Shown: one piece after another, positions 1-64,000 of the stretch
Layout: each line of letters opens with the position of its first letter
Position numbering within the stretch: the first letter of the stretch is position 1
NCBI GenBank assembly: GCA_950096895.1
Contig: CATNBF010000001.1
Coordinates: forward strand, 20,853 to 84,852
Direction: 5' to 3'
Length of the DNA stretch: 64,000 bases
Origin: an uncultured bacterium
GTDB lineage: Bacteria > Pseudomonadota > Alphaproteobacteria > Rs-D84
Position numbers and translations under genes: made by a program
Notes under the pieces: model-generated
Databases searched by the model: none
The model's input: only the letters and a program-made list of their open reading frames with translations
Told to the model about the DNA's origin: nothing

Positions 1-26
1 GCCGTTGGGTAAATCCAGATAGTATC

Positions 27-59
27 TAAAAAAAATCCTGGTTATTCCGGGATTTTTTT
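27..59. terminator. intrinsic terminator-like hairpin
   Basis: aaaaaatcctgg-ttatt-ccgggattttttt: 8-bp stem flanked by an A-run and a T-run. It follows a gene that lies upstream of the window. Confidence 0.55.
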
Positions 60-164
60 ATGAATATTTTTCATGACCGATGATATTCATGCGTCCAATT
101 GGTTGCGACATCCGACCCAAATAATCAAACCAAATAAATTTACCCAGGTTACCCAAAAAACAAC

Positions 165-193
165 TTGCGTAAAATCGCGCAAAGGGCTAGAAT
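165..193 (+). promoter_or_regulatory. sigma70-type promoter of Cys-rich locus 1 (TTGCGT - 17 nt - TAGAAT)
   Basis: The block cttgcgtaaaatcgcgcaaagggctagaattcct is repeated verbatim at 13620-13652 and in diverged form at 14836-14867. It lies outside the inverted repeats. Confidence 0.6.
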
Positions 194-216
194 TCCTAGG
201 GTATCGGGGAATTTAC

Positions 217-258
217 CTATGCCTAATTCAAAGGGTGGTTTAGATTAGGCATAGTTTT
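217..258 (+). terminator. leader hairpin (ctatgcctaat / attaggcatag, 16-nt loop) followed by TTTT in this cassette orientation
   Basis: 11-bp stem at 217-227 / 244-254, then tttt at 255-258. The same hairpin at locus 3 is followed by ttaggtc instead. Confidence 0.5.
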
Positions 259-321
259 CGTTCCAAAAATCCCCATTTTCTGCCCCTTTTTTATGACTTA
301 ACTATGCCTAATCTAAACCAC
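235..321. promoter_or_regulatory. invertible DNA switch, OFF-like orientation (IRL 235-256, cassette 257-299, IRR 300-321)
   Basis: Perfect 22-bp inverted repeat gtggtttagattaggcatagtt / aactatgcctaatctaaaccac. The 43-bp cassette is the reverse complement of the cassette at 14927-14976. Confidence 0.75.
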
Positions 322-1041
322 GGTTTTTTATTATTGGCCGCGGTTATGGCGGCAGCCCCGGCATGCGGGGCAATCCCGGGCGGGATTTGCGGCAAGCTAA
401 GCCCGGATTATCCCTTAAATGGTGTTGTTGTACCGGGTGGCGCGTTTATAAATGGGGCCATAGTGCCCGATAAACATTATTCTTGCGCATCTGATGTCTG
501 GGAATTAGACGATGTTGTCAGCAATTACCAATGCATTGAATTCACCGATATTCGATTAAAAAGTACAGAAAAAAACAAAGAATTTTATACATTAAGTGGA
601 TGTACATACGCCGGATTTGGTTGTCATCTGAACAATATTGTATACACCAAGGCTGGCACCCCACAATGCCGCGAATGCACCGGAAATCGCGTGGTGTATC
701 CCCTGCGTCGTACATAATATGAAGATATTAATGGTGTCCACAACGCATATATCCATAACAAAACTGTGTGCGAATACTGTGACAATGGATATTACATCAT
801 GATGCCAGAAATAAATCCCGGCACAGGCCCCACATGCAGAAAATGCCCCGATGCAGATTTTCCCGCAGATGAAATATACTCGTGGGGTGATGGCGGTGTT
901 GATACATGCATGGCATTGATTTATATCGATCCAGACACTGATGGCGTTCATGGTCAAGATGATTCTGGGCAATATATCATCACATATAATTCAGATGACA
1001 TGATGTATGAAGATACAATTGCGTGCCCCTATCGGCCATAA
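304..1041 (+). pseudogene. Cys-rich secreted protein, paralog 1, interrupted by an in-frame TAA at 715-717
   Basis: It starts with arm-encoded MPNLNHGF plus a signal peptide (LLLAAVMAAAPACG). ORFs 304-717 and 766-1041 share one frame and are separated only by a single TAA (..PLRRT*YEDINGVHNAYIHNKTVCEYCDNGYY..). CxxC and CxxCP motifs occur on both sides. Confidence 0.6.
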
Positions 1042-1080
1042 AATTTCGGCCGGTACCAAATATACAGGCCAATCTGCATA

Positions 1081-2172
1081 TTAATCAATGGTCACAGGAA
1101 CGATGGTTTCCACCTGGCGTTCATCCAAGGGATGCCATTGATATTTCACATTGGCAAAATCGATCTTGTCCATATCAATTGACCGCAATGTGCGATTATA
1201 CATTGTATGATAATATACCTTGCGGTTGGTTAAATCGGTCGCAATTGTCCACTGGGTTGCCGCCGGCATATTATTAGGCGCAGCCCCAACCCCGAATTGG
1301 ATCCCCAACGGCACATCAAACGTATTCAAAATATGAAACGCCTGTAAAACCGTATCGTACCCTGTTTTTTGGGGTAATGAATACGATTGGAAAAAAGATG
1401 CCCGAACAAATCGCGACGGCGGCGTCATATCACCCGGCAGACCTAAAAAGCCACTGCCGGAACCAAAAGCCGTCAATGTCACATCCCCCAACGCGGTTTT
1501 CATGGTTGTTGGGCCCGCCGTGCCAGGTCTTAGATTAACATAATTGTTCAGATTGGTCACCATCCATTCAAACCCAGGCGCATTGGTTAATACCCCCACC
1601 TGGTTTTCGAAAAAGTGTGGAACCCCATCGGTAATTTCCAAGACGACTTCGCGACCGGATGCTTCTGCGATACGCCAATGAACCGTCGCGGTGCGGTTAT
1701 CAATATTAACGATGCGAACCCCTTGGATGGCTTTTTTAACCTGGTCAATGGTGGAAAATTGAGACAAGATCCATGATACCACCTGGAAATCAGCCAATGT
1801 TTTTTCATTATATGCCGGATCATAATCAACATATTTGCCATAGGCTGGGAAATAAAACAAGGCCGCGGATAAACCGGCTTCGTTCGTGCCATCGATGATG
1901 AATTCTGGCTGCTCTACCCCCAGACCAACAAAGCCAAATCGGCTGGTAAATTCCATTCCATCGGCGGTGCCGCCGGGGACAAAAGACTTTACCGTATGGT
2001 CACGCGGAATCACAACGTAAATATTATCTACTTCTTCGCGGGACCAATCAACAGTACGCGCAACAATAATTGAATTATCCTGGGATTTTAGCGTAATCCC
2101 CGTACATGCATCAGCACCACCGATCATTCCCATCGTCAATGCGCCCGCCATAATCATTGATAAATGCTTCAT
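1081..2172 (-). CDS. choloylglycine hydrolase / penicillin V acylase family (Ntn hydrolase), secreted
   Basis: Signal peptide followed by the nucleophile Cys (GGADA|CTGITLKSQDNSIIVARTVDW). 363 aa. Confidence 0.75.
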   Translation of the reverse strand: MKHLSMIMAGALTMGMIGGADACTGITLKSQDNSIIVARTVDWSREEVDNIYVVIPRDHTVKSFVPGGTADGMEFTSRFGFVGLGVEQPEFIIDGTNEAGLSAALFYFPAYGKYVDYDPAYNEKTLADFQVVSWILSQFSTIDQVKKAIQGVRIVNIDNRTATVHWRIAEASGREVVLEITDGVPHFFENQVGVLTNAPGFEWMVTNLNNYVNLRPGTAGPTTMKTALGDVTLTAFGSGSGFLGLPGDMTPPSRFVRASFFQSYSLPQKTGYDTVLQAFHILNTFDVPLGIQFGVGAAPNNMPAATQWTIATDLTNRKVYYHTMYNRTLRSIDMDKIDFANVKYQWHPLDERQVETIVPVTID

Positions 2173-2248
2173 AAAATCCCCCCATGTTTAACCCGTTGGG
2201 GAAATTATAGCCAGCGTCCATCAAATGCGTCTATAAGATTATTGTCAC

Positions 2249-3187
2249 CTAGCGGCCCAAACCATATTCACGAACAATACGCGCAATAATACGTGTCGGA
2301 ATACCGGTCTGACGTGATGCGGCGGCCTTGCTGCCCTTGGCCTGGGCCAATGCCAGTCGAACCATTTCAATTTCTGCATCGGTAATCTGGCGTCGTTGTT
2401 GGGGCTTTGGCCGTACCGGCAGAATTTGGTATTTTTTATTCCACAAATACATCTGACTGGGGCAGATGTCATATTTCTCTTCGATAACAAAGAAACTGGC
2501 CTGGGCCGATTGGGCATCTTGGGGCATCTTATTCATGATACCCAAGGCTTCATCCAGATATGCCTTTATTTCATCTTCTGTAAACTTGCGCCGTGACGGA
2601 ATCACAAAAACTTTTAGTTCGCGATTCCATCCGCGAATAACAGAATCATGGATATTATACTTGCGACTGGCATTCATGATCCCATGGTCAGATGCATAAT
2701 TCAAAATTTCACGCTTTTTCTCGATCGAACATATCTCGATCACCCCATGATAAATACCGAACTTTTCCGCCCAGCGATAGACACTCACTTCGTCAATAGC
2801 AAAACGTCGACACGCCGCACCTAAACCTTTATCATTCGCATAACGCAAGATTATTTTCTTTTGCTTGTCCGTAAAGTGTTTTAAGACTTTTGATTGAAAA
2901 ACATGCATTGTCTGGTTCCAGGAATAAATCAATGACGGTTTCACATCATACTTTTGACCGGCGACCGATACACCGTTATCGCGGGCATATTTCAAGATTT
3001 CCTGTTTTTGTGCATCTGTAAATTGACGATATGGTGCCCGCATAGGATAAATTTGATATGTATAATTCCACTGTGTTATCATATTACGATTCAAACGGAA
3101 CTTTCGTGCCGCCGCGCTAATCCCATTGTCACGTGCATATTCTAATACAGGTATGATGTATTCTGCGGTCAATTCAGTATATTTCAT
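2249..3187 (-). CDS. protein built from about six tandem helix-turn-helix modules
   Basis: Repeating ~50-aa units such as ILKYARDNGVSVAGQKYDVKPSLIYSWN, ILRYANDKGLGAACRRFAIDEVSVYRWA and ILNYASDHGIMNASRKYNIHDSVIRGWN. They resemble the HTH of IS3-type transposase OrfA. Confidence 0.55.
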   Translation of the reverse strand: MKYTELTAEYIIPVLEYARDNGISAAARKFRLNRNMITQWNYTYQIYPMRAPYRQFTDAQKQEILKYARDNGVSVAGQKYDVKPSLIYSWNQTMHVFQSKVLKHFTDKQKKIILRYANDKGLGAACRRFAIDEVSVYRWAEKFGIYHGVIEICSIEKKREILNYASDHGIMNASRKYNIHDSVIRGWNRELKVFVIPSRRKFTEDEIKAYLDEALGIMNKMPQDAQSAQASFFVIEEKYDICPSQMYLWNKKYQILPVRPKPQQRRQITDAEIEMVRLALAQAKGSKAAASRQTGIPTRIIARIVREYGLGR

Positions 3188-3296
3188 GTTCGCCCATCCG
3201 GTTGTGTTATATGTTTATATAGCACAAAAATAAATATTGTCAATACCAGTTTATGACCCCTGTTCTTTTTTTCTGGGGCCCCAGCAGCAGATACAC

Positions 3297-4304
3297 CTAT
3301 GACTTGCGTTCATAGCGGCGGGCAATCACCCCGGCAATGGCAAATACCGCGGTTACAATCAAGATAACATTAATAACCTCGCGCAATCGCTGGGTAAAGA
3401 TATAGCGGATAAACCACGCTTCGAGATATTCCCGCTTTGGCCCGGAAAATTCGACGTATTTCGGACGAACAGTCACACCAGAATTTTTATTAATTTGCAC
3501 CTGGACATAACCATATTTTCCCCGATCATAGAATCGCGGCGTTTGACCAGATGACGGAACCGTATAAATGGGAATACCGGCAAATGTACTGGTCGAAAAG
3601 TAATGCACATGCCCAAAAATCATTGCATCGATCTTTTGACCACGAACGATGGCGGCAAAACGTTCTGCATCTGGATCTGACATACGATGGCGTTCTGTAT
3701 CTGATGGATTAATCGGCGGCATATGCCCAAATAATACACAATGACGAAATAATGGACGAATAAATTCCAGCGTCTCGGCCAGCCATTCAAACTGCTCTTC
3801 TTCGATGACATCAGATGAATCCATCGCAATAAACAGCGTATCCCCATATCCGAACCAATAATATGTCGGTCCCACAACCGCACGATAATAACGCTTGTCA
3901 ATATTGCCGCGCTTTTCTACGTCATGATTTCCTGGAATCATATAAAACGGCATGCCGTTCAAGTGCCGGCCCATTTCCCTAAACATCCAATAAAAATTTG
4001 CCGGCCGCCGATCAGAAACCAAGTCCCCCAAATACATAATAAACCCAGGGATATTTTCATCCGATCGGGCATCATCAATAACCCGTTCAATAACATGATT
4101 ATGTGATCCAGTATCTGACATAACAGCGACATTAAATTCCCGCACATCATCTTTCAAAAAATGTGATGCCGGGGGTAACAAGTTTTGCGTTGGCCGCAGA
4201 AAATCCGCCCCCAAATAGGTATGCACCACAAACAGTCCAAACGCCAATGTAATAAAGACAGCCGCAATAATAAAAAATATTCGTGATAATTTTTTTTGTC
4301 GCAT
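3297..4304 (-). CDS. membrane-anchored calcineurin-like metallophosphoesterase
   Basis: Motifs GDLV, GNHD, GHMPP and GHVH. Hydrophobic N- and C-terminal helices. Confidence 0.75.
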   Translation of the reverse strand: MRQKKLSRIFFIIAAVFITLAFGLFVVHTYLGADFLRPTQNLLPPASHFLKDDVREFNVAVMSDTGSHNHVIERVIDDARSDENIPGFIMYLGDLVSDRRPANFYWMFREMGRHLNGMPFYMIPGNHDVEKRGNIDKRYYRAVVGPTYYWFGYGDTLFIAMDSSDVIEEEQFEWLAETLEFIRPLFRHCVLFGHMPPINPSDTERHRMSDPDAERFAAIVRGQKIDAMIFGHVHYFSTSTFAGIPIYTVPSSGQTPRFYDRGKYGYVQVQINKNSGVTVRPKYVEFSGPKREYLEAWFIRYIFTQRLREVINVILIVTAVFAIAGVIARRYERKS

Positions 4305-4463
4305 TGTTTGAATTCCCTTTGCTTGTTATCCTAAATAATAAAGATCACCCCATATCTTGTCCAGATTTTAATTTTATCCCCCCGGCAAAATAACGATCTT
4401 TATTTAATTGCAAATGCGCGCAATAGTTATATAATTTATTCGCATCAACAACAGGAATTTCTT

Positions 4464-4994
4464 ATGATATTTGAAAATCATATTGATTGTGGGGATTTTA
4501 CGTTGGAAAAGTTGACGCCAACGGATGAAAATGCGGTTGCATTACTAACAGTCATAAATGATAATCGGCTATTCCTGGGAAAATATCTGGAATGGGTGGA
4601 CGCGTATACAACACCAGAAAAAGCATTGGCAAATATTGCAAAGACCCATGCTGATGATGTATGTTCTTATTTTATTATCGTGGATGGTCGAATTGCAGGC
4701 AAGATAAGTTTCGTTGATACCGATGATAATATGGGTGAAATAAGTTACTGGTTGGCCAGCAAATATACGGCCCGCGGTATTATGACGCGTGCCTTGAATT
4801 TGATGACGGATATCGGATTTAATAAAATGAAATTAAATCGTATTCAATTAACTATTGATGTGGACAATACAGATTCTGATGCAGTGGCACGGCGTTGCGG
4901 TTTTCAACTGGATGGTGTTTTGCGCCAATATTTTCTGTTGCGTGGTGTACCATGTGATATGAAGATGTATTCAAAACTTAAGATGGACAAGTAA
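4464..4994 (+). CDS. GNAT family N-acetyltransferase (RimJ/RimL-like)
   Basis: 176-aa ORF with a GNAT-like pattern (..IAGKISFVD.., ..ARGIMTRAL..). Confidence 0.65.
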   Translation: MIFENHIDCGDFTLEKLTPTDENAVALLTVINDNRLFLGKYLEWVDAYTTPEKALANIAKTHADDVCSYFIIVDGRIAGKISFVDTDDNMGEISYWLASKYTARGIMTRALNLMTDIGFNKMKLNRIQLTIDVDNTDSDAVARRCGFQLDGVLRQYFLLRGVPCDMKMYSKLKMDK

Positions 4995-5096
4995 AAATCC
5001 ACCCCAAAAAAGTATGCACCACAAACAGTCCAAACGCCATTGTGATAAAGACAATTGCGGTGATAAAAACAGACGTGATAATTTTTTGCGACACAT
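4995..5096 (-). pseudogene. duplicated, frame-broken fragment of the 5' end of the metallophosphoesterase gene
   Basis: aaatccaccccaaaaaagtatgcaccacaaacagtccaaacgcca.. aligns base-for-base with 4201-4304 (aaatccgcccccaaataggtatgcaccacaaacagtccaaacgcca..). It contains indels and is followed by no ORF. Confidence 0.6.
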
Positions 5097-5296
5097 ATGG
5101 GTCCGCAAAAAAATTAAATATGCTGGGATTATTCTATAGGATGAAAAGCATCCTGACCAATTGAAAATACCCCGCGCCGCCGCCCACTAAAAAAAATAAA
5201 TAAAAACCCATGAAGATAAAAAATAGTTTAGAAACGTGTTAAATCTTATATTTTTCATTTCGAAATTGTGATATAATTCCGCCAAAGAAGATTGTC

Positions 5297-6199
5297 TTGC
5301 AACTGTCTATTAATATTGGTTGGTTTGAATGTCAACACCCCAGCAAAGATTTTGGAATCGATTTTTTTACTTTGCCGGCAATTCTGAAAAAGGCCGGATT
5401 TGCGGCAGCGGAATATTTCCCATCCGTGGGACATTTTTCTATGAATCCAAAAACAATAAACAAAATAATGCGTAATGCCGGTATGCGTTTTTTTAGCGGT
5501 CATTTACCGATGGTGGGCGGACAATTGTCTTTTGATGCGCCGGTATATAAACAACGGTTGGAATATATTAAAGACTGGATTGATTATTTCGCACAACTTG
5601 GGATACAGGTTGCGGTTATACATCCTGATGAAGGGCCTTTTCCATTATCCGAACACCAGGCGCGCATGGAATTGTGCGTGAAATGGGCGCATGCATTGGC
5701 GCACCATGCTGCAAAGTACGGTATGAAAATCGCGGTTGAAACAACATGGATGCGGGGGTCTTTGTTTGCATACCATAAAAATTTACAATATTTTAAAGAC
5801 AGAATCAAAGCAGATAATTTGGGATTTTGCTTTGATGTAGGGCATGCGTATGCGTCTGAGAGCCCGGCAGCCAAAAAAGATGTGGAAAAGCATTTTTGGC
5901 AGACATGGGAAATATTAAAAGATCGTATTTTTACTTTCCATTTGCACAATACATATCCGTGTGTTGATTTTCATAATCCGTTTCATATGGGTGGAATTGA
6001 TTTCAAGCGTTTTTTTAGCGAACTTAAAAAGATGAAATATGAATTCCCATTAACGCTGGAACTGAATCCTGGAAAATGTTTGGGGATTGGTGAACGCAGT
6101 GATATAAAAAGTTGGGGGCCAGCCGAAAATAATTCAAATATTGAAAAATCATTGTGTGCTGCCGCCAAGATGTTCCATAAATATTATGATGTGGCATAG
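5297..6199 (+). CDS. sugar phosphate isomerase/epimerase (xylose isomerase-like TIM barrel)
   Basis: Patterns FCFDVGHAY and FHLHN. 300 aa. The TTG start is uncertain. Confidence 0.6.
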   Translation: MQLSINIGWFECQHPSKDFGIDFFTLPAILKKAGFAAAEYFPSVGHFSMNPKTINKIMRNAGMRFFSGHLPMVGGQLSFDAPVYKQRLEYIKDWIDYFAQLGIQVAVIHPDEGPFPLSEHQARMELCVKWAHALAHHAAKYGMKIAVETTWMRGSLFAYHKNLQYFKDRIKADNLGFCFDVGHAYASESPAAKKDVEKHFWQTWEILKDRIFTFHLHNTYPCVDFHNPFHMGGIDFKRFFSELKKMKYEFPLTLELNPGKCLGIGERSDIKSWGPAENNSNIEKSLCAAAKMFHKYYDVA

Positions 6200-6220
6200 T
6201 TCTTGTTGTGAGAGTTGATA

Positions 6221-6246
6221 AAATCCCGCCCAAATGGGCGGTTTTG
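6221..6246 (+). terminator. intrinsic terminator
   Basis: aaaatcccgccc-aaat-gggcggtttt directly after the stop at 6199. Confidence 0.65.
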
Positions 6247-6577
6247 TCTATCTTGGTCCTGCGCACGGCAGGGTACTTGTACAGCGCGAACATCGCTTTG
6301 CTCGTTCTTGTCAACGGCGTAATCGAACCAATTGTCTCTCATCTCATCGCCCAACACCCAATAATTAAACCCGCCAATGGCGGGTTGAATTCTTGGTTGG
6401 GGCAGCTGGATTCCCTTGGCACTAATGTGCCTGTGGGGAAACCGTGACGACTCGACCGCACTTCGTTTGTCTCGTCTACTTGTTTTCGAACCATGTTGGT
6501 TCTCATCTCATCGCCCAACACCCAATAATTAAACCCGCCATTGGCGGGTTGAATTCTTGGTTGGGGCAGCTGGATTC
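6247..6577 (-). repeat. tRNA-Gln-linked tandem element (two units, 164-bp period)
   Basis: The tRNA 3' end tggttggggcagctggattc at 6558-6577 recurs at 6394-6413. Each copy is followed, in tRNA orientation, by a terminator hairpin and a conserved module. Confidence 0.8.
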
Positions 6578-6631
6578 GAACCAACACTGACGGAGTCAGA
6601 GTCCGGCGTTCTACCATTAAACTATGCCCCA
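6558..6631 (-). tRNA. tRNA-Gln (anticodon CTG)
   Basis: Manual fold of tggggca-ta-gttt-aatggta-gaac-g-ccgga-CTCTGAC-tccgt-cagt-gttgg-ttcgaat-ccagc-tgcccca-a-cca. CCA is encoded. There is one C/U mismatch at the top of the anticodon stem. Confidence 0.85.
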
Positions 6632-6701
6632 AGCGCGCCCATTATATGTCTTAAGTACGACAAATGCAAGTGTAAAATTCTGTTTTTATCAACCGGGGAT
6701 G

Positions 6702-7430
6702 TTATTTATGATGACATGCACAGTCATGGTCACAGGCGCACGCCTGGTTGGATTCGCAATGATGGCCGCCACAGCCGCATTCACATCCGCACCCATATGC
6801 ATCCCGGACATAGGGATTTGTCCGACGCATTTCACCCCATGTCACGGCATATCCATGCCCCGGAACCACAAACGTTTCATCGGCCAAGTTCATTGCACAT
6901 ATCCGGGAAATTGTTGTCGCCAACGCACGATCATCACCCCCGGGTAAATCACAACGCCCCACCCCATTGGCAAACAATGTATCACCAATGATTAAAATAC
7001 CACTGTCTGGGAAATAAAAGGCCACCCCACCGGCCGAATGTCCGGGCGCAGCAATCACATCGGCCCACGCGCCTGGTAAAATTTCAAATGTCCCATATGG
7101 TAAATTCGTGGGCGCAACCGATCCATCAATCACCGGCAATCCGAAATAAGCCAACAGATCCCGCGACCATTCAATTAATGCCGTATCCGCCGTATTCAAG
7201 TACCATGGAACATCGTATCGTGCGGCCAAATGTGGGGCCGCCGAAATATGATCCCCATGTCCATGGGTTGAATACACCGCCCGCAGTGATAATCCGCGTT
7301 CACCCAACAAACGTTGCCAATCGTCTGCGCGTCCCCACGCATCAAAGATCACGGCATCATTACCAACCGTCATCAAAACAGAGTTCGTATTTTCCGGCGG
7401 CATCGCCATAATTTCAAATTTGGCGGGCAT
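6702..7430 (-). CDS. MBL-fold metallo-hydrolase (glyoxalase II-like) with a Cys/His-rich C-terminal tail
   Basis: HGHGDH motif. The C-terminus is GCGCECGCGGHHCESNQACACDHDCACHHK. The start ATG overlaps the ftsH stop (TAATG). Confidence 0.75.
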   Translation of the reverse strand: MPAKFEIMAMPPENTNSVLMTVGNDAVIFDAWGRADDWQRLLGERGLSLRAVYSTHGHGDHISAAPHLAARYDVPWYLNTADTALIEWSRDLLAYFGLPVIDGSVAPTNLPYGTFEILPGAWADVIAAPGHSAGGVAFYFPDSGILIIGDTLFANGVGRCDLPGGDDRALATTISRICAMNLADETFVVPGHGYAVTWGEMRRTNPYVRDAYGCGCECGCGGHHCESNQACACDHDCACHHK

Positions 7431-9322
7431 TATTTTTTTCCTTTGACTGACTGAGAGCGGGTTCCCGATTTCGTCCGTGATGCTTTTTTATGGGATGCCC
7501 CCTGGACGATTTCTTTGATTTCATCACCCGTCAATGTTTCACGTGCCAGCAATTCGTTCGCCAATTTTTCCATTGTTGCCCGATTTTCACGCAGCAGCTT
7601 GGTCGCCGTCTTGTGTGCCGAATCCAGCCAGTGTCGCACCTCTATATCCACCATTTCTGCGGTTTTTTCTGAGGCATTTTCCAACGCCCGACGGCCGACC
7701 ATGATACCTGTTTGGTTCACCGCCGCCAATCCGACATTCGGGGATAGTCCGGCAACTGTTATTGAATACCGCGCCAGACGTGTTGCCGCCGCAATATCAC
7801 TTTCGGCCCCGGTGGTGATTTTATCGGGCCCAAAAAAGACTTCTTCGGCCGCCCGACCCGCCAAAGATACGGCCAGATTTGCCCGCACCTCTGCCAGGGT
7901 CATTGACACCTTGTCATCAATGGGTAAATGTTGCACCATCCCCAACGCCCGCCCACGGGGAACGATCGTCGCCTTGTGTATTGGATCCGTGATATCTGCA
8001 AACATCTGGGATACAAAAGCATGGCCCGCCTCGTGATACGCGGTCAGTTTGATATCTTCGGGACGCATTTTGCGAATTTTACGCGGCCCCATCAAGATTT
8101 TATCCCGTGCTTCTTCAACGTCGGGTGTTTCCACCGCTTTGCGTCCGGCGCGCACGGCGTGCAAGGCAGCTTCGTTCAACAAATTCTCTAGATCTGCCCC
8201 AGAAAATCCAGTTGTTCCCCGCGCCAAATCTTGCAAGTTTACACTTTCATCAACCTTGACCCGTTTAACATATAAATCCAAGATTTCACGACGGCCCGCC
8301 AAATCCGGCAGATCAATGTACACCTGGCGATCAAAGCGGCCGGGGCGCAACAATGCCGGATCCAACATATCGGCCCGGTTGGTTGCCCCAATCACGATGA
8401 TGCCGGTATCGTTTGAAAAACCATCCATCTCGATCAATAATTGATTTAATGTCTGTTCACGATCTTGATCGTTAAAGGAATGCGTGCTGCGTCGTTGGCC
8501 AATGGCATCAATTTCATCAATAAACAAAATACATGGCGCATTACGACGGGCCATTTCAAAGATTTCTTTGATTTTGGCCACCCCCAATCCCACGATAATA
8601 CCGGAAAAATCACTGCCGGATGTGGCAAAGAAAGGCACATTTGCTTCACCTGCAATGGCACGGGCCAGCAAGGTTTTACCCGTCCCCGGATTTCCAGATA
8701 ACAAGACACCACGCGGCACACGGGCCCCAACCGCCTTGAAACGTTCTTTGTTTTTCAAGAAATCGACAACTTCCATCAATTCTTGTTTTTCAGAATTGAT
8801 ACCGGCAACATCCTTGAATGTTGTTTTAGGCTTGCCCGTGGCGATTTTCGTCGGATTCTGGTTCATCAAATTCCGCGACAGCCCCCCGGCCCCACCACGA
8901 ATTCCACGCAAAATCCACCAGATAAACAGCAATCCCATCAAGATTGGAACCCATGTCCCCAGATAATCTGTCCACCACCGCGAATCTTTGATTGTTATCC
9001 GGGCCCCACCATCGGCAATTTTGGTTAACATATCTGGATCATATGTGATTGTGGCGCGATACGGTGTCCCATCATTCATAACACCACGGGCATCTGTCCC
9101 ACGAATATCCATGGTTTTTATGTCACCCGACCGACGCAACACATCGGAAAAAGTCAATTCAATCGGGGCCGCCGTCGGGGCATCACGTCCCGGGATACGC
9201 ATTGTCCCCGTTCCCCCGCCCATTATTGCCGCCCGCAAAATCATCGCCGCAAACAGCACACCAAATATGACCAGATAGAAGAACGATCCGTCACGCTTTG
9301 CAATTTTGTTTTGTTTTTTCAT
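7430..9322 (-). CDS. ftsH: ATP-dependent zinc metalloprotease FtsH
   Basis: Walker A GNPGTGKTLLA and the HEAGH zinc site. The start is placed at MKKQNK behind a GGAAAGGA SD; the track ORF extends to 9367. Confidence 0.95.
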   Translation of the reverse strand: MKKQNKIAKRDGSFFYLVIFGVLFAAMILRAAIMGGGTGTMRIPGRDAPTAAPIELTFSDVLRRSGDIKTMDIRGTDARGVMNDGTPYRATITYDPDMLTKIADGGARITIKDSRWWTDYLGTWVPILMGLLFIWWILRGIRGGAGGLSRNLMNQNPTKIATGKPKTTFKDVAGINSEKQELMEVVDFLKNKERFKAVGARVPRGVLLSGNPGTGKTLLARAIAGEANVPFFATSGSDFSGIIVGLGVAKIKEIFEMARRNAPCILFIDEIDAIGQRRSTHSFNDQDREQTLNQLLIEMDGFSNDTGIIVIGATNRADMLDPALLRPGRFDRQVYIDLPDLAGRREILDLYVKRVKVDESVNLQDLARGTTGFSGADLENLLNEAALHAVRAGRKAVETPDVEEARDKILMGPRKIRKMRPEDIKLTAYHEAGHAFVSQMFADITDPIHKATIVPRGRALGMVQHLPIDDKVSMTLAEVRANLAVSLAGRAAEEVFFGPDKITTGAESDIAAATRLARYSITVAGLSPNVGLAAVNQTGIMVGRRALENASEKTAEMVDIEVRHWLDSAHKTATKLLRENRATMEKLANELLARETLTGDEIKEIVQGASHKKASRTKSGTRSQSVKGKK

Positions 9323-10289
9323 GTCCTTTCCTAGTTTTGAAACTGGTGCGACTGCCTTCGGGGGCAATCAAAATTCGATCCCCCAACCGACGTAACACAC
9401 ATCCCCCCAATGTAAATTTGCAATCACTGTTTAATTGTGTCAACGCACGTTCCAACGCATTTAACCGTGGTTGATACACATTTCCCCCAATGTGTTGCAA
9501 CAGATTACCCAGCAACTTTAATCTAATATCGGCCGCTTCGTCAAATAGAAAAAATGCACTAAAAATTGCGCGTCCATTCTCGATTACACCTGCCATGCGT
9601 GCAGTGATATAGGCATCCAATGCCGCCCGCGTTCGCCCCAGATTGCGGATCGCCAATAAAATACGATCGTCACCAATCCCCAGTTCGTCCCCCAGGCATC
9701 CCCGCCGTCGCCGCATCCGAACCCGGGTAAAGCGTTCATCATCATTCATTTCATCATGCACATAGGCAATATGATTTTCATCGCAATACTTTTGTAACGC
9801 CGCACGCCGTATATCCAGCAACGGCCGCACGATCCGCATGCCATCCCGCATGGATTCTGGGCGCATTGCCGCCAGACCGTAAACCCCACTGCCCCGGGCC
9901 AAATTCATTAAAAAGGTTTCAATTTGGTCATCGGCATGATGGGCCACCATGATTGTCTGGATATCATTGGCACGACAGAATTCACCCATCATACGGTAAC
10001 GGGCCGCACGCGCAGCATCTTCGATTCCACGCGCTGGTTTTTCCCCGGTCCAATGCAAAATATGACATGCGACCCCCATTTTGGCCGCCACATCGGCAAC
10101 GTGCGTCGCGTCGGCCGCGGCCGCGGCCCGCAATCCATGATTTACATGCAACGCAACAATATCCAGACCGGCCGTCTTTGCCATATGTAACAAGGCCATA
10201 GAATCTGGTCCACCACTGACCGCGATGGCAATTTTTTGTCCACGAAACGACTGCATAAAATCTGTAAATTTGTGATTCATGTCGGGCAT
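9291..10289 (-). CDS. tilS: tRNA(Ile)-lysidine synthase
   Basis: PP-loop SGGPDS. The conserved tilS-ftsH adjacency is present. Confidence 0.9.
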   Translation of the reverse strand: MPDMNHKFTDFMQSFRGQKIAIAVSGGPDSMALLHMAKTAGLDIVALHVNHGLRAAAAADATHVADVAAKMGVACHILHWTGEKPARGIEDAARAARYRMMGEFCRANDIQTIMVAHHADDQIETFLMNLARGSGVYGLAAMRPESMRDGMRIVRPLLDIRRAALQKYCDENHIAYVHDEMNDDERFTRVRMRRRRGCLGDELGIGDDRILLAIRNLGRTRAALDAYITARMAGVIENGRAIFSAFFLFDEAADIRLKLLGNLLQHIGGNVYQPRLNALERALTQLNSDCKFTLGGCVLRRLGDRILIAPEGSRTSFKTRKGHEKTKQNCKA

Positions 10290-10327
10290 ATTTTATGTTA
10301 TAATTCGCAAAAATAAAGGAAAATAAT

Positions 10328-10882
10328 ATGTCAGGAAAGTTGAAATCAGTGGCGGTATATTGCGGCCATCAATTTGGTACCAATCCCGCATATGCCTGTG
10401 ACGCGGCAAAAATCGGGGAAATGTTGGCCCAAAATGGTATACGATTGGTTTTTGGCGGGGGCAATGTTGGATTAATGGGCACGGTTGCAAACGCGGCATT
10501 GGCCGGCGGTGGCCATGTGACTGGCATCACCACCCATGACGTTGTCGCAAAACAAGAACCATTGCATGATAATCTGGATTGCTTTGAAATTGTTGATGGT
10601 GTAAATGAACGCAAACAAAAAATGTTTGAACTGTCTGATGGTTTTATCATCTTGCCTGGGGGCACCGGCACATTAAATGAATTAACAGACATCATGACGA
10701 TGCAGCAGATTGGTGAAACATCCAAGCCGCTATTTTTTATGAATACAGAAAATTTCTGGGGGCCATTTGCCCGCTTGTTGGTGCATATGAAACGCACAGG
10801 ATTTTTTGTTCGTCCCCAAGATTATAACATGCATGGGGCAAATACGGTCGAAGAATTAATGGATCTGGTTTTGAATTATTAA
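10328..10882 (+). CDS. LOG family / TIGR00730 Rossmann-fold nucleotide-binding protein
   Basis: Motifs GGGNVGLMG and PGGTGTLNEL. Confidence 0.8.
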   Translation: MSGKLKSVAVYCGHQFGTNPAYACDAAKIGEMLAQNGIRLVFGGGNVGLMGTVANAALAGGGHVTGITTHDVVAKQEPLHDNLDCFEIVDGVNERKQKMFELSDGFIILPGGTGTLNELTDIMTMQQIGETSKPLFFMNTENFWGPFARLLVHMKRTGFFVRPQDYNMHGANTVEELMDLVLNY

Positions 10883-11097
10883 AATTCTATGACCTTGTCC
10901 CGTGTGGTATGGCCACGAATAATGCGAATATGGGATTTTGGCACGTCGAAATGGCGTGCCAACATTTTTATAACCGCGGCATTGGCGTCCCCATCACTGG
11001 GCGCGGCGGTGGTATGAACCCGCACAGAACCATCTGGTTGGGGATCAACCGCGTTTAATTTAGCCCGCGGAATAACACGCACCTTTATTTCCGGCAT
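10879..11097 (-). CDS. DUF167 (YggU-like) small protein
   Basis: 72-aa ORF with a pattern similar to YggU family members. It overlaps the upstream HIT gene by 13 nt. Confidence 0.5.
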   Translation of the reverse strand: MPEIKVRVIPRAKLNAVDPQPDGSVRVHTTAAPSDGDANAAVIKMLARHFDVPKSHIRIIRGHTTRDKVIEF

Positions 11098-11468
11098 ATA
11101 CGATCCATTTCTTTGGCGAATTCTTCACGCCGCGCCCCAGACATCAGATGCAGGTGAAAGTGAAACACCGATTGTTCCACGAATGGGGCATCGGCCCCAG
11201 AATTTGCCAAGACATTAAAATTTTCAGATATACCAATTTTTTCTGCGGTTTCGCGAAAGCATTCCCAGAATCCCATTTGGGCATCGGCCGGGGCATTTTT
11301 TGTAAAATCCAAGATATTTTCATAATCCCCCTTTGGGATAATCAAGGCATGGGTTTCAAACAACGGATTAATATCATAAAAACTTAATGCAAAATCATTT
11401 TCACAGATTTTATTACATGGAATTTCACCACGAATTATGCGGGCAAAAACATTATTTTTATCGTACAT
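11085..11468 (-). CDS. HIT family (histidine triad) protein
   Basis: HFHLHLM triad near the C-terminus. Confidence 0.85.
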   Translation of the reverse strand: MYDKNNVFARIIRGEIPCNKICENDFALSFYDINPLFETHALIIPKGDYENILDFTKNAPADAQMGFWECFRETAEKIGISENFNVLANSGADAPFVEQSVFHFHLHLMSGARREEFAKEMDRICRK

Positions 11469-11600
11469 ATGGACCCTTTCCTTTGGTTATCATATTTACT
11501 TTACAATATAATAACACATTTATAAAATCAAGATACTTGAAAAAATATCCTTTGGCATTACATTGTAATCCATAAAGACCAGGTAAAGGAGTTAATTAAT

Positions 11601-11885
11601 ATGTTCAAACCATTATACAATTACGTTTTGTTAGAAAGAATCGAAGAAGATAACAAAACCGCAGGCGGCATTATTATCCCAGATAACGCGCGGGAAAAAC
11701 CATCACGCGGCCGTGTCATTGCCGTTGGCGATGGGGCAATGGATGGGGCCACACGCATTCCGATGTCGGTCCATGTGGGCGACACGGTTTTATTTGCAAA
11801 ATGGGCATCCAGTGCAAATGACGTCAAACTGGACGGTACAGATTATGTCTTGATCAAAGAATCTGACATTTTGGGAATTTTATAA
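11601..11885 (+). CDS. groES: co-chaperonin GroES
   Basis: Canonical sequence ([26 protein letters not shown]..). AAGGAG SD. Confidence 0.97.
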
Positions 11886-11900
11886 GCAAAGGAAATAATT

Positions 11901-13520
11901 ATGGCAAAAGAAATTACATTTGATACAGACAAATTGGCCAGTGGTGTCGACAAATTGGCCAACGCAGTTAAAATCACCATGGGCCCCAAGGGACGCACGG
12001 TCGTTATTGAAAAATCGTATGGTGGCCCGGTTGCAACCAAGGACGGTGTGTCGGTTGCGCGTGAAGTCTCGTTAAAAGACCCCATTGAAAACATTGGTGC
12101 CCGCATGGTTCAAGAAGTGGCAAAGAAAGCCGGGGACAAGGCCGGTGATGGCACCACAACCGCGACTGTTCTGGCCCAGAAATTAATCCGCGAAGGCCGT
12201 CGTGTTATCGCCGCAGGTATGAATCCGATGGATGTCAAACGCGGTATTGATATTGCAGTATCGGCCGTTATGAACGATATTGATGCCCATGCCCGCCCGG
12301 TTAAAAACAGTGCAGAAATCGCCCAGGTTGCAACCATTTCTGCCAATTCTGATCGTGAAATCGGTGAAAAAATTGCCGACGCCATGGAACGTGTTGGCCA
12401 AGAAGGCGTGATCACTGTCGAAGAAGCCAAGGGATTGGATACAGAAATCGATGTGGTCGAAGGAATGCAATTCGATCAAGGCTTTATGTCGCCCTATTTC
12501 GTCACCAACAGTGAAAAAATGTTGGCGGAACTGGACGGGGCCCAGATTTTGGTTTCTGAAAAGAAAATTACAGGATTACAAGCCTTGTTACCCATCTTGG
12601 AACCAATTGCCCAGTCGGGACGCCCCCTGTTGATCATTGCCGAAGACGTTGAATCCGAAGCGTTGGCGACACTGGTTCTGAACCGGTTGCGTGGTGGATT
12701 AAAAGTCTGTGCGGTCAAGGCCCCAGGCTTTGGTGATCGACGCAAAGAAATGTTAAAAGACATTGCCATTGTGACTGGCGCAACGGTGATTTCTGATGAT
12801 ATGGGAATGACCCTGGAAAACATAACACCGGCGGTCTTGGGATCGGCCAAGAAAGTTGTTGTGTCACGCGATTCAACCTTGCTGGCCCAGGGTGCAGGGG
12901 ACAAAGCCGCCATCACTGCACGCGCAGATGAAATCCGCAAGGCGATCGCCGATTCCACCAGCGATTACGATCGTGAAAAATTGTCAGAACGCTTGGCCAA
13001 ATTGGTCGGTGGCGTTGCCGTGATCAAGGTTGGCGGCATGACAGAATTAGAGGTCAAGGAAAAGAAAGACCGTGTGGATGACGCATTGGCCGCAACCCGT
13101 GCCGCGGTCGCCGATGGCATTGTCGCCGGGGGTGGTATCGCATTGGTACGCGCGGTGCGTGCACTGGAAAAATTAACCGGTGAAAATGCGGATCAAAATG
13201 TCGGGATCGATATCGTACGCCGCGCCATCGTTGCCCCATGTGCCCAGATCGCAGAAAACGCCGGCGTATCTGGCGAAATTGTTGTGGGCAAAGTATCCGA
13301 AGCCAAAGATTATAACTTTGGTTATAATGCCCAAACCGGCGAATATGTCGACATGATGAAGGCCGGCATTATCGACCCGGCCAAGGTCGTTAAAACCGCG
13401 ATCCAGGCCGCAGCCAGCACGGCGGGCGTCTTGCTGACCACGGGGGCCGTTATGTCGGAAATTCCCGAAGAAAAACCGGCACAATCCCCTGCGATGGGGG
13501 CAATGCCCGGCATGATGTAA
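11901..13520 (+). CDS. groEL: chaperonin GroEL
   Basis: Canonical sequence, including [12 protein letters not shown] and the C-terminal GGM-like tail (AMGAMPGMM). Confidence 0.98.
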
Positions 13521-13523
13521 TGC

Positions 13524-13555
13524 AAAATCCCGCCATTTGGCGGGATTTCTTTTTA
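13524..13555 (+). terminator. groEL intrinsic terminator
   Basis: aaaatcccgcc-attt-ggcgggatttcttttt. Confidence 0.75.
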
Positions 13556-13620
13556 TGTGTCCCGCCCCAATGGTGCCAAAATCCGGCATTGTGTATTTGC
13601 GAAAAAAGCAAAAAAATCAC

Positions 13621-13649
13621 TTGCGTAAAATCGCGCAAAGGGCTAGAAT
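13621..13649 (+). promoter_or_regulatory. sigma70-type promoter of Cys-rich locus 2 (TTGCGT - 17 nt - TAGAAT)
   Basis: Identical to the block at 165-193. Confidence 0.55.
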
Positions 13650-13690
13650 TCCTGGTATTGCGGGGAATTTAACTATGCCTAATCCAAAAG

Positions 13691-13777
13691 GACGTTTTTC
13701 TGGCATAGTTTTTTGAAAAATAAAATCCCAGATTTCTGCACTTTTTTATCCCCCATGATACGCCTAATCTAAACGTC
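13691..13777. promoter_or_regulatory. decayed copy of the invertible switch, OFF-like orientation
   Basis: The left arm is gacgtttttctggcatagtt, with its core deleted. The right arm is atacgcctaatctaaacgtc. The cassette at 13711-13757 has the same orientation as locus 1, and the leader hairpin is followed by tttttt. Confidence 0.6.
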
Positions 13778-13789
13778 GGTTTTTTATTA

Positions 13790-14726
13790 TTGGCCGGCAT
13801 CATTATGATGACGCCCACCAAAATGGCAAACGCGGACACAGAATGTTATCAATGTCGCATTACCCAGAAATTTTATGGTGGCTGTCCAAAGCCCAGCGAA
13901 ATCAGCAATAATCCCTATTTCACGTATGAAAAATGCATCTGTACCCAAACAACACCACCGACCTGTATGATTATGGATGTTTTTAATGGATGCCCACTGA
14001 AAAATGCGGTTTATTGCCAATGCACCACTGGCCCATGCACCAGCGGCGGTGGTTCAACCGGGGGCGATGGGGGCGATACATGCGAAAAATTACCATGCAG
14101 CGCGTGCGATGCGAACGACGGCACCTGGCGCAGCAACGGCACCGGATATGAAATAAAAAAAGACCGGTGGCACATGCAGTGGCAACACATGTAATTCCAA
14201 TGGAACCTGTTCGGGGGAAACGGTTGAATATCGATGTGCCACCGGATATTGCGGTGAAACAACCGACGGCAAAACCGGATGTACGGCATTTTCTAGATCG
14301 GAACTAAGCACTGGATACTGTTTCTTTCAATTGGCATCTGGCATGCCATGCCCCCCGAATGCGGTGTCTTGTAAAGCCGGGGTCAGTGGATTCATGAAAG
14401 GATCCTGTCCGTCAGGCGTCACGGGTTGCACATGCGAATACACCAAACCGATCGCAAATACAAATACCGTTAACGGATATTCGGTATCATTACCATCATC
14501 CGGACAATGTAAAATCACCAACGGACCCATACAATTATGCGCCGCGGGATATTACGGCAATCCAGACAGCGGCACATGCCAAAAATGCCCGTCACCAGGC
14601 ACATCTGATGTCTTTGGCATCGGCACAGGCACCAATACAACAATTGACAAGTGTTATATTCCCGCCGGGACCCGCGGTTCAGACACCAGTGGAACATTTG
14701 AATACACCGCCCAGTGCGCCTATTGA
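13790..14726 (+). pseudogene. Cys-rich secreted protein, paralog 2, with lost ATG and a frameshift at an A7 tract
   Basis: The family start ATG CCT AAT is ACG CCT AAT here (13760-13768). ORF 13790-14194 and the open frame 14157-14726 overlap and differ by +1 at aaaaaaa (14155-14161). Confidence 0.6.
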
Positions 14727-14791
14727 TCAACAATCAAATCATTCCTATTGCCGATGGTAATCCCATGGTGATAAAATGTCAGTACCCAACC

Positions 14792-14819
14792 AAAAGACAG
14801 CCACACGGCTGTCTTTTTA
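14792..14819 (+). terminator. intrinsic terminator
   Basis: aaaagacagcc-acac-ggctgtcttttt. Confidence 0.7.
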
Positions 14820-14836
14820 CTTTTTGAAAATAAACC

Positions 14837-14864
14837 TTGCAAAAAATCATTCCAGTGCTAGGAT
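14837..14864 (+). promoter_or_regulatory. sigma70-type promoter of Cys-rich locus 3 (TTGCAA - 16 nt - TAGGAT)
   Basis: Occupies the same position as the promoters of loci 1 and 2 within the conserved leader. Confidence 0.5.
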
Positions 14865-14907
14865 TCCTGTGGCGTTACCAGAAAATTTACTATGCCTAAT
14901 CCAAAGG

Positions 14908-14995
14908 GTGGTTTAGATTAGGCATAGTTAGGTCACAAAAAAAGGTGCAGAAAATGGGGATTTTTGGAAAGAGATTTATGCCTAATCTAAACCAC
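14908..14995. promoter_or_regulatory. invertible DNA switch, ON-like orientation (IRL 14908-14926, cassette 14927-14976, IRR 14977-14995)
   Basis: Perfect 19-bp inverted repeat. The cassette is the reverse complement of 257-299. It places AAGGTG (14942-14947), 6 nt and ATG (14954) in frame with the arm-encoded MPNLNH. Confidence 0.8.
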
Positions 14996-16216
14996 GGGTT
15001 TATTCTGGGGATGGCGGTTTTATTGCCATGCGCGGCATTTGGTGCAACATGTGATGGGCAAACCCAAAATAATTGCCCCAGTGGTTGTTATTGGGCGACA
15101 ATCGGGCTACCTAATGCATCGACTTCCTGTAGAGCATGTCCCCATGGTTATGATTACTCTACAAACGGCGCAAGCCAACAAGGGCAATGCTATAAAACTG
15201 CATCGTTTCCCCCATATCAAGCGATAAACTGCTATTATCGCTCAGACACCGATTGTCAAAATATCCCGAAATGCGGGGATACTCAGAACTGCACGCAGTG
15301 TGATTTTGTATGCACTAATGATGCCCATATAGAGCATGATGATGGTAACCAAAACATTCCCTGTAAATGCGCCTTAGATGAACGTGATTGCGCCGATCAA
15401 GATAAATATGGCGGGGCCGACGGAATCGCCAGCTGCACCGAAAAATGGAACGCGGACAACCAAGAATATTTTCTAAATAAATTAACTTGCAAGTCAAACT
15501 ATATCAAACATAATAATCAATGCATCATAAATGAAAAAGATTGTGATTCAATGCCAACACATGCCAAGACTTGTAAAATGATATGGGATTCGGAAAAAAA
15601 CGACTATGTAATGCACTTGACATGTGACAAAAACTATATTGCCATTGATAATAAGTGCAAAAATATTACGGAGACGGATTGTCTGACATATATCCTGGGA
15701 CAGCAGGAGCTAAAATCACTATACCAGGCTTGCACCACCAATCATGGCAATTTTCATATTACCGGAAATTTGACAACGGAATCGGGACAAGCATCCCTGC
15801 GTAATTGTCTTTGTAAAAAAACGGGGGCCACCCAAGTGTCCGGTGGTAAATGTTACCAGGCCTATGCATTAGTGGGATCGACCGGCAATTATACATGGGC
15901 CGATAACACACATTGGGCAGATTGTGTATGCAAGGATTACTTTTGCCCGAACGAAACCCATGGATGTGCAATCCCGGCCGAAAATGAATATTGGGACAAA
16001 GATTCAAGGGAATGCCAAACCTGTCCAATGGGAACCAAAACCAAATTCGGCAATGACACCGATGCCTATGACAGAAATCCAAAACGCACCGCCGGATCCG
16101 CCGCATGTTTCGTAGACCGCACGACCACATTCTGTGATGCATTTGGGTGTTTTAATCTGGAGGATATTTCCGATACCAATCGGTCATATTTGATAGAGAA
16201 TACAAACAACAAATAA
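14954..16216 (+). CDS. Cys-rich secreted protein, paralog 3 (intact)
   Basis: MGIFGKRF-MPNLNHGFILGMAVLLPCAAFG signal peptide, then about 400 aa rich in CxxC and C-x2-CP-x-G motifs. The alternative start is the arm ATG at 14978; the track ORF starts at GTG 14945. Confidence 0.8.
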   Translation: MGIFGKRFMPNLNHGFILGMAVLLPCAAFGATCDGQTQNNCPSGCYWATIGLPNASTSCRACPHGYDYSTNGASQQGQCYKTASFPPYQAINCYYRSDTDCQNIPKCGDTQNCTQCDFVCTNDAHIEHDDGNQNIPCKCALDERDCADQDKYGGADGIASCTEKWNADNQEYFLNKLTCKSNYIKHNNQCIINEKDCDSMPTHAKTCKMIWDSEKNDYVMHLTCDKNYIAIDNKCKNITETDCLTYILGQQELKSLYQACTTNHGNFHITGNLTTESGQASLRNCLCKKTGATQVSGGKCYQAYALVGSTGNYTWADNTHWADCVCKDYFCPNETHGCAIPAENEYWDKDSRECQTCPMGTKTKFGNDTDAYDRNPKRTAGSAACFVDRTTTFCDAFGCFNLEDISDTNRSYLIENTNNK

Positions 16217-16236
16217 AAAAACAAAAGGAGCATATC

Positions 16237-16662
16237 ATGCATATCAACAAAAAAATCCCGTATAAATTGGGTAAAAAATTAACCTTGATGGCCGTTGGCG
16301 GCGCAACATTGTTTGGGGCATGTTCCAAAGAAAACAATGGCACCGATGAAATCTTGCCGAAACACGATATCGAATTGACATTTACCGAAGATAATTTCGA
16401 TCATATCGCATCAGATTCTGTGCGTGCGGCATTGGCACGACCGGATGTCGCCATGGTTTATTTATTGCCCAAAAATTATTTTAGCTTTAACCGCAATGAA
16501 ATTAATATTTTGCGCACGGCCGTTCTGGAACCATTAATCGAATTAGACCCCAGCCGCGTTACCGGTCGCGGGGATTTCTATTTCCGTCATGGTATGGTCA
16601 GCGCGAACGACAGCCTGTGGTACATTAAAAACAATTGGACCATTAACCAAAAGAAACGTTAA
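16237..16662 (+). CDS. lipoprotein, unknown function, probably co-transcribed with paralog 3
   Basis: Lipobox LFGA|C. There is a 20-nt gap after the upstream stop, with AAGGAG in front of the ATG. Confidence 0.6.
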   Translation: MHINKKIPYKLGKKLTLMAVGGATLFGACSKENNGTDEILPKHDIELTFTEDNFDHIASDSVRAALARPDVAMVYLLPKNYFSFNRNEINILRTAVLEPLIELDPSRVTGRGDFYFRHGMVSANDSLWYIKNNWTINQKKR

Positions 16663-16681
16663 CACGTTTCATAACATCCAT

Positions 16682-16719
16682 TTGCCCGCGTGATAGATAT
16701 CATTGTGCGGGCAATTTTT
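16682..16719 (+). terminator. intrinsic terminator
   Basis: ttgcccgc-(17 nt)-gcgggcaattttt. Confidence 0.6.
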
Positions 16720-17269
16720 ATCGCCTGGGGATGGTCATAATGGGATGCCGGGGCGGCCAATTATATCCGCCCCGCCCCATGATGCGAATTTTCCATAATC
16801 AAATCGTACGATCATATTAAGCTTATGAAATCTGATCTTGGACCAACGTCATCAATGTCATCCAAGGCCATAGATTCAATATCCAAACAATCGCACATCT
16901 GTATGCATTTCATATCCCACGCATGCCCTATGATCATCCAGACTTTCTATACATGATATAACGGATAAATGATCGCGCAAAATCAATTTCATCCCACGAA
17001 TATCATGGCATTATTTATGGCGCATCAATTCATCCGACATTAAACCATACTCACTTATAAATCCCAAAGAAGCGATCAAGACAACAACGGTCTCAAATGC
17101 GATACGATCGTGGTGAAATAAAACAACCAAATGGCGTCAACACATCCCAAAATAAAATACAAAAGCGTTATATCGACACCATGAACACGCCCCACGGGCC
17201 CATGACATGGTTACCCCATCCTGGGGTGCGGGGCGTGACATGTAAAAAAAACGCGGGATGCACATACCC

Positions 17270-17600
17270 ATCACTTTCTTGGTTCCAAAGTCATGTCCGA
17301 TTATAATGTGTGCGCACATATGGATAATTATCCCACCCCAGTCCATTAATCCATACCATACAGACCATGCCTTAATCGCTTATGAGCGGTTATAATGGGC
17401 GAACGATATCCCCCACTTTCTTGGTTCCAAGTCCCAGAAAACACAAACGGGGCATTATTCGCATCCGATCATAATGACACGCCTTTGCGGATTGCCTTTT
17501 ATCCTGATCAATCAAAGTCATACAGACCACGCCATGATTATTTATATCGGATTATAATGGATGGTACATGCGGGACACTTTCTGAAATATTTATCCCGAA
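17270..17600. repeat. degenerate ~140-160 bp tandem repeat (about 2.2 copies) in a 1.1-kb ORF-free region
   Basis: cactttct(t)ggttccaa at 17272 and 17414, with a shorter match at 17576. catacagacca at 17357 and 17519. Four ..(t)tataatg.. boxes at about 17301, 17390, 17471 and 17552. Confidence 0.6.
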
Positions 17601-17721
17601 CCACCGCTTAAGCCCCCCCAACGCGGTCACGACATGATTTCTGGGGATCGGGGCATCATTTCGCAATAAAACAAGGCCCGCCCCCGTGCCCGGGGACAGG
17701 CGAACATCACACACAATTATA

Positions 17722-17751
17722 AAAAAATCCCGCAATGCGCGGGACTTTTTT
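17722..17751 (-). terminator. tsf intrinsic terminator
   Basis: Minus strand reads aaaaaaaagtcccgcgcattgcgggattttttt, abutting the tsf stop. Confidence 0.75.
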
Positions 17752-18621
17752 TTATTTCAGCATCTTTGCAACTTCGTCGGCCAAATTGTCTTCGGCTTTT
17801 TCAATGCCTTCGCCCAGGACATAGTACGAAAAGCCAGCCAATTTTCCACCGGCTTCGTCGATGACCTGTTTAACAGTCTTGGACGGATCCATAACAAACG
17901 GCTGTTCTTCCAGAACCGATTCTGCGTAATACTTGCTGATACGGCCAGCAACCATTTTTTCAACAACCATGTCCGGTTTACCCGCGGTTGCCCCAGATTC
18001 GATAAAGACCTTTTTTTCACGTTCAACCGCCGCCGGATCAACGTCATCAATGGTCATAAATTCGGGCTTGGTCGCTGCAATGTGCATGGCAATTTTCGGT
18101 CCGATTTCATCAATACCGGCCCCGTCACCATTAATGGCAACCACAACACCAATCTGGCCCATGCCCGGAACCAACGCATTGTGAACATAGGTGTAAACGT
18201 GATCACCCGCCACCGTTGCAATACGACGCAGGTTCATATTTTCACCAATCGTTGCAATTGTCGCCGCGATATCATCTTTGACCGCATTTAATGTTGCATC
18301 AAAATCACCCTTGAATTCCAATGCGCGGGCCGCAACATCAGAAACCAATTTTTGAAACTTTTCATTTTTCGCAACAAAGTCCGTTTCAGCGTTCAATTCG
18401 ATAACACATCCCATGTCATCGCATTTGACAACCGTGACCAGTCCCGATGCCGCCACACGACCGGCCTTGGACGCTGCCTTGACAATGCCTTTTTGACGCA
18501 ACCAATCTGCCGCCGCAGATACATCGCCGTCTGTTTCCATCAAGGCTTTCTTGCAATCCATCATCCCGGCGGACGTTTTTTCGCGCAGTTCTTGAATCAG
18601 TTTTGCTGTAATTTCTGCCAT
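17752..18621 (-). CDS. tsf: translation elongation factor Ts
   Basis: Canonical N-terminus MAEITAKLIQELREKTSAGMMDCKKAL. Confidence 0.97.
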   Translation of the reverse strand: MAEITAKLIQELREKTSAGMMDCKKALMETDGDVSAAADWLRQKGIVKAASKAGRVAASGLVTVVKCDDMGCVIELNAETDFVAKNEKFQKLVSDVAARALEFKGDFDATLNAVKDDIAATIATIGENMNLRRIATVAGDHVYTYVHNALVPGMGQIGVVVAINGDGAGIDEIGPKIAMHIAATKPEFMTIDDVDPAAVEREKKVFIESGATAGKPDMVVEKMVAGRISKYYAESVLEEQPFVMDPSKTVKQVIDEAGGKLAGFSYYVLGEGIEKAEDNLADEVAKMLK

Positions 18622-18727
18622 GGTGTTTCCCCCTTTTTTTATATTGGTTATAAGGTTGTGGGAATATCAATATTTCCCATTATTTGAATTGGGGGGCGTT
18701 GCCGCCCCCGGACAATAAATCAATTGA

Positions 18728-19594
18728 TTATTCGGACTGGGCCGCTTTTTCAATTTTGTCGGCCAATTTACCGCGACGTTCCGCACGTGCTTCGGATGTT
18801 TTGGATTTCTGACGTGCTTCGCGTTCTTTGATGTCATCTTCGAAATCTTCGGCCATAGATGCACGCACATCGGCGTCGCCTTTCTTGCCAGCCGCCCCGC
18901 CCAGGCGTTTTTCAATCCCAGACAAGATCGCATCCACAAACAAATCACAATACAATTGTGTCGCACGGGCCGCATCGTCGTTGCCTGGAACCGGGTAATC
19001 AACCATTTCCGGATTGGCGTTCGTGTCGCAAATCGCAATTGTCGGGATGTCCAGATTCTTGGCTTCACGGACCGCATTCATTTCACGCGGAACGTCGATA
19101 ACAACCATCGCCTGGGGTGTGCCGTGCATATCCAGAATACCACCGAAAATACCGCGCAGTTTTTCAACTTCTTTGGTCATCACACCAACTTCTTTCTTGG
19201 TCAGACCCAATTTTTCGGCGTTTTCAATGTCTGATTCCATTTTTTTCAGACGACGAATAGACTGTGATACCGTGGCCCAGTTGGTCATCATCCCACCCAG
19301 CCAGCGGTTGTTTACATAATATTGCCCACAGCGTTCGGCCGCATCACGTACAATGTCTTTGGCCTGGTGCTTGGTCGCGACAAACAAAACCTTGCCGCCG
19401 GCGGCCGCGATCGCTTCCAATGCGACCAAGGCACGATGCATTAACGGGGCCGTTTTGTTCAAGTTAATAATATGAATTTTATCTTTGATGCCATAAACAT
19501 ACGGGGTCATCAACGGGTTCCAGCGACGTGTATGGTGACCGAAATGTACACCAGCTTCCATCAACTGTTGCATGGTAAAGGTTGGCAATGCCAT
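18728..19594 (-). CDS. rpsB: 30S ribosomal protein S2 (with a charged C-terminal extension)
   Basis: Canonical sequence (..LMEAGVHFGHHTRRWNP..). rpsB-tsf operon order is present. Confidence 0.97.
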   Translation of the reverse strand: MALPTFTMQQLMEAGVHFGHHTRRWNPLMTPYVYGIKDKIHIINLNKTAPLMHRALVALEAIAAAGGKVLFVATKHQAKDIVRDAAERCGQYYVNNRWLGGMMTNWATVSQSIRRLKKMESDIENAEKLGLTKKEVGVMTKEVEKLRGIFGGILDMHGTPQAMVVIDVPREMNAVREAKNLDIPTIAICDTNANPEMVDYPVPGNDDAARATQLYCDLFVDAILSGIEKRLGGAAGKKGDADVRASMAEDFEDDIKEREARQKSKTSEARAERRGKLADKIEKAAQSE

Positions 19595-19818
19595 TGTAAT
19601 ATCCTTTGTTTTCTGTTGTTATCCTCGCCATCGGGGAACCAAACCGAACATAAATGCCGGACAGAAAATCACCCAGGTGGCTGTGTTCTTCACGCATGGC
19701 GCGTGCCGCCATAATAAAACATCCCCCCTATAAAATCAAGTAAAAAGTGCCATTTACACCCATTTTCACACAGAAATAAAAAAATATGGACAAAAATTAT
19801 TTTTATTAACAATAATAC

Positions 19819-19846
19819 TTGACGAATTATTCAAATGTACTATATT
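19819..19846 (+). promoter_or_regulatory. candidate sigma70 promoter (TTGACG - 16 nt - TATATT)
   Basis: Read directly from the sequence, about 30 nt upstream of the S8 protease start. Confidence 0.4.
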
Positions 19847-19877
19847 TATAAGTGTGAGCGTGGAGGAAAAAGAGCCT

Positions 19878-21782
19878 ATGAGAATGATTAACCGCATCTT
19901 GACAGTTTTTTTAGCCGTCGTAACGATGGCAACATCGGCGCATGCCGTACCGGCCGCGTGCAAGAGCGAATTGTATCGTCGTGCCCATCCGGAAAAATGC
20001 ACCGAAAAAAAATCAAATTCTTTTCTGTCGCGCAACGCGATCTGGATTGGTGGTGGGGCCGTGGCGGCCGGCGCAGTGGCCTTGGTTGCAATGGCGGCCG
20101 GTGGCGGATCCAGCTCTGGGGCCACGGCACATGTGCAATCGACCAATGATTCAAACTTTGCATTTGGGGCACCCAATGTTCCCCAGTATTCTTTGCCCAC
20201 ATTAAGCATTTATAACCGCGTGGGCTATACAGATCCGAAACTGTTGGCGGCGGCCCGTAAAACAACCCGCTATGCCCGTAATGCGGCCCAATACGAAGAT
20301 ATTCGCCTGGCCTATTCCTTGGCACGTGGATATACCGGCAAAAATTCAACCATCGCCATTTTGGACACGGGCGACTATGGCTATCATGGAACCGCAGTCA
20401 AAAACATTGCCGGCGGTGCCATTGCCCCGGATGTAAAAATCAACGAACACAAAATCGTTGATAACCACGGTGAATTCATTACATACGACAAAATTGCGAA
20501 CATCATCGCCAACGATACATCTGCCAACATTTTTAACGCCAGCTGGGGCACAGAATCCCAGGCCGGCCTGAACGCGGCAACAATTAAAAATCGGGCGCAA
20601 ATTGTTAACCTGACCAGTGAATCTTTTGTTAACGAAATCACATCGGCGGCCCAAAATCGCGATGCCATCTTTGTCTGGGCAGCGGGCAATGACCACAAAT
20701 CCCAAAGCACGGCCTTGGCCGCCATGCCGTTGGTGGTACCAGAACTGGATGGGCACTTTATTAATGTTGTCGCATGGGACAGCCGGACCAATTCGCTGGC
20801 CGATTACAGCAATGCATGCGGCGCAACCCAAATGTATTGCATCACGGCCCCGGGCACAGATATGAACGTTGGCATTGGCAGCGCATCCGGGACCAGCTTT
20901 GCTGCGCCGATTGTTTCAGCCGCGGTGGCGGTAATTCGTGAAGCATTCCCATACATGACCGCCGGCGAAATTACCAGTCTGTTGTTCACGACCGCCCGTG
21001 ATTTGGGCACCCCGGGTGTTGATGAAATTTATGGGTGGGGCATGCTGGATCTGGAACGGGCGCCACGACCGGTGGGGGCCACATTGGTCTCTATCGACGA
21101 TAACGTCATGGCACCAATGCAGACCGCCCGCGCCGCCGGTGTTATTGGCCGCCAGATCAAGTCCGCCAACCTGCGCTTTGCATTCTTTGACAGCTTTGGT
21201 CGTGCCTTTGACGCCAAATTAAACGACAGTATTAATTTCCGCCCAATGGGTCGTGCCATTGAACGCGTCCGCGGTAATGCCGACATGTCTGTATCATTGG
21301 GCAACATGGATTTTGGATTCACACGCAGCAACCTGTTGGCATCTGATGGATTCTTGCGCACAGGTGAACGTGACCTGATGGGCTTTGTCGGGATGCGCGG
21401 TGAAATGATGCTGGGGGATGTTCGCCTGTTCCAGCGCACACGCATGGGATTCAGTGCCCCAACCGCCGCCCGCGATTCCATGATCCGTGAATTTTCAAAT
21501 ATCATCAGTGCATCTGTCACCCTGGGGGCAACGTATGGGGACTGGACATTCACAGTGGGTGCCCCAGAAACAATCGTTTCAGGTGACATGACACTGCGTC
21601 TGGCGACCGGTCGTGCGGCCGATGGACAAATCCAGTATCGCAATCATCGCGTTTCTTTGGTTGAAACCCGCCCGGCAATGGAATACACCGCGAAATACAA
21701 GTTCATCACCGCCGGTTATATTGATAATCCGTCCGGAACCGATGAATTCTATGTCATGGCACGCGGCCAGGTCAGCTTTTAA
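19878..21782 (+). CDS. subtilisin-like (S8) serine protease with a C-terminal autotransporter-like beta domain
   Basis: Triad contexts ILDTGD, YHGTAV and GTSFAAPIVSAA. Signal peptide MRMINRILTVFLAVVTMATSAHA. The C-terminus ends ..ARGQVSF, an aromatic terminus typical of OMPs. Confidence 0.75.
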   Translation: MRMINRILTVFLAVVTMATSAHAVPAACKSELYRRAHPEKCTEKKSNSFLSRNAIWIGGGAVAAGAVALVAMAAGGGSSSGATAHVQSTNDSNFAFGAPNVPQYSLPTLSIYNRVGYTDPKLLAAARKTTRYARNAAQYEDIRLAYSLARGYTGKNSTIAILDTGDYGYHGTAVKNIAGGAIAPDVKINEHKIVDNHGEFITYDKIANIIANDTSANIFNASWGTESQAGLNAATIKNRAQIVNLTSESFVNEITSAAQNRDAIFVWAAGNDHKSQSTALAAMPLVVPELDGHFINVVAWDSRTNSLADYSNACGATQMYCITAPGTDMNVGIGSASGTSFAAPIVSAAVAVIREAFPYMTAGEITSLLFTTARDLGTPGVDEIYGWGMLDLERAPRPVGATLVSIDDNVMAPMQTARAAGVIGRQIKSANLRFAFFDSFGRAFDAKLNDSINFRPMGRAIERVRGNADMSVSLGNMDFGFTRSNLLASDGFLRTGERDLMGFVGMRGEMMLGDVRLFQRTRMGFSAPTAARDSMIREFSNIISASVTLGATYGDWTFTVGAPETIVSGDMTLRLATGRAADGQIQYRNHRVSLVETRPAMEYTAKYKFITAGYIDNPSGTDEFYVMARGQVSF

Positions 21783-22423
21783 CCATCGACATTTTCATAA
21801 CTGACATTGAATGTTTCTAAATCAGGGATTTCAATCCCCCGCCCCATCAAGAATCGATTCAACGTATCACGATGGACACGTAATCGCCGCGCCAAGATAT
21901 AACGACTGTTACCACTGTATAACTGTTGACAGATATATTTTTCACGCGTGGCCAGTTTGGCGGCATTACGACTGCCCAGGGGCCGACCCACATGACGTCC
22001 TTCGGATTTAACACGGGCCAAGGCCTCCTTGGTGCGTTGCGATATCAAATTCCGTTCAATTTCCGCCGACAATCCAAATGCAAATGCCAAAACCTTGCTG
22101 GTGATATCACTGCCCAGGCGATAATTATCCTTGATCGTCCAAACGCGTGCCCCAATATCCATACAGTAGTGCAAAATACTCATAATCTGTAATAAATTAC
22201 GCCCCAGACGGGATAGTTCTGATGCAATAATTAAATCGTCTTTGCCAATTTTTTTAATCAGTCGCCCCAACTTTCGCTTGTTCAAATCAACCGTCGACGA
22301 AATTGTTTCTTCGATCCATTTATCGACCACAATATTTTCTTTTTCACAGAACTTTTGTATTTCAAAGCGTTGATTCTCCGTCGTTTGGTGGTCGGTCGAA
22401 ACGCGGATATATCCGTAAATCAC
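21779..22423 (-). CDS. small serine recombinase (resolvase/invertase family)
   Basis: N-terminal MIYGYIRVSTDHQTTENQ (catalytic Ser motif), ELSRLGRN, and a C-terminal HTH (ILARRLRVHRDTLNRFL). 214 aa. Confidence 0.85.
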   Translation of the reverse strand: MIYGYIRVSTDHQTTENQRFEIQKFCEKENIVVDKWIEETISSTVDLNKRKLGRLIKKIGKDDLIIASELSRLGRNLLQIMSILHYCMDIGARVWTIKDNYRLGSDITSKVLAFAFGLSAEIERNLISQRTKEALARVKSEGRHVGRPLGSRNAAKLATREKYICQQLYSGNSRYILARRLRVHRDTLNRFLMGRGIEIPDLETFNVSYENVDG

Positions 22424-22610
22424 GTTTTGCCTCCTTTGGCTGGTTGTACAATTATTTTTTTTGTATACGCTTATATTCCTAAATTACTTTTTGAAATATG
22501 CAAGTATTTGTTTTTACGTATTTTTTATGAATTTATTCCAGATCAAATAAAATGCTTGATGTCGTATAAAAAACTTTACTATCATGATTATTAAAGAAAG
22601 GTGGGATACA

Positions 22611-25600
22611 ATGGCACACAAATCATCAAACACACGAAATTCTGGACATTTGGTTAAAAAAACGCGCACCCGGGTTGGATTATGGGGACGTCTTGTTTAT
22701 GCCGCGATCGCGGTTATCGTCGTGACCGCTGGGGGATTTGCATGGCATCACCACACCAAGGCAAACGAACAAACCGCCACATATAAATTAACACTGGATA
22801 CGCCAACACCCGCTCGATACATGGATACCAACCCTATTATCATGACGGTTGGACCAAATCGTGTTGCCATGCCAGAAATTAATCCCGACCGGGATATGGC
22901 GGCCCCAACACCATTGCGTATTTATTATAGCTTTGAATCAGGTAATTACGCGCCCGCCATGCGCATGGATTTAGATGCGGCAAATTTGGCCAACGCAATA
23001 AAAATGACACCCGCCATACGGGGAAAATGGACCATGCCTAATCCCAACATGCTGATGTTTACGCCCGATGGAAATTGGCCCGCCGACACAAAATTCCGGA
23101 TTAAAATTTCCCCCCGATTAATCAACAGCGATGTTCATGTTAATTCACGCAAAGTCACCTTTGTAACACCACGCGTTGCCGGCACCGTCGACAGCTTTGA
23201 CGTCTATCCCACCGGCCGGGGCACAGTTACCGGGGTTGGGGTTGTTTCTTTTAATTATCCTGTATCAGGTATCTCAAACGCGACCACGGTTAAATTAAAC
23301 GGCAACCGAATCCATTCTGATGTGCGCATGGATACCAATAACCGCACCGCGATTATAACCACCCAACCAATTCCTGTGCGTGATATCGAACAATCATTGT
23401 CACTGGGGATATCAGGTGCCACGCCGACCCGCATATCGGCCAACACAACGATCGCCGCGGCGGATAACTTTTTCAAAATTACCGATATCACCACCGCCGC
23501 CGTTGATGATGAATCCGGTACCCCCCGCCAATTAGTTATTATTACAACCAGTGCCGCCGTCCGCGCCGATACAGATTGGCAAAAATTTATTGATGTATAC
23601 TTGCTGCCGCGGCAACGGGATACAGATGAACGATCATCCCATCGATGGGCCACAGACGAAATTACACCCGATGTCTTGAAAAAGTCCAAGAAGTTATCAA
23701 TCACCCCAACAAATTTAATCAGCCCCAATGGCACATATCAATATGCATTTTCATATGATGTATCAGATGCAAATACGCGCTATATCTATGTGACGGTGCG
23801 CGAAGGGATTATGTCTGATATTGGTTTTGCAACCGGGGCAACAGTTGATAAAACCATGACAGTCCCATATCCGCAACGCAGTGTTAAAATCGCCGGCGAT
23901 GGGGCGTTGTTAAGTCTGAATGGGGATCAAAAAATCGGCATCGTCGCCCGGGGTGGTGTCAATGCGGCATACATTAATGTATCCAAGATCAAAGATACGG
24001 AAATCAATCATTTAATTTCGCAAACGTATAATATCTTTACACCCTTGAACTTTAAGTCTTGGTCATTCGGCGTTGATGATATGGCGGTCGTATTCAAAAA
24101 AAGAATTCCTTTTTCCAATACATCACCAACACGCGTTAACTATGCATCGGTGGATTTGGGCGAATACCTGAATAAAACACCGGGCGATAAAACAGGGATC
24201 TTTGTTATCCAATCTGGCACAACGCAATCGGCGGCTGATTATAATGACCGACGGTTAATCTTGATGACCAATATGGGCATTATTCGCAAGATTAATTCAA
24301 ATGGATCATCGGCGGTCTTTGTATCATTATTAGATTCTGGTGGTCCGGCCGGTGGTATTGATGTATCTGTGTTGGGGCGCAATGGAAATACCGTTTGGAC
24401 CGGCGTAACCAATGAACGCGGACGCGTGGATATTCCGGTATTAAAATGGAACGAATACCGAGGCGCACGCGAACCCATCGCGATCGTTGCACGTAATGGT
24501 TCTGATGTGTGCTTTGTCCCCTATGATGCGGGGGGCGAACAAATGGTCGAATATTCCAAGTTCGATACAGGCGGCGTTTATGCCACCCCCAATGGCGCAT
24601 TGAATGCCTATGTCTTTTCAGACCGTGGTATTTATCGCCCAGGTCATGAATTAATCATCGGGGCAATTGTTCAATCAGAAAGCGCAAAATCAACCGCCGG
24701 CATCCCTGTCCGTGTCATGATCGATGATGCACGCGGGCGCAGTATCTTGGATAAAAAAATATCCCTGGGTACTGATGGCATGTTTGATGTGCGCTATCGC
24801 CTGGGGGCGGATGCCCCATTGGGGGAATATACGGTAACCCTGTATTCCATCAACAGTCGTCATAACACCAATGACGACGTTATCGGTCGGACCACGTTCC
24901 GCGTTGCAGAATTTACCCCCGATACGATGAAAATCAATACAAAAATCAATAATGCATCCGACGTGGGCTGGATTTCCCCATCAGACATGACGGCAAATGT
25001 CACATTAAATAACCTGTTTGGCACGCCGGCACAAAATCGACGCATTACCGCACGGGCGACACTAAGCCCCAGTCAATTCCGCTTTGATCAATTTCCCGGC
25101 TATGCCTTTACCCCCAATATTATTGGTAATTCGGGTCTGGCCGCGAATTCTGGGGTTGTCCCACGACCAATAACCATGGAATTGGCCGATGTTCGTACCA
25201 ACGATAATGGGGATGCGGTTATCAAGATTGACTTTGATCGTTCCATCCCATCGGGCACATATGTATTAAATCTGAACGTACGGGGATTCGATGGTGATGG
25301 CGGACGCAATGTCGAAATGACCACCACTGCCCGCGTTTCTGATGCGACACACCTGGTTGGATGGCGGGCGGATGGTAATTTAGACTATATCAATCGGGGC
25401 ACAACACGATCTGTGCACATTGTGTCTGTGGACACCAGCGGCACCGCCGCCCCCACAGATGATTGGCGCATGCGCGTGATTGCCCGCGAAAACTTGACCA
25501 GTTTGATCAAGGACGCATCTGGATATTATAAATATCAGTCAACCATCCGGGATCGCGTGATTCGCACCACCCCATTAACCATCCCAAAAGATGGGCAATC

Positions 25601-28310
25601 GGTAACATTGGATACCACGGTTCCAGGAACCTATACAATCCAGATTATCGATAAAAACGACCGCGTTTGGGCATCAATACCGTACTTTGTTGCCGGGACA
25701 AAAAATATCACCATGACACGTGACAGTGCGGCCGAATTAACAATCAAGTTAAACCGTTCAGAATACGCACCCGGTGACAATGTTGCGGTTTCAATTACGG
25801 CCCCCTATGCCGGGACAGGTTTGATCACCATTGAACGCGACCGGGTCTATGCGTATAAATGGTTTAACACCACCGACACCACATCGGTACAATACATACG
25901 CATTCCCGATGATTTTGACGGCAGTGGTTACATCAATGTGTCCTTTGTCCGGGATATCAACAGTCGGGACATCTTTACATCACCCTATACCTATGCGGTG
26001 ACCCCATTTACTGCCCGCGATCCGTCACGGAAAATCAACATCACCATATCGGCACCGAAAAAGATCGAGACAAAAAAATTAAACATTGAATACAACGTAT
26101 CACAATCATCACGACTGATGATCTTTGCCGTTGATCGCGGCATCTTACAGGTGGGCCGATATACATTGCCCCGCCCGTTGGCACATTTTTACCAGAAATA
26201 TGCCCTGGGGGTGCAAACGTATCAAATTTTATCTTTGATCTTGCCTGAATATCGAATTTTGAACCAATTCGCCAAAACCGGCGGCGGCGATTATGATGGC
26301 GGGGCAAATGGAACCGCCCCCCAGACCAATCCTTTTGGGCGGCGCGTGGCCGAACCGGTGGCGTTCTATTCTGGAATTATTAATGCCCATGCCAATAAAC
26401 CAGGTCATGTGACATTTGATATCCCAGAATATTTTAATGGTCAACTGGATATTTATGCCGTGGCGGCATCATCACATGCCGTCGGATCGGCCAGTACGAA
26501 TACCACCGTCCAATCACCGGTTATGGTAACGCCATCTATGCCCTTGTTTGCCGCCCCAGGCGACACATTTACCGCCGGGGCCATTATTACCAACACCACA
26601 GATGATGCCCATTTGTCGGTGGATGTAACGGCATCAAAAAACATCCAGATCACCACCAATACCACCCACCAAATGGACATTCCCAATGGCAGTGAAAAAT
26701 TGTTACCAATTGGTATACGTGCATCAGATGTTGGCCCATCGGAAATTCAATTCGTGGCCAAAACAGATGCCGCCACACCATATACCGCCAATGCCACAGC
26801 AACAATGACGGTGCGCCCGATATCCACATTTGAATCTGTTATTCGCACCGGCGTAATAACCCAAGATCGAACAACCGTACGTCGGTTTAACGTCGACATG
26901 TATCCCGACAATCGAACCCGTCAAATATATATCAGCCGGGGCAACGCCGTATGGATGCGCCCGCTGATGCAATACTTGGATCAATATGATTTTGATTGCA
27001 GTGAACAACTGGCCTCGCGCGCGTTGGGGTATGTGTTGATGCCGAATAATAAAATCTTGGGCACAACATATGACACCGCGGCGAAACGCGTTAATAACGC
27101 GATTACCAAACTGCGTGGGCGTCAAAATCCCAATGGATCATTTGCCCTGTGGCCGGCGGATGACAGTGGCGATCACACGCCGGGTGTAACGGCATATGTC
27201 ACAGAATTCTTGATGGATGCACGCGACGGCGGTTTTACCGTTTCCCCCGAAATGATTTCACGGGCCGTTGATTACATGCGGGATGTGGCCGGTATGCCTG
27301 TGACAGACCAGACGGATTTATCCACCCAGGCATGGTTAATCTATCTGATTACACGGGCCGGATATGTTACAACAAATTACATCAGTGCATTCGAAGAATA
27401 TGCCAACAAAAATGCACCCAATTGGCCCCAGACAATTTCGGGCCCATATATCGCAGCGGCATATAAAATATTAAAACAATCCGATCGGGCGGACCAGATA
27501 CTGGGGCAATATCGGGCCCATACCGGTGCGCCAGAATATCGGTCTATGTTTAATAACACCGTGGCCAACGACGCCATTGCGGCATACATTACGCGAACAT
27601 ATTTTGGAATGGAAAATGATCAATTAATCCAGGCCATCCGTACCTATATCAACCGTGGCAATTATACCAGTTATACATCCGCCATGGCGATCCGGGGATT
27701 GGCCGGGAAACCGAATTCAGACCCATTGCCAGAATTTACCGTAACCGCAGACAAGACAACCATCCCAGGAAGCGTATCAGAATCCATGTGGACGGCCGAC
27801 ATTGCCGATAACATAGACACATTGACCATCAATTGTCCAACATGCGACACATCCCCCATGACATATACCATCATTATGGCGGGATATCCACGTCATGTGC
27901 GTCCCACCGAACAAGGCATCGAAATAACCCGTCACTATTATGACGCATCTGGCCATCGCATCACATCGGCAAAACTGGGACAAGATGTCACGGTTAAAAT
28001 CACCGCACGCGCCATTGGCGACGCCGATAACATCCCCAATGTGGCCATTGTTGATATGTTACCTGGGGCGTTTAACGTCATGCCCGAAACACTGGCCGGC
28101 AATATGACCCATGGCGAAGTCCGCGAAGACCGTGTCTTGATCTTTGCCAATATAACGCGGATGGGCCAAGAATTTACCTATACCGCGACGGCTGGTATTG
28201 TCGGGGACTTTGCGGTTCCCCCTATTTCGGCGGCCTCTATGTATAACCCCGGAATTCGCGCCATTACGAATTCTTCACGGATTATTGTGACGGATGACAC
28301 GGGGCGGTAA
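22611..28310 (+). CDS. bacterial alpha-2-macroglobulin family protein (membrane-anchored, thioester-containing)
   Basis: About 1900 aa with an N-terminal TM helix. CSEQ thioester motif at 26997-27008. It is followed by pbpC, the classic pairing. The start is placed at the ATG behind AAGGTGG; the track ORF starts at 22584. Confidence 0.85.
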   Translation: MAHKSSNTRNSGHLVKKTRTRVGLWGRLVYAAIAVIVVTAGGFAWHHHTKANEQTATYKLTLDTPTPARYMDTNPIIMTVGPNRVAMPEINPDRDMAAPTPLRIYYSFESGNYAPAMRMDLDAANLANAIKMTPAIRGKWTMPNPNMLMFTPDGNWPADTKFRIKISPRLINSDVHVNSRKVTFVTPRVAGTVDSFDVYPTGRGTVTGVGVVSFNYPVSGISNATTVKLNGNRIHSDVRMDTNNRTAIITTQPIPVRDIEQSLSLGISGATPTRISANTTIAAADNFFKITDITTAAVDDESGTPRQLVIITTSAAVRADTDWQKFIDVYLLPRQRDTDERSSHRWATDEITPDVLKKSKKLSITPTNLISPNGTYQYAFSYDVSDANTRYIYVTVREGIMSDIGFATGATVDKTMTVPYPQRSVKIAGDGALLSLNGDQKIGIVARGGVNAAYINVSKIKDTEINHLISQTYNIFTPLNFKSWSFGVDDMAVVFKKRIPFSNTSPTRVNYASVDLGEYLNKTPGDKTGIFVIQSGTTQSAADYNDRRLILMTNMGIIRKINSNGSSAVFVSLLDSGGPAGGIDVSVLGRNGNTVWTGVTNERGRVDIPVLKWNEYRGAREPIAIVARNGSDVCFVPYDAGGEQMVEYSKFDTGGVYATPNGALNAYVFSDRGIYRPGHELIIGAIVQSESAKSTAGIPVRVMIDDARGRSILDKKISLGTDGMFDVRYRLGADAPLGEYTVTLYSINSRHNTNDDVIGRTTFRVAEFTPDTMKINTKINNASDVGWISPSDMTANVTLNNLFGTPAQNRRITARATLSPSQFRFDQFPGYAFTPNIIGNSGLAANSGVVPRPITMELADVRTNDNGDAVIKIDFDRSIPSGTYVLNLNVRGFDGDGGRNVEMTTTARVSDATHLVGWRADGNLDYINRGTTRSVHIVSVDTSGTAAPTDDWRMRVIARENLTSLIKDASGYYKYQSTIRDRVIRTTPLTIPKDGQSVTLDTTVPGTYTIQIIDKNDRVWASIPYFVAGTKNITMTRDSAAELTIKLNRSEYAPGDNVAVSITAPYAGTGLITIERDRVYAYKWFNTTDTTSVQYIRIPDDFDGSGYINVSFVRDINSRDIFTSPYTYAVTPFTARDPSRKINITISAPKKIETKKLNIEYNVSQSSRLMIFAVDRGILQVGRYTLPRPLAHFYQKYALGVQTYQILSLILPEYRILNQFAKTGGGDYDGGANGTAPQTNPFGRRVAEPVAFYSGIINAHANKPGHVTFDIPEYFNGQLDIYAVAASSHAVGSASTNTTVQSPVMVTPSMPLFAAPGDTFTAGAIITNTTDDAHLSVDVTASKNIQITTNTTHQMDIPNGSEKLLPIGIRASDVGPSEIQFVAKTDAATPYTANATATMTVRPISTFESVIRTGVITQDRTTVRRFNVDMYPDNRTRQIYISRGNAVWMRPLMQYLDQYDFDCSEQLASRALGYVLMPNNKILGTTYDTAAKRVNNAITKLRGRQNPNGSFALWPADDSGDHTPGVTAYVTEFLMDARDGGFTVSPEMISRAVDYMRDVAGMPVTDQTDLSTQAWLIYLITRAGYVTTNYISAFEEYANKNAPNWPQTISGPYIAAAYKILKQSDRADQILGQYRAHTGAPEYRSMFNNTVANDAIAAYITRTYFGMENDQLIQAIRTYINRGNYTSYTSAMAIRGLAGKPNSDPLPEFTVTADKTTIPGSVSESMWTADIADNIDTLTINCPTCDTSPMTYTIIMAGYPRHVRPTEQGIEITRHYYDASGHRITSAKLGQDVTVKITARAIGDADNIPNVAIVDMLPGAFNVMPETLAGNMTHGEVREDRVLIFANITRMGQEFTYTATAGIVGDFAVPPISAASMYNPGIRAITNSSRIIVTDDTGR

Positions 28311-30654
28311 AAAAATCTTGGTTGGGATTTGCGGTGGCATCATTGCCATATGCGTTATATTGCGTATGTTTGTGATGCCACCATTGATGGCGGACGTTCC
28401 GTTTTCAAATGCGTATTATGATCGCAATGGGGAATTGTTGCGATTGACACTGGCGGCAGATGATAAATATCGATTGTATACGCCGCTATCTGAAATCGCC
28501 CCGGCGTTACGTAATGCCACTGTTTTATACGAAGATCGATGGTTTTTCTTTCATCCCGGGATCAATCCTATATCCTTGATCGGGGCAACCATTAACTATT
28601 TTACCCACCACACCCGACCCATCGGGGCATCAACCATCACGATGCAGGTTGCCCGTATGAAATACGATTTGGATACGACGCAACCAGGGGGCAAATTTAT
28701 TCAAATTATCGCCGCACTGTATATTGATCTGTTCTATTCTAAAAACGATATTCTCGAAGCATACTTAAACATGGCCCCCTATGGCGGAAACATCGTTGGG
28801 ATCGGCGCAGCGGCCCGAATTTACTTTGATCGCAATGCCGCCGATTTATCCCAAATAGAATCCATCACATTATCCACAATTCCGCAAAATCCGACACGAC
28901 GTGGATTACACAGTCCAAATGGATTGGCGCATGTACGCCAGATGCGACAAGATCTGGTGCGACGGTGGATCAAACGCTATCCAAATGATACAGAATTATT
29001 AACCATGGCCGATATGGATTTGGATGTACGCAGTCGCCAAGAATTGCCCTTTGCCGCCCCACATATGATCGACCGATTGATCCAGCAAGCCCAACATAAT
29101 GCCGCCCCCATCCCACAATCTGGGATAATTCATACCACAATCGATGCAGAATTAAATCGCCGATTAAATAATGCATTAACCCGGGAAATTGCGCGACGTC
29201 GATCCAGCGGTGTGGAAAATGCCGCCGTGTTGTTGATCAATTATCGAACCATGGAAACACACGCCTATATCGGATCAGCCGACTATTTCGACAAATCAAT
29301 TTATGGCGAAAATGATGGTGTCTATGCGCGACGCAGTCCGGGTTCAACACTAAAACCATTAATTTATGCCATGGCCATAGACCAAGGTTTAATTCATTCG
29401 ATGACATTACTGCGTGATGCACGCATTAACTTTGGGGTTTATGCCCCAGAAAATTCCGATAGTGAATTTTACGGTCCGGTCTTGGCCAAAGATGCATTAA
29501 ACCATTCGCGCAATATCCCGGCAATTGATCTGGTGCGGCGTGGCGGGATACGACATTTTTATCAATTATTGCGTGATGTGGGTATATCACACCTGCGGCC
29601 GGTGGAACATTATGGTGTCTCGATGGCCTTGGGCGGGGCCGAAGTATCGATGGCAGAACTGGCGAAAATTTATGCCACTATCGCAAACCTGGGGCGGGTA
29701 CAGCAAATTCGCATGCGTCAAGATACCCCATCCCAAGATGGACCACAACTGTTATCTGCCGAAGCTTTTTTTCTAACCCTGGATATGATGCGCCACGCCC
29801 CCAGCGGTTCGACGCGCATCGCGTATGCCCGAACATCAGACACCCCCATTGATCATTACTGGAAAACCGGTACATCATCATCTTATCGTGACGCATGGAC
29901 CGCTGGTATCTTTGGCGATTATGTGTTGGTTGTCTGGGTGGGTAACTTTGACGGGCGTCCCAACAACGCATTCAGCGGGGCCAAAACCGCCGCCCCTATT
30001 TATTTTCGCATGGCAGACGTCGTACGCGATTACGATGCCGCCCGTGGTCATCCTATTCAAAATCCAGACTTTTTACGCGATGGGTTAAATGTCACAAAAA
30101 TCGACATGTGCGATGATGTTGGTGGCATTGCGGGTGCGTATTGCCCGAAAAAAATAGCGGCTTATTTCATCCCAGGTACATCACCCATCGATATTTCACC
30201 GGTATACCGCGCGATCCCCATTGATCGATCCAGTGGTCTGCGTGCATGCCGTCCCGATCCCGATACAACGCAAATGAAAGTATATGAATTTTGGGATGCC
30301 GAATATCTGGATATGTTTCGCCGGGCCGGCATTACACGTCATACCCCGCCGGCATTTATCCCAGGATGTGATCTGGACACGATTTCTGATGCCACCACAC
30401 CACCCGTTATAACATCCCCCGTGGATCGAACACGCATTATTATCACCGACGAAACAGATAATGCGATGGTTTCAATGTCTGCTGTAACGACCAGCATGGA
30501 TAAAACATTGTTTTGGTTTTTAGATAACGCACTGGTTGGGACATCTTCATCGGGTGAAACCATCACATACCACACCCCCATTGGGGAACATAACTTGCGC
30601 GTGGTTGATAGTACTGGGACTGCCACAAAAATTAATTTTAGCGTTGCGAAATAA
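28294..30654 (+). CDS. pbpC: penicillin-binding protein 1C
   Basis: Transglycosylase motifs EDRWFFFHPGINP and GASTITMQ, plus a transpeptidase domain. 786 aa. It overlaps the A2M gene by 17 nt. Confidence 0.88.
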   Translation: MTRGGKKILVGICGGIIAICVILRMFVMPPLMADVPFSNAYYDRNGELLRLTLAADDKYRLYTPLSEIAPALRNATVLYEDRWFFFHPGINPISLIGATINYFTHHTRPIGASTITMQVARMKYDLDTTQPGGKFIQIIAALYIDLFYSKNDILEAYLNMAPYGGNIVGIGAAARIYFDRNAADLSQIESITLSTIPQNPTRRGLHSPNGLAHVRQMRQDLVRRWIKRYPNDTELLTMADMDLDVRSRQELPFAAPHMIDRLIQQAQHNAAPIPQSGIIHTTIDAELNRRLNNALTREIARRRSSGVENAAVLLINYRTMETHAYIGSADYFDKSIYGENDGVYARRSPGSTLKPLIYAMAIDQGLIHSMTLLRDARINFGVYAPENSDSEFYGPVLAKDALNHSRNIPAIDLVRRGGIRHFYQLLRDVGISHLRPVEHYGVSMALGGAEVSMAELAKIYATIANLGRVQQIRMRQDTPSQDGPQLLSAEAFFLTLDMMRHAPSGSTRIAYARTSDTPIDHYWKTGTSSSYRDAWTAGIFGDYVLVVWVGNFDGRPNNAFSGAKTAAPIYFRMADVVRDYDAARGHPIQNPDFLRDGLNVTKIDMCDDVGGIAGAYCPKKIAAYFIPGTSPIDISPVYRAIPIDRSSGLRACRPDPDTTQMKVYEFWDAEYLDMFRRAGITRHTPPAFIPGCDLDTISDATTPPVITSPVDRTRIIITDETDNAMVSMSAVTTSMDKTLFWFLDNALVGTSSSGETITYHTPIGEHNLRVVDSTGTATKINFSVAK

Positions 30655-30659
30655 TGACT

Positions 30660-33159
<2,500 letters not shown>

Positions 33160-33161
<2 letters not shown>

Positions 33162-33190
33162 AAAACGGTCCCTTGTGGGACCGCTTGCTT
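33160..33190. terminator. bidirectional terminator between ligA and the VirB11-like gene
   Basis: aaaaaacggtccc-ttgt-gggaccgcttgctttt. Confidence 0.6.
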
Positions 33191-34186
33191 TTACACCACC
33201 GCAGTAACCGCACGTAATGCCCCATCCCGCGACAATTGAACCACGCGCAGCTTGTTTTTCATTTCTGAAATTAATTCTGTGCGATTGTATGCCGGCTGGG
33301 TATGTAAAATACGATCCGCAAAGGCCGCATAGGCGGCATCTGGGCTTTCTGCATGAATGGTTGTATAAAAATGATCATGCCCCGTCCCCAGCATTTCCCA
33401 CATTACCGCCGCATTATCAGTGGAAATTTCACCCCCGATAATAACATCGGGCGTCATCCGAACCACCAAATCCAGCAAACGGGCATAATTAAAATCGTTC
33501 GTCTGTTCCGTACGTGACAAGACAAAGTGCACGCGATTCGCCTGGGGGACACGAATTTCCCGGGCATCTTCGACAGTGATTACACGGCTGTCTTTATCAA
33601 TCAACGTCAGCATATGATTCAAAAACGTCGTTTTTCCCGTGGCGGTCGCACCACTGATTAAAATCGGGCTGCCATCATTAATGGCCGATATCAACCGTTC
33701 GTATGGATCATCTGGGCGCGTTGTATGCCGCGGCTTTACCGCCAATAACTTTTCCCCGCGTTTAAGATGATAGTTTTCAAAACTCGTCTCTGGCGCACTG
33801 CCGCCACGAATATTTAACGCCACGCCCCCGGTTACATCGTTATCGTCATATTGAACATTTGGACCGGCAATCGCACTAAATCGATGATTACCTGGTAACG
33901 TCGCATAGACGACCGGTATCCCATGGGTGGGGTTAAATGGCCGCTCGTATATATTGGCGACGGTGTGAATCAGATCAACCAAATATTGCTTGCTTAACCC
34001 CGGCGCGTCATAGGCCCCCCATGGCACCCGCGCCCCATGCAGACGCATCCATACCTGGCCCGGGTGATTGATGGCAATTTCTTCGACAAAAGATGGTCGA
34101 TAAAATTCCGCCAATGGTTTCAGCAAAGATTCCAATACAACATTTGTCATTTGATATGATTTTATCATAATCGTTACTTGAATCAA
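33191..34186 (-). CDS. VirB11-family type IV secretion ATPase (orphan)
   Basis: Walker A ISGATATGKTT, VITVEDAREI and GGEISTD..TGH. The ~330 aa size is typical of VirB11. The exact start is uncertain. Confidence 0.7.
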   Translation of the reverse strand: MIQVTIMIKSYQMTNVVLESLLKPLAEFYRPSFVEEIAINHPGQVWMRLHGARVPWGAYDAPGLSKQYLVDLIHTVANIYERPFNPTHGIPVVYATLPGNHRFSAIAGPNVQYDDNDVTGGVALNIRGGSAPETSFENYHLKRGEKLLAVKPRHTTRPDDPYERLISAINDGSPILISGATATGKTTFLNHMLTLIDKDSRVITVEDAREIRVPQANRVHFVLSRTEQTNDFNYARLLDLVVRMTPDVIIGGEISTDNAAVMWEMLGTGHDHFYTTIHAESPDAAYAAFADRILHTQPAYNRTELISEMKNKLRVVQLSRDGALRAVTAVV

Positions 34187-34226
34187 AAATGTTTATTTGA
34201 TAAAATTAAAAAAAAGAGAGAAAAAG

Positions 34227-34790
34227 ATGAAGTTATCAAAAATACTTGCATTATGTTCTGTTTTAACACTGGGGGCATGCATTAATCATGATGACATGCC
34301 ATATAATGTCGATGATTTTGCCATGGGTGGCCCCGATGCCCCGTTATATAACGAACGCACCAGCGGGTTTATGCAACCGGACAATCAATACGCCAATATC
34401 GATTCTTATCGGCCAAAAACCGCCGAAGAAAAAGAACGATCCAGTGCCCGTTGGAACACCGCAAGAATGGAAACCCGTTGGCAAGAATACAAGGGAACCA
34501 TGGTGCGTGTTCAAATCTTGTTGGGCGATACAGATTTACGCGAAATGCGCTTGCGCATGATGCAGAACGCCGATGGAATGGATGTTGACGGGGATGCCCG
34601 TACCATTTTGTCACATGTCGCCGATTATGAAATGAAGCGCGTTTGTGGCCGTAACGCCGATAGCATTGTTATGGTCTATGACGAACCATCATTTGATGTT
34701 ATGCGCCCAACCCCCTATTTTGATTATAAGATAGAGGCCGAAGGGGCCACCATGCGCGAATATGGATTCCGGTGCGTTTATCGTCAATAA
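34227..34790 (+). CDS. lipoprotein, unknown function
   Basis: MKLSKILALCSVLTLGA|C lipobox. The start is moved to the second ATG of the track ORF. Confidence 0.55.
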   Translation: MKLSKILALCSVLTLGACINHDDMPYNVDDFAMGGPDAPLYNERTSGFMQPDNQYANIDSYRPKTAEEKERSSARWNTARMETRWQEYKGTMVRVQILLGDTDLREMRLRMMQNADGMDVDGDARTILSHVADYEMKRVCGRNADSIVMVYDEPSFDVMRPTPYFDYKIEAEGATMREYGFRCVYRQ

Positions 34791-34818
34791 ATATCACCAT
34801 TAACCAAAGGATCAAAGA

Positions 34819-35142
34819 ATGAAAAAAATTATGTCTGCGGCGGCCATATGTGGCGCAGCGTTTTTAGGGGCATGCGATAGCAATGCCGGCGCAAAAAATG
34901 GTGATACGGTAATCATTGACTTTGCCGGATTCTTGGACGGCGTACAATTCCCCGGCGGTACCGCCAATGGGTTCCCATTAAAACTGGGCAGTGGTCAATT
35001 CGTCCCGGGCTTTGAAGAACAATTAATCGGGGCCAAGAAAGGCGATGTGCGTGACGTAAATATCACGTTTCCCACACAATATGTTCCCGAACTGGCCGGC
35101 AAAGATGTCGTGTTCAAGGTAACAGTTGTTGATATTCTGTGA
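34819..35142 (+). CDS. lipoprotein consisting of a stand-alone trigger-factor-type FKBP PPIase domain
   Basis: Lipobox FLGA|C. The rest, GDTVIIDFAGFLDGVQFPGGTANGFPLKLGSGQFVPGFEEQLIGAKKGD..FPTQY..LAGKDVVFKVTV, matches the trigger factor PPIase core pattern. Confidence 0.7.
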   Translation: MKKIMSAAAICGAAFLGACDSNAGAKNGDTVIIDFAGFLDGVQFPGGTANGFPLKLGSGQFVPGFEEQLIGAKKGDVRDVNITFPTQYVPELAGKDVVFKVTVVDIL

Positions 35143-35144
35143 TA

Positions 35145-35175
35145 AAAATTCCCCGCCGTCTGGCGGGATTTTTTA
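35145..35175 (+). terminator. intrinsic terminator
   Basis: aaaattccccgcc-gtct-ggcgggatttttt. Confidence 0.7.
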
Positions 35176-35206
35176 CGCCCCCCGCCTGTCTATTCCACAG
35201 ATCTGG

Positions 35207-35583
35207 CATATATAATCAAAGAATTATTTGTCGGCACGGCACGGTGTTTTATCGTACGCCCCTTTTATTTCCTGTCTTTGCCACCGCATCACTGACATAC
35301 CACATAAATCCCACGTCGACTGATAAATCCCATGGCATAGCTTAGCTGCGTCTGTCCTTGCGTTATGATGCGCCCCAACGTGTGATTTCTTTCCTGGACT
35401 CTACAAAGCACACAATGCGGATCCATGTTTTATGCATATTAACATATAAATCTTAATGCCATTGGCCCGCACCACATCACGGGATTTTTTACGTCCCCGG
35501 ACCATCTATAATTCCATGGATCGACCCGTAATTATATATAATCAACGAATTTTTACGCCACCGTATGGTGTTTTTATTGTGCA
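35207..35583 (+). repeat. two copies of a ~50-nt repeat starting with TATATAAT in an ORF-free region
   Basis: 35207-35257 (catatataatcaaagaattatttgtcggcacggcacggtgttttatcgt) versus 35533-35583 (tatatataatcaacgaatttttacgccaccgtatggtgtttttattgt). Confidence 0.5.
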
Positions 35584-35980
35584 CTGCATCCACCGCATGC
35601 ATTGGAAACCACAGTATATTAAAGCATATCGTCGTCAAATGCCAAATCCCCTTAGCATAAACTATTTCTGCCAATCCCACCCACCATGGCAACATGCCTA
35701 ACCCGGATACTGCATTACATGATGTAATACGCAAACCAAAACAAACGCATGCCAGACATGCACGCCACACGGTCAACGCATGACACGGTGAAAACCAAAC
35801 CCAAAAATTGCTATTCCCATCGAATGGCGAAACCTGACCCATAACCCTGGCTATAACGTCAATCCTTGCAGAACCATTGTGCCCTGACGCATAATGTTTT
35901 GTATTCGTATGCCATCATTCGATCCCCATAATCCCCCCATGCTTTAGGCAGCAAAATGCATAAATTCTATGAATGGCCAT

Positions 35981-36009
35981 AAAAAATCCCGCCATATGGC
36001 GGGGGATTT
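35981..36009 (-). terminator. intrinsic terminator of the MotB-like gene
   Basis: Minus strand reads aaaaatcccccgccatatggcgggatttttt. Confidence 0.7.
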
Positions 36010-37164
36010 TTAACGATTTGTTAACTGCAGCTCTATACGGCGATTCTTTTGCATACTGGCCGGATCATTACCCAATTCAACCGGATGCATTTCACCAAAT
36101 CCACTGGGGACCAAACGCCGCTTTGACACACCGGCACGGGCCAATTCATCGGCCACCGCCGTTGCACGACGCAATGACAATTCTGTATTGTTGCGATATT
36201 CACGTGTCCCCGGAATAATCCCTGTCCGATCGGTATGTCCATCAACACGGATAATCCAATTAACATCCGATGGAATTTGATGTTCTAAATCCTTGATCAC
36301 ATTCGCAATCAGACGCAATTGATTTTTACCTTCGGGGGATAATGTGTACGCCCCGCTGGGGAATAAAATATCGCTGGATACAATAAAGCGATCACCATCA
36401 GGCTGGATCGTGGTGCGATCCCCCAAGGCGTTTTTGATCGCCTTGTAAAACCCAGATTGGTATTGTGTAACATTGTTTAATTCTGCAACCTTGGAATTTA
36501 ATTCCGCCACTTTATCTGCCAATGCTTTGTTCAATTTATTGGACATTTCAATATATTGAATTTCTTGATCGGCGGCTTTGGCCTCTGCCGCGTTCAATGC
36601 AGCTTGCAGACTGGCCAGCTGATCGGCCAATTGGGCACGCTGCTGGGTCATCTGGGCCTGTAAATCACGCCGTTCTTGTTCCAATTCGGCACTTTTTGCC
36701 GCGTCGGCATTGGCCTGGTTTAATTGCGTGGTTAACAACGCCACCTGTTCTTGCATGTTAACACCGGCGGCCTGTAATTCGGCAACCTTGGCCTCGTACG
36801 CGGCAATCAGATCTTCGATCGACATATCAATTTCTTGCAATTCAGTGTCCAATGCATCCACTTCGTTGCTTAATTCCGCCTTGTCATTTTCCAAGTTTTC
36901 CAATTCTGCCCGCGCCAGCAATAACAACCGTTTGGCTTCCTGCTCATCAGCCGTCATTTGGGCAATTGTTTGCGCCTGTTCTTCGTTTGTCTTTTTTAAT
37001 TCAGAAACAGTTTTGATCCCAGACGTCTTGTTAAATACACTGGTCGTGGTCCACAAAAATACAAAGACAATCAATAAAAAGATTAATATGATAACCAGAT
37101 TGGAAAATAAATCCACAAAACCTGGCCATGAATTCGTCTTTTCACGAAAGCGAATATTTACCAT
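36010..37164 (-). CDS. MotB/OmpA-like peptidoglycan-binding protein with a long coiled-coil linker
   Basis: N-terminal TM helix, about 200 aa of heptad-rich A/E/Q/L sequence, and a C-terminal OmpA-like domain (VDGHTDRTG..NTELSLRRATAVADEL). Confidence 0.75.
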   Translation of the reverse strand: MVNIRFREKTNSWPGFVDLFSNLVIILIFLLIVFVFLWTTTSVFNKTSGIKTVSELKKTNEEQAQTIAQMTADEQEAKRLLLLARAELENLENDKAELSNEVDALDTELQEIDMSIEDLIAAYEAKVAELQAAGVNMQEQVALLTTQLNQANADAAKSAELEQERRDLQAQMTQQRAQLADQLASLQAALNAAEAKAADQEIQYIEMSNKLNKALADKVAELNSKVAELNNVTQYQSGFYKAIKNALGDRTTIQPDGDRFIVSSDILFPSGAYTLSPEGKNQLRLIANVIKDLEHQIPSDVNWIIRVDGHTDRTGIIPGTREYRNNTELSLRRATAVADELARAGVSKRRLVPSGFGEMHPVELGNDPASMQKNRRIELQLTNR

Positions 37165-37194
37165 AATCCCTCTCCTTTGTTTCCATCATTCTCT

Positions 37195-37974
37195 TTAATT
37201 AACGTTCGTTTTACCCAATGACGATACCGTCTGTTCCAGACGTGATACCGCGGAATTCAAACTGCGCGCCGCCATATCCAGCGTATCTGCATTTTCTGCA
37301 TCCATGACACGGGTCTGGGCCGATAGATAATCTTCCAGCTCGCGAAAGATGGCGTTTTGGGCCAATTGCACCTGCAGACCTAAAAAACCGACAATCAAAC
37401 TGCTGGCCAGTCCCAACAGCGAACTGGTAAACGCGGTGGCCATCCCCCCCAGTGGTCGCACCAGCCCTGATTGCATCGCCGTCATAATGGCATCATCTTC
37501 GAAATTCAGATTCCCAATCAGTTCTGCAAACCCACCCACGGTCAATATCAGGCCCCAAAACGTCCCCAGCAACCCCAAAAAGATCAATGTATTCGTGACA
37601 TAGCGCACAGATTCCCGTTGATCTTCGAAACGATTGGCAATGATATCTAAAAAACCATTCAATGTGCGCGGGGATAATGCGCGGGGACGGGCCTGGAGAA
37701 TAATTGCAACCGGGCGCAAAATACGCGGCGGTAATTGGGGACGCCGACTGCCCCCTGTGAATTGGTGCAGCCAACGATATTCCGGTAACAGGCGAAAAAT
37801 ATCAACAAAGCACAATCCAATCCCAAAAATCGCCGTTCCAATAATAATTCCATTTAAGATAATATTTGACGCCGCAACAACCATAAAATCGCGCCAAAAC
37901 AAGATAATCCCCGTCGCCACCAACGCGGTAAACAAGGCCATTCGATTAAGATTTCTATGAAAATGTCTGGGCAT
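37195..37974 (-). CDS. MotA/TolQ/ExbB-family proton-channel protein
   Basis: Multi-TM protein with FLGLLGTFWGL and GMATAFTSSLLGL, which are typical of the family. It lies directly upstream of the MotB-like gene. Confidence 0.7.
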   Translation of the reverse strand: MPRHFHRNLNRMALFTALVATGIILFWRDFMVVAASNIILNGIIIGTAIFGIGLCFVDIFRLLPEYRWLHQFTGGSRRPQLPPRILRPVAIILQARPRALSPRTLNGFLDIIANRFEDQRESVRYVTNTLIFLGLLGTFWGLILTVGGFAELIGNLNFEDDAIMTAMQSGLVRPLGGMATAFTSSLLGLASSLIVGFLGLQVQLAQNAIFRELEDYLSAQTRVMDAENADTLDMAARSLNSAVSRLEQTVSSLGKTNVN

Positions 37975-38160
37975 ATCTCTCTGCTTTTCTCTAAATGATA
38001 GTAAAAATTCATCTATCCTGTCAATAGTGATTTTATTCTTTGCCCACTATGGATCTGGATTATGAATTTAAGGCTTGATTTTATTAAAAAAACCTTCATA
38101 ATGATTGACGTTCCTGCCAATGACATGGGGTTGTTGGCTGTATAAACCATAGGAAATAAA

Positions 38161-38499
38161 ATGGCTTACTATGAAAGCGTTCTGGTTTTCCGCCAGGACC
38201 TGACCGAACCGCAGGTCAAAGAAAAAGCGGCAAAATTTAGCGATATTATCAAAGAACTGGGCGGTAATGTAAAATCCACAGAATTCTGGGGATTGAAAAA
38301 CCTGGCCTATATCATTCGTAAAAACCGCAAGGCACATTACGTTATGTTAAATATTGAATTGCCGGGCAACCAAATCAAAGAACTGGAACGCCGTTCACGC
38401 ATCGACGAAGACGTTATTCGTTTCTTGAACGTCCGTGTCGAAGAATTGGCAACCCAACCGTCAATCATGATGAAAAAAAATAATGAAGAGGCAGAATAA
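38161..38499 (+). CDS. rpsF: 30S ribosomal protein S6
   Basis: [19 protein letters not shown]... rpsF-rpsR-rplI gene order is present. Confidence 0.95.
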
Positions 38500-38726
38500 T
38501 GGCAGTCCGTGCAGCAATCTATCGTAAAAAATCCAACCCGTTAAAGGGCAAGGTTATTGACTATAAAGACGTTAAATCGTTGAGCCATTATATCACAGAA
38601 CGTGGTAAAATTGTCCCGTCCCGCATCAGCGGCGTTCCCCAAAAAGATCAACGCGCATTGGCCACGGCCATTAAACGCGCCCGTCATTTGGGTCTGTTGC
38701 CGTTTGTGCGCAATAACCTGGGGTAA
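38499..38726 (+). CDS. rpsR: 30S ribosomal protein S18
   Basis: ..[26 protein letters not shown].. pattern. Confidence 0.95.
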
Positions 38727-38781
38727 AAAAATAAATATAACAAATTTGGGATTTTCCCTAACTTGAAAAAGGACAGATAAA

Positions 38782-39378
38782 ATGAAAGTTATTTTAACAG
38801 AAAAAATTACAAAATTGGGCAATATTGGTGACACCGTCGACGTAAAAACGGGCTATGCACGTAATTTCTTGTTGCCGAACAACAAGGCCATGCGTTGGTC
38901 CCGTGAAAACGTTGCCATCTTTGAATCTAAAAAAGCCGAATTACAGGCCCGCCAAGATGCAACCAAAAAGGCAGCCGAATCCAACGTTGATGCGGTCAAG
39001 AACGCCAAACTGCACATGATCCGTCAGGCAGGTGATACCGGCCAATTGTATGGTTCCGTGTCCAGCCGTGATATTGCACGCATGCTGACAGAAATTGCAA
39101 ACGTTGCAGTCGAATCGGCCCAGGTTATGTTGGGCTCTCCGATTAAATCTATCGGTTGCTTTGACACGAAAATCGCCCTGCACCCGGATGTTATTGTTCC
39201 GGTCAAGGTCTATGTGGCCCAGACCCAAGACGAAATTGACGCCTTGGTTGCAGGCAAGGTTCTGACATTCGGCACCAAGAAAGTCGAAGAAGAAGCAGTC
39301 GAAGAACCGGCCACCGATGCAGCCGCATCTGACGCCGAACCGACAGCAGATGCCGAAACAACGGCCGATGCAGAATAA
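38782..39378 (+). CDS. rplI: 50S ribosomal protein L9 (with an acidic C-terminal extension)
   Basis: MKVILTEKITKLGNIGDTVDVKTGYARNFLLP. Confidence 0.95.
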   Translation: MKVILTEKITKLGNIGDTVDVKTGYARNFLLPNNKAMRWSRENVAIFESKKAELQARQDATKKAAESNVDAVKNAKLHMIRQAGDTGQLYGSVSSRDIARMLTEIANVAVESAQVMLGSPIKSIGCFDTKIALHPDVIVPVKVYVAQTQDEIDALVAGKVLTFGTKKVEEEAVEEPATDAAASDAEPTADAETTADAE

Positions 39379-39392
39379 AATGCAAAGATCAA

Positions 39393-39421
39393 AAAAATCC
39401 CGGTCCGCCGGGATTTTTTTA
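39393..39421 (+). terminator. rplI intrinsic terminator
   Basis: aaaaaatcccgg-tccg-ccgggattttttt. Confidence 0.75.
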
Positions 39422-39479
39422 TATTATCATAAATTGCAGATTGATTTCTGAATAAAATCAGTTATAATAGCGTCTGCAT

Positions 39480-39556
39480 GCACCCGTGGCTTAACTGGAT
39501 AGAGCATCGCCCTCCGAAGGCGGGGATTGCGCGTTCGAATCGCGCCGGGTGCACCA
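39480..39556 (+). tRNA. tRNA-Arg (anticodon CCG)
   Basis: Manual fold of gcacccg-tg-gctt-aactggata-gagc-a-tcgcc-CTCCGAA-ggcgg-ggatt-gcgcg-ttcgaat-cgcgc-cgggtgc-a-cca. TATAAT box at 39463. Confidence 0.9.
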
Positions 39557-39955
39557 AAATTCAAACCGACCATCGCGTCGGTTTTAATTTTGCACGGGCA
39601 TCCCGCGATTTGAACGCGCCGCGGTCGACTATGAGTCGGCAAGACAAACGTAGTGCAGTCGCGCCGTCACGAATGCCCCGACGGCACACGTGTGCCCAGG
39701 GAATCGCGCCGGGTGCACCAAAATTCAAACCGACCATCGCGTCGGTTTTAATTTTGCACGGGCATCCCGCGATTTGAACGCGCCGCGTTCGACTATGAGT
39801 CGGCAAGACAAACGTAGTGCAGTCGCGCCGTCACGAATGCCCCGACGGCACACGTGTGCCCAGGGAATCCGCCGGGTGCACCAAAATTCAAACCGACCAT
39901 CGCGTCGGTTTTAATTTTGCACGGGCATTCCGCGATTTGAACGCGCCGCGGTCGA
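39537..39955 (+). repeat. tRNA-Arg-linked tandem element, 2.55 copies of a 164-bp unit
   Basis: Unit starts at 39537, 39701 and 39865. Each begins with the tRNA 3' end gaatcgcgccgggtgcacca (the third copy has a 1-nt deletion), followed by a terminator hairpin and a GC-rich module. Confidence 0.9.
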
Positions 39956-40255
39956 TAATTGGTTTTGCCACCAATAAAACATCGGCGGGCACCGGGGCGG
40001 CCATTACAAATGCTATATCACCCATTATGCCCCCCGCAAAAAAACAGATAGCAATATGATCAAAGGCCCGATATCAACCAAAATAATAAAAAAAAAGCGT
40101 ATAGGGACTAGCAAAAAATTTGGTTGTATCAAATAAATTTTTCTATCATTAATGGAATTTTTACCTAATAAAAACAGTTGAATTATGATAAGAATACAAT
40201 CATAATTAGGCTAAGACATTAGGAATATTACCCTAATTAACGATTGGAGAAAAAT

Positions 40256-40522
40256 ATGACACATACAGCGATATGGGCGGCCATTGATGCCTTGGCCGAC
40301 AAGAACAACATGACGACATCACGTCTGGCACAGATTAGTGGGATGGATGTCACATCGTTTAACCCCAGCAAGCGTTTTACACGCGGGGGCAAGCCGCGCT
40401 GGCCATCGATTGGCAGTCTCCTTAAAATCCTGGCGGCAACGGGAACCACATTGGCAGAATTTGTTGAAATGATCCCAGAAACGACCGACATGGAGCATAC
40501 CACCGCCCCAAAGGCGGAATAA
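40256..40522 (+). CDS. small XRE/Cro-like helix-turn-helix regulator
   Basis: ..MTTSRLAQISGMDVTSFN.. HTH. GGAGA SD 5 nt upstream of the ATG. There is a 7-bp inverted repeat aattagg/cctaatt in its promoter region. Confidence 0.55.
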   Translation: MTHTAIWAAIDALADKNNMTTSRLAQISGMDVTSFNPSKRFTRGGKPRWPSIGSLLKILAATGTTLAEFVEMIPETTDMEHTTAPKAE

Positions 40523-40580
40523 CACGTCCCCATTGCCTTTTACATGACATTTAATTTAGAACACCAATTCAAATATTCAA

Positions 40581-40612
40581 AAAAAAAATCCCGGAATAAC
40601 CGGGATATTTTG
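40581..40612. terminator. bidirectional terminator
   Basis: aaaaaaaatcccgg-aataa-ccgggatatttt, between convergent genes. Confidence 0.7.
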
Positions 40613-40613
40613 A

Positions 40614-41588
40614 TTAAAATTCGGCACGGATCCCCAACATAACATTGGCCCAGAACATACTTTTTACCCCAAACCAATCGCGCGACCGATCGCCTTCTTT
40701 ATCAGATAATGCCCATTTTACATTTGGAACATACATCAAGCGGGCCCCAAAATCCAAGAAAATCGCATCTGTTATTCCATATGACATCCCCCCGGCCAAG
40801 ACACCCGCCACAGTCGAATTATCTTTCTCTGACTTATAAAATTGCAAGATATTATACTTGTCCAATTCGCCATAGTTCTGTAAATCTGCGGACAACGACA
40901 AATCCCCATACAAATCGGTCAGGTGCAAGACCGTTTGAACATCGGCATACCCCACCCCAAATCCGACATAGGGAATAATCTGGCGTGACGGCTTTTCAAT
41001 ACCATCAAAGAAATCGTAAAAGGCCATCGCACTGATGATATCAGCGGTAACCTTGGAATGAACGCCACCCGATTGAACGTTGACGATCATACCGCTGCTT
41101 AATGTTAAATCACCATCAAACATTGGCGATGCGTTATATTCACTTTCCGAGATGTGATCCCATCCCAATTCCAAACGCCATTGCGGGGTATTGGGCACAG
41201 TCCAACCCACACTGGCCCCGGCGGCGAATGAAAAATTTGAATAATCCTTGGCCGCAGGCAATGCAGCGATATCCCCCGATCCGGCCAATTCAAACATGGA
41301 CGCATCGCAATCCCCACTTTCCAGGCATGCAGCATAAAACCCATCAGACACGACCAGGCCTGTTGACGGATCATAATAATAATTTGCCGTCAAAGATCCG
41401 ATTTCGTTATCAACACCCCCAAAACCGAACGAACCGCCCCCACGCACAGATATTGTAAAGCGTGACCCATCATCGGCATATGCCCCCGTACGAACGTAAT
41501 CACCCGCATACTGCCAATTTGCAGATGCCGGCGTTATAACCGCCACAGACAACAAAACCGATGCCAAAGATATAATATTGTGTTTCAT
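40614..41588 (-). CDS. outer-membrane beta-barrel protein (OMP_b-brl / porin-like surface antigen)
   Basis: Signal peptide MKHNIISLASVLLSVAVITPASA, alternating beta-strand pattern, and a C-terminal ..LGIRAEF. Confidence 0.65.
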   Translation of the reverse strand: MKHNIISLASVLLSVAVITPASANWQYAGDYVRTGAYADDGSRFTISVRGGGSFGFGGVDNEIGSLTANYYYDPSTGLVVSDGFYAACLESGDCDASMFELAGSGDIAALPAAKDYSNFSFAAGASVGWTVPNTPQWRLELGWDHISESEYNASPMFDGDLTLSSGMIVNVQSGGVHSKVTADIISAMAFYDFFDGIEKPSRQIIPYVGFGVGYADVQTVLHLTDLYGDLSLSADLQNYGELDKYNILQFYKSEKDNSTVAGVLAGGMSYGITDAIFLDFGARLMYVPNVKWALSDKEGDRSRDWFGVKSMFWANVMLGIRAEF

Positions 41589-41867
41589 GTTCGATATTAT
41601 ATCACAATTTAACGGGAACAAAAACAGAAAAATCACCCAATTCTTTGCCCCCGTGGCGGCGCGTCACCACCACAATTGAAACACATCGCCAACGTGCGTA
41701 TGGGGCAAAAAAATCGTCTCTATGCCGTTCGTGGTTTATTTTTTAATGGCTGGCACTTTCGCACGCCACCCATGATGGACATCATCATGGCCGATCAGTC
41801 ATATGATACAGATCAAACCGCCGGCGGCCCCAAGGTCAGAAATGTTATCAATTGCGATCGCAAACGG

Positions 41868-43631
41868 TTATTTTACAATATCGCGAAAAATTTCTGCGGG
41901 AATGGTTCCGCCGGTTATCTTTGAATTCATGGGCGTAAAGTCATCATTGCCCATCCAAACACCAATCACCCAATCGCGGGCCCGTCCAATAAACCATGCA
42001 TCACGGTTCCCATTACTGGTTCCTGTTTTTCCGCCCAATACATGCGCCCCGGCCGCACGACGTCCGGTCCCACCCGGCCCCACCACATCGGCCAGCAGCT
42101 GGCCCATATGTCCAACGGTTGATTCTGACAAAACCTGGATCGGATCAGATGGGTTACGTTGATACAAAACATCCCCACGGGGTGTTGTGATTTTTGTAAT
42201 AGAAAACGGATGAACCGATTTGCCATTATTCCATATCACAGCGTATATATTGGTCAAATCCAACAGACTCATTTCCGATGCCCCCAAGACCGTCGAATAT
42301 TCCCGCCGCAACCGGTTTCCCACCCCCAATCGCGCCGCCATATCCAACATAGTATCAATCCCATATTCATGCGTTAATTTTAACGGCACAGAATTGACAC
42401 TTTTTGCAAATGCGTTGGCCAATGTCATATCCCCATAATATTTTTCATTGTAATTCTTTGGGTTATAATCCCCGACGGCAAACGGTGAATCATTGACATA
42501 CGATTGCGGGGTTAACCCATTCTCAAGGGCCACCAAATACACCACCGGCTTAAAACTGCTGCCGGGTTGCCGTAATGCCAAGGCGCGATTAAACTGGCTG
42601 GTCTGGTAATCTGCCCCACCCGCCATTGCCCGAATGGCCCCACCCGGTGTCATGGCCACAACGGCCCCCTGGTATGGGGAAACTTTTTGCATCAAAGTTG
42701 CAGCAACGCGTTCTTGTAATTTCTTGTCCAGTGTGGTATAGACGAACAAATCGGAATCAAATTCACCGATCCGAGAGCGCACTTCGTCCACAACAAAATC
42801 GGTCCAATAACGATAGATATTTGTATCCGGAATTCCCTTTGCCGGCCCCAGTGTTTGTGCCGCCCCACGTGCCGCATCCAACGTCACATATCCTTGGCGC
42901 ACCATTTCGGTCAAGACCACCCGCGCACGTGCAATATTTTTATTGGGATTTTTAAGGGGGCTGTATGTTGTCGGGGCCTTTAGCATGGCGGCAATTTGTG
43001 CACTTTGCGCCAATGTCATTTTATTGGCCGGCGTTTGAAATAAGGCCCGTGACGCCGCATCAATCCCCCGCATTCCCCCGACCAAAGACACACGGTTCAT
43101 ATATAAATCCAATATCTGATTTTTATCAAAACGATTTTCCAGCCAATATGACAAGATTAATTCTTGAATTTTGCGAGAGATCTTTTTCTCTCGCGAGAGA
43201 AAGATATTTTTTGCCGTCTGTTGGGTTATCGAAGACCCCCCTGCCGCCAAGCGTCCATGCACCAAATTAGAAATCATTGCCCGCGTAATTCCACGAACAT
43301 CAATGGGGCCATGATCAAAAAAACGCTTGTCTTCGATGGCAACAATCGCTTGCCATACATGTGGGGGCAGTGTCTGGACAGAAACCGGGGCCCCCATGAT
43401 GCGATTGGCACTGCGTATCTCGTTCCCATCACGATCTAAGAAAGTAATGGCGGCGGGACGGGTTTCATGCAAAATCGCATCTAATGACGGCATCTGTAAA
43501 AAAACCGTCAAAACATAAATCGCCACAATTGCAATACCAACCAGGATCAGATTAATTCCCCACATCAGCATGCGCACCCGCCATGATGGTGCCTTGTCTT
43601 CGACTGATTTTTTCTGTGCTTTTTCGCGCAT
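41868..43631 (-). CDS. mrcA: class A penicillin-binding protein (PBP1A family)
   Basis: Transglycosylase motifs EDKRFFDHGPID and GGSSITQQ, plus a transpeptidase domain. The start is moved to MREKAQ. Confidence 0.85.
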   Translation of the reverse strand: MREKAQKKSVEDKAPSWRVRMLMWGINLILVGIAIVAIYVLTVFLQMPSLDAILHETRPAAITFLDRDGNEIRSANRIMGAPVSVQTLPPHVWQAIVAIEDKRFFDHGPIDVRGITRAMISNLVHGRLAAGGSSITQQTAKNIFLSREKKISRKIQELILSYWLENRFDKNQILDLYMNRVSLVGGMRGIDAASRALFQTPANKMTLAQSAQIAAMLKAPTTYSPLKNPNKNIARARVVLTEMVRQGYVTLDAARGAAQTLGPAKGIPDTNIYRYWTDFVVDEVRSRIGEFDSDLFVYTTLDKKLQERVAATLMQKVSPYQGAVVAMTPGGAIRAMAGGADYQTSQFNRALALRQPGSSFKPVVYLVALENGLTPQSYVNDSPFAVGDYNPKNYNEKYYGDMTLANAFAKSVNSVPLKLTHEYGIDTMLDMAARLGVGNRLRREYSTVLGASEMSLLDLTNIYAVIWNNGKSVHPFSITKITTPRGDVLYQRNPSDPIQVLSESTVGHMGQLLADVVGPGGTGRRAAGAHVLGGKTGTSNGNRDAWFIGRARDWVIGVWMGNDDFTPMNSKITGGTIPAEIFRDIVK

Positions 43632-43656
43632 TATACCCAATCCCCCATTGGTCCAG

Positions 43657-44913
43657 TCATAATTGGATAAACATATCCGGTCGATCGGCCAATTGTTCAA
43701 TCGCGTCATCGACAACATGACGATAATTCAAGAATCGTTCTTTGTCATTGGCCCCCAGATTACTAATGGCGGGCAACTTTACCGTCATGGGGTTAACATG
43801 CTTGCCATTCTTGATAATTTCATAGTGCAAATGTGGCCCGGTGGACATGCCGGTCGATCCGACATAGCCAATGGTCTGGCCCTGGCGCACATTGGTTCCA
43901 ACCCCCACCCCTTTGGCAAATCGTGACATATGCGCATAAAGCGTTTCATACGATCCATTATGCCGAATCTTGACATAGTTTCCATGTCCCTTGTTAAAGC
44001 CACGGGCAACCACACGACCCGCCCCCGCTGATGGAATCGGCGTCCCGGTTGACGCACGGAAATCAACCCCTTTGTGCGCACGGGTAAATCCCAAGACCGG
44101 ATGTTTGCGCCGTAAATTAAAGCTGCTGGTGACACGCGCGTTATTAATGGGCGTGCGCTTTAACGATTTAATGGCCCCATTACCGTCTTCGTCATAATAG
44201 CCGATTGTGCCATCAGATTTCCGAAAACGGTACATTTTGACATTCCCACGCAACGCCTGGAACCAAACAGCGATCACGTTACCATTGTCAACCTTGGCCC
44301 CGTCTTGATAATTTTCTTCGTACATAACCGAAAACCGCTGGCCGGCGCGAATATCACGTTCAAAGTCCATCTCGAACGCCAACAAATCATACACATAGGC
44401 CAATATCCCGGCGGGAATACCGGCCCGCTGGCCCGCGACATAAAAGCTGTCCCCGTCGTGAATTTCCCCGGCACGATAGACCACACGTGTATCCCGTTCG
44501 ATATCATGGGCCTGGCAATGCCATGCACCGGTGTCATCACACGTCAATTCCACCATGCGCCATGGGCCCGGCCGAAACACCATACGCGTCACCGGCGCAT
44601 CATCGGTCGCACGAATAAATTCGATTTTATCGTTATCCGCCCGCAGGGTTGACACCCCCGCATCTTTCTTTAACATCTTGGCGATGGCATCAATATCACG
44701 GGCGGAAAATCCTTGATCTGATAATAATTTCCCCAGTGTATCGCCCGCCGATACCATCACAACGGTTTCGCATTCTGGACGGACAACCGGCCCACGTGAT
44801 CGATTCCATTGCGATACAACCAATGCTATTGCCGTTAATGTTAGCAGCCCCGCCAGCACCAAAACGGCCCAGGTCAACCGACGGATGGTCAGAATATTTT
44901 TTGCTTTTTCCAT
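43657..44913 (-). CDS. M23 family metallopeptidase
   Basis: HKGVDFRA and GSTGMSTGPHLHYE motifs. The start is moved to MEKAKN to avoid overlap with divergent prmC. Confidence 0.8.
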   Translation of the reverse strand: MEKAKNILTIRRLTWAVLVLAGLLTLTAIALVVSQWNRSRGPVVRPECETVVMVSAGDTLGKLLSDQGFSARDIDAIAKMLKKDAGVSTLRADNDKIEFIRATDDAPVTRMVFRPGPWRMVELTCDDTGAWHCQAHDIERDTRVVYRAGEIHDGDSFYVAGQRAGIPAGILAYVYDLLAFEMDFERDIRAGQRFSVMYEENYQDGAKVDNGNVIAVWFQALRGNVKMYRFRKSDGTIGYYDEDGNGAIKSLKRTPINNARVTSSFNLRRKHPVLGFTRAHKGVDFRASTGTPIPSAGAGRVVARGFNKGHGNYVKIRHNGSYETLYAHMSRFAKGVGVGTNVRQGQTIGYVGSTGMSTGPHLHYEIIKNGKHVNPMTVKLPAISNLGANDKERFLNYRHVVDDAIEQLADRPDMFIQL

Positions 44914-44934
44914 GTCGCGGATTATAATAGGTTC

Positions 44935-45720
44935 ATGAAAATAAATCAAGCATTCGAAATATTACAAAAATCCGGTGGCCTGCGTGCCGCCCGAATAATT
45001 ACCGAACATTTTGGAAAAATGTCCGCCATTCGTACCTATTATATCGCGCGCCAGTTGCGCCGTGGCGTCCCGGTCGCCAAAATCATTCATGAAAAATGGT
45101 TTTATGCGCTGCCTTTTTATACCAATGGGGCAACACTGGATCCACGCCCAGATACAGAAACACTGGTGGCGGCCGTTATTGCCGATTGCGGCCCTGATGT
45201 GACACCACGCATTCTGGATGCAGGAACCGGAACCGGGTGTATTATCGCCGCATTGGTAAAAAATATCCATGGCGCAACCGGTGTCGGTATTGATCGATCG
45301 TATCGTGCCACGCGCGTTGCCCGAAAAAATATGCGTCGATTGGGATTAAATGATCGGATCAAAATTTTATGGCGGGATTTTACAAATGTACCATGTGATA
45401 CGCCATTTGATATCGTTGTATCAAATCCCCCCTATATCGATCGAAATGACCCACGAATAAATGATGGGGCACGCCATGATCCGGCCATGGCCCTGTATGC
45501 CAAAGATAATGGATTGGCCGCATACCGAATCATCGCCCGGTGCGCCCATAAATGGTTAACCGACAATGGAAAAATTTATTTGGAAATTGGTATCGATCAA
45601 GATAAACCCGTGCACGATATCTTTACCCAATCAGGCTTTCGTTTTCTGCGCATGGAACAGGATCTGGGGGGGATCAATCGCGTGATGGTTTTTGAACGGC
45701 ATGCCCCCGGCACAATATAA
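44935..45720 (+). CDS. prmC: release-factor glutamine N5-methyltransferase
   Basis: LDAGTGTGCI SAM motif and VSNPPYI. Confidence 0.8.
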   Translation: MKINQAFEILQKSGGLRAARIITEHFGKMSAIRTYYIARQLRRGVPVAKIIHEKWFYALPFYTNGATLDPRPDTETLVAAVIADCGPDVTPRILDAGTGTGCIIAALVKNIHGATGVGIDRSYRATRVARKNMRRLGLNDRIKILWRDFTNVPCDTPFDIVVSNPPYIDRNDPRINDGARHDPAMALYAKDNGLAAYRIIARCAHKWLTDNGKIYLEIGIDQDKPVHDIFTQSGFRFLRMEQDLGGINRVMVFERHAPGTI

Positions 45721-45725
45721 ATCTT

Positions 45726-45761
45726 AAAAAAAATCCCGCCAATTGGCGGAATTTTTTTTTC
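45726..45761. terminator. bidirectional terminator
   Basis: aaaaaaaatcccgcc-aatt-ggcggaattttttttt. Confidence 0.7.
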
Positions 45762-45762
45762 T

Positions 45763-46035
45763 TTAGTTCAACGCATCTTTCAACGCTTTACCCGGCTTGA
45801 ATTTCGGCTGGGTCGATGCCGGAATCTTAATCGCAGCACCTGTTTGCGGGTTGCGGCCCGTTGTCGCCTTGCGCTTTGCGGTTGTGAATGTACCGAAACC
45901 AACCAAGCGAACTTCGCCTTTCTTTTTCAGAACTTTGGTAACTGTGTTAATGAACGCGTCCAAGCAAGCAGCCGCGGTCGATTTTGTTACATCAACTTCA
46001 TTCGCAATTGCTTCGATCAATTGTAATTTGTTCAT
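45763..46035 (-). CDS. hupB: HU family DNA-binding protein
   Basis: MNKLQLIEAIA..GFGTFTTAKRKATTGRNPQTGAAIKIPA. GGAG SD before this ATG. Confidence 0.9.
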   Translation of the reverse strand: MNKLQLIEAIANEVDVTKSTAAACLDAFINTVTKVLKKKGEVRLVGFGTFTTAKRKATTGRNPQTGAAIKIPASTQPKFKPGKALKDALN

Positions 46036-46247
46036 GGTTTTTCTCCTTTCATACAGGTTTTTTAAGGTTGTCCGGCAGATATTGGGCAATGACTTTGGAA
46101 TCTGTGTCGCCCGCGATTTGGCGAATTTTTATTTATCACACCACGCTGCGGCCCGAATTCCAAGGGCATTGCCCGCCCTGCTTACCCGAATCGTAGAGAA
46201 ATCCGCCCTTTAAGTCAAGTGCATAATTTACAATTGAAAAAATCATT

Positions 46248-46724
46248 TTATGCCTTGACAGCCGATGCCCGTACCGCTATGGCCCCAGGATCGCTTTCTT
46301 CGCATAAAATCCATTCCCCAGACGCCCCGGCAACATGGACGCTGCGAAAGTAATTCGGCGTCATAATCAGCACCGTCATAATCGCCGCCGCCCACAACAA
46401 CATCTTGGTCATTTGCCATGGTTTTTTATAGGCATCACCAACAAATTTATCTTTTAATAAATTCTGGTATAATGCCCATCCCCACGAAAAGATAACCAGC
46501 AAGGCAATAAACATAAACACCATTACAATCTGACGCGTGGCATGGGACAAGATCGATGAAATTTCACCCCACACGCCCCCCGTCATCGGACAGACAAACA
46601 ATGCCGACCCGGCGGCATCGGCCGGCAATGGGAAATGAACCGGCGGCATAATCCGCAATCCGAATACCGACGCCAGAATAATTCCCGCCACGGCTGCAAT
46701 AGAAAACATCATAATCGGCTTCAT
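46248..46724 (-). CDS. integral membrane protein, unknown function
   Basis: 158 aa with about four hydrophobic helices. Confidence 0.45.
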   Translation of the reverse strand: MKPIMMFSIAAVAGIILASVFGLRIMPPVHFPLPADAAGSALFVCPMTGGVWGEISSILSHATRQIVMVFMFIALLVIFSWGWALYQNLLKDKFVGDAYKKPWQMTKMLLWAAAIMTVLIMTPNYFRSVHVAGASGEWILCEESDPGAIAVRASAVKA

Positions 46725-46862
46725 AAATATCCCCTGCGTTATTAATAAGTCTTATTATATCATATATGCAAAAGTAAAAAAATCGCATTTTTATAAATCT
46801 ATGATTGAAAGATTGAAAAATAACTTATAAAATCGCATGAAATTAAGCTAAGGAATAGATCG

Positions 46863-48938
46863 ATGACATATAATGAAATCCGCAAGGTATTTTTGGACTA
46901 TTTTGCCGCACATGGCCACACCATTGTACCGTCGGCATCACTGATCCCCAATGATCCAACATTGCTGTTCACGGTGGCCGGCATGGTTCCCTGGAAGGGT
47001 ATTTTACAAGGCACCGAACAACCGTTCGCCCCGCGCGTGGCCGACGTCCAGAAATGCATTCGTGCCGGGGGCAAGCATAATGACCTGGACCAGGTGGGTT
47101 ACGATGGCCGTCATCATACATTCTTTGAAATGTTGGGCAATTGGTCTTTTGGTGATTATTTCAAGCACCAGGCCATCGAAATGTCGTGGGAATTATTAAC
47201 AAAAGTATTCGGTCTGGATCCCAATCGCATTATTGTGACGACGCACACATCTGATGACGAAGCCACCGCCATATGGAAAAAAATTACTGGCAAAGACGCC
47301 ATTCGCCTGGACAAAGATAACTGGTGGTCGGCGGGTGATACCGGACCGTGCGGGCCATGCACAGAAATGCATTATGACTTTGGTCCGGAATTTGCCGGCG
47401 GCCTGCCAGGCAGCGCGGACGAAGACGGCGGCCGTTATGTCGAAATCTGGAATGATGTGTTTATGCAATATGACCGCGATGCCAATGGCAATTTGACCCC
47501 ACTGCCGAAACAAAATGTCGATACAGGCGCGGGTCTGGAACGTGTTGCCGCCATCATGCAGGGTGTACACGATAATTATGACACAGATTTATTCCAACAT
47601 TTAATGACCGCTGTTTCGGACGTTACCGGTGTTTCACGTACAGATGAAAACACACCATCGTTCAAGGTAATCACCGACCACTTGCGTGCCGTTGGATTCG
47701 CCATCGCCGATGGGGTTATTCCATCTAATACAGATCGGGGATATGTTATTCGGCGTATCCTGCGCCGCGCCATGCGCCATGGTCAGATCTTGGGTCATCG
47801 GGGGGCGTTGTTATCACGGCTGTATCCGGCATTAATTACCGAAATGGGTGATGCATACCCGGAATTGGCACGTAATGAAAAACACGTATTGGAAATTATC
47901 GAAAACGAAGAAAATGCCTTTGCCGATATGTTGCAAAACGGGATGAAATTGCTGGATGCCGAATTGCCAAAATTAAACAATAAAATACTGCCGGGGGATG
48001 TGGCGTTTAAGCTGTTTGATACGTATGGATTTCCGCTGGATCTGACGCAAATGATCCTGCGCGATCGTGGGATCGATGTTGATACCGCTGGATTTGATGC
48101 CGCCATGCGTGAACAAAAAGAACGTTCACGTGCCGACACCAAAGGAACGCGGGTTCTGTGGGAATCCCAAACCCAATTAAACGCAACAGATGATGCGGCA
48201 AAATATGCCCCATCGGATATAACAGCCACAGTGGTATCAATCCTGCGTGATGGCGAATTCGTCACGTCTGCCGACGCCAACGATACAGTTGAAATCGCGT
48301 TGGATAAAACGACATTTTATGGCACCCAGGGTGGTCAAACAGGCGATTCGGGCACCCTGTGCCGGGATGGTGCCCCCATCATGACCGTGACCGAGGCCGC
48401 CCGCGCCAACAATATTGTTATACACAAGGGTACCTTGACCGCCCCGATTGCGGTTGGGGACATTGTCACGCCCGTTGTTAATGCAACGGTACGTCAACAA
48501 ACCGCACGCGCCCACACGGCAACCCACCTATTACAGGCGGCATTACGCACGGTCTTGAACGAAGACGTCGAACAACGCGGATCCAAGGTCAGTCCTGATT
48601 CTGTTCGATTTGATTTTTCATTTGGTCGTGCCATGACCCCGGACGAAAAACAGGCGGTCGAAGATCTGGTGAACAAATGGATTGCGGCCGATATGCCGGT
48701 GGCGCACGAAGAAATGTCAATTGATGCCGCCAAAGAACGCGGGGCCATGGCATTGTTCGGCGAAAAATATGGTGATACAGTGCGCGTTATTACGGCGGGC
48801 GATGTGTCATGCGAACTGTGTGGCGGAACCCATATTGATCGCACCGGTGAAATCATTCGCGCCAAAATTAACAAAGAAAAATCTATCAGCAGTGGCATTC
48901 GCCGCATTACCATGTCGGTTGGAACACTGGCTGAATAA
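46863..48938 (+). CDS. alaS: alanine--tRNA ligase (short form, 691 aa)
   Basis: Canonical N-terminal catalytic region and the editing-domain HxxxH/CxxxH motifs (HTATHLL, CGGTH). The ORF ends shortly after the editing domain. Confidence 0.9.
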   Translation: MTYNEIRKVFLDYFAAHGHTIVPSASLIPNDPTLLFTVAGMVPWKGILQGTEQPFAPRVADVQKCIRAGGKHNDLDQVGYDGRHHTFFEMLGNWSFGDYFKHQAIEMSWELLTKVFGLDPNRIIVTTHTSDDEATAIWKKITGKDAIRLDKDNWWSAGDTGPCGPCTEMHYDFGPEFAGGLPGSADEDGGRYVEIWNDVFMQYDRDANGNLTPLPKQNVDTGAGLERVAAIMQGVHDNYDTDLFQHLMTAVSDVTGVSRTDENTPSFKVITDHLRAVGFAIADGVIPSNTDRGYVIRRILRRAMRHGQILGHRGALLSRLYPALITEMGDAYPELARNEKHVLEIIENEENAFADMLQNGMKLLDAELPKLNNKILPGDVAFKLFDTYGFPLDLTQMILRDRGIDVDTAGFDAAMREQKERSRADTKGTRVLWESQTQLNATDDAAKYAPSDITATVVSILRDGEFVTSADANDTVEIALDKTTFYGTQGGQTGDSGTLCRDGAPIMTVTEAARANNIVIHKGTLTAPIAVGDIVTPVVNATVRQQTARAHTATHLLQAALRTVLNEDVEQRGSKVSPDSVRFDFSFGRAMTPDEKQAVEDLVNKWIAADMPVAHEEMSIDAAKERGAMALFGEKYGDTVRVITAGDVSCELCGGTHIDRTGEIIRAKINKEKSISSGIRRITMSVGTLAE

Positions 48939-48967
48939 AGAAACGCCCCATGTGGGCGTTTTTTTAT
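48939..48967 (+). terminator. alaS intrinsic terminator
   Basis: aaagaaacgcccc-atgt-gggcgttttttt. Confidence 0.7.
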
Positions 48968-49007
48968 TCGATAATTTCAGGTAAATCATCAAATATTAAA
49001 ATCTGTG

Positions 49008-49931
49008 TTATTCATCATCATCCATCCCGGCACGGGGGTGGGCATTGTTATAGATTTTTGAAATTTCGGCCATATTTACCCGCGTATACAATTGCGTTGT
49101 CGACAATGACGAATGCCCCAATAATTCTTGCAGGGTACGTAAATCTGCCCCATCGGACAGTAATGCCGTCGCAAACGTATGACGCAACGCATGCGGCGTC
49201 ACATAATCTGGCAATTGCAAATAATGACGCAACTTTTCAACCACTTTTTGCGCCATTCGGGCCGTCATTACATGGCCACGCACACTGCAAAACAAAGGAT
49301 CATCGGGCCCATTGCCATCCGGGCGCACGGCAATGTATGCATCAATTGCGTCATAGACCGCCGGCAAAACCGGAATTAGACGCTCTTTGGATCCCTTGCC
49401 CACAATACGTAACGTATCTGGTCGGGATGCCACATCACGATTGGTCAGCCCCAATGCCTCTGACACACGTAACCCGCACCCAAACAGCACCACCACCAAC
49501 GCCCAATCCCGGGCGGCAATCCATTGACAATTTGAATCAATCACAGAAATGGCATCATGCATATCTGCGACATCTGTTGATTCAATGGCCTTGGACAGCG
49601 TTCGTGGCACCTTTGGCGCGGCGATTAATTCAATATATTCGTTTTGGATTTGATGTGTTTTACGCAAGAATTTATAAAACGTTCGCAACGCAGCCAATGC
49701 ACGTGCCGTAGATTTATGTGTCATATGACGCCGAACCCGGTCGGCCATCCATGCCCGAAAGACCGTTGTATCGGCCGTCCCCATATCATGGGGCAAAATA
49801 TCCGCGCCACGATATATGGCATAAAATTTTAACATATCGGCAATATCACGCTGATATGCGTTAATCGTGTGCGCGGAATATTTTTTTACACACGCCAAAT
49901 AATCTAAAAATTCGGCGATAATATTATTCAT
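49008..49931 (-). CDS. XerC/XerD-type tyrosine recombinase
   Basis: C-terminal HALRHTFAT and LLGHSSLSTTQLYTRV motifs. 307 aa. Confidence 0.85.
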   Translation of the reverse strand: MNNIIAEFLDYLACVKKYSAHTINAYQRDIADMLKFYAIYRGADILPHDMGTADTTVFRAWMADRVRRHMTHKSTARALAALRTFYKFLRKTHQIQNEYIELIAAPKVPRTLSKAIESTDVADMHDAISVIDSNCQWIAARDWALVVVLFGCGLRVSEALGLTNRDVASRPDTLRIVGKGSKERLIPVLPAVYDAIDAYIAVRPDGNGPDDPLFCSVRGHVMTARMAQKVVEKLRHYLQLPDYVTPHALRHTFATALLSDGADLRTLQELLGHSSLSTTQLYTRVNMAEISKIYNNAHPRAGMDDDE

Positions 49932-50653
49932 TTAATTTCAAAAACCGCAGATACGGATACCGCCACTTCGGTATCTTTGGCCACGATACCCCCCGCCGCA
50001 AATGCAGCATCTTCGGCAACCGCCAACTTGGCCGAACGCAGATAATTCGCCGTCGGTCGAACCACATTATTGGTCGATGCCCCATATTCAACCGCAATCA
50101 TTTTTCCGGCATGACGTCCATCCCCTGCGGCCAAGGCATTTGCCCGTGTGCGGGCATTTTCAACCGCCGTCCCCAAACACTTTTCCAAAATTGGTTTCAT
50201 GGTTTCCGTGCTGGTAAACATGCGCAAGTTTTCGGTATAAACATTTTCCAGACCGGCAAACTTGGTCAAGACCGTTTCAATTGTTTCGATATTATCGGCC
50301 GAAACTTCAATGGCGATTGTTGTTTCAATCCCCAGCTTGATTGACTTTTGCGCAGTGCGATCCCATTCGGTTTTTTCATACGAATCAAATTGGGTCGTTT
50401 GTAATTTTACATCCAGCGTTTTCAAATACGCCGTCATCGCCGCCACTTGGTCACTGGCCATCTTCATTGATTTTGCCGCATCTTTGTCCAATGTTGTCAC
50501 GCGCAAAGTAATCGCTGTACGATCTTTTGGGGCCGTGGTCAGACATTCCCCCGTCACCGCAATGGTGCGCAGTTCACGATTAGATGTACCCACCCACGCA
50601 ATAACCGCCGCAGCGGCAATCACACTGGCGGCAACAAGTAACGTTTTTTGCAT
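49928..50653 (-). CDS. SIMPL/DUF541 periplasmic protein (Bp26-like)
   Basis: Signal or anchor helix and a pattern similar to the SIMPL family. 241 aa. Confidence 0.55.
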   Translation of the reverse strand: MQKTLLVAASVIAAAAVIAWVGTSNRELRTIAVTGECLTTAPKDRTAITLRVTTLDKDAAKSMKMASDQVAAMTAYLKTLDVKLQTTQFDSYEKTEWDRTAQKSIKLGIETTIAIEVSADNIETIETVLTKFAGLENVYTENLRMFTSTETMKPILEKCLGTAVENARTRANALAAGDGRHAGKMIAVEYGASTNNVVRPTANYLRSAKLAVAEDAAFAAGGIVAKDTEVAVSVSAVFEIK

Positions 50654-50688
50654 TTTTCTCTCCTTTTCTTGATGTAAATTATATTTTC

Positions 50689-51681
50689 CTAGCCCAACAT
50701 GGCATGATGAACGCGATCATATGTCTGGGCGGCCACTGCGCGGGCACGCGCCGCGCCATCGGCCAAGATGGCATCAATTTCCGATGGATTTGCCATCAAG
50801 CGTTCATATTCATTTCGCACCGGTGTCAAGACCGCGTTGATCTTGTCAAATAAAATGGTCTTGGCCGTGCCGTATCCCATCCCGGGGGTCATCAACTTTT
50901 GACGAAAATCTGCGATTTCGTCGTCTGTGGCAAAGTGCGTATATAATTGAAAGATCGTCGATGTATCCGGATCTTTGACATCGTCCGGTGTCTTGGAATC
51001 TGTAATAATGCGCATAATTTTCTTTTTCAATTCATTTTCCGGCGCAAGCAAGGGGATGGTGTTGTCGTACGACTTGCTCATCTTGCGGCCATCCAGCCCC
51101 GGAATAATCCCGGTGCTTTGCCCAATCACAGGTTCCGGCAACTTAAATACATTCCCATAGATATGATTAAAATATCCGGCGATATCACGTGCAAATTCCA
51201 CATGCTGCTTTTGATCTGCGCCACATGGTACAATATCTGTGCCATATAATAAAATATCCGCCGCCATCAATACCGGATAGGTATACAGCCCCATATTCAC
51301 CCCGGCATCTGTATCCAACCCAGCCGCCATATTTTTATCCATGGCGGCCTTGTACGAATGGGCACGGTTCATCAATCCCTTGGGTGTGACATTCATCAGC
51401 ATTGTTGATAATTGCGAAACCTGGACAATATCAGATTGACGAAACAAGACCGCATTGTTCAAATCCAATCCCATCGCGATCAGCAGCGCGGCAATTTCGT
51501 ACGTATGTTGCCGAATTTGCGCAGCATCATGAATAATATTTAACGCATGCAGATCGGCAATGAACATAAACGTGCGATTTGAACGCGCCATTTCAATCAA
51601 CGGCTTTAAGGCACCGACATAGTTACCAATATGTGGCGTTCCTGTGGGTTTAATACCGGTTAATACAATTTTTTCTGACAT
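50689..51681 (-). CDS. trpS: tryptophan--tRNA ligase
   Basis: GIKPTGTPHIGNY (HIGH) and KMSKS. Confidence 0.95.
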   Translation of the reverse strand: MSEKIVLTGIKPTGTPHIGNYVGALKPLIEMARSNRTFMFIADLHALNIIHDAAQIRQHTYEIAALLIAMGLDLNNAVLFRQSDIVQVSQLSTMLMNVTPKGLMNRAHSYKAAMDKNMAAGLDTDAGVNMGLYTYPVLMAADILLYGTDIVPCGADQKQHVEFARDIAGYFNHIYGNVFKLPEPVIGQSTGIIPGLDGRKMSKSYDNTIPLLAPENELKKKIMRIITDSKTPDDVKDPDTSTIFQLYTHFATDDEIADFRQKLMTPGMGYGTAKTILFDKINAVLTPVRNEYERLMANPSEIDAILADGAARARAVAAQTYDRVHHAMLG

Positions 51682-51916
51682 AATAAATACCTTTGTTGTT
51701 CTAATTCTAATATGTTTGTTGTGAAAATAAAAGAACGAAATTTATTCGTTTATATAATATGAACAGATTCAGGCGGCAATGCGCCAGCAATCAAAACCAA
51801 CAAAGATTAAATTTGAATCAATCACGTTCTTGATTATATAACATCATCCCCCCATGTAAAGTGATATTTATCCCCCCACAAATAAAAATCCCCGTATGTT
51901 ACGGGGACAGAGACAC

Positions 51917-54202
51917 TTAGAATTGGGTTTCAAATGACAACAGGAATCGCTGCTCGCGGTCATATTTGTTCATCTTTAACGGCCACCCCCAAGAAAAGTT
52001 CATGGGCCCCATCGGTGTATTCCAATAAATACCAACCCCCGCAGACGTGCGTAAAGACTGATCAATATCATTAGATTGACATTTATCCCCAATACAGAAT
52101 ACATCTTCATCCCGCGGCGGCTTGCCCAGTATACCATAATCCATAAAGACAAATCCTTTGACCTGGTATTCATCGGGGATAAATATCGGGAAATTCAACT
52201 GGGTCGATCCATTAAATTTCCATAGTCCACCCAACGAATAATTGGTATAGAACCAATTGCGGCTGCCCACACCGGCCACATCAAAACCACGCAATGATTC
52301 CCCACCCAAGAAATAACGATATACACGCGATACGTAATCCCCATCTAATGGCTGGATATATCCAAAATCCAACGAAGACCGTAATTGCCACCGATCATCC
52401 CAGAATTTTATCATACCAATCACATCGGCACTGTATCGCATAAATGTTTCTGTGCCCCCAAAGCCGGTATAGGACACACCAACATTTCCCACCACACCTG
52501 TGTGGGTATTTTGTTCAAAATTTGTATGTAAATTATGATACCGCCAATTCGTTCCCAACGTATACAAATTCGCCGCACGCCATCCCGACGATTGCAGATC
52601 ATAATTCTGGTCAAACGATGCCGATAGACGCAATGTCTGGGTCCAATGATCGGTCAAACGCCATCCCATACGACCCGATACCGCCAAAGAATCACGATCG
52701 TACCCAAAACTGCCCAATGAAGAATAGTTATACATGGTATACGACACATCAAACCCGGCCGATAATTGACGCCCGAACAGATACGGTTCGGTAAAGCTGA
52801 ACAAGGCCTGCCGCTGATATTCGGCAATTGATCCACGCAATTGAACCGTTTGGCCACGTCCCATAAAGTTATTTTCGGTGATCCCCGCATCAACCATGAA
52901 TCCATTAATGTTGGACCATCCCAATCCACCAGATAATTCACCGGTCGGTTGTTCTTCGACCTTGACATCCAGATTCATCATATTCGCATCGGCAATACGA
53001 CTGGGGGTCATCTGGACATCTTTGAAATAACGGGTACGCATTAACCGCTGGCGGCCTTCTTCGATTGTCTGCAAAGAAAACGGATCGCCGGCCCGCATGG
53101 GTAACAGCTGCTCTATCACGCTATCGAATGTGCGCACATTTCCCAGAATATTAATGGAATTCAAATAAATTCGATTTGTCTTTTGAATTTTGAAATCCAG
53201 ATCAATTGTGCGTGTATCATCATTTTTAACCGGGATCGGATCCACACTGATAAACGCATAGCCATAATCAGCCACCGCGCCACGCATCGCATTCATCGTT
53301 TCTTCGACCAGATCGACATTATACACGTCACCCTTTTTCATCTTGATCGTGCGCATCAAGACATCATCAGGGACATCTGGAAACGGATTGGTTATCGTTA
53401 ATTTTCCAAAATCATAACGCGGCCCTTCGTCTACGGTAAAGGTAACCGAATAATAATCACGTTCTGGGGTAAATACGCCGGCGGCATTTTTAACCTGGAA
53501 ATCGACATAACCATTACGCAAATAAAACTGGCGCAGCATCTGCTGGTCATACAAAATACGATCTTCATCAAAAACATCAAATTGCGTCATAAACCGCCAC
53601 CAGGCATGCTGGCGCGACAAGATTTCATCCCGTAATGTCCGACTGCGGAATTTTTTATTCCCAACAAAGTCAATCTTGCGAATATAGGTGGGATGCCCTT
53701 CTTTGATTTCATAAACAACATTAACCCGATTATCCGACAGCTGGATTTTTTTCGGTTCAATTTTTGTTCCGAAAAAGCCCTTGCGCTGATAAATGGTTAA
53801 CATGCGCTGAACATCGGCACCAATAACAGATTCATCGTATGACGCCCGTTCTTTTAACCGAATTTCTTTTTTAAGATCATCGGTGGAAATGTCATCATTA
53901 CCTTCGACCGTTACCATGTTGACGGTTGGGGCCTCGGCAATATTAATTTTCAAGACATCCCCAGACATCCGCACATCAATTTTTGAAAAATACCCACTTT
54001 CACGCAGTTTTTTTGCCGTCTTGTTTACCCCTTCGGAATTCAAGCTGTCCCCAACCTTAACACCGGCCAGAATACGAATTGATTCGGCATCCATACGTGA
54101 ATTTCCAGACACATCAATACGTGAAATCGTGGCCCCAACCGCCACGCCCGGCACAACCGCCGCCGCCATTACCGATAAACAAATTGATTTATATTTCATC
54201 AT
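51917..54202 (-). CDS. bamA: outer membrane protein assembly factor BamA
   Basis: POTRA repeats, a beta-barrel and a C-terminal ..LLSFETQF. It lies downstream of rseP. The start is moved to MMKYKS. Confidence 0.9.
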   Translation of the reverse strand: MMKYKSICLSVMAAAVVPGVAVGATISRIDVSGNSRMDAESIRILAGVKVGDSLNSEGVNKTAKKLRESGYFSKIDVRMSGDVLKINIAEAPTVNMVTVEGNDDISTDDLKKEIRLKERASYDESVIGADVQRMLTIYQRKGFFGTKIEPKKIQLSDNRVNVVYEIKEGHPTYIRKIDFVGNKKFRSRTLRDEILSRQHAWWRFMTQFDVFDEDRILYDQQMLRQFYLRNGYVDFQVKNAAGVFTPERDYYSVTFTVDEGPRYDFGKLTITNPFPDVPDDVLMRTIKMKKGDVYNVDLVEETMNAMRGAVADYGYAFISVDPIPVKNDDTRTIDLDFKIQKTNRIYLNSINILGNVRTFDSVIEQLLPMRAGDPFSLQTIEEGRQRLMRTRYFKDVQMTPSRIADANMMNLDVKVEEQPTGELSGGLGWSNINGFMVDAGITENNFMGRGQTVQLRGSIAEYQRQALFSFTEPYLFGRQLSAGFDVSYTMYNYSSLGSFGYDRDSLAVSGRMGWRLTDHWTQTLRLSASFDQNYDLQSSGWRAANLYTLGTNWRYHNLHTNFEQNTHTGVVGNVGVSYTGFGGTETFMRYSADVIGMIKFWDDRWQLRSSLDFGYIQPLDGDYVSRVYRYFLGGESLRGFDVAGVGSRNWFYTNYSLGGLWKFNGSTQLNFPIFIPDEYQVKGFVFMDYGILGKPPRDEDVFCIGDKCQSNDIDQSLRTSAGVGIYWNTPMGPMNFSWGWPLKMNKYDREQRFLLSFETQF

Positions 54203-54218
54203 ATGTCCATTTCTGATT

Positions 54219-55274
54219 TCATAACCCAAAAACGCGAACCAAATCATTCCACATGGTCAACGCAAACATCGCAATAATCAGCCCCCATCCGCACATAATC
54301 GCGATTTCCATCCCGCGGCCAACTAATTTCCGACGCGTCACACCTTCGATAATCAAAATCAACAGATATCCCCCGTCCAGCACCGGCAACGGTAATAAAT
54401 TAATAACCCCTAAATTCACCGACAGTAACGCAATAATCGACAAAAATGCGAACAGCCCCATGGCCATGGCCTGGCCAGAAACCTCTGCAATGGTGATAAA
54501 TGATCCCAATTGCTTTGAAGACCGTTCCCCTGTAACAATCTGTTTCAGCACCACCAACAGTGTTTTGGATTGATTGTATGTTTCACGCGCACCGGCCCGA
54601 ATGGCACCAAAAAATCCTTTTTTGCGAAATTCGGTTTTGCTGCCGTCGGCAATTAGTCCCCACCGTTCTGCCGGACTTAATTTCACCGAAACCAATTTAT
54701 CCCCACGCAGCAAAAGCACATTGGCATCACGATTGGCGGCCAATTCTTTGGCGATAATTAATTCCCCCCAATTGGTAATTTTTTCTTCGTCAATGCGCAT
54801 AACTGTGTCACCTGGTTTTACCCCGGCATGAAAGGCAACGGATTCTTGGATCACTTGGCCAACCACAGGTAATTGCACATTTTTCGGTTGAAACATAAAC
54901 AGTGCCGAATAAATCCCCCACGCCAAAACAAAGTTCATAAATACACCGGCGGCAATGATAATAAATTGCTTCCACGCGGGTACAGACAGATAATGACCAC
55001 ACTTTTTATCCGCCGGCAATTCATTGAATTTCTTGCGATCAAACATATCTTCTTGGCCATAGATCGATACATATCCCCCCAAAGGCAGCAACGCAATCTG
55101 CCACACGGTACCACATTTATCACACCATTTAACCAAGGCCGGACCAAACCCAATTGAAAACTTGTTCACGCGCACACCACATAACCGCGCCGCCATAAAG
55201 TGCCCCAATTCATGAACAAACACCACCACACCCAAAACAATCAGTAATGCAACAATGGTTAAAATAATATTCAT
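54219..55274 (-). CDS. rseP: RIP zinc metalloprotease RseP
   Basis: HELGHF motif, a PDZ region and multiple TM helices. Confidence 0.9.
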   Translation of the reverse strand: MNIILTIVALLIVLGVVVFVHELGHFMAARLCGVRVNKFSIGFGPALVKWCDKCGTVWQIALLPLGGYVSIYGQEDMFDRKKFNELPADKKCGHYLSVPAWKQFIIIAAGVFMNFVLAWGIYSALFMFQPKNVQLPVVGQVIQESVAFHAGVKPGDTVMRIDEEKITNWGELIIAKELAANRDANVLLLRGDKLVSVKLSPAERWGLIADGSKTEFRKKGFFGAIRAGARETYNQSKTLLVVLKQIVTGERSSKQLGSFITIAEVSGQAMAMGLFAFLSIIALLSVNLGVINLLPLPVLDGGYLLILIIEGVTRRKLVGRGMEIAIMCGWGLIIAMFALTMWNDLVRVFGL

Positions 55275-55420
55275 CTTCCTTGTCCTTTTCCTTTATCCCT
55301 GGGCGGTGGCGGGGCATGCCCTTGATCGACGATCCGTTTCAAAATTGTGCGCACCACTGGATGCTATATAACTATTTTTTAACCGTTCGTCTATTTGAAA
55401 GCGTTCCCATAATCACCCAT

Positions 55421-56080
55421 TTATAACATGACCAGCCATATTAACGGCAACACATAGATCCAGCCATCAAACCGATCCAGAATTCCCCCATGGCCCGGAA
55501 TAATACGCCCAAAATCTTTGATTCCAATACGCCGTTTGATCCAGCTGGCGGTTAAATCACCATATTGGGATAGCAATGCCACACTTATCCCGATCCACAT
55601 CAATTGTGGCATAAATGTGTCTGTGCCCAATAATCCATAAAGCACAGATGCAAATGTCCCACAAATAATCCCAGCGATTTGCCCAGACCATGTCTTGCCC
55701 GACGACAAGCGTTCCCACATCTTGTCCCCACCAATTAACTTGCCAAACAACCATGCCCCCGAATCAGCCGCCACAATCGTCATCAGCATCAGCAACACAA
55801 TCCATGGCCGATTACCAACATGACTGATCGCGACCAGCACCAGCACCAGCCACCCCAGAAATGCAACACATATCGGGGTATTTTGATGCGTTAATGCCGT
55901 ATCACGATGACGGTACATAACCATAATAAATTCAACAATCATCATCACCGCAATCGCACACCCCAGCCAGCGTACCCCGGGCAACCCATAATGTTGGGCC
56001 AATGCAGCCCCCAACGCAATCAGGGTCATCCCCCCTGCGGCCAACAGACGCGTTGCCCCATTTGATAATTTTGTTTTCAT
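55421..56080 (-). CDS. cdsA: phosphatidate cytidylyltransferase
   Basis: Multi-TM protein with C-terminal ..GHGGILDRFD.. Position is uppS-cdsA. Confidence 0.8.
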   Translation of the reverse strand: MKTKLSNGATRLLAAGGMTLIALGAALAQHYGLPGVRWLGCAIAVMMIVEFIMVMYRHRDTALTHQNTPICVAFLGWLVLVLVAISHVGNRPWIVLLMLMTIVAADSGAWLFGKLIGGDKMWERLSSGKTWSGQIAGIICGTFASVLYGLLGTDTFMPQLMWIGISVALLSQYGDLTASWIKRRIGIKDFGRIIPGHGGILDRFDGWIYVLPLIWLVML

Positions 56081-56838
56081 TTTTTCTGTCCTAAATAATT
56101 CGCTTTTTTCCCGCCACCATAACGCCGATCACGTGACGCGTATTCATCCAAAGTCTGCTGCCACAGGTGCTGGCTGCTGATGAATTCTGGCCAATGCTGG
56201 GGGATGAACATTAATTCTGCATACGCCAATTTCCATAACAAGAAATTAGAAATCCGGAATTCATTACTGGTCCGAACCATTAAATCAATTGGCACCAATT
56301 CCCCGGTATCCATGTATGATTCAAATTCTTCACGTGTAACCGGAACACCGGCGACAATCGCATCATTTACGGCATTAACAATTTCATCTTGGCCACCATA
56401 ATTTAATGCAAAGACCACCGTCCCAGCAGTATTTTCAGCCGATTCTTGTTCCAATCGATCACACAATTGCGCCAATTTCTTGGGCAACCGGTCACGCGAT
56501 CCCACCACCCGATAACGCAGATTCTTTTTAACCGCATTCTTCAAATTCTTGCTTAATTCCGTCTGAAATAAATCCATCAGGAATCCAACCTCTTCATCTG
56601 AACGGGCCCAGTTTTCTGTCGAAAAGATAAAGAACGTTACCGTCGTCACGCCACGTGCAATATACCAATCAACCAGGTTTTCAAAATTCTGAATTCCTGC
56701 CTGGTGCCCCATTAATGGTGGCAGACCACGATCCTCTGCCCAGCGGCGATTCCCATCACAGATAAAGGCAATATGTGCCGGTACACGTGCCGGTTTCTGG
56801 GGGATATCCTGCTTTTTTCTTGCAAATAATTTTAACAT
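56077..56838 (-). CDS. uppS: isoprenyl transferase (undecaprenyl diphosphate synthase)
   Basis: HIAFICDGNRRWA and ..RTSNEFRISNFLLWKLAYAEL.. The start is moved to MLKLFA. Confidence 0.9.
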   Translation of the reverse strand: MLKLFARKKQDIPQKPARVPAHIAFICDGNRRWAEDRGLPPLMGHQAGIQNFENLVDWYIARGVTTVTFFIFSTENWARSDEEVGFLMDLFQTELSKNLKNAVKKNLRYRVVGSRDRLPKKLAQLCDRLEQESAENTAGTVVFALNYGGQDEIVNAVNDAIVAGVPVTREEFESYMDTGELVPIDLMVRTSNEFRISNFLLWKLAYAELMFIPQHWPEFISSQHLWQQTLDEYASRDRRYGGGKKANYLGQKK

Positions 56839-56872
56839 TTTGCGCCTGTGTTTTCTTTTAGATTGCTGATTA

Positions 56873-57433
56873 TTATACCGACATGATGTCCGTTTCTTTT
56901 TGACGGGCGATCGCATCTACTTCGCCGGCACGCGCATCAAACACTTTCTGTAAATCGTCTTCGTAACGCCGCTGATCATCTTCGGAAATTTCTTTATCGG
57001 TGACCGCCCGCTTTATCTTGCCCATGGCATCTTGGCGAATGTTACGCATAGAAATTTTTGCTTCTTCGGCGTATTTCCCAGATACTTTGACCAATTCTTT
57101 ACGACGCTCTTCGGTTAATGGGGGCAAATTCAAGCGAATAACACCACCCGCCGTCATCGGATTTAATCCCAGTCCCGAATCGCGAATGGCCTTTTCAACG
57201 GCCGGGGCATTGGTCACGTCCCACACCGTCACAGACAACGTCTGGGTATCCGGTGCAGACACAGTCGCCACCTGGTTTAGCGGCATTTCAGCCCCATAAA
57301 CCACAACACGCACCCCGTCCAGTAAATGCACCGATGCCCGCCCAGTGCGCAAGCCGGCATATTCATTTTTTAATACATCAATTGTTTGAAGTGTCTTTTG
57401 TTCAACTTCGGATTTTAATGCGGTATAGTCCAT
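56873..57433 (-). CDS. frr: ribosome recycling factor
   Basis: Canonical 186-aa sequence. Confidence 0.95.
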   Translation of the reverse strand: MDYTALKSEVEQKTLQTIDVLKNEYAGLRTGRASVHLLDGVRVVVYGAEMPLNQVATVSAPDTQTLSVTVWDVTNAPAVEKAIRDSGLGLNPMTAGGVIRLNLPPLTEERRKELVKVSGKYAEEAKISMRNIRQDAMGKIKRAVTDKEISEDDQRRYEDDLQKVFDARAGEVDAIARQKETDIMSV

Positions 57434-57521
57434 AAATATCTCCTAAAAAAATAACTTATAAAAAGATTAGCAAATTGATTTGACATTTGGCAAGAAGAAA
57501 TATAAAATAGCATCTTGTAAT

Positions 57522-57597
57522 GGGGTTGTAGCTCAGTTGGTAGAGCACTTGCATGGCATGCAAGGGGTCGTCGGTTCGAGTCCGATCAGCTCCACCA
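57522..57597 (+). tRNA. tRNA-Ala (anticodon GGC)
   Basis: ggggttg-ta-gctc-agttggta-gagc-a-cttgc-ATGGCAT-gcaag-gggtc-gtcgg-ttcgagt-ccgat-cagctcc-a-cca. The G3:U70 identity pair is present. Confidence 0.9.
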
Positions 57598-57605
57598 GAA
57601 ATTAT

Positions 57606-57631
57606 AAATGCACCAAACGGTGCATTTTTTA
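57606..57631 (+). terminator. tRNA-Ala terminator
   Basis: aaatgcacc-aaac-ggtgcatttttt. Confidence 0.7.
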
Positions 57632-57898
57632 TTTCCAGTGTTCAGACATAACTAAATCGTTGCAATCTCGATTTTTACTGGGTCGTACATATAATACATA
57701 TGACCGCGTAAACCGCTTTGCCTTTATAGATGCCTGGCCATGGTCAATGGGTGATTACAACCATCCGCGCATGTCTGACGGTACAAGAAAAGAAAACATC
57801 AGCACCGCATGCACAAACATCTTTCGGTTTATGAATATTTTTTAATGATGATAAAAAACCGGCCATAATGCCGGTTTTTATTTTGGGATGGGTTCGCC

Positions 57899-58570
57899 CT
57901 ACTTTACCTTGGCCAGGCGGGCATTCTGGACACAGGCATACCATCTATCATCTCTGACTGTATCAATGTGTATGTCCATTAATTTTCCCAATGTGCGCCC
58001 ATGCGCCCAGCATGATACCAAGATGCGTACAGCCCAAAAGAAAGAATTATTGGACATCGTGCCTGTATCTGCCGCGTCACTGGTTCGATCAATTAGTTTC
58101 TTGGTTAATTTCTTGCCTGCTTTCATTTCTATTTGCATTAATTTTGCCCATTGTTCCGCATAACGAATGGTCATCGCACTATACATATCAGAATCATTCT
58201 GTTTTTTATACGCCGCATAGAAATACGGATATGTAACCTTAAATTCTTCATGCGCAATGGTGTCCAAAAAGATTTTAACCCGATGCTGCTCTTTCAAATC
58301 GCGCAATTTGTCACGCATTTGATTTTTTCTTGCGACGTCAGAATTCTGGTACAAATAACATTCATAATCATACTTTCTGTGATAATTATTAAGAATTTCT
58401 GATACACTCATGCCTGGGGTTACATTGATCAAAATATCATTAAATTGAAATTTGACCAGGCGATTTTCTTTGCACGCCTGACCCAGTGCCTGCTTGGCCC
58501 ACGTCTCAATATCCGTTCCAAGAAAATCACAGCTTGACATAAGGCGCGGCTTGTAATTAAATTTTTTCAT
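57899..58570 (-). CDS. hypothetical protein in a visibly AT-rich segment between tRNA-Ala and tRNA-His
   Basis: 223-aa ORF with no motif I recognise. It is followed by its own terminator (aaaaaccggccataatgccggttttt, 57855-57879). Confidence 0.45.
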   Translation of the reverse strand: MKKFNYKPRLMSSCDFLGTDIETWAKQALGQACKENRLVKFQFNDILINVTPGMSVSEILNNYHRKYDYECYLYQNSDVARKNQMRDKLRDLKEQHRVKIFLDTIAHEEFKVTYPYFYAAYKKQNDSDMYSAMTIRYAEQWAKLMQIEMKAGKKLTKKLIDRTSDAADTGTMSNNSFFWAVRILVSCWAHGRTLGKLMDIHIDTVRDDRWYACVQNARLAKVK

Positions 58571-58737
58571 TTCGACATCCTATTTGTTTTCATTAATAGT
58601 TAGCTTAACATCAAATGAAATATATTACAATTTTTATTTTTTATAAATAAAGTATCTAAATAATGTATCATGGCTGAGCATAACATAGAATTTCTGCTTG
58701 CAAATCATAAAATATCCTATATACTAACCTGACGTAT

Positions 58738-58815
58738 GGCGGGCGTAGCTCAGTTGGTTAGAGCACCGGTTTGTGGTACCGGTTGTCGCCGGTTCGAATC
58801 CGGTCGCCCGCCCCA
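58738..58815 (+). tRNA. tRNA-His (anticodon GTG, encoded G-1)
   Basis: g-gcgggcg-ta-gctc-agttggtta-gagc-a-ccggt-TTGTGGT-accgg-ttgtc-gccgg-ttcgaat-ccggt-cgcccgc-c-cca. Confidence 0.9.
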
Positions 58816-59235
58816 TTAAAATTAAAAGCCCGCCTTGTGCGGGGTTTTTATTTTAATTCTGGACGGTGTCGGATGAGAACCGACCGGTTCGACAACGTAG
58901 TTATCGAGAACAAGCCCCTGCGCCGTTCGAGATATACGCAGTGGAAAGGGACCCGCCGCATACGCGGTGGGAATTACAATCCGGTCGCCCGTCCCATAAT
59001 AAAAGACGCCGTATGGCGTGTTTTTTTATGGGATTGCGGCACCGTGAAGAGAACCGGCCGGTTCGACTACGAGTAAGCGAGACAAGCATCGCGCAGTCGA
59101 GTGCTAACGAGTGGTGCGCGCGCAACGCAGCGCGAACAATACGAAGATATCATGCAATGCATGATATCGAAGGTACCCGGTCGCGACAGCTCATAATAAA
59201 AGACGCCGTATGGCGTGTTTTTTTTATGGGATTGC
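58796..59235 (+). repeat. tRNA-His-linked tandem element (two diverged units)
   Basis: The tRNA 3' end aatccggtcgcccgcccca recurs at 58978-58996 with one mismatch and in degenerate form at about 59174-59193. Modules lie at 58861-58977 and 59037-59172. The terminator taataaaagacgccgtatggcgtgttttttt is duplicated. Confidence 0.8.
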
Positions 59236-59249
59236 AGGTATTGACTGCA

Positions 59250-59278
59250 TAAAAAAACACAGGGCAATGCCCTGTGTC
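59250..59278 (-). terminator. fabZ intrinsic terminator
   Basis: Minus strand reads cacagggcattgccctgtgttttttt. Confidence 0.7.
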
Positions 59279-59285
59279 CGTATTC

Positions 59286-59723
59286 TTATTTATCTTGGAC
59301 ATCCATAATGGCGGTAAATGTTGCCTCTGCGACTTTTTTATCGCCCACCATGGCGACCCCATGAAATTTATACAGGCGCATTTTTGACATGACCAATTCG
59401 ACGTGTAATTCCAGCACATCACCCGGCATAACCATATGGGAAAACTTGATCTTTTCCATTGTGGTAAAGTACCCCAGTGCACTGCCGTCTGTGATTCCCA
59501 AATTCATCAATGCGATAAAGCATGCGGTTTGGGCCAAGGCTTCGACCTGTAAGACGCCGGGCATAATGGGTTTTCCCGGAAAGTGACCGGCGCACCAGAA
59601 TTCATCATCACGTACATAATGAATACCAACACCTGATTTATCATCAAATTCACGAATTTCATCAATCAGGCGCATATGGCCGCGATGCGGAATAACTTTT
59701 TCTATTCCTTGTGCGTCTATCAT
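59286..59723 (-). CDS. fabZ: 3-hydroxyacyl-ACP dehydratase FabZ
   Basis: ..IPHRGHMRLIDEI.., ..CAGHFPGKPIMPGVLQVEALAQ.. The start is moved to MIDAQG. Confidence 0.9.
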   Translation of the reverse strand: MIDAQGIEKVIPHRGHMRLIDEIREFDDKSGVGIHYVRDDEFWCAGHFPGKPIMPGVLQVEALAQTACFIALMNLGITDGSALGYFTTMEKIKFSHMVMPGDVLELHVELVMSKMRLYKFHGVAMVGDKKVAEATFTAIMDVQDK

Positions 59724-59748
59724 AATTTTATTCTCCTTTGCTTTTATT

Positions 59749-60789
59749 TTACTTTGCGTTTTTACGCAACCACGCATAATGACGCATAAATTCAATTCCT
59801 GGGCCCGCCGGATACCCCATATATCGGGCCCCTGGGGGCACATCACGCATCAGACCGCTATTTGCGCCCACCTCTGCATCATCACCGACCTTGATTCCAT
59901 TGGCAATACCAACATGTCCTGCCAATAAAACACGATCCCCAATAACTGCACCCCCGGCAATCCCAACGCCAGAGGCCAGAAAACATTCAGCCCCAATGAC
60001 CACACCGTGCGCCACCTGGCACAGGTTATCAATCTTGGTTCCATTGCCCACACGCGTATCGGTCAAGGCACCACGATCAATACACGTATTGGCCCCCACC
60101 GACACACGATCCCCCAGGACAACACGTCCTGTATGCGGAATAAAGACATTATGACCATCTTGACGGGTATAACCAAAGCCATCTTTGCCAATAACTGCGC
60201 CGGCGTGAATTATACAATCGGCCCCGATTGTTGCATTTTCAATGTGCGCCCCAGATTGAACAACTGTGCCCCGCCCCAGTGTAACATGACGCCCGATATA
60301 GGCCCCAGGATAAATTTTAACATCTGGTTCAATCACTGCGCCTGATTCAATCGTGGCAAATTGCCCAACATAAACCGTTTTTTTCTGGCGAAAAAAGACA
60401 CCACGGGCCACAACCGCCCGACGCGAGATCCCAAATCGTGGCGGTTCACGATACAATTCGCCCAAGATTTTTACAATATTTCCCCGGGGCGTATCGGTAA
60501 TCAACAATGTCGCACCGGCGGGTGCATCATTAACCTGGTCCGGCTGTAATAAAATAACACTGGCACGGGTATGACGCAAAACATCGATCGGCAATATTTT
60601 GAATGCCGCACTGTTTTGTTCTGTTGAATAAAACGCCAGCTGGCCCGCACGTGCATCGGCAATGGGGGCCACCCCACGCACAACCACGCCCGCATCCCCA
60701 CGCAGGGTCAAACCAAACTTTTCTGCCAATTCACCGGCCGTAATTTCTGTTCCCGCCGGTGTAAAAAAGGAACGTAAGAATTTAAGCAT
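59749..60789 (-). CDS. lpxD: UDP-3-O-acylglucosamine N-acyltransferase
   Basis: Left-handed beta-helix hexapeptide repeats. lpxD-fabZ gene order is present. 346 aa. Confidence 0.88.
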
Positions 60790-60892
60790 AGATCGATTAT
60801 ACGCATAAATAATTGAAATTCAAAGCATAAAATGCCCCACCCCATGGGACGATATTCCGCATATAAAAAATCCGCCCAATGGGCGGACCATC

Positions 60893-61135
60893 TTATTTTT
60901 TCTTTTTCGTCGACTTTGCGGTTGTTTTTTTTACAGAACGCGGTTCAGATGCATTTTTGAATTCTTTGTACAATAATTCAATGCATACATATGCCACCAT
61001 CGCCGATGCCGCCGTTATTAATCCCGGCAATAAACCATCAGAAAAGATCGCAAACAGCACAATCGCCACCGCCAGTGTAACAGTGTATGCGATATTACGT
61101 GCCAACACGCCGACAATTTTATCAAATGTTTTCAT
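60893..61135 (-). CDS. small membrane protein with a Lys-rich tail
   Basis: 80 aa with two hydrophobic helices and C-terminal KKTTAKSTKKKK. It has its own terminator at 60865-60889. Confidence 0.4.
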   Translation of the reverse strand: MKTFDKIVGVLARNIAYTVTLAVAIVLFAIFSDGLLPGLITAASAMVAYVCIELLYKEFKNASEPRSVKKTTAKSTKKKK

Positions 61136-61246
61136 GTGTTCCCCTTTGTTCTTGAAACGTTTTTATTATATCAGAAAAAAGTCCGTTTGAAAACGACAAA
61201 GAAAAAGACCGACAATGTCGTCGGTCTTTTTAAGTTCTTTGGTAAT

Positions 61247-61957
61247 TTATAACATCACTTGGCCACCCAAACGCGCCGATGACGGAATGGGCCCAAACGA
61301 TGAATTACGATTAACATAGATATTGCCAGTGACGACAAAATCCCCGCAAAACTTTAACATACCAACATCACGCAAGAACAGATTGCCGTTAATATATGCC
61401 CCACATGGCAACGTGTATTGACGCATATTTTGCAGATAAACATTGCCCGACACACGTACACCCGGCGTTAACATCGTATCACCATAACGTTTGTCCACAA
61501 TAATATCCCCATACATATCATATACCACCGCCGCAGGTTCAGACCGCACAACCGTCACATCTGATTCTGGGATATCTGGCGATGCCGGCATAACATGATT
61601 CCCCCGGCGCGCCCGAACATGTTTGGGGGCCGATGTATCTGTCACAGTAATCTGGGGACGTGGTGTTGATTTAACAGATTCGGCCACATCTGAATTAACA
61701 ACCACAACCGTTTTGGGGGCCGGACGCGTTAAATCCAAAATCAACATGGAAAATAAAACAATAATCGCCACTAACAGGGTTAAATTCACCATCGCAATTA
61801 AATCAATACAACGTAACCATGCCCATACCGCATGCACAGGACGCATAACCATATCACGTACACGACGTGGTTGCGGGTTGGATTTGCCGCGCATGGCACG
61901 TGCCTTGGCGCGTTCAACACGATGCTGGGCGATCTTCATTCTTAATTGCTTGAACAT
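61247..61957 (-). CDS. membrane-anchored protein with a C-terminal GN(I/V/L)(Y/F) repeat region (bactofilin-like?)
   Basis: Basic N-terminus, one TM helix, and a C-terminal region GNVYLQN..INGNLFLRD..VVTGNIYVNRN. Confidence 0.4.
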   Translation of the reverse strand: MFKQLRMKIAQHRVERAKARAMRGKSNPQPRRVRDMVMRPVHAVWAWLRCIDLIAMVNLTLLVAIIVLFSMLILDLTRPAPKTVVVVNSDVAESVKSTPRPQITVTDTSAPKHVRARRGNHVMPASPDIPESDVTVVRSEPAAVVYDMYGDIIVDKRYGDTMLTPGVRVSGNVYLQNMRQYTLPCGAYINGNLFLRDVGMLKFCGDFVVTGNIYVNRNSSFGPIPSSARLGGQVML

Positions 61958-62199
61958 AATATTTTGGCCTTTTTTTATTTATTATGTCCAAAATATAATA
62001 TTTGTCAAACAAATTGTCAAGTAAATTTGTCAAAAAAATATAAAATTCAATAAATACTTGATTTTTATGAATTGAATCTATAAAATCGGTGCGCTGGGTA
62101 ATCAGAACTGATTAATGCAGACGGTGCAATTTGGTCCCGTTTGATAATAAGGCTTCTGTTTCTTGCCTGGCACCAAAAAACCAAACAAAGGATATAAAA

Positions 62200-62832
62200 A
62201 TGGCAAGAGCTGGTGCAAAACGCAGCACACGTAAATTAAAGATTAGCCGCCGCCTGGGTGTTAACCTGTGGGGCCAGGCGAAATCCCCTATTAACAAACG
62301 GAAATATAAACCGGGTCAGCATGGGCCAACATCACGTGGTGGAAATTCTTCTGATTACGCCAAACAGATGCGTGCCAAGCAGACATTAAAAGGTTACTAT
62401 GGTAACGTTGGTGAAAAGAAATTCCGTGCATATTATTTAGAAGCAGCCAACATGAAGGGTGACACCCCCGATAACTTGATCGGTTTGTTGGAACGTCGTC
62501 TGGATGCGGTTGTATACCGTGCAAAATTGGCCCCGACGGTCTTTTCTGCCCGCCAATTGGTCAGCCACGGCCACATCTATGTTAACGACAAACGCGTCAA
62601 GATCGCTTCTTATCAGGTTAAACCAGGCGACGTCATCACGGTCAGCGACAAGGCAAAACAGATGCCGTTGGTTGTTTTGGCACTGGAATCTGCAGAACGC
62701 ACAACACCGAATTACATCACGGTCGACAGTGCAAACTTTGTGGCGACATATGTACGTGTTCCGTCTTTCGAAGATGTCCCCTATCCGGTTCAAATGTCAC
62801 CGGAATTGGTCGTCGAATTCTATTCACGTTAA
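62200..62832 (+). CDS. rpsD: 30S ribosomal protein S4
   Basis: [25 protein letters not shown].. The start is placed behind an AAAGGA SD. Confidence 0.95.
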
Positions 62833-62835
62833 TAA

Positions 62836-62865
62836 TTATCCCGGGTATATCCCGGGATTTTTTTC
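62836..62865 (+). terminator. rpsD intrinsic terminator
   Basis: ttatcccggg-tatat-cccgggattttttt. Confidence 0.75.
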
Positions 62866-63123
62866 ATGCCAAAATCAACAAATGCGTTTTTTCTTGCATT
62901 TACAGACCGATTGAGTATCATAAATACGGTTTTGAGAGAGAAATTGGATATCAACAGGTATTCGATACAAGATAAATTACACCCCACGCGTCATATGAAT
63001 AATACAACACAAATGGGGTAAATGCCCGCGTTGCCACGGATTCACTACGAATAAAGAATATTCTTTATTGGCAATGGATTGACGTGGCGACGCGAAATAT
63101 AAAACCATAGACAAAGGATAAAA

Positions 63124-64000
63124 TATGGTAAAAGTACGTGACAAGGCGCAACCTGCGCCAAACCCGATGGTGGCCCCGGCCCCCGCACAAAACAGCGCAC
63201 CGCGTCATGAAAAAAAGCGGTCCCGCAATACGCCCAAGACCCCAGAAAAAATTTCTGGAATGCCGACCGCAGAAAACGATAACAACGACGAAAAAATTTA
63301 CTTTATGGCATTGGGTGGTCTGGAACACGTCGGCCAGAATATGTACGTTTATAAGTACAAAGGAAAATACCTGATTGTTGATTGCGGTATGGGATTTCTG
63401 GAAGAAGAAATTGGTGCCGGCGATGTTCAATATTGTGACACATCATGGTTGGAAAAGCGAAAAAAAGACGTGGTTGGCTTTGTCATAACCCACGGCCACG
63501 AAGATCACATTGGTGCGTTGAAATACATCTGGCCGAAATTCAGAAAGCCAATTTATTGTACCCGTTTCCCGGGCGAAATCATTCGCCGCACATTCGAAGG
63601 CTGTGAAATCGATTTCAACCCGAAAAAAGACATTATTATCACCGATCATAATGGCGATTCTTTTGATATCCCACCGTTCCAGATCGAAACATTCCATGTT
63701 ACCCATTCCGTACCAGAGGCACAGATGGTTATCATCAAAACCCCGGCGGGCAAGATCTTGCATACAGGTGACTGGACATTTAATGATGACAATCCACTGG
63801 AACCGACCACAGACTTTGCGCGTCTGCGTGAAATCGGATCCGATCCGAAATTGCTGGCGGTGATGTCGGATTCGACATCCATCTCGCGCCAGTCGAAACA
63901 AACGACCGAAATCGAAGTTCGTGATGCCTTGACCGAAATTATGAAAAATGCCCCAGGCCGCATCATTGTAACGGGGTATTCGCGATCAATCGCGCGTATC
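63124..64000 (+). CDS. rnj: ribonuclease J (5' partial, runs off the window)
   Basis: This frame is open from ATG 63124 to the window end and is absent from the supplied track because it has no stop. My translation contains ..FMALGGLEHVGQNMYVYKYKGKYLIVDCGMGF.. and VITHGHEDHIGAL (MBL/beta-CASP). AAGGA SD. Confidence 0.8.

Follow-up and report, generated by a model that had tools for sequence, protein, structure and literature searches.

The first few hundred nucleotides of the analysed DNA (the window, 64,000 nt from an uncultured alphaproteobacterium) raise the question of whether a hairpin followed by a run of T, upstream of a start codon without Shine-Dalgarno sequence (SD), represents the OFF state of an invertible switch, and if so, which DNA is inverted and which step of expression is switched. 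The region 165-333 is likely to be one of three very compact site-specific inversion switches located at the 5' end of genes for cysteine-rich secreted proteins. At the first of these (locus 1), the following parts were distinguished:

165..193, plus strand: fixed promoter-like element of locus 1; -35 TTGCGT (165-170), 17-bp spacer, -10 TAGAAT (188-193)
217..254: putative left recombination site of locus 1; 38-bp palindrome with the 26-bp core CTAATTCAAAGG-GT-GGTTTAGATTAG (223-248), centre GT 235-236
237..319: DNA predicted to invert at locus 1, 83 bp; left arm 237-254, segment 255-301, right arm 302-319; OFF orientation
255..264, plus strand: T-rich tail TTTTCGTTCC, candidate U-tract of an OFF-state terminator; adjoins the 3' side of the palindrome
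304..717, plus strand: locus 1 gene as read in the OFF orientation; begins with MPNLNH at the arm ATG, which has no SD
308..333: core of the putative right recombination site of locus 1, CTAATCTAAACC-AC-GGTTTTTTATTA; centre AC 320-321

A preceding reading of the sequence alone (the sequence-only reading) had described the hairpin with its T-run, and pairing, loop length and T-run are all borne out: CTATGCCTAAT (217-227) pairs with ATTAGGCATAG (244-254), 16 nt lie between them, and TTTT (255-258) follows directly. It was also right in stating that ATG 304 is not preceded by a purine-rich SD; the upstream sequence is cttttttatgacttaact and the energy of its duplex with the anti-SD is +0.7 kcal/mol. 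The repeat arm CTATGCCTAATCTAAACCAC is found inverted at 235-254 and direct at 302-321, the latter containing ATG 304. The reading frame starting there is closed by an in-frame TAA (715-717) and is open again to 1041; a second assembly of the species has this premature stop as well. The product contains 5.7% Cys, and no match to it was obtained in Pfam or NCBIfam. The outer half of the right site lies within codons for G-F-L-L-L, and at most examined loci, all three loci of the window included, this half starts with GGTTT (or GGGTT). Further downstream, the ORF 2249-3187 encodes several helix-turn-helix domains and has weak matches to transposase-accessory proteins.

Three paralogous loci in the window share the fixed promoter-like element, the 38-bp palindrome, a segment of 47-48 bp and the repeat arm with ATG. 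The parts of the other two are:

13621..13780, plus strand: locus 2, a decayed copy in OFF orientation; promoter-like element identical to that of locus 1
14837..14864, plus strand: fixed promoter-like element of locus 3; TTGCAA (14837-14842), 16-bp spacer, TAGGAT (14859-14864)
14890..14927: putative left recombination site of locus 3; centre GT 14908-14909, followed by ttaggtcac, without U-tract
14910..14993: DNA predicted to invert at locus 3, 84 bp; ON orientation
14954..16216, plus strand: locus 3 gene, intact, 420 aa, 8.8% Cys

The earlier descriptions of both loci agree with the sequence, i.e. locus 2 has the orientation of locus 1 with a longer T-run (TTTTTT, 13709-13714), and at locus 3 ttaggtcac stands in place of the U-tract. 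The left site of locus 2 (13673-13708) is eroded; in its arm, ATG has changed to ACG (13760-13762), and the frame further on is interrupted. The N-terminus of the locus 3 product resembles a signal peptide (MGIFGKRFMPNLNHGFILGMAVLLPCAAFGA); no family match was found in Pfam or NCBIfam, and an exact-protein look-up with either start gave no match. The products of loci 1 and 3 are alike only over the first ~27 residues. The 20-mer arm occurs four times in the window (235-254 and 14908-14927 on the minus strand, 302-321 and 14976-14995 on the plus strand) versus 0.01 expected from a dinucleotide-preserving shuffle, and an 11-mer occurs eight times versus 0.74 expected. Within loci 1 and 3 the arms are identical at 20/20 and 19/20 positions, respectively. 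The segment 255-301 was aligned with the reverse complement of 14928-14975 at a score of 33, whereas the forward alignment gave -9. Loci 1 and 3 thus differ by a real inversion, their segments being reverse complements of each other. An intact gene is found only at locus 3, the sole locus of the three in ON orientation. Due to the premature stop at locus 1 and the decay of locus 2, both OFF copies may no longer work as switches.

The DNA of the hairpin (223-248) reads as a dyad-symmetric imperfect palindrome of the form 12-2-12, that is, as a recombination site resembling hix and gix. The 12-2-12 symmetry is read directly from the sequence, and the right arm runs on into a second such site (308-333). 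The partial third copy of the repeat seen earlier in the left half of the hairpin does exist, but the role in alternative pairing assigned to it is not upheld; the simpler reading makes it the outer half-site belonging to the left site. Crossover probably takes place at the centre dinucleotides, GT (235-236) and AC (320-321). In 25 of the 27 loci compared in the window and in related genomes, the left centre dinucleotide is the reverse complement of the right one (types GT/AC, AC/GT and GA/TC), so they fit the requirement of a serine recombinase with a 2-bp crossover. The flipped unit most likely comprises the ~83 bp between the centres of the two 26-bp sites, with the arms travelling along. 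A unit of 43-50 bp had been proposed at first; in relatives, polymorphisms of the arms flip together with the segment, hence the unit exceeds 50 bp and the crossover falls within the outer 18 bp of the arms. Such a position is consistent with an exchange at the centre dinucleotides and does not prove these. With 47-48 bp between the arms, the spacing is far below the several hundred bp of invertasomes of the Hin/Gin type. For the preferred unit, the expected junctions after flipping are:

Locus 1, ON: GATTAGGCATAGTTAAGTCATAAAAAAGGGGCAG
Locus 3, OFF: GATTAGGCATAAATCTCTTTCCAAAAATCCCC

Inversion between loci (e.g., between the left site of locus 1 and the right one of locus 3) was set aside by reasoning only, as it would part both genes from their promoters.

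A scan using one genome per species detected the three-half-site architecture in many gut alphaproteobacterial assemblies, including the wild-mouse assembly CASCZI01, Candidatus Enterousia, a bin labelled "Rickettsiales" and a circular assembly of 0.96 Mb. CASCZI01 carries at least 8 such loci on 5 contigs. A 16-mer scan of the genome collection returned 99 loci, which are mostly chance matches; about 10 matches in one cyanobacterial assembly belong to an unrelated repeated element sharing the 16-mer by coincidence and were discarded. The orthologous loci L004 and L008 of two assemblies have flanks of 93% identity, and a 95-bp block including the arms is 97.9% identical on the opposite strand. 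When either locus is flipped between the site centres, near-identity is restored, inner-arm polymorphisms included. In a related species, for which samples were grouped by an identical invertase protein, one locus was found in one orientation in four samples (L103, L106, L107, L109) and in the other orientation in two (L105, L108), the sequences being near-identical otherwise; the arm polymorphisms TTATG and AGATG are exchanged according to orientation. As judged from these assembled genomes, homologous switches in relatives are shown to flip actively.

For the species of the window, the opposite orientation was not found in two other assemblies, which were identified via the neighbouring genes for GroEL and choloylglycine hydrolase and match the window. 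Both carry loci 2 and 3 as in the window, and one also carries locus 1. Consensus assemblies give the majority orientation only, so that the agreement of three assemblies is weak evidence. Metagenome scans for the flipped junctions and for a general left site returned nothing; the collection apparently does not contain the lineage, and the scans therefore say nothing on flipping. The pattern for the flipped junctions required GGCATAG, hence a flipped locus 3, which reads GGCATAA, would be missed. Five samples of the species P0111, which has a promoter-type cassette, all show the same orientation. For species P0002, no orientation difference was seen in the single contig that reaches the switch.

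The candidate for the enzyme is encoded at some distance from the switches, which are dispersed at 0.2, 13.7 and 14.9 kb of the window:

21779..22423, minus strand: candidate recombinase; small serine recombinase of 214 aa, Mpi master DNA invertase family by profile matches

The product matches Pfam Resolvase at 1.7e-30 and the NCBIfam equivalog NF009949 with 298.7 bits (cut-off 272) over residues 1-196; its best solved relatives are the DNA invertases 4m6f and 3uj3. Homologues of 73-90% identity are present in very many assemblies labelled Alphaproteobacteria or Rickettsiales, and their NCBI names agree with the assignment to the Mpi family. The neighbourhood of the invertase gene is conserved (alpha-2-macroglobulin, PBP1C, invertase, S8 protease, rpsB, tsf). 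Among the ORFs scanned, i.e. the first ~22 kb of the window, no second recombinase gene was found. From its co-occurrence with the sites, and from the conservation of both protein and site, we infer that this invertase exchanges strands at the switches.

To determine which start codon is used in the ON orientation, the flipped DNA of locus 3 was inspected. It contains the SD AGGTG (14943-14947, -6.2 kcal/mol), the start codon ATG 14954 and the codons for MGIFGKRF, which precede the arm-encoded MPNLNH. An independent gene call in assembly L100 predicts a protein of 420 aa with a start equivalent to window position 14954. Both orientations were rebuilt for each of 27 switches, and at 17 of these one orientation only has an in-frame ATG or GTG 24-48 nt (mostly 24-36 nt) upstream of the arm Met. 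Most of the upstream starts have an SD (GGGGGG, AAGGGG or GGAAAGGAAA) with duplex energies of -4.1 to -11.3 kcal/mol; in the non-coding orientation, the arm ATG has no SD and a value of ~+0.5 kcal/mol. The peptide encoded in the ON orientation is conserved as M(S)QKSGIF, then Lys-rich codons, leading into MPN(L/P)(N/K)(H/G)G. Locus L085 is an exception and shows the reverse pattern. If flipped, locus 1 would read AAGGGGCAGAAA-ATG-GGG ATT TTT GGA ACG AAA ACT-ATG with an SD energy of -7.6 kcal/mol. SDs are in use in the window, as its genes have a median duplex energy of -4.3 kcal/mol versus -2.1 kcal/mol for random 20-mers. The predicted ON start is ATG 14954, in which case ATG 304/14978 is an internal Met. 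Accepting the arm ATG as ON start, as had been supposed for ATG 304, would mean passing over a better SD with an in-frame ATG 24 nt upstream at locus 3, an arrangement recurring at the 17 loci. The related claim that the flip removes the ribosome-binding site is upheld in that the OFF loci 1 and 2 are without one; it fell short in that the ON block adds SD, start codon and 8-12 codons and not just a purine tract.

For the second proposed effect, termination, a score for hairpin plus T-tract was calculated in the form of d'Aubenton-Carafa with a threshold of zero. Both OFF forms of the window are below threshold (locus 1 -13.7, locus 2 -15.5); values of -42.4, -38.7 and -55.7 were obtained for locus 1 flipped, locus 3 as found and locus 3 flipped, respectively. 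Scores above zero were reached by 15/27 OFF forms and 0/27 ON forms, a separation which is partly circular as ON and OFF were labelled by T count. With the orientation set by coding alone, the 10 nt after the palindrome contain on average 7.0 T in the non-coding versus 2.2 in the coding orientation, and the number is higher in 17 of 18 loci, which are related (~19 sequence groups) and not independent. In relatives, the tail at the homologous positions is TTTTTATTTTTT or a similar sequence, with scores above zero. The hairpin of locus 1 was not called on the plus strand by a consensus terminator scan. Its stem has 12 pairs including 4 G-C, the loop measures 6 nt if an inner stem of 3 A-U pairs forms and 14 nt otherwise, and the tail is UUUUCGUU; by the criteria for intrinsic terminators, the stem should measure 4-18 bp and include ≥ 4 G-C pairs, the loop should have 3-10 nt, and a U-rich tract should follow (Lesnik et al., quoted in PMC2784873). 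The hairpin energies are -16.6 kcal/mol for locus 1 and -19.6 kcal/mol for locus 3, and for the leader 200-270 a folding energy of -21.3 kcal/mol was obtained (z = -3.15 versus shuffles). Of the OFF-state terminator claimed earlier, the layout is confirmed, as the T-rich end adjoins the palindrome only in the non-coding orientation, but the d-scores within the window are below zero. Taken together, the predicted terminator appears to be a real, conserved design feature of the family, strong at homologous loci of relatives and borderline in this genome. Here, the loss of translation has better support than termination. On the opposite strand, the T-rich tail reads as Lys, Asn and Arg codons of the n-region of the signal peptide, hence T-run and coding sequence are two readings of the same DNA; examples of such peptides are KNKK (L048), SKKKTTKKS (L050) and GKRF (locus 3).

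Both variants of the leader were folded as well. At full length, the minimum-energy structure pairs the left arm with the start-codon arm over 22 bp, and this optimum is identical in both orientations, so it cannot tell ON from OFF. RNA pairing of left arm and start-codon arm, which had been suggested as part of the switch, was therefore rejected. The left-site hairpin would presumably form first during transcription. No RNA family was found at any switch in Rfam.

The block upstream of the left site is identical in loci 1 and 2 and is conserved in locus 3 as TTGCAA-16-TAGGAT. The element of locus 1 agrees with 8/12 consensus positions and is therefore not listed by a strict scan; relatives have stronger TTGACA/TATAAT versions at the same place. 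The blocks 165-193 and 14837-14864 are candidate promoters outside the invertible DNA. Within 255-301 and 14928-14975, neither a scan nor direct reading found a σ70-like hexamer pair in either orientation. Promoter-type cassettes occur in three other lineages, namely TTGACA-N18-TAAACT (L103 group), TTGACT-N17-AATAAT (L004) and TTGACA-N18-TAAAAT (L113 group). The segment of the CASCZI type has no start codon and contains in one orientation the hairpin TCCCGGATTTCCGGGA followed by seven T (d up to +34); genes of this type have their own SD downstream. The same sites thus enclose three kinds of cargo in relatives, i.e. a promoter, a terminator or a start region.

In the proposed mechanism, the fixed promoter (165-193) would transcribe into the left site (217-254), then through the ~83-bp invertible block and the right site. 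The Mpi-family invertase (21779-22423) would exchange strands at GT 235-236 and AC 320-321. In the ON state, as at locus 3, the block would contribute the SD, the true initiation codon and roughly the first 8 signal-peptide codons, and the frame would continue across the right site into the gene. In the OFF state, as at loci 1 and 2, the complement would be presented, leaving the SD-less arm ATG as the only in-frame start, while the T-rich complement of the purine-rich Lys codons would land right after the left-site hairpin and produce a terminator-like layout. The sizes of the effects on transcription and translation are likewise predictions of this model.

Three other explanations were weighed against this mechanism. 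Taken literally, the first reading states that a flip of 43-50 bp makes a terminator and removes an SD serving the arm ATG (304/14978), which would be the start codon in both states. The restriction of the hairpin-plus-T layout to the OFF orientation, the sequence GGAAAGAG located 3-10 nt upstream of ATG 14978 at locus 3 (SD energy -4.4 kcal/mol) and the same logic in the cwpV switch (PMC2784873) speak for it. We nevertheless consider it unlikely: an SD of -6.2 kcal/mol with an in-frame ATG 24 nt upstream is the stronger signal and recurs at 17/27 loci together with a conserved peptide, and the codon at the arm position is a non-start codon (CAG, AAA, ACC or ATC) in the ON state of several relatives. 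Moreover, the terminators of the window score below zero, and arm polymorphisms which flip with the segment require a unit of > 50 bp. It is quite unlikely, too, that the inversions are old and without present use, with loci 1 and 2 dead and frozen OFF, locus 3 constitutively ON, and hairpin and T-run having no present role. The decay of the OFF copies would fit such a history (in-frame stop at locus 1; erosion of the arms, ACG in place of ATG and a disrupted frame at locus 2), as would the identical orientations in all assemblies of the species. On the other hand, three consensus assemblies, each showing the majority orientation, carry little weight in this matter, the arms of loci 1 and 3 have stayed identical at 20/20 and 19/20 positions, the window encodes an intact invertase of the matching family, and homologous switches flip between samples of one related species.

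A classical invertible promoter, in which the 47-bp segment would hold the promoter and the upstream block would be something else, e.g., an operator, is very improbable. Related species do hold promoter-like pairs at the same cassette position, and the Mpi regions of Bacteroides are described as carrying promoters. In the two segments of the window, however, a σ70-like pair is missing in either orientation, the segment is conserved as coding sequence, and all three loci, like homologous loci of the start-codon type, have a conserved -35/-10 pair ahead of the left site.

In its logic, this switch is closest to that of cwpV in Clostridioides difficile, whose promoter precedes the left inverted repeat; when OFF, a stem-loop with poly-U forms where this repeat meets the inverted region, the poly-U tract being replaced in the ON orientation (Emerson et al. 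2009, PMC2784873). An upstream promoter, putative in the window, and an OFF layout of hairpin and T-run are common to both. The invertible region of cwpV has 195 bp and contains no coding sequence (PMC2784873). The window switch, in contrast, has 47 bp between its arms, and these carry SD, start codon and N-terminal codons; compared with the cwpV layout, its terminator is weak by score. The recombinases differ also, because cwpV uses the tyrosine recombinase RecV and the candidate of the window is a serine invertase.

The Mpi system of Bacteroides fragilis (Coyne et al. 2003, as cited in PMC11868660) is closest in enzyme, as indicated by the NF009949 cut-off passed here, and in genome-wide organisation. 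Both have one invertase and dispersed loci with one repeat consensus in front of genes for surface or secreted proteins. In Bacteroides, the regions inverted by Mpi are described as carrying promoters, whereas the cargo in the window is SD plus start codon, and the host is an alphaproteobacterium and not a member of the Bacteroidales. The invertible units in B. fragilis measure ~170-230 bp versus ~83 bp in the window, and the Mpi repeat sequence of B. fragilis differs from the window repeat.

Regarding the anatomy of the sites, Hin, Gin, Cin and Pin are closest, having inverted 26-bp imperfect palindromes of the form 12-2-12 with an asymmetric 2-bp core, as in the window. The hix sites are palindromic with 26 bp, and Hin inversion was tested down to 200 bp (PMC2427008). 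Systems of the Hin/Gin type invert segments of ~1-3 kb and need a Fis-bound enhancer, for which the 47-bp segment of the window has no room; they flip a promoter or swap C-terminal tail-fibre exons, unlike the window switch. The half-site motif AAACC-NN-GGTTT is one which we take to resemble hixL and gixL. No confirmed precedent of a serine invertase acting on sites 85 bp apart was found. Partial intergenic or gene-altering invertons have one site in the coding sequence and one upstream (Milman et al. 2023, PMC9881135; Chanin et al., PMC10028968). As in these, the inversion in the window would alter the sequence of the gene itself; published cases are mainly long, shufflon-like domain swaps, whereas the present one is very short and would toggle the translation start. 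The literature search yielded no paper linking this clade to invertons.

A wider interpretation, for and against which we see about equal weight, is that a clade of uncultured gut Alphaproteobacteria has a conserved Mpi-family invertase and ~83-bp cassettes acting as interchangeable plugs (promoter, terminator, or SD with start codon and n-region), the third type using both strands of the DNA. The novelty would be in the size, in the cargo of SD and start codon, in the use of both strands and in the interchangeable cargo across a little-studied clade. One scaffold would then serve three control points in related genomes, i.e. promoter, terminator and translation start. If confirmed, an inversion switch can be much smaller (47 bp between the arms) than those known so far, and uncultured gut Alphaproteobacteria with small genomes are added to the organisms which vary cysteine-rich surface or secreted proteins by one master invertase. 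If the cassettes flip, serine invertases can act on sites < 100 bp apart, which raises the question of how synapsis at 85 bp works; bending of the DNA by phased A/T tracts of the cassette may be of help. For gene callers, the N-terminus of the same gene will vary with the orientation of the switch.

The three genes controlled by the switches (304-1041 at locus 1, 13790-14726 at locus 2 and 14954-16216 at locus 3) have only about 27 N-terminal residues in common. All three are cysteine-rich, with 5.7-9.7% Cys and numerous CxxC motifs, and none of them matched a Pfam or NCBIfam family. This is a pattern to be expected if the products were variable proteins, either secreted or displayed on the cell surface.

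Two of these genes are interrupted. At locus 1, an in-frame TAA is present at 715-717, beyond which the frame is open to 1041; another assembly of this species has the same stop codon. The gene is either a pseudogene or the source of a truncated product of 137 aa. Locus 2 (13621-14726) shares its promoter block with locus 1 base for base, but has eroded recombination arms, an ACG in place of the arm ATG, and a reading frame broken into two pieces:

13790-14194, first piece of the locus 2 reading frame
14331-14726, second piece of the locus 2 reading frame

Locus 2 looks like a locked copy in decay.

Within the promoter block, the palindrome CTTGCG-TAAAAT-CGCAAG was found (164-183 and 13620-13639), which the scan marks as terminator-like on the minus strand. 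The pattern TTGC-N10-GCAA was seen again at some related loci, e.g. L024, and the palindrome could be bound by a regulator at a site that overlaps the -35 element. In the invertible block (237-319 and the homologous blocks of the scanned loci L001-L098), runs of A or T of at least 3 nt repeat every ~12 bp, with autocorrelation maxima at lags of 11-13 and 24-25, the statistics being inflated since the sequences are mutually related. Such a periodicity may cause intrinsic bending and aid recombination across so short a spacing.

In the window, the invertible DNA includes the motif GCAGAAA(A)T(C)(G/T)GGG(A). Two related species have this motif at a fixed position outside the switch, one of them downstream (L113-L117, about 11780-11810) and the other upstream (L103-L109, about 60 nt before the left site). 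The recombination sites seem to have been relocated around a common 5' leader over evolution.

Four contigs of related assemblies (L054, L081, L119 and L120) terminate within a switch; in three cases the break is at the left site. The presence of both orientations in the sample, or the repetitiveness of the site, would break an assembly there.

The 16-mer ATGCCTAATCTAAACC also matched in one cyanobacterial assembly. These matches were rejected as chance sharing by a repeated element of ~200 bp, unrelated to the switch and frequently located at contig ends:

L006, L014, L023, L026, L037, L075, L076, L082, L084 and L087, loci of the cyanobacterial repeat

At a distance of 2 kb from locus 1, a gene is located whose product weakly matched accessory proteins of transposases and might serve as an accessory DNA-binding factor:

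2249-3187, minus strand, 312-aa protein with several helix-turn-helix domains

One switch-controlled, cysteine-rich gene of a related species, with a product of 145 aa, is followed directly downstream by two small ORFs and a gene for a reverse transcriptase (RVT_1):

L103, 17844-18869, RVT_1 neighbourhood
L105, 17639-18820, RVT_1 neighbourhood
L106, 17479-18504, RVT_1 neighbourhood

The reverse-transcriptase gene and the small ORFs may constitute a diversity-generating retroelement or a retron.

Follow-up and report, generated by a model that had tools for sequence, protein, structure and literature searches.

tRNA-linked repeats (TLRs) have been known in Escherichia coli since 1978 (Egan & Landy 1978; Rudd 1999; PMC8144298). 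E. coli K-12 contains 22 copies at ten loci, and the repeats have as their hallmark a final 18-19 bp that exactly reproduce the 3′ terminus of the tRNA or rRNA before them (PMC8144298). They have no known function, and an early starvation phenotype of rtT was withdrawn (PMC8144298). Read-through of a terminator produces three rrn copies (rrA, rrB, and rrF), whose RNAs are processed and bind both Hfq and CsrA; the authors inferred the action of RNase E at both ends of these RNAs, and the 3′ end adjoins the repeat (PMC8144298). In the literature that we searched, no description of such repeats outside the enterobacteria was found, and essentially a single experimental paper treats TLRs under this name.

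We analyzed a 64-kb stretch of DNA, referred to as the window, in which three of the four tRNA genes carry arrays of short units (2 units at tRNA-Gln, 2.6 at tRNA-Arg, and 2 at tRNA-His); tRNA-Ala was found to be without units. All three arrays begin directly after the CCA and lie on the tRNA strand. Other described systems share parts of this layout. The RrA, RrB, and RrF RNAs of the E. coli rrn operons also lie between two terminators, and their 3′ end also sits beside a copy of the 3′ end of the upstream stable RNA, the processing signal proposed by the authors; however, they are located behind 5S rRNA rather than a tRNA, and they bind Hfq and CsrA through GGA motifs (PMC8144298), to which nothing similar is evident in the window units. 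3′ETS RNAs such as 3′ETS-leuZ are small RNAs cut from a tRNA trailer by the tRNA-processing machinery, but they lack a copy of the tRNA 3′ end, repeats, or a folded module common to several tRNAs. The repeats of genomic islands and prophages duplicate the tRNA 3′ end from the T-loop to the CCA and can stack outward, whereas they flank kilobases of DNA including an integrase; the units described here are 156-177 bp long and gene free and have a conserved structured core. Finally, the noncanonical introns and the split or permuted tRNA genes of archaea and red algae carry extra sequence at positions in the D-, anticodon-, and T-loops. These introns depend on a bulge-helix-bulge endonuclease that is absent from Bacteria, whereas most copies found here lie within gene fragments beside an intact gene.

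The array behind tRNA-Gln comprises the following features.
6558-6631, minus strand: tRNA-Gln gene, anticodon CUG (ARAGORN; Rfam tRNA, 66.4 bits)
6558-6577, minus strand: repeated segment "b," the last 20 nt of tRNA-Gln
6522-6557, minus strand: unit 1 spacer agaattcaa (A-rich), GC hairpin (6532-6550), and interrupted T-run tttaattatt
6501-6526, minus strand: X′ (the "clamp"), 26 nt, ending in GATGAGAACC (from inverted repeats and direct reading)
6487-6504, minus strand: hairpin H0, GAGAACCA-aca-TGGTTCG
6414-6486, minus strand: module M of type A, 73 nt (covariance model match of 72.9 bits)
6436-6486, minus strand: domain 1 of the type A module (predicted helices P1-P3b)
6414-6435, minus strand: domain 2 of the type A module (CCC..GGCAC-atta-GTGCC..GGG)
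6394-6413, minus strand: exact copy of the tRNA-Gln 3′ end, G57/A58 to CCA, 164 nt past the original
6324-6393, minus strand: unit 2 spacer, hairpin (6368-6386), X′ copy (6337-6362), and weakened H0 (6324-6340)
6258-6323, minus strand: module M of type C (AAGAAC..GTTCGCGCTGTACAAGT..) of unit 2
6254-6257, minus strand: ACCA, the sole remnant of a third tRNA end
6220-6245: bidirectional terminator closing the array, common to the convergent TIM-barrel gene at 5297-6199

The 20-mer gaatccagctgccccaacca was present at both 6558-6577 and 6394-6413, a spacing of 164 nt, where no such repeat is expected by chance. It belongs to a stretch of 82 nt, reaching from the tRNA end through spacer and hairpin into the next segment, that is duplicated in the Gln array with 96% identity at the same spacing of 164; from 6332 upward, unit 2 is 96% identical to the matching stretch of unit 1. 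The hairpin cccgcc-aat-ggcggg at 6532-6550 and its copy at 6368-6386 both scored as terminator-like, and five terminator-like sites were found where 0.8 would be expected. The spacer, hairpin, and T-run at 6522-6557 thus resemble a terminator, one that is probably leaky. X′ is an inverted, degenerate copy of the acceptor 3′ strand and the T-arm of tRNA-Gln, and the 3′ arm of H0 is a direct copy of the 5′ strand of the T-stem plus TTCG (tRNA positions ~50-57). Both the inverted T-arm/acceptor copy and the short direct T-stem copy before the module had been overlooked in the original prediction, whose statements on the sequence of the Gln locus (164-bp spacing, hairpin, and 3′-end copy) all held on recheck. 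It had also noted that no third tRNA end follows the second module, and ACCA alone is indeed left there.

The original prediction regarded the outer Gln copy as the more decayed one. Most of its tRNA-end copy has been lost and its hairpin is weakened; however, this description does not extend to the module. The modules of Gln units 1 and 2 could not be aligned to each other (z = -0.1), and a module at 4186-4275 of L005, a different genome, had 72% identity with the unit 2 module (z = 13.6). Judged by its sequence, the unit 2 module belongs to another subtype, type C, and has a homologue of its own; it is not a decayed version of the unit 1 module.

The other two arrays of the window comprise the following features.
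39480-39556, plus strand: tRNA-Arg(CCG), sister locus (whole locus, 39480-39955)
39628-39700 and 39792-39864, plus strand: Arg modules
39701-39720 and 39865-39883, plus strand: Arg 3′-end copies
58739-58815, plus strand: tRNA-His, third locus (whole locus, 58739-59193)
58871-58891, 58892-58977, and 58978-58996, plus strand: H0, type-C-like module, and 3′-end copy of His unit 1
59046-59065, 59066-59175, and 59176-59193, plus strand: H0, type-H module, and degenerate 3′-end copy of His unit 2

The Arg array consists of 2.6 units of 164 bp with 98% identity. The first of its 3′-end copies matches the tRNA at 20/20 positions and the second has a 1-nt deletion; the third unit ends immediately past H0 (39934-39954). 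At the His locus, whose array (58816-59193) the original prediction had overlooked, the 3′-end copy is identical to the tRNA at 18 of 19 positions. A Pfam search of the open reading frames flanking the window arrays returned L9, PBP1, a FabA-like domain (FabZ-type), LpxD, a TIM barrel, GNAT, an HTH protein, and a Tad4-like protein, and no integrase, transposase, or reverse transcriptase adjoining any array. No promoter-like sites were seen inside the array.

The same kind of element was proposed to lie, collinear and in tRNA orientation, behind both tRNA-Gln and tRNA-Arg. A pairwise alignment confirmed this: unit 1 of the Gln array and unit 1 of the Arg array were identical at 116 of 156 positions (74%; z = 20 versus shuffled sequences). 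The similarity extended beyond the terminator and was strongest in module M (55/69 positions, 80%; z = 19), which shows that it is no terminator artifact; the spacer and terminator matched at 27/32 positions (84%; z = 8.9). As had been noticed, the terminator stems differ between the two loci, with both arms changed. No alignment was obtained for the tRNA 3′-end copies or for X′ plus H0 (~35 nt before the module), which are tRNA specific. The period of 164 bp is true at both loci, but its identity is partly a coincidence, since homologous units elsewhere measure 156-177 nt. The units are stacked, and their successive insertion next to the tRNA, as originally envisaged, is plausible; however, tandem duplication also occurs, as in the Arg array, where units 1 and 2 are 99% identical.

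A degenerate pattern of the module core matched three times in the window where no match was expected. Across species-representative genomes, it was found at 17 loci, all in uncultured metagenome-assembled genomes (15 titled "Alphaproteobacteria bacterium" and 2 titled "bacterium" alone), and a metagenome scan added four further true loci and no more. Nearly all matches have a tRNA gene of the same orientation at a distance of no more than ~160 nt, and M was found beside at least 10 tRNA species (Gly-CCC, Gln-CUG, Lys-CUU, Ser-CGA, Ser-UGA, Arg-CCG, Arg-ACG, His, Leu-CAG, and Pro). The predicted consensus fold of M has two domains, P1-P2-P3-P3b and P4-P5. A covariance model of domain 1 recovered 30 copies (57-78 bits), including four from the window. 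Domain 1 is common to subtypes A, C, and H, and homologous modules are 69, 73, 74, 75, or 81 nt long. The L008 module has its inner hairpin swapped for another one and keeps P1 with its internal loop. In searches with Rfam, at gathering thresholds on the whole window and at E ≤ 10 on the three arrays, only tRNA matches were obtained.

Compensatory changes were observed in 8 of the 20 predicted pairs of M. Among 23 distinct sequences of domain 1, 83% of the cells were paired compared to 73% in shuffles, and 27 double changes were counted where 10.6 were expected, a number equaled by none of 500 shuffles; slid controls collapsed. The predicted helices of M are thus supported by compensatory changes. 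Counts of G·U versus A·C, made to decide which strand is transcribed, were uninformative. Helices that covary would also persist under a single-stranded-DNA mechanism.

Copies of M next to the same tRNA were 73-98% identical across genomes, whereas those next to different tRNAs within one genome were 61-88% identical. These genomes are diverged: at the syntenic locus in L012, FtsH and a hydrolase show 83% and 68% protein identity, respectively, to their counterparts in the window. The likeness of same-tRNA copies across diverged genomes shows that M is old at each locus and has been kept by selection. M is also conserved where adjacent spacers have diverged, and its core is under purifying selection. 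The copy of the tRNA 3′ end follows the substitutions of the tRNA itself; in L012, both read ..CAGTT...

By its flanks, M appears always to lie inside a fragment of the neighboring tRNA gene and at a loop position, namely, 57/58 in the T-loop, 35/36 in the anticodon loop, or 13/14 in the D-loop. The three junctions read GGTTCG-M-AATCC, GGTCTTG-M-AAAACCGT, and TGGCGG-M-AATTGG; they are precise, and no tRNA nucleotides are lost. In the downstream arrays, the 5′ strand of the T-stem and TTCG precede M, and AATCC.. (ATTCC.. or AGTCC.., depending on the tRNA) follows it up to the CCA, so that M splits the tRNA fragment between positions 57 and 58 without gain or loss. The tRNA-Ser(UGA) arrays (L008, L014, and L015) are located upstream of the gene with a period of 157, and each unit consists of the leader with tRNA positions 1-35, the module, and AAAACCGT, which places the junction in the anticodon loop. 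At tRNA-Leu(CAG) in L020, the gene is preceded by a partial tRNA copy, and the module interrupts the D-loop of this copy between positions 13 and 14. The upstream arrays at both tRNAs carry the 5′ part of the tRNA and not its 3′ end. In L001, M is found in the T-loop of a duplicated, complete tRNA-Gly gene that has its own promoter.

At the short flank of each junction, the tRNA copy stops past the stem strand and is followed by an inverted copy of the arm; the two form H0, a palindrome that is nearly perfect. Many units have GGAT-GA-GAACC in the inverted T-arm in place of GGAT-TC-GAACC (direct reading), and the bases of this TC-to-GA change are exactly opposite G57 and A58, where M emerges. 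The energy of a duplex between the clamp and the 3′-end copy was not clearly better than that of shuffles (z from +0.9 to -2.5), and their complementarity could simply reflect an inverted copy of the DNA. A scan of viral contigs for the clamp motif gave mostly chance matches in coding DNA. However, in four unrelated viral or prophage contigs (L024, L027, L035, and L037), the motif was located directly behind a tRNA 3′ end, and in L024 and L027 a module and then a complete or partial copy of the tRNA end were present as well. Other cassettes occupy the same slots, namely, a GIY-YIG open reading frame in L009, L010, and L019 and a 108-nt insert in L001. No GIY-YIG nuclease was found in the 64-kb window, and no relatives were found in viral contigs.

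For comparison, the layout of the E. coli repeats was determined. The distal repeats of tyrV/tyrT in K-12 (178 bp × 3.1, annotated as rttR and tpr) matched the Rfam family RtT (RF00391) with 134-137 bits. Their order is tRNA-Tyr, spacer, GGGGAAGGAT-GA-GAAGC..GGTTCGA, GC-rich module, and AATCCTTCCCCCACCACCA. The annotated rttR (rtT) RNA extends from 8 nt past the tRNA to the CCA of the copy, and in the RtT consensus the clamp is paired with the 3′-end copy. Behind argV, argZ, and argQ of the serV-argVYZQ operon, the spacers read GGGAGGAT-module-AATCCTCCCGGATGCACCA, whereas the argY spacer lacks the element, a clean 139-nt insertion flanked by the 19-nt repeat A58-A76.

The window units show the defining features of TLRs in position, orientation, 3′-end identity, number of units per locus, and presence at several loci. 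They lie directly behind the tRNA and in its orientation, within the range of 1-5 units per locus; they end in a copy of the tRNA 3′ end that is 19-20 nt long (19 nt in E. coli) and begins with A58; and a GC-rich folded segment precedes this copy, with an inverted copy of the T-arm further upstream that is able to pair with it. The E. coli tyrT unit has a GGATGAGAA..GGTTCGA hairpin with the same TC-to-GA change, and the clamp motif GGATGAGAAC..GGTTCGA is common to the window units and E. coli (z = 4 to 5). Outside this T-arm-derived clamp, the similarity of the module to that of E. coli tyrT was marginal (z = 2.1; 13 of 300 shuffles were as good), and common descent with the E. coli TLRs is therefore not established. 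The RtT model (gathering threshold, 45 bits) gave no match at E ≤ 10 in 6150-6700, 39450-40060, or 58700-59260. Unlike the E. coli TLRs, the units belong to uncultured Alphaproteobacteria, their module sequence is unrelated at a detectable level, and in the window each 3′-end copy is followed by a hairpin terminator. The alphaproteobacterial set further differs by its mirror-image upstream variants, with the module in the anticodon loop or D-loop, and by one copy of M within a full-length tRNA gene. The units are not categorically new; within the TLRs, they form a sequence family and an architectural variant that are both new, and they do so in a new bacterial class.

Given these likenesses, we think that the units are probably the alphaproteobacterial counterparts of the E. 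coli TLRs. By analogy with the E. coli repeats, they most likely share a transcript with the tRNA, from which small RNAs with tRNA-like 3′ ends would be processed. RNA polymerase starting at the tRNA promoter would read through the weak hairpin terminators, and the duplicated tRNA 3′ end with its A/U-rich trailer behind every module would be cut by the tRNA 3′-end machinery. An RNase E-type cut after the CCA and subsequent trimming would yield the tRNA and one RNA of ~150-160 nt per unit, each ending in the last ~20 nt of the tRNA itself. The released RNA is modeled to fold into H0 and the helices of domains 1 and 2, arranged about a junction that pairing of the clamp with the 3′-end copy would close, with the acceptor-strand and CCA tail staying exposed. 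The repeat is best read as a tRNA 3′ fragment that is split exactly at T-loop position 57/58 and held together by the inverted T-arm copy. Our best guess is that the RNA acts as a mimic of the tRNA 3′ end or as a protein-binding small RNA whose level tracks tRNA transcription. The rationale of a 3′-processing signal does not explain the upstream Ser(UGA) and Leu(CAG) arrays.

The TLR-like units may have originated by insertion at T-loop position 57/58 with duplication of positions 58-76, and arrays would have grown by further insertions beside the tRNA and by unequal recombination. A model of target-site duplication, in which a staggered cut would fall at 57/58 and behind position 76, agrees with the downstream units and with the arg spacers of E. 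coli, but not with the upstream arrays, whose duplication spans ~75 nt of leader and 5′ half. Other conceivable routes are the pasting of a composite unit delimited by the target site on one side and a module end on the other, or a direct-inverted-direct duplication, as considered under a tandem-inversion-duplication model, that was later invaded by the module.

Several of these observations could also be read as traces of mobility. M might be a small, selfish, nonautonomous mobile element that is moved in trans by a single-strand (HUH-type) transposase or another nuclease. It would insert without target duplication between G and A in tRNA hairpin loops, its survival would be limited to redundant, partial, or duplicated tRNA copies, and the RNA would be a by-product. 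The precise junctions at three different loops without loss of tRNA nucleotides fit such an element, as do the constant tRNA orientation, the T-loop insertion into the duplicated full-length tRNA-Gly gene of L001, and the clean presence or absence in the paralogous arg spacers of E. coli. The same holds for the presence of several subtypes in one array, for the two modules back to back in L006, and for the finding that the array differs between assemblies of one species. We nevertheless consider this reading unlikely. Copies cluster by tRNA type and not by genome, which argues against recent bursts; M is conserved where the neighboring spacers have diverged; and no transposase, integrase, or reverse transcriptase adjoins the window arrays. 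The 5′ flanks of M differ (TTCG, CTTG, GCGG, GGCG, and AGGG, each followed by A) and therefore offer no fixed target word, and no transposase was seen anywhere in the 64-kb window. For comparison, palindrome-associated elements of the IS200/IS605 type insert 3′ of a single fixed word of 4-5 nt and use a Y1 transposase. Mobility would also fail to explain why an inverted T-arm copy is present and why its TC-to-GA change recurs. An IS91-type GTTC/CTTG target was considered and rejected, since the D-loop junction (GCGG) and the L021 junction (GGCG) do not fit. If mobility is instead ascribed to islands, the units would be scars or miniatures of integrase-driven elements that use the tRNA 3′ end as their att site, with M as a leftover arm. 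P4-type integrases reportedly give direct repeats of 17-24 bp over the tRNA 3′ end, tyrosine integrases are reported to favor positions in the T-loop and anticodon loop (Williams 2002, Nucleic Acids Res), and the other cassettes in the same slots (GIY-YIG open reading frame and 108-nt insert) would be in line with this origin. It appears very improbable for units of only 156-177 bp with no integrase nearby, in which one module recurs at 10 or more tRNAs, carries compensatory base pair changes, and is conserved across species. In addition, the junctions lie within the loop with no common overlap segment on the 5′ side, and the upstream arrays duplicate the tRNA 5′ part and leader.

M could alternatively be an intron-like RNA that enters or leaves exposed tRNA loops at the RNA level, with the clamp as a splint that aligns the two tRNA pieces for excision and ligation. 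All three junctions are in loops that are single stranded in the folded tRNA, the clamp can pair with both flanks of M, and in L001 the tRNA-Gly copy that carries M in the T-loop has retained a promoter of its own. However, the termini vary by subtype (AAAAC.., CATAC.., ..GAGGG, and ..GCGAAC), no known ribozyme family was matched in Rfam, most copies reside in tRNA fragments that are unable to yield a tRNA, and the duplicated pieces include leader and trailer DNA, which leaves this explanation a slender chance. The gaps in a hammerhead-like half-core also count against it. GAUGAG-helix-CGAAAAC was read as a hammerhead, but of the core C3-U4-G5-A6-N7-G8-A9/G12-A13-A14, which in a hammerhead lies with an NUH cleavage site around three helices, only GAUGA-helix-GA(A) is present; C3/U4 is not conserved, and A14, which is often missing, is replaced by C in types H and C as well as in E. 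coli. A coding role of the units, for a small basic peptide such as that of the Tpr open reading frame annotated in the E. coli tyrT repeat, is extremely improbable. An ATG lies within GGATGAGAAC, as in E. coli tpr, and open frames run through units, for example, 6339-6632 in the Gln array. However, module lengths differ by non-multiples of three, the changes are compensatory in helices and not codon-wise, and there is no ribosome-binding site; a Tpr-like coding function is contradicted by the indel pattern.

The presence of the TLR layout at many tRNAs of distant Alphaproteobacteria, a core under purifying selection with covarying helices, the splitting of a tRNA 3′ fragment at T-loop position 57/58, and the mirror-image 5′ versions together make a comparative problem out of an E. 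coli curiosity. Structure, selection, loop-precise junctions, and mirror variants of such repeats are absent from the literature that we searched. The counterparts described here provide concrete RNAs, junctions, and motifs to test, for example, the TC-to-GA change of the clamp opposite G57/A58. More speculatively, and rather unlikely in our opinion, a widespread process might place structured sequences precisely into the single-stranded D-, anticodon-, and T-loops of tRNA genes or transcripts and duplicate the adjoining tRNA end. The E. coli TLRs, the units of the window, the upstream mirror arrays, and the GIY-YIG cassettes behind tRNA or tmRNA genes would then all be its products, and full-length copies bearing M, such as the L001 tRNA-Gly, might be spliced. 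If true, this process would constitute a bacterial tRNA-loop-specific insertion or intron system. The finding is real and broader than the original prediction.

A third array, which was not part of the original prediction, was found in the window behind tRNA-His (58739-58815). It comprises two units whose modules (the folded core of each unit, ~73 nt) differ in subtype, and it is preceded by an open reading frame (ORF) between tRNA-Ala and tRNA-His:

57899-58570, minus strand: 223-aa ORF with a match to Pfam Tad4 (Thoeris inhibitor; 1.6e-12)
58816-59193: third array
58892-58977: type-C-like module
59066-59175: type-H module with an ~40-nt extension

Since only 16 nt separate tRNA-Ala from tRNA-His in the relatives L002 and L017, the interval that carries the Tad4-match ORF in the window looks like an ~1.1-kb insertion.

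Empty and filled spacers can be compared within a single operon in E. coli K-12 (L051, 2817300-2818900), where a tRNA-linked repeat, which resembles our units in layout and ends in a copy of the upstream tRNA 3′ end, occupies the 3′ spacers of argV, argZ, and argQ, whereas the spacer after argY lacks it. Judged by this sequence comparison, the repeat is a 139-nt insertion flanked by a 19-nt repeat (A58-A76).

The compared stretches also contained ~80-aa ORFs with a GIY-YIG nuclease domain:

L009 2820-3166
L010 3480-3719
L044 1084-1443
L046 1123-1470
L047 1048-1677

Each is preceded on the 5′ side by a leader of ~80 to 150 nt, and conserved motifs are common to these leaders. Leader and ORF immediately follow the CCA that ends a tRNA-Thr or tmRNA gene, or else follow a module together with a tRNA-Gly end, and in L009 and L047 the ORF is followed by a further tRNA or tmRNA 3′-end copy starting from the T-loop. 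The arrangement was found in several phyla and looks like a second cassette type that uses the same slot as the module units.

Modules were also found outside the usual layout of units behind a tRNA gene. In L001 (5108-4860, minus strand), a tRNA-Gly(CCC) gene, present as a full-length duplicate that has a promoter of its own, holds the 73-nt module in its T-loop. This gene is followed by a 108-nt insert and another tRNA-end copy, and the intact tRNA-Gly gene with its own unit is located ~1 kb downstream. Upstream of tRNA-Ser(UGA) and tRNA-Leu(CAG) genes, mirror-image arrays were observed, in which a leader and the tRNA 5′ part, extending as far as 35/36 in the anticodon loop or 13/14 in the D-loop, are joined to a type-H module:

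L008 1750-1920
L014 2250-2460
L015 5330-5850
L020 3740-3900

In L021 (7200-7550), the module lies within an inverted tRNA-Pro 3′-end fragment (tggtcggggcg, then module) whose neighbor, a tRNA-Pro gene, lies on the other strand; this is the only module copy that is not sense oriented relative to its own tRNA fragment. Odd tRNA-like pieces (..ggttcg..gcacaacca plus terminator), some carrying a short insert 3′ of ggttcg and others a type-C module, were not called by ARAGORN at any of three sites:

L003 6770-6860
L005 3290-3365
L005 4150-4300

The Arg array, located behind tRNA-Arg(CCG), stops directly after its third H0 hairpin (..ggtcga/taattgg..), precisely at the expected module start, and no further tRNA-Arg end copy was found within the window. 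The break is followed by AT-rich DNA and then by an ORF:

39955: end of the Arg array
39955-40522: region 3′ of the break
40244-40522: Cro/C1-type helix-turn-helix ORF

For the Gln array, assembly ends fall inside the array in L048 to L050, other assemblies of the same species. The H0 hairpin of the second unit is intact in L048, as it is in unit 1, which suggests that the array differs from strain to strain. Upstream of tRNA-Gln lies a protein gene:

6702-7430, minus strand: metallo-beta-lactamase-fold protein

The encoded protein ends in a Cys/His-rich tail (GCGCECGCGGHHCESNQACACDHDCACHHK).

Follow-up and report, generated by a model that had tools for sequence, protein, structure and literature searches.

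Candidate ultra-compact DNA inversion switches carrying translation starts in reduced-genome gut Alphaproteobacteria

Background

Three leaders in a 64,000-nt stretch of DNA from an uncultured alphaproteobacterium of the order Rs-D84 (hereafter the window, i.e., the whole stretch that was analysed, in whose positions all coordinates are given) raise the question of what turned around the short sequence enclosed by their repeats, which stands in opposite orientations at L1 (165-321) and L3 (14837-14995), with L2 (13621-13777) as a third, related leader. A sequence-only reading had proposed a multi-locus DNA inversion switch that flips a cassette with a Shine-Dalgarno sequence (SD) and a start codon. 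Bacteria of the order Rs-D84 have genomes smaller than 1 Mb and are thought to rely on partner organisms (PMC12306168), and our literature search found no paper tying this lineage to DNA inversion.

Here, we set the repeats, the candidate recombinase, the promoters and terminators, and the controlled genes of the window against related loci in other genomes. We propose that each locus is a compact invertible switch flipped by an unlinked Mpi-family invertase, giving phase-variable secreted or surface proteins, a reading to which we assign a probability of about 0.7.

Results

Exact copies of the repeat arm GTGGTTTAGATTAGGCATA were found at 235-253 (+), 303-321 (-), 14908-14926 (+), and 14977-14995 (-), which form two inverted pairs, and a copy with three mismatches lies at 13759-13777 (-) in L2, such that the window holds five matches (the mismatched copy counted) versus 0.01 expected by chance. 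The perfect inverted repeats measure 22 bp at L1 and 19 bp at L3, have an abrupt outer edge with no outward extension, and enclose a spacer of ~50 bp, the L3 copy of which is the reverse complement relative to L1. In global alignment, the L3 spacer scored 31 against that of L1 when reverse-complemented (38 identical bases) and -11 when read forward, and a 23-nt core, TTCCAAAAATCCCCATTTTCTGC, occupies 261-283 (+) in L1 and 14947-14969 (-) in L3 (0 expected). Realignment and core positions thus agree with the earlier description of a reverse-complemented spacer with a shared 23-nt core, and because the spacer is truly inverted between paralogues, RNA folding is excluded as its source, as that description had argued. 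The L2 spacer has the orientation of that of L1 and its promoter is identical to L1's, but this switch (13621-13777; 13621-14726 on the + strand with its pseudogene) has decayed: its left arm is destroyed, with the inner half of site 1 (see below) lost, its right arm carries the three mismatches, its start codon reads ACG, and its ORF is frameshifted. A single leader design with perfect repeats, previously attributed to all three loci, therefore holds for L1 and L3, while L2 is a decayed copy whose left arm is gone.

The element first described as a leader hairpin is a palindromic 12-2-12 site (site 1), laid out like hix/gix sites. At L3, this site lies at 14890-14927 (+; CTATGCCTAATCCAAAGG-GT-GGTTTAGATTAGGCATAG), has dyad symmetry, and contains the 26-bp 12-2-12 site at 14896-14921 with its central GT at 14908-14909. 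The gene-side arm belongs to a second recombination site (site 2), of which it forms the inner half; at L3, site 2 spans 14982-15007 (+; CTAATCTAAACC-AC-GGGTTTATTCTG; central AC at 14994-14995), and its inner half together with the ATG makes up the right arm. The corresponding features of L1 are site 1, or hairpin, at 217-254 (+; central GT at 235-236), which is adjoined by the U-tract TTTTCGTT at 255-262 (whole feature 217-262), and site 2 at 308-333 (+; CTAATCTAAACC-AC-GGTTTTTTATTA; central AC at 320-321). Given these centres, the predicted invertible segment is 83-84 bp long, namely 83 bp at L1 (237-319, OFF orientation) and 84 bp between the central dinucleotides at L3 (14910-14993, ON orientation, the reverse complement of the L1 segment); neither segment is assigned a strand, and both were also flipped in silico.

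When 34 sites from 17 units were aligned on the central dinucleotide, the arrangement AAASS-NN-SSTTT was invariant (34/34). Both half-sites of site 1 are well conserved (consensus TATGC-CTAATCTAAACC-AC-C[C/G]TTT..ATTAG-GCAT), and site 2 has its inner half-site in common with site 1, while its degenerate outer half keeps only AAACC/GGTTT. The window sites have GT/AC as their central dinucleotide and those of two other species have GA/TC, with partner sites matching every time. For comparison we took Mu gix from phage record AF083977 (TTATCCAAAACC-TC-GGTTTACAGGAA), which has the 12-2-12 layout and the AAASS-NN-SSTTT arrangement in common with the window sites. Between the partner sites of the window, identity starts exactly at the GT dinucleotide and the neighbouring bases are GG in one partner versus CC in the other, which fits the 2-bp crossover of a serine recombinase rather than the 6-8 bp overlap of a tyrosine recombinase, and we infer that crossover probably occurs at the central GT/AC dinucleotide. 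In other genomes, the units come in two forms, alpha with the gene start MPNLNH and beta with MPNPKGG, in which opposite halves of the palindromic site 1 face the spacer and the gene-side site always matches that half. An origin of these forms by inter-locus (shufflon-like) recombination was considered and found no support, as a central crossover cannot interconvert them.

The recombinase noted earlier at 21779-22423 (- strand, 214 aa) proved to be an Mpi-family serine DNA invertase, scoring above the equivalog cut-off of NCBIfam NF009949 ('master DNA invertase Mpi family'; 298.7 bits versus 272, over residues 1-196 of 214). It has an N-terminal YIRVST motif and a Pfam Resolvase match (1.7e-30), its translation contains the catalytic serine motif and conserved arginines of the N-terminal domain (GYIRVST and SRLGRN), it aligns with Gin residues 1-142, and Gin is its closest solved structure (4e-13). 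Homologues of 75-90% identity and the same NCBI name are abundant in metagenome-assembled genomes (MAGs) of Alphaproteobacteria and 'Rickettsiales', and the gene order PBP1C, alpha-2-macroglobulin, recombinase, S8 protease, rpsB, tsf is kept in several species, which indicates that the recombinase is inherited vertically as a core gene rather than carried on a mobile element. None of 25 switch loci (described below) has a recombinase within 8 kb, and no site was found within 9 kb of the recombinase in the P0016 species, while two contigs of the P0003 species stop just before the switch. Recombinase and switch units share one contig in three species, namely that of the window, that of L047, and that of L037-L043. 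From its family and the match in site architecture, the 21779-22423 enzyme is the probable actor on these sites.

The window also encodes a Xer-type tyrosine recombinase (Phage_integrase) at 49008-49931, which is a weaker candidate than the serine invertase. By analogy with Mycoplasma Xer1 acting on vpma, such an enzyme might invert the segment between palindromic arms separated by a 6-8 bp overlap, and an alternative parse of site 1 gives 11-bp arms around a 6-bp asymmetric centre (CCTAATCCAAA-GGGTGG-TTTAGATTAGG), with the central 6 bp identical in both partners at beta-type and GA/TC-type loci. The partners nevertheless differ at 2 of these 6 bp in window L1, window L3, and L014 (GGGTGG versus CCGTGG), such overlap heterology normally prevents recombination by a tyrosine recombinase, and the sites match the hix/gix layout in a lineage with a conserved Mpi-family invertase, so that we consider inversion by a tyrosine recombinase improbable.

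The predicted promoters lie upstream of site 1 on the + strand. At L3 (14837-14864), a -35 element TTGCAA (14837-14842) is separated by 16 nt from a -10 element TAGGAT (14859-14864), outside the invertible segment, and at L1 (165-193) TTGCGT (165-170) is separated by 17 nt from TAGAAT (188-193), the L1 promoter also holding the palindrome TTGCG-N7-CGCAA. Placed ~25-30 nt ahead of site 1, the layout TTG[CT]NN, 16-17 nt, TA[GT]AAT is seen again at L1 and L2 and at loci in other genomes. A generic promoter and terminator scan called none of the switch promoters of the window and detected the hairpin solely at L3, on the minus strand.

The hairpin had been put at 11 bp; instead, its fold comprises 15 base pairs, interrupted by a single internal mismatch and capped by a 6-nt loop, at -15.6 kcal/mol in L1 and -17.4 kcal/mol in L3, and site-1 hairpins across units range from -9 to -21 kcal/mol. 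In the OFF orientation of L1, the hairpin followed by its U-tract constitutes a predicted intrinsic terminator, while L3, if flipped, would gain a weak U-tract (5/10 U). Among the 15 units without a promoter in the spacer, 12 have at least 6 U in the 10 nt after the hairpin in one orientation only; in 11 of these 12, no more than 3 of 10 remain after in-silico flipping, the exception being window L1 with 6/10 as found versus 4/10 flipped. As the hairpin is both partner recombination site and predicted terminator stem, the switch would flip the terminator tail too, as cwpV does. These two roles of the hairpin had been missed before. In minimum-free-energy folds of the full leader, arm B pairs with arm C in a 20-22 bp helix in either orientation, and RNA-level effects or RNase III processing may hence add a further layer of control.

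What the segment carries on its other strand is a translation start. In L3, AAGGTG (14942-14947), 6 nt, and ATG (14954-14956) lie within the invertible segment (14942-14956, +), and this ATG is in frame with ATGCCTAAT at 14978, so the in-frame SD and start codon described earlier agree in both position and frame. The statement that a flipped L1 would code in frame too was likewise borne out (AAGGGG-cagaaa-ATG, giving MGIFGTKT). The L3 gene (14954-16216, +) encodes a 420-aa Cys-rich secreted protein (37 Cys) starting with MGIFGKRF-MPNLNHGFILGMAVLLPCAAFGA; a homologue search with it returned no match besides itself, and the controlled proteins matched no Pfam family. L3 is the only one of the three loci with an intact ORF, as had been stated, since L2 is frameshifted and the L1 remnant (304-1035, +; MPNLNH start) runs for 137 codons to an in-frame stop at codon 138 (715-717), with the Cys-rich frame going on for ~105 codons beyond. 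In another strain (L036), L1 carries a different, earlier nonsense mutation.

On the flipped strand, an SD with an in-frame ATG or GTG is present at window L1, L014, five JAITJD loci, and L031/L010, and at window L3 in the orientation found; four lineages thus keep the coding potential of the cassette. It encodes related, basic peptides (MGIFGKRF, MSQKSGIFKNKK, VQKSGIFNLKI, MGILSKKKTTKK), which would form the charged n-region of a signal peptide. The JAITJD MAG, which represents a reduced genome, has 11 intact paralogues, all called from an SD-less ATG (MPNPKGG), which would be hard to explain unless an ON state exists; a search with the in-silico ON form of one of them retrieved the 11 paralogues and no ON-form protein. 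Beta units of a mouse MAG, which have no cassette and bring an SD and ATG of their own downstream of site 2, seem to work as terminator-only switches. At the centre of the spacer, the conserved sequence AAATCCCnnnTTTC might, speculatively, bind an architectural protein; its conservation may partly reflect such a bending site, and the same centre encodes the conserved peptide.

Beyond the window, a genome scan with the arm identified 25 loci, all in MAGs of gut Alphaproteobacteria (Ca. Enterousia included), from mouse, goat, roe deer, and human samples, and switch modules are present in many reduced-genome gut Alphaproteobacteria (Ca. Enterousia and the order Rs-D84). In every unit, ATGCCTAAT, ATTAGGCAT, and ATGCCTAAT follow one another in this order, the spacer being 49-52 nt long, and more than 10 species share the arms with 100% conservation despite divergence of the flanks. 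This conservation bears on whether a dedicated enzyme is needed at all. Perfect inverted repeats around a ~50 bp spacer could extrude a hairpin or cruciform and invert through template switching or intramolecular recombination, and small loop inversions are common in plastid non-coding DNA. However, such a process sits poorly with perfectly kept arms between diverging flanks, with the invertase-like half-site structure and the matching conserved invertase, and with L031 and L010, which keep only a ~9 bp inverted repeat at the centre and yet give an exact in-frame fusion when flipped; we regard an enzyme-free origin as very improbable.

Direct evidence of flipping came from the species with the P0019 recombinase, in which one locus after tsf, with the same flanks, occurs in both orientations across six independent assemblies: its 48-nt spacer runs one way in L037, L040, L041, and L043 and, as an exact reverse complement, the other way in L039 and L042. 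This switch family therefore flips in nature. Two further pairs were informative, namely L002 and L003 from two Enterousia MAGs, orthologues with ~95% identical flanks that are set apart by a precise inversion, the innermost base of each arm included, and L006 and L017 from one mouse-gut genome, whose sites 1 are identical (34/34) and whose spacers are identical at 48 of 51 positions only after reverse complementation. In the P0019 locus and in L002/L003, the flipped segment contains a promoter-like TTGACA or TTGACT, 17-18 nt, and a -10-like hexamer, and direct polymorphism was found only for a promoter-carrying member of the family, not for an SD-cassette member. The recombinase neighbourhood of the P0112 species showed a single orientation in 5/5 assemblies.

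Polymorphic orientation at one locus, like the reverse-complemented spacers, is beyond what RNA pairing can produce, which weighs heavily on any account of the leader as an RNA attenuator. In such an account, a hairpin A:B would alternate with the helix B:C around a 9-codon leader ORF (MPNPKGGLD, then stop) and DNA inversion would be incidental; it could draw on three mutually complementary elements, on a loop that covaries with the gene-side sequence, and on the minimum-free-energy B:C helix of 20-22 bp, which buries the AUG that opens arm C. As the leader ATG also lacks a consistent SD and no Rfam family matched, we give this account hardly any credence. A known RNA family had been sought separately and was rejected, with Rfam giving only sub-threshold miRNA-like hairpin matches.

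For the window's own species, related sequences were collected through look-ups of GroEL and of a 312-aa protein, which led to two assemblies (a 2.2-kb contig was left out), and through the protein cluster of L1, which led to L036. The window and two further assemblies all had L3 ON, the window and three further assemblies or contigs (the two assemblies and the contig L036) all had L1 OFF, and none of these few assemblies and contigs held the alternative orientation at either locus. Look-ups of the OFF-form L3 protein (412 aa) and of the 363-aa neighbour of L1 returned no record, and a metagenome scan with the 23-nt spacer core of L1 and L3 in either orientation gave 0 matches. As L1 and L2 are pseudogenes, the system in this species may be reduced to one gene, possibly locked ON.

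These observations invite the reading that the L1/L3 difference records an old inversion, with the family active elsewhere, L3 effectively locked ON, and L1 and L2 dead remnants. The uniform orientation in every available assembly and contig of the species, the nonsense mutations in L1 and decay of L2, and L3 arms that are perfect over 19 bp rather than 22 are all in its favour. On the other hand, L2 illustrates how fast an unused switch decays, while the arms and central dinucleotides of L1 and L3 are still perfect and the recombinase ORF is intact and conserved; in addition, consensus assemblies display the majority orientation only. We therefore think a fossil switch unlikely, though it deserves more weight than the other alternatives, and ongoing switching in the window's own species is what the preserved sites and enzyme suggest.

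Discussion

The earlier proposal of a multi-locus DNA inversion switch is supported by the inverted paralogue spacer, the Mpi-family enzyme, the presence of both orientations at one locus in a sister species, and the conserved cassette. In the mechanism that we propose, a fixed promoter would transcribe into the palindromic site 1, with a second, inverted site 83-84 bp downstream, the inner half of which would overlap the conserved ATGCCTAAT. The unlinked chromosomal serine invertase (21779-22423) would bind both sites, cut at the central GT/AC, and invert the intervening segment. In the OFF state, exemplified by L1, the site-1 RNA hairpin and U-tract would act as an intrinsic terminator and the gene's ATG would be without an SD. 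In the ON state, exemplified by L3, non-U sequence would take the place of the U-tract, and the opposite strand of the segment would supply an SD, an ATG, and the positively charged N-terminus MGIFGKRF, fused in frame to the signal peptide of the Cys-rich secreted protein. The outcome would be phase-variable expression of a secreted or surface protein family. One observation that counts against this mechanism is the distance of ~84 bp that separates the crossover points, which is very short for a cis synapsis; even with a loop of ~100 bp, Hin requires HU (PMC3798978).

How such a switch relates to known systems depends on which component is compared. In Bacteroides fragilis, one unlinked serine invertase, Mpi (FinA), acts on many short inverted-repeat-flanked segments upstream of surface-structure genes (PMC4747536), and the title of Patrick et al. 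2003 (cited in PMC3090145) calls the B. fragilis repeats hin-like. The window system resembles this one in enzyme family (NF009949) and in its proposed trans-acting, multi-locus logic. Bacteroides Mpi invertible segments are about 170-230 bp long and flip a promoter, whereas the window segment is 83-84 bp, has different site sequences, resides in a reduced-genome alphaproteobacterial host, and would flip a terminator tail together with SD, ATG, and N-terminus while the promoter stays outside. The initial contrast of an RBS/start cassette with fimS, hin, and Bacteroides invertons thus stands for the window as far as the promoter lies outside the segment, but the distance from Bacteroides was overstated, given the Mpi-family enzyme and the family members that flip a promoter.

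A closer parallel for the terminator is cwpV of C. difficile, which is a single locus whose recombinase, RecV, is a tyrosine recombinase. There, transcription enters the invertible region from an upstream promoter, and in the OFF orientation a stem-loop where the left repeat meets its junction runs into poly-U and so makes an intrinsic terminator; the recombinase is unlinked, the imperfect repeats measure 21 bp and the segment 195 bp, and the RBS and ATG lie outside the switch (Emerson et al. 2009; PMC2784873). The sequence pattern of the window fits an external promoter and an orientation-dependent terminator of this kind, with a likewise unlinked candidate recombinase; in the window, however, the predicted terminator stem is itself the recombination site and the segment also carries the translation start. 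With Hin/Gin the window shares 26-bp 12-2-12 sites, half-sites made of an A-tract and CC, and a non-palindromic central dinucleotide, but its segment is more than 10 times shorter: Hin/Gin/Cin/Pin invert 1-4 kb, with the invertase encoded beside or inside the segment and a Fis-bound enhancer required (PMC3798978).

Variable surface-protein families in reduced genomes, with a site at or near the coding 5' end and expression that needs a start-region junction, are also a feature of Mycoplasma and Ureaplasma. Their vsa, vpma, mpl, and mba systems, which rely on tyrosine recombinases, either bring one promoter or expression site to different genes in turn or invert promoters, whereas here every gene has its own promoter and its own mini-switch. 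What is new relative to these known switches is the very small segment, a recombination site that doubles as the predicted terminator stem, the placement of SD, start codon, and N-terminus in the flipped segment, and the Rs-D84 host.

A broader proposition, about which our judgement is evenly divided, is that 'translation-start invertons' of ~84 bp are a lineage-wide feature of reduced-genome gut Alphaproteobacteria. One Mpi-family invertase would flip the mini-cassettes of a genome, at anywhere from 3 to more than 11 loci, the recombination site would also form the stem of the terminator, one strand of the segment would hold the U-tract and the other the SD, start codon, and charged N-terminus, the spacer centre would be a site for a bending protein that makes so short a loop possible, and the controlled genes would in some species also be DGR targets. 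If true, phase variation and targeted hypermutation (DGR) would act on the same surface proteins in some species.

Mpi-type 'master invertase' phase variation would extend from Bacteroidales to an uncultured order of gut Alphaproteobacteria, for whose partner-dependent lifestyle variable surface proteins may be central. A single 84-bp flip could control transcription termination and translation initiation together, and so short a segment would set a lower bound on the DNA needed between serine invertase sites and make the module a very small natural part for recombinase-based genetic memory. The 19-mer arm offers a simple marker for finding such switches, and a second metagenome scan, made with this 19-mer, recovered one locus, L031.

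A DGR variable region behind an invertible promoter

In the sister species, whose assemblies carry opposite spacer orientations at one locus, the gene downstream of the invertible promoter (within 16123-18869 of contig L037) encodes a 145-aa protein, the C-terminal end of which is a typical DGR variable region (VR). This VR (L037, 16422-16554; 133 nt) is matched by a TR of equal length (16776-16908; 133 nt) from which it differs at 20 positions, all 20 of them at TR adenines, and an RVT_1 reverse-transcriptase gene lies downstream of the pair. The same arrangement was found in two further contigs of this species, L039 and L040. The C-terminus of the 145-aa protein also shows homology (8e-10) to the family of 11 switch-controlled paralogues in the reduced-genome JAITJD MAG. 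Given this homology and the position of the VR in a gene behind an invertible promoter, the same proteins may be subject to both phase variation and DGR hypermutation. Within the 64-kb window, neither a reverse transcriptase nor a TR/VR pair was found.

Variant switch architectures and contig ends

Several switch loci from other assemblies depart from the usual unit. Locus L001 (3430-3640) has a complex arrangement of three sites and two spacers, in which a normal unit is preceded by a degenerate extra site and by a second spacer that runs the opposite way. L005 (1990-2115), also complex, has one spacer between two full palindromic sites. Both arrangements may be traces of inter-unit recombination. 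In L031 (2160-2275) and L010, the inner half of site 1 is present without its repeat at site 2, leaving only ~9 bp of inverted repeat on either side of which no further match extends from the centre. In the observed orientation, AAACCACC...GGTGGTTT with its T-run forms a different, predicted terminator hairpin; flipped at the centre, these loci would regain the canonical palindromic site 1, and GGGGG-6-ATG (MGILSKKKTTKKSGG) would join the gene body in frame.

In the P0112 species, another recombinase carrier, a switch with two fully palindromic sites and GA/TC centres separates the S8 protease gene from a gene of 267/297 aa (L051-L056, about 10660-10800). The alternative orientation was absent from the five assemblies, which were all alike (5/5), and the start of the downstream gene is called variously among assemblies, giving products of 297, 267, or 73+ aa. 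Short-read contigs stop at or a few bases from the switch in L012, L019, L033, L048, L049, L055, and L056 (in L056, 5 nt beyond the central dinucleotide), a pattern that fits either branching of the assembly graph where orientations are mixed or the presence of the module in multiple copies.

Promoter palindrome and gene neighbourhood in the window

In the promoters of L1 (165-183) and L2 (13621-13639), a TTGCG-N7-CGCAA palindrome takes in the -35 element and extends into the spacer. Switch loci in other species carry a near-identical promoter-spacer sequence (AAAATCGCGCAAA), which suggests a putative regulator-binding site common to these promoters.

The recombinase gene and a convergent S8 subtilase gene overlap by 4 bp at the 3' end of the latter; after the recombinase gene come genes for a 1908-aa bacterial alpha-2-macroglobulin and a PBP1C-type penicillin-binding protein. 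This entire block (19854-30654) is syntenic in related species. Separately, a gene 2 kb away from L1 (2249-3187, minus strand) encodes a 312-aa protein composed of several weak helix-turn-helix repeats (HTH_28, HTH_Tnp_1, HTH_23, and MerR_1).

Follow-up and report, generated by a model that had tools for sequence, protein, structure and literature searches.

Predicted exported cysteine-rich proteins behind compact DNA inversion switches in a Candidatus Enterousia genome

Three genes in a 64,000-nt stretch of DNA (the window, by which we mean the whole stretch analysed) probably encode members of a lineage-specific superfamily: modular, disulfide-rich proteins, exported through Sec and built with a diverged PF07699-like module, each under its own mini-inverton and displayed or released as a switchable repertoire. 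The source genome is that of Candidatus Enterousia (order Rs-D84), a gut bacterium of about 1 Mb. The lineage is widespread in human and livestock guts, its genomes are smaller than 1 Mb, and a dependence on other cells has been predicted (PMC12306168). The analysis identifies a large, fast-evolving, putatively exported cysteine-rich repertoire with a module of animal and protist type, members of which are wired to a compact DNA switch found in both states, and it supplies concrete candidates for the molecules with which Rs-D84 contacts a host or partner. It also offers a manageable case of an inverton whose sequence contributes to a signal peptide, and a warning for annotation: the switch creates spurious 'MPNLN..' starts at OFF loci and makes these genes look alike at their N-termini.

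Design and spread of the inversion switch

A switch of roughly 105 bp is found at about 30 loci of this 1-Mb genome, in the order fixed promoter, left site (arm, 4-nt core, arm), spacer of about 50 bp, and right arm with core. Locus 3 is, judged from its sequence, ON and intact. Its promoter-like block (TTGCAA, 16 nt, TAGGAT; 14837-14864, forward strand), read from the sequence, stands fixed outside the invertible DNA and is followed by the left recombination site at 14891-14926 (arm 1, TATGCCTAATCCAAAGG, 14891-14907; core GTGG, 14908-14911; arm 2, TTTAGATTAGGCATA, 14912-14926). The invertible spacer, in its ON orientation (14927-14976, forward strand), carries a Shine-Dalgarno sequence, and a start codon (GTG at 14945 or ATG at 14954), and encodes (M)QKMGIFGKRF, which forms the signal-peptide n-region; the right arm TATGCCTAATCTAAA with its core CCAC (14977-14995, 19 nt, 100% complementary to 14908-14926) encodes MPNLNH inside that signal peptide. 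A recombination arm thus writes part of the N-terminus, as a preliminary description of this DNA had proposed. Genome-wide, a block homologous to that of locus 3 (cacTTGtaAAAAA..TATAAT) lies upstream of about 30 switch loci, and the invertible DNA measures about 50 bp (about 70 bp from core to core) with the promoter outside it; by this layout, control is placed after transcription initiation. The ON spacer supplies a ribosome-binding site, a start codon, and MQK(S/M)GIF, and at the ON loci C4:6439, C16, C17:3671, and C22 the cassette gives MQKSGIF... The switch also precedes unrelated BspA-like LRR genes and glycosyltransferase genes. Because the start that the window genes have in common is encoded by the switch right arm at about 30 loci, their N-terminal likeness is no evidence of paralogy; what had been taken as the mark of a protein family is a property of the switch, and unrelated LRR proteins have the same start.

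Inverted arms of 19 to 27 nt were found at 14908-14926/14977-14995 and at 230-256/300-326, and the spacers of loci 1 and 3 are reverse complements of each other (58 nt, 91%). ON as well as OFF states are represented among about 17 cassette loci. When 11 OFF loci were flipped in silico, the cassette start came into frame at every locus with an open reading frame for an exported protein (9/9, against a chance of 1/3 per locus), and in another species (G017) the arms co-vary, with GCCGAATC / GATTCGGC in all three. One paralogous locus is present in the assembly in both orientations: the end of contig C20 and the reverse complement of C21 are identical over 127 nt, up to ..GGGACGTTT, past which C20 matches, base for base, the reverse-complemented far end of the C21 invertible segment. 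This inversion exchanges two kinds of arm, with the crossover at the core, and the arm set (C21:14550), seen flipped at the C20 contig end, is identical to that of locus 2. Two contig ends with both orientations of one locus suggest live inversion; they could also derive from two co-assembled strains. Together with the opposite spacers of loci 1 and 3, they bear out the earlier claim that these genes lie behind a real inversion switch. Alternative RNA hairpins, acting as a riboswitch-like leader, were not accepted as the principal mechanism behind the repeats, since both orientations are found in the DNA of the spacer. Three other pairs of contig ends that fall within switches (C14/C8, C17/C40, and C36/C9) are collisions between paralogs and not flips, since their spacers differ at several bases.

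The genome encodes two serine and five tyrosine recombinases, two of the latter being presumed XerC/D copies. A small serine recombinase with PF00239 (214 aa; 21779-22423, reverse strand) is the candidate invertase. Its best ortholog (88%) comes from G029, where alone among the other genomes about 50 identical arms are found; orthologs of 75-82% occur in genomes with 2 to 10 arms each, and several ortholog-bearing genomes have none. The association is only correlative and is confounded by relatedness.

At loci 1 and 2 the switch is OFF and the gene is interrupted. The locus 1 switch (165-321, forward strand) comprises a promoter (165-193), a left site (218-253, with core GTGG at 235-238), a spacer (254-302), and a right arm with core (303-321), and its in-silico flip gives MQKMGIFGTKTMPNLNHGF.. 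in frame; the gene (304-1041, forward strand) forms a single reading frame but for an in-frame TAA at 715-717. The locus 2 switch (13621-13777, forward strand) is of a 'hybrid-arm' class, with a promoter at 13621-13649, arm 1 at 13674-13690, core GACG at 13691-13694, arm 2 (TTTTTCTGGCATA) at 13695-13707, spacer at 13708-13758, arm 3 (TACGCCTAATCTAAA) at 13759-13773, and core CGTC at 13774-13777. Its flip gives MQKSGILFFKKLCQKNVGFLLLAG.. in frame, and the gene behind it (13759-14726, forward strand) is split between two frames whose overlap lies at an A7 run (14155-14161). That this switch is frozen and decayed was considered and rejected, as its arms belong to a conserved class for which flipping was seen at C21/C20. 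At both loci the 'MPNLN..' read earlier as a start is not a real one in the OFF state; ribosome-binding site and start codon are carried by the ON cassette.

Cysteine-rich proteins and their module

The intact locus 3 gene (14945-16216, forward strand) encodes a predicted exported protein of 423 aa from GTG 14945, or 420 aa from ATG 14954, with 37 Cys (37/420, or 8.8%, versus 1.5% genome-wide over all open frames of at least 200 aa). Read by eye, its leader is MQKMGIFGKRFMPNLNHGFILGMAVLLPCAAFG|A, with cleavage near AFG|A at residue 30/31 from ATG 14954; its homologs have comparable leaders just ahead of the first conserved Cys, and leaders resembling signal peptides are found in the window proteins, their homologs, and their paralogs. 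The sequence (M/T)PNLN(H/V)G, written ATG/ACG-CCT-AAT-CTA-AAC-(CAC/GTC)-GG, occurs at 303-326, 13759-13782, and 14977-15000, each time followed by a hydrophobic stretch. The motifs CRACPHGYDYSTNG and CQTCPMGTKTKFG were located in locus 3, CQKCPSPGTSD in locus 2, and CRKCPDADFP in locus 1; C..CP occurs only 53 times in the 2308 open frames of at least 100 aa in this genome, largely in Cys-rich frames. The start (M/T)PNLN(H/V)GF, the hydrophobic signal-like stretch, and the C-x2-C-P motifs of the preliminary description were all recovered in the three genes, and its picture of a signal peptide followed by Cys-rich sequence holds. Its description of them as paralogs with a common N-terminus survives as regards the start only: phmmer gave no mutual match among the three proteins beyond the switch-encoded start, and overall paralogy was rejected on that ground. 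All that the three have in common is a cysteine module of 45-70 residues.

Only two true homologs of the locus 3 protein, at 33-35% identity and with conserved Cys columns, were found among 1.84 billion representatives; a word-index search of 5.8 billion proteins returned the query itself as the sole match, and a scan of genome contigs with profile A1 gave no match. The occurrence of locus 3 in the genus is patchy. GroEL identity across closely related gut MAGs is 84-92%, and the scarcity of locus 3 homologs against this conservation suggests rapid evolution. Conserved synteny downstream of groEL was not found, a module gene being located there in only 5 of 67 relatives, with a sixth having one upstream.

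The module family has 18 members in this genome; among 36 congeners, 30 have members too, up to 19 per genome. Switch control, attributed earlier to the family, applies to part of it: seven of the 18 genes carry a switch and 11 do not. Most members end in the module, and the N-terminal part ahead of it is variable. PF07699 (gathering threshold, 23.1 bits) has matches in 54 of 61 Rs-D84 genomes versus none of 14 controls (reference prokaryotes), the C-terminal module of the locus 3 ortholog among them. Against the proteins of loci 1, 2, and 3 it gave no match at E ≤ 1, a six-frame search found none inside the window, and no window protein reaches threshold for any Pfam or NCBIfam family. Profile searches thus fail to place the window proteins directly, and the link to PF07699 comes through an ortholog, paralogs, and hhalign. 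The region of the G032 ortholog that matches the locus 3 C-terminal unit scores 29.1 bits (G032:C34:18215-18340, inside L009), and a congener protein (G033) carries the locus 3 tail after bona fide PF07699 repeats (PF07699, 1.9e-14); in the genome itself, 27.3 bits are reached by the module-family (A4) member at C1:3591-3710 together with its neighbours, and 20.3 bits by the closest paralog of locus 2 (C4_53413_54558). By hhalign, the module profile (A4) matches the bona fide repeats (A5) at 90% (E = 1.7e-6).

Three regions of the locus 3 protein could be distinguished, and its AF2 model has a pLDDT of about 70-90 over aa 141-400. The N-terminal ephrin-receptor-like unit (aa 33-80; 15050-15193, forward strand; C..C..GCYW....C..CP.GY..S..GA.....CY) aligns by hhalign with A4 at 82% (E = 1e-5) and with A5 at 35% (E = 4e-4). 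Two tandem 37-aa four-Cys repeats, recognised by alignment (aa 161-197 and 207-243; 15434-15682, forward strand), amount to one copy more than in homologs P0002 and P0003 and are modelled as paired beta-hairpins (pLDDT 79-90); they are not ephrin-like and served as the Cys-rich negative control in hhalign (0.2% versus A5, 1.3% versus A4). The C-terminal unit and tail follow at 15989-16159 (forward strand; YW....C..CP.G......CF......FCD..GCF.L). At locus 2 the C-terminal module (14538-14723) is a clear family member (A4 HMM, E = 1.9e-20), with a pLDDT mostly of 87-97 (one ten-residue block at 69) in the AF2 model of 14334-14723, and at locus 1 (769-1038) the resemblance is weak (hhalign versus A4, 5.7%, E = 0.0067).

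The guess of eukaryote-like repeats was therefore right in kind as regards the ephrin-receptor-like (GCC2/GCC3) type, given the score of the G032 ortholog and the gap in hhalign between module and control. Furin-like or VSP-type repeats found no matching model in the window proteins: furin-like and EGF families left only a trace of EGF_LMN_ATRN (E = 0.38, 9 residues), Giardia VSP (PF03302) gave no match at E ≤ 1, and the C-termini ..CAY, ..CPYRP, and ..ENTNNK form no hydrophobic helix. A Foldseek search with the AF2 model of the module was led by OX40, EphB2, the EphA2 cysteine-rich domain, Meckelin, and Elapor1, at non-significant values (best E = 0.49); the whole locus 3 model gave Pvs25, also non-significant (E = 0.012, probability 0.35, TM 0.11-0.20), and a search of PDB sequences by means of the module profile produced no significant match (TAS1R2 cysteine-rich domain, E about 0.5).

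A small lipoprotein-like gene (16237-16662, forward strand) begins 20 nt after locus 3, with its own Shine-Dalgarno sequence (AAGGAG) and no terminator in the gap; an intrinsic terminator (16682-16714, forward strand; a 13-pair stem, then TTTTTAT) closes the unit. The two genes are probably co-transcribed, as suggested earlier, but the arrangement is not conserved in G032, where the two orthologs adjoin and a terminator between them makes separate transcription units. The leader of the product reads ..GGATLFGAC|SKEN, with a lipobox-like LFGAC (..AGFMSSC in the ortholog and ..LVMGC in the single paralog in the genome; motifs read from sequence), and the product has no Pfam or NCBIfam match.

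Proposed mechanism and rival readings

In the ON state, the spacer would contribute ribosome-binding site and start codon together with the positively charged n-region MQK(S/M)GIF.., the right arm would encode the next residues (MPNLNH or LCQKNV, then GF), and the gene body would give the hydrophobic core and cleavage site of the signal peptide; in the OFF state, the gene would have neither ribosome-binding site nor start. The position of Shine-Dalgarno sequence and start within the spacer and the conservation of frame suggest that expression depends on orientation. The proteins would fold with disulfides in the periplasm, for which the genome offers a DsbA-family gene, a search for DsbB having been negative. 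Shown on the cell or released from it, and switched one by one, they would vary the host or partner interface of the cell, and a single trans-acting recombinase, for which the serine recombinase at 21779-22423 is the candidate, would flip all sites. Surface exposure is putative, as the analysis identified for these proteins neither a route or export signal across the outer membrane nor an anchor or dedicated secretion system. Any antigenic function, as suggested earlier, is likewise hypothetical. A bolder and rather unlikely version makes the system a bacterial counterpart of protist antigenic variation, in which one global invertase would act on about 30 independent mini-invertons and choose among Eph/TNFR-like, BspA-like LRR, and glycosyltransferase members, the switch writing the first half of each signal peptide and the module perhaps having been acquired from, or mimicking ligands of, a eukaryotic host or partner (a gut protist or animal). 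If true, it would point to the attachment partners of uncultured 1-Mb symbionts.

The same lack of an identified outer-membrane export signal, anchor, or secretion system would suit proteins that stay in the periplasm or build the envelope, like the disulfide-cross-linked shell of chlamydial OmcA/OmcB, with switching then remodelling the envelope, e.g., against phage or stress. The genome encodes many further Cys-rich exported proteins and a DsbA-family gene, as this explanation would have it; structural envelope parts are usually conserved, however, whereas locus 3 is nearly homolog-free and patchy in the genus, and a variable N-terminus with a conserved C-terminus, gene-by-gene ON/OFF control, and the use of the same switch on BspA-like LRR proteins and glycosyltransferases are typical of, or fit better with, exposed repertoires. 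We regard it as unlikely. Quite improbable, in our estimate, is that the likeness to ephrin-receptor repeats is convergent or compositional and that the window proteins are unrelated orphans with nothing in common but the switch-encoded start. The motifs are indeed short and dominated by Cys, Gly, and Pro, and the phmmer, Pfam, PDB, and both fold searches agree with such a view, but the locus 3 ortholog and locus 2 paralogs score at or over the PF07699 cut-off, the module HMM recognises locus 2, the module is placed C-terminally in the approximately 30 members examined, and another Cys-rich repeat aligned at 0.2% where the module aligned at 90%.

A reading to be taken seriously, if somewhat doubtful, is that only locus 3 matters and that loci 1 and 2 are decaying pseudogenes from past duplications, leaving no working multi-gene repertoire in the window. 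Both are OFF, one with a stop and the other with a frame change, and they may be dead genes. Their switches nonetheless retain intact arms and cores with the cassette in frame, the arm set of locus 2 is that of the inverted C21/C20 locus, strain polymorphism, homopolymer slippage, or errors of assembly could account for the interruptions, and intact switched paralogs exist elsewhere in the genome. We retain the switchable repertoire as the best explanation.

Comparison with known systems

PF07699 (Ephrin_rec_like, formerly GCC2_GCC3) is the cysteine-rich unit of Eph receptors, a fold relative of that of TNFR, and occurs in Elapor1, Meckelin, and many protist surface proteins. The Enterousia module has the same spacing, C-x2-G-Y-x(5-9)-C-x2-C-P-x-G-x-S-x2-G-x(4-6)-C, with orthologs and paralogs at or over the Pfam cut-off; the window copies, by contrast, are too diverged for Pfam, the units are single or paired and not in long arrays, and the unit mostly runs on into a conserved C-terminal tail (..CY.P.G...D..G.F.Y...C.Y-COOH, or ..F.D..G.F.LP for proteins like that of locus 3). 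The carrier, moreover, is a bacterium with a 1-Mb genome. Giardia VSPs (PF03302) have a C-terminal transmembrane helix with a CRGKA tail and are silenced post-transcriptionally. They resemble the present proteins in their many CXXC motifs, their variability, and their individual expression within an organism of the gut, but the window proteins have no PF03302 match, C-terminal transmembrane helix, or CRGKA tail, and their proposed control is by DNA inversion.

Phase-variable surface repertoires governed by site-specific inversion include the Mpi regulon of Bacteroides fragilis, mpl of Mycoplasma penetrans, which has one invertible promoter per gene, and vsa of Mycoplasma pulmonis, in which the recombination site is within the 5' coding region. 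As in these systems, the same short inverted repeats accompany many surface-related genes of a reduced-genome, host-dependent bacterium, with global control by one recombinase presumed here, and as in vsa the recombination site is within coding sequence, that of the signal peptide. Unlike them, the Enterousia element of about 50 bp contains no promoter but a ribosome-binding site, start codon, and signal-peptide n-region (the version at LRR genes holds a one-way terminator instead), and each gene flips in place, with no single expression site. In cwpV of Clostridioides difficile, an invertible element reportedly lies between promoter and ORF, in work said to be that of Emerson et al. in 2009; both systems have a fixed promoter with the invertible element downstream. 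The cwpV element, of about 195 bp, acts by way of a terminator only, whereas the Enterousia element writes part of the protein by way of a split signal peptide, and its inversion swaps two kinds of arm. 'Partial intergenic invertons', which overlap a gene start, are a recognised class (PMC10028968).

Structure and gene starts of the invertible switches

The three genes in the window were described as having an MPNLN-type start, a hydrophobic stretch and C-x2-C-P motifs, and all of these features were found in the sequence. Locus 3 (14954-16216, +) is an intact open reading frame of 420 aa, or 423 aa if read from the GTG at 14945; the locus 1 copy (304-1041, +) keeps a single frame, interrupted by an in-frame TAA at 715-717; and the locus 2 copy (13790-14726, +) changes frame at an A7 homopolymer (14155-14161), where its two frames overlap. 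Decay, a sequencing error or a slipped-strand layer could each account for the split. Elsewhere in the assembly, a paralog of locus 2 is intact (C4:53413-54558). The locus 3 protein is indeed cysteine rich, as proposed, with 37 Cys in 420 residues (8.8%) versus 1.5% when every long open frame in the genome is counted. Common to all three loci is ATG/ACG-CCT-AAT-CTA-AAC-(CAC/GTC)-GG, encoding (M/T)PNLN(H/V)G, followed by the hydrophobic stretch; read by eye, the genes have export-type leaders, in agreement with the predicted signal peptides.

An inverted repeat contains the MPNLN codons in its right arm, as the preliminary description had it (locus 3, 14908-14926 and 14977-14995, 19 nt, 100% complementary; locus 1, 230-256 and 300-326). 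The spacers of loci 1 and 3 (~50 nt at locus 1) are reverse complements of each other (58 nt, 91%). The same design turned up at ~30 loci in a scan of the genome, with the parts in the order conserved promoter block, arm 1 TATGCCTAATCCAAAGG, 4-nt core GTGG or GACG, arm 2, spacer, arm 3, complementary core and GGTTTTT. One orientation of the spacer gives the sequence GGGGGATAAAAAA-(A/G)TG-CAG-AAA-TCY-GGG-ATT-TT, comprising a ribosome-binding site followed by a start codon and the codons for MQKSGIF; this reading continues through arm 3 into the gene, giving products such as MQKSGIFNLQKLCQKNVGF.. on contig C16 and MQKMGIFGKRFMPNLNHGF.. at locus 3. When the segment between the cores was flipped in silico at 11 loci in the OFF orientation, the cassette start was in frame with the downstream ORF at 9/9 loci having an exported-protein ORF (chance, 1/3 per locus); in the window, the flip gives MQKMGIFGTKTMPNLNHGFLLLAAV.. 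in frame at locus 1 and MQKSGILFFKKLCQKNVGFLLLAGIIMM.. in frame at locus 2. This argues for a composite signal peptide, with the n-region supplied by the invertible cassette and arm and the hydrophobic core and cleavage site by the gene. The apparent MPNLN.. start at OFF loci is without a ribosome-binding site and is probably not the real N-terminus, which would make the ACG at 13760 in locus 2 irrelevant. In another species (G017; L111:100-215 on its contig C3), the MQKSG cassette is kept and all three arms share one alteration, GCCGAATC / GATTCGGC; this T-to-G substitution (TATGCCGAATC / GATTCGGCA) is silent in the MPNLN reading.

Genes downstream of the switches encode cysteine-rich proteins, a BspA-like LRR family (AEMVNVEYIH..) and several glycosyltransferases, so the common N-terminus does not define a protein family. 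Before the BspA-like LRR genes (AEMVNVEYIHNAIKQKWDIT..) the switch takes a second form: at six sites outside the window (C8:42629-42727, C17:17316-17415, C21:6539-6637, C40:4374-4472, C9:26922-27021 and C36:580-679), the spacer carries a one-way terminator hairpin in place of the start. This GC hairpin is flanked by a T-run on just one side (GCCCGGTTTTCTGGGCTTTTTT), which would make it an invertible one-way terminator. The LRR genes retain an SD and ATG of their own, placed after arm 3, and both orientations are seen among paralogs.

A lipoprotein-like gene (16237-16662, +), previously suggested to be cotranscribed with locus 3, starts 20 nt past the locus 3 stop with its own AAGGAG. Cotranscription is likely in the window, because the gap is short, nothing resembling a terminator separates the two genes and a strong terminator follows the second (16682-16714), but it does not extend to the related genome G032, where the lipoprotein ortholog is immediately upstream of the locus 3 ortholog with a terminator between them; adjacency alone recurs. 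The lipoprotein has a lipobox-like LFGAC, one paralog in the genome and no family match.

Both orientations in the assembly and a candidate invertase

Contig C20 ends within a switch, and its last 141 nt (C20:16534-16674) overlap the end of C21 (C21:14611-14751) in reverse complement. The two are identical over exactly 127 nt, up to ..CCAAAGGGACGTTT, and then diverge into two orientations of one switch. Past the overlap, C20 continues as AGATTAGGCGTATCA. This is, base for base, the reverse complement of TGATACGCCTAATCT, which lies where the C21 invertible segment has its far end, so the assembler retained both orientations of one locus, with the crossover within GACGTTT. Alternatively, they may derive from two coassembled strains rather than from switching within one clone. 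The arms of this doubly represented locus (arm 2, TTTTTCTGGCATA; arm 3, TACGCCTAATCTAAA) are identical to the arm set of locus 2; we therefore rejected locus 2 as a decayed switch: it belongs, in the OFF state, to a conserved "hybrid-arm" class. Contig ends fall in or close to switches in several further cases (C3 start, C14 end, C17 end, C36 start and C40 end), so the switches break up the assembly.

The genome encodes five tyrosine and two serine recombinases. Our candidate invertase is a serine recombinase of 214 aa (21779-22423), whose closest ortholog (88%) is in G029; apart from the present genome, G029 alone has ~50 copies of the identical arm. Genomes with 2 to 10 arm copies each have orthologs at 75 to 82%, but in several other genomes with an ortholog of this kind no arm is present; genomes without such an ortholog have almost no arms. 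The association is suggestive and is confounded by phylogeny. Adjoining the recombinase gene is the gene for a 642-aa protein (19854-21782, +) with a subtilase-like active-site region (GTSFAAP) and the C-terminus ..ARGQVSF, which by eye looks like an autotransporter-type serine protease. A 312-aa protein at 2249-3187 (-) has repeated HTH_28/transposase-type helix-turn-helix units (PF13518, 2.8e-16, multiple stretches) and could be a DNA-bending or accessory factor.

Relationships of the cysteine-rich module

The three proteins had been called paralogs, but phmmer found no similarity among them. The locus 2 family is defined by the module Y-R-C-x2-G-Y-[YW]-G-x(5-9)-C-x2-C-P-x2-G-x-S-x2-G-x(4-6)-C-Y-x(3-8)-D-x2-G-x-[FY]-x(5)-C-x-Y-COOH, which in every sequence inspected lies at the extreme C-terminus, after a signal peptide and a variable region. 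Counting the family genome-wide, as had been proposed, gave 18 members, although only 7 of the 18 carry the switch; up to 19 per genome occur in 30/36 congeners. Among 1.84 billion representative proteins, just two are true homologs of the locus 3 product (33 to 35% identity, Cys columns conserved), and an additional ortholog occurs in G032. The N-terminal unit of locus 3 (aa 33-80) matches the module profile with 82% probability (E 1e-5), and its C-terminus has a variant tail, C..CP.G....CF....F.D..G.F.L. At the locus 1 C-terminus the pattern was matched by eye, with a weak hhalign score (5.7%, E 0.007).

Neither the window proteins nor seven paralogs matched a Pfam or NCBIfam model when scanned directly, and the window copies are not PF07699 members by Pfam's own criterion; the link to Ephrin_rec_like (PF07699, formerly GCC2_GCC3) is transitive, via orthologs, paralogs and profiles, and consistent over several tests. 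A G033 protein with a locus 3-type tail has tandem C-x2-C-P-x-G-T-Y.. repeats and matches PF07699 at 1.9e-14 (53.6 bits). In six-frame searches the C-terminal module of the G032 ortholog of locus 3 matches at 29.1 bits; in the genome itself, the scores are 27.3 bits for a module-family member that carries a switch and 20.3 bits for the paralog closest to locus 2. Expansion is lineage wide, with matches in 54/61 Rs-D84 genomes (48 over the curated cutoff, up to 35 matches per genome) and in 0/14 control genomes. When the module family was compared, profile against profile, with five bona fide repeats, the probability was 90% (E 1.7e-6), versus 0.2% and 1.3% for the negative control, the unrelated four-Cys repeat of locus 3. 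The AF2 model of the locus 2 module has pLDDT mostly 87 to 97 (one 10-residue block, 69), and Foldseek returned no significant match to it (best E 0.49), the top nonsignificant ranks being OX40, CD40 and DR5 cysteine-rich domains, EphB2/EphA2/EphA4, Meckelin and Elapor1. The full locus 3 model (mean pLDDT 66; about 70 to 90 over aa 141-400) has no significant structural neighbor. From these comparisons we conclude that the module is a diverged Ephrin_rec_like unit; of the eukaryote-like repeats suggested earlier, the ephrin-receptor-like one thus stands, while VSP and furin-like models found no support.

Host organism, proposed function and known systems

The window is C1:20853-84852 of an assembly of 1.0 Mb (41 contigs, 93% complete). 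By GroEL, its closest relatives are MAGs from the guts of humans, ruminants and horses that are named Candidatus Enterousia or "uncultured Alphaproteobacteria." Candidatus Enterousia is assigned to the order Rs-D84 in the literature; genomes of this order are <1 Mb, with a predicted symbiont or parasite lifestyle, and one Enterousia paper searched for these terms makes no mention of surface or cysteine-rich proteins. Directly downstream of locus 1, on the opposite strand, is a choloylglycine (bile-salt) hydrolase family gene (1081-2172, -; PF02275, 1.5e-64), consistent with a gut habitat. Further very large Cys-rich open frames lie outside the window, at C5:22897-25905 (-; 1,003 aa, 82 Cys), C4:7222-10056 (-; 945 aa, 66 Cys), C3:18922-21522 (-; 867 aa, 33 Cys) and C25:2933-4285 (-; 451 aa, 26 Cys), and suggest a heavy genome investment in disulfide-rich exported proteins.

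We propose that translation needs the ON orientation and that disulfides would form after export; the genome has a DsbA-family gene, and no DsbB was found in it. The products would be exposed or released, with no route across the outer membrane found for them, and may constitute a variable contact or evasion repertoire. Invertons overlapping gene starts are already known (PMC10028968). Phase-variable surface repertoires and PF07699 are likewise known. What is new here is the combination of a phase-variable repertoire, a gene-start inverton and a PF07699-type module in an undescribed lineage; a very small invertible segment that would write half a signal peptide and swap two arm kinds; and the expansion, across the order, of a module that is otherwise mostly eukaryotic.
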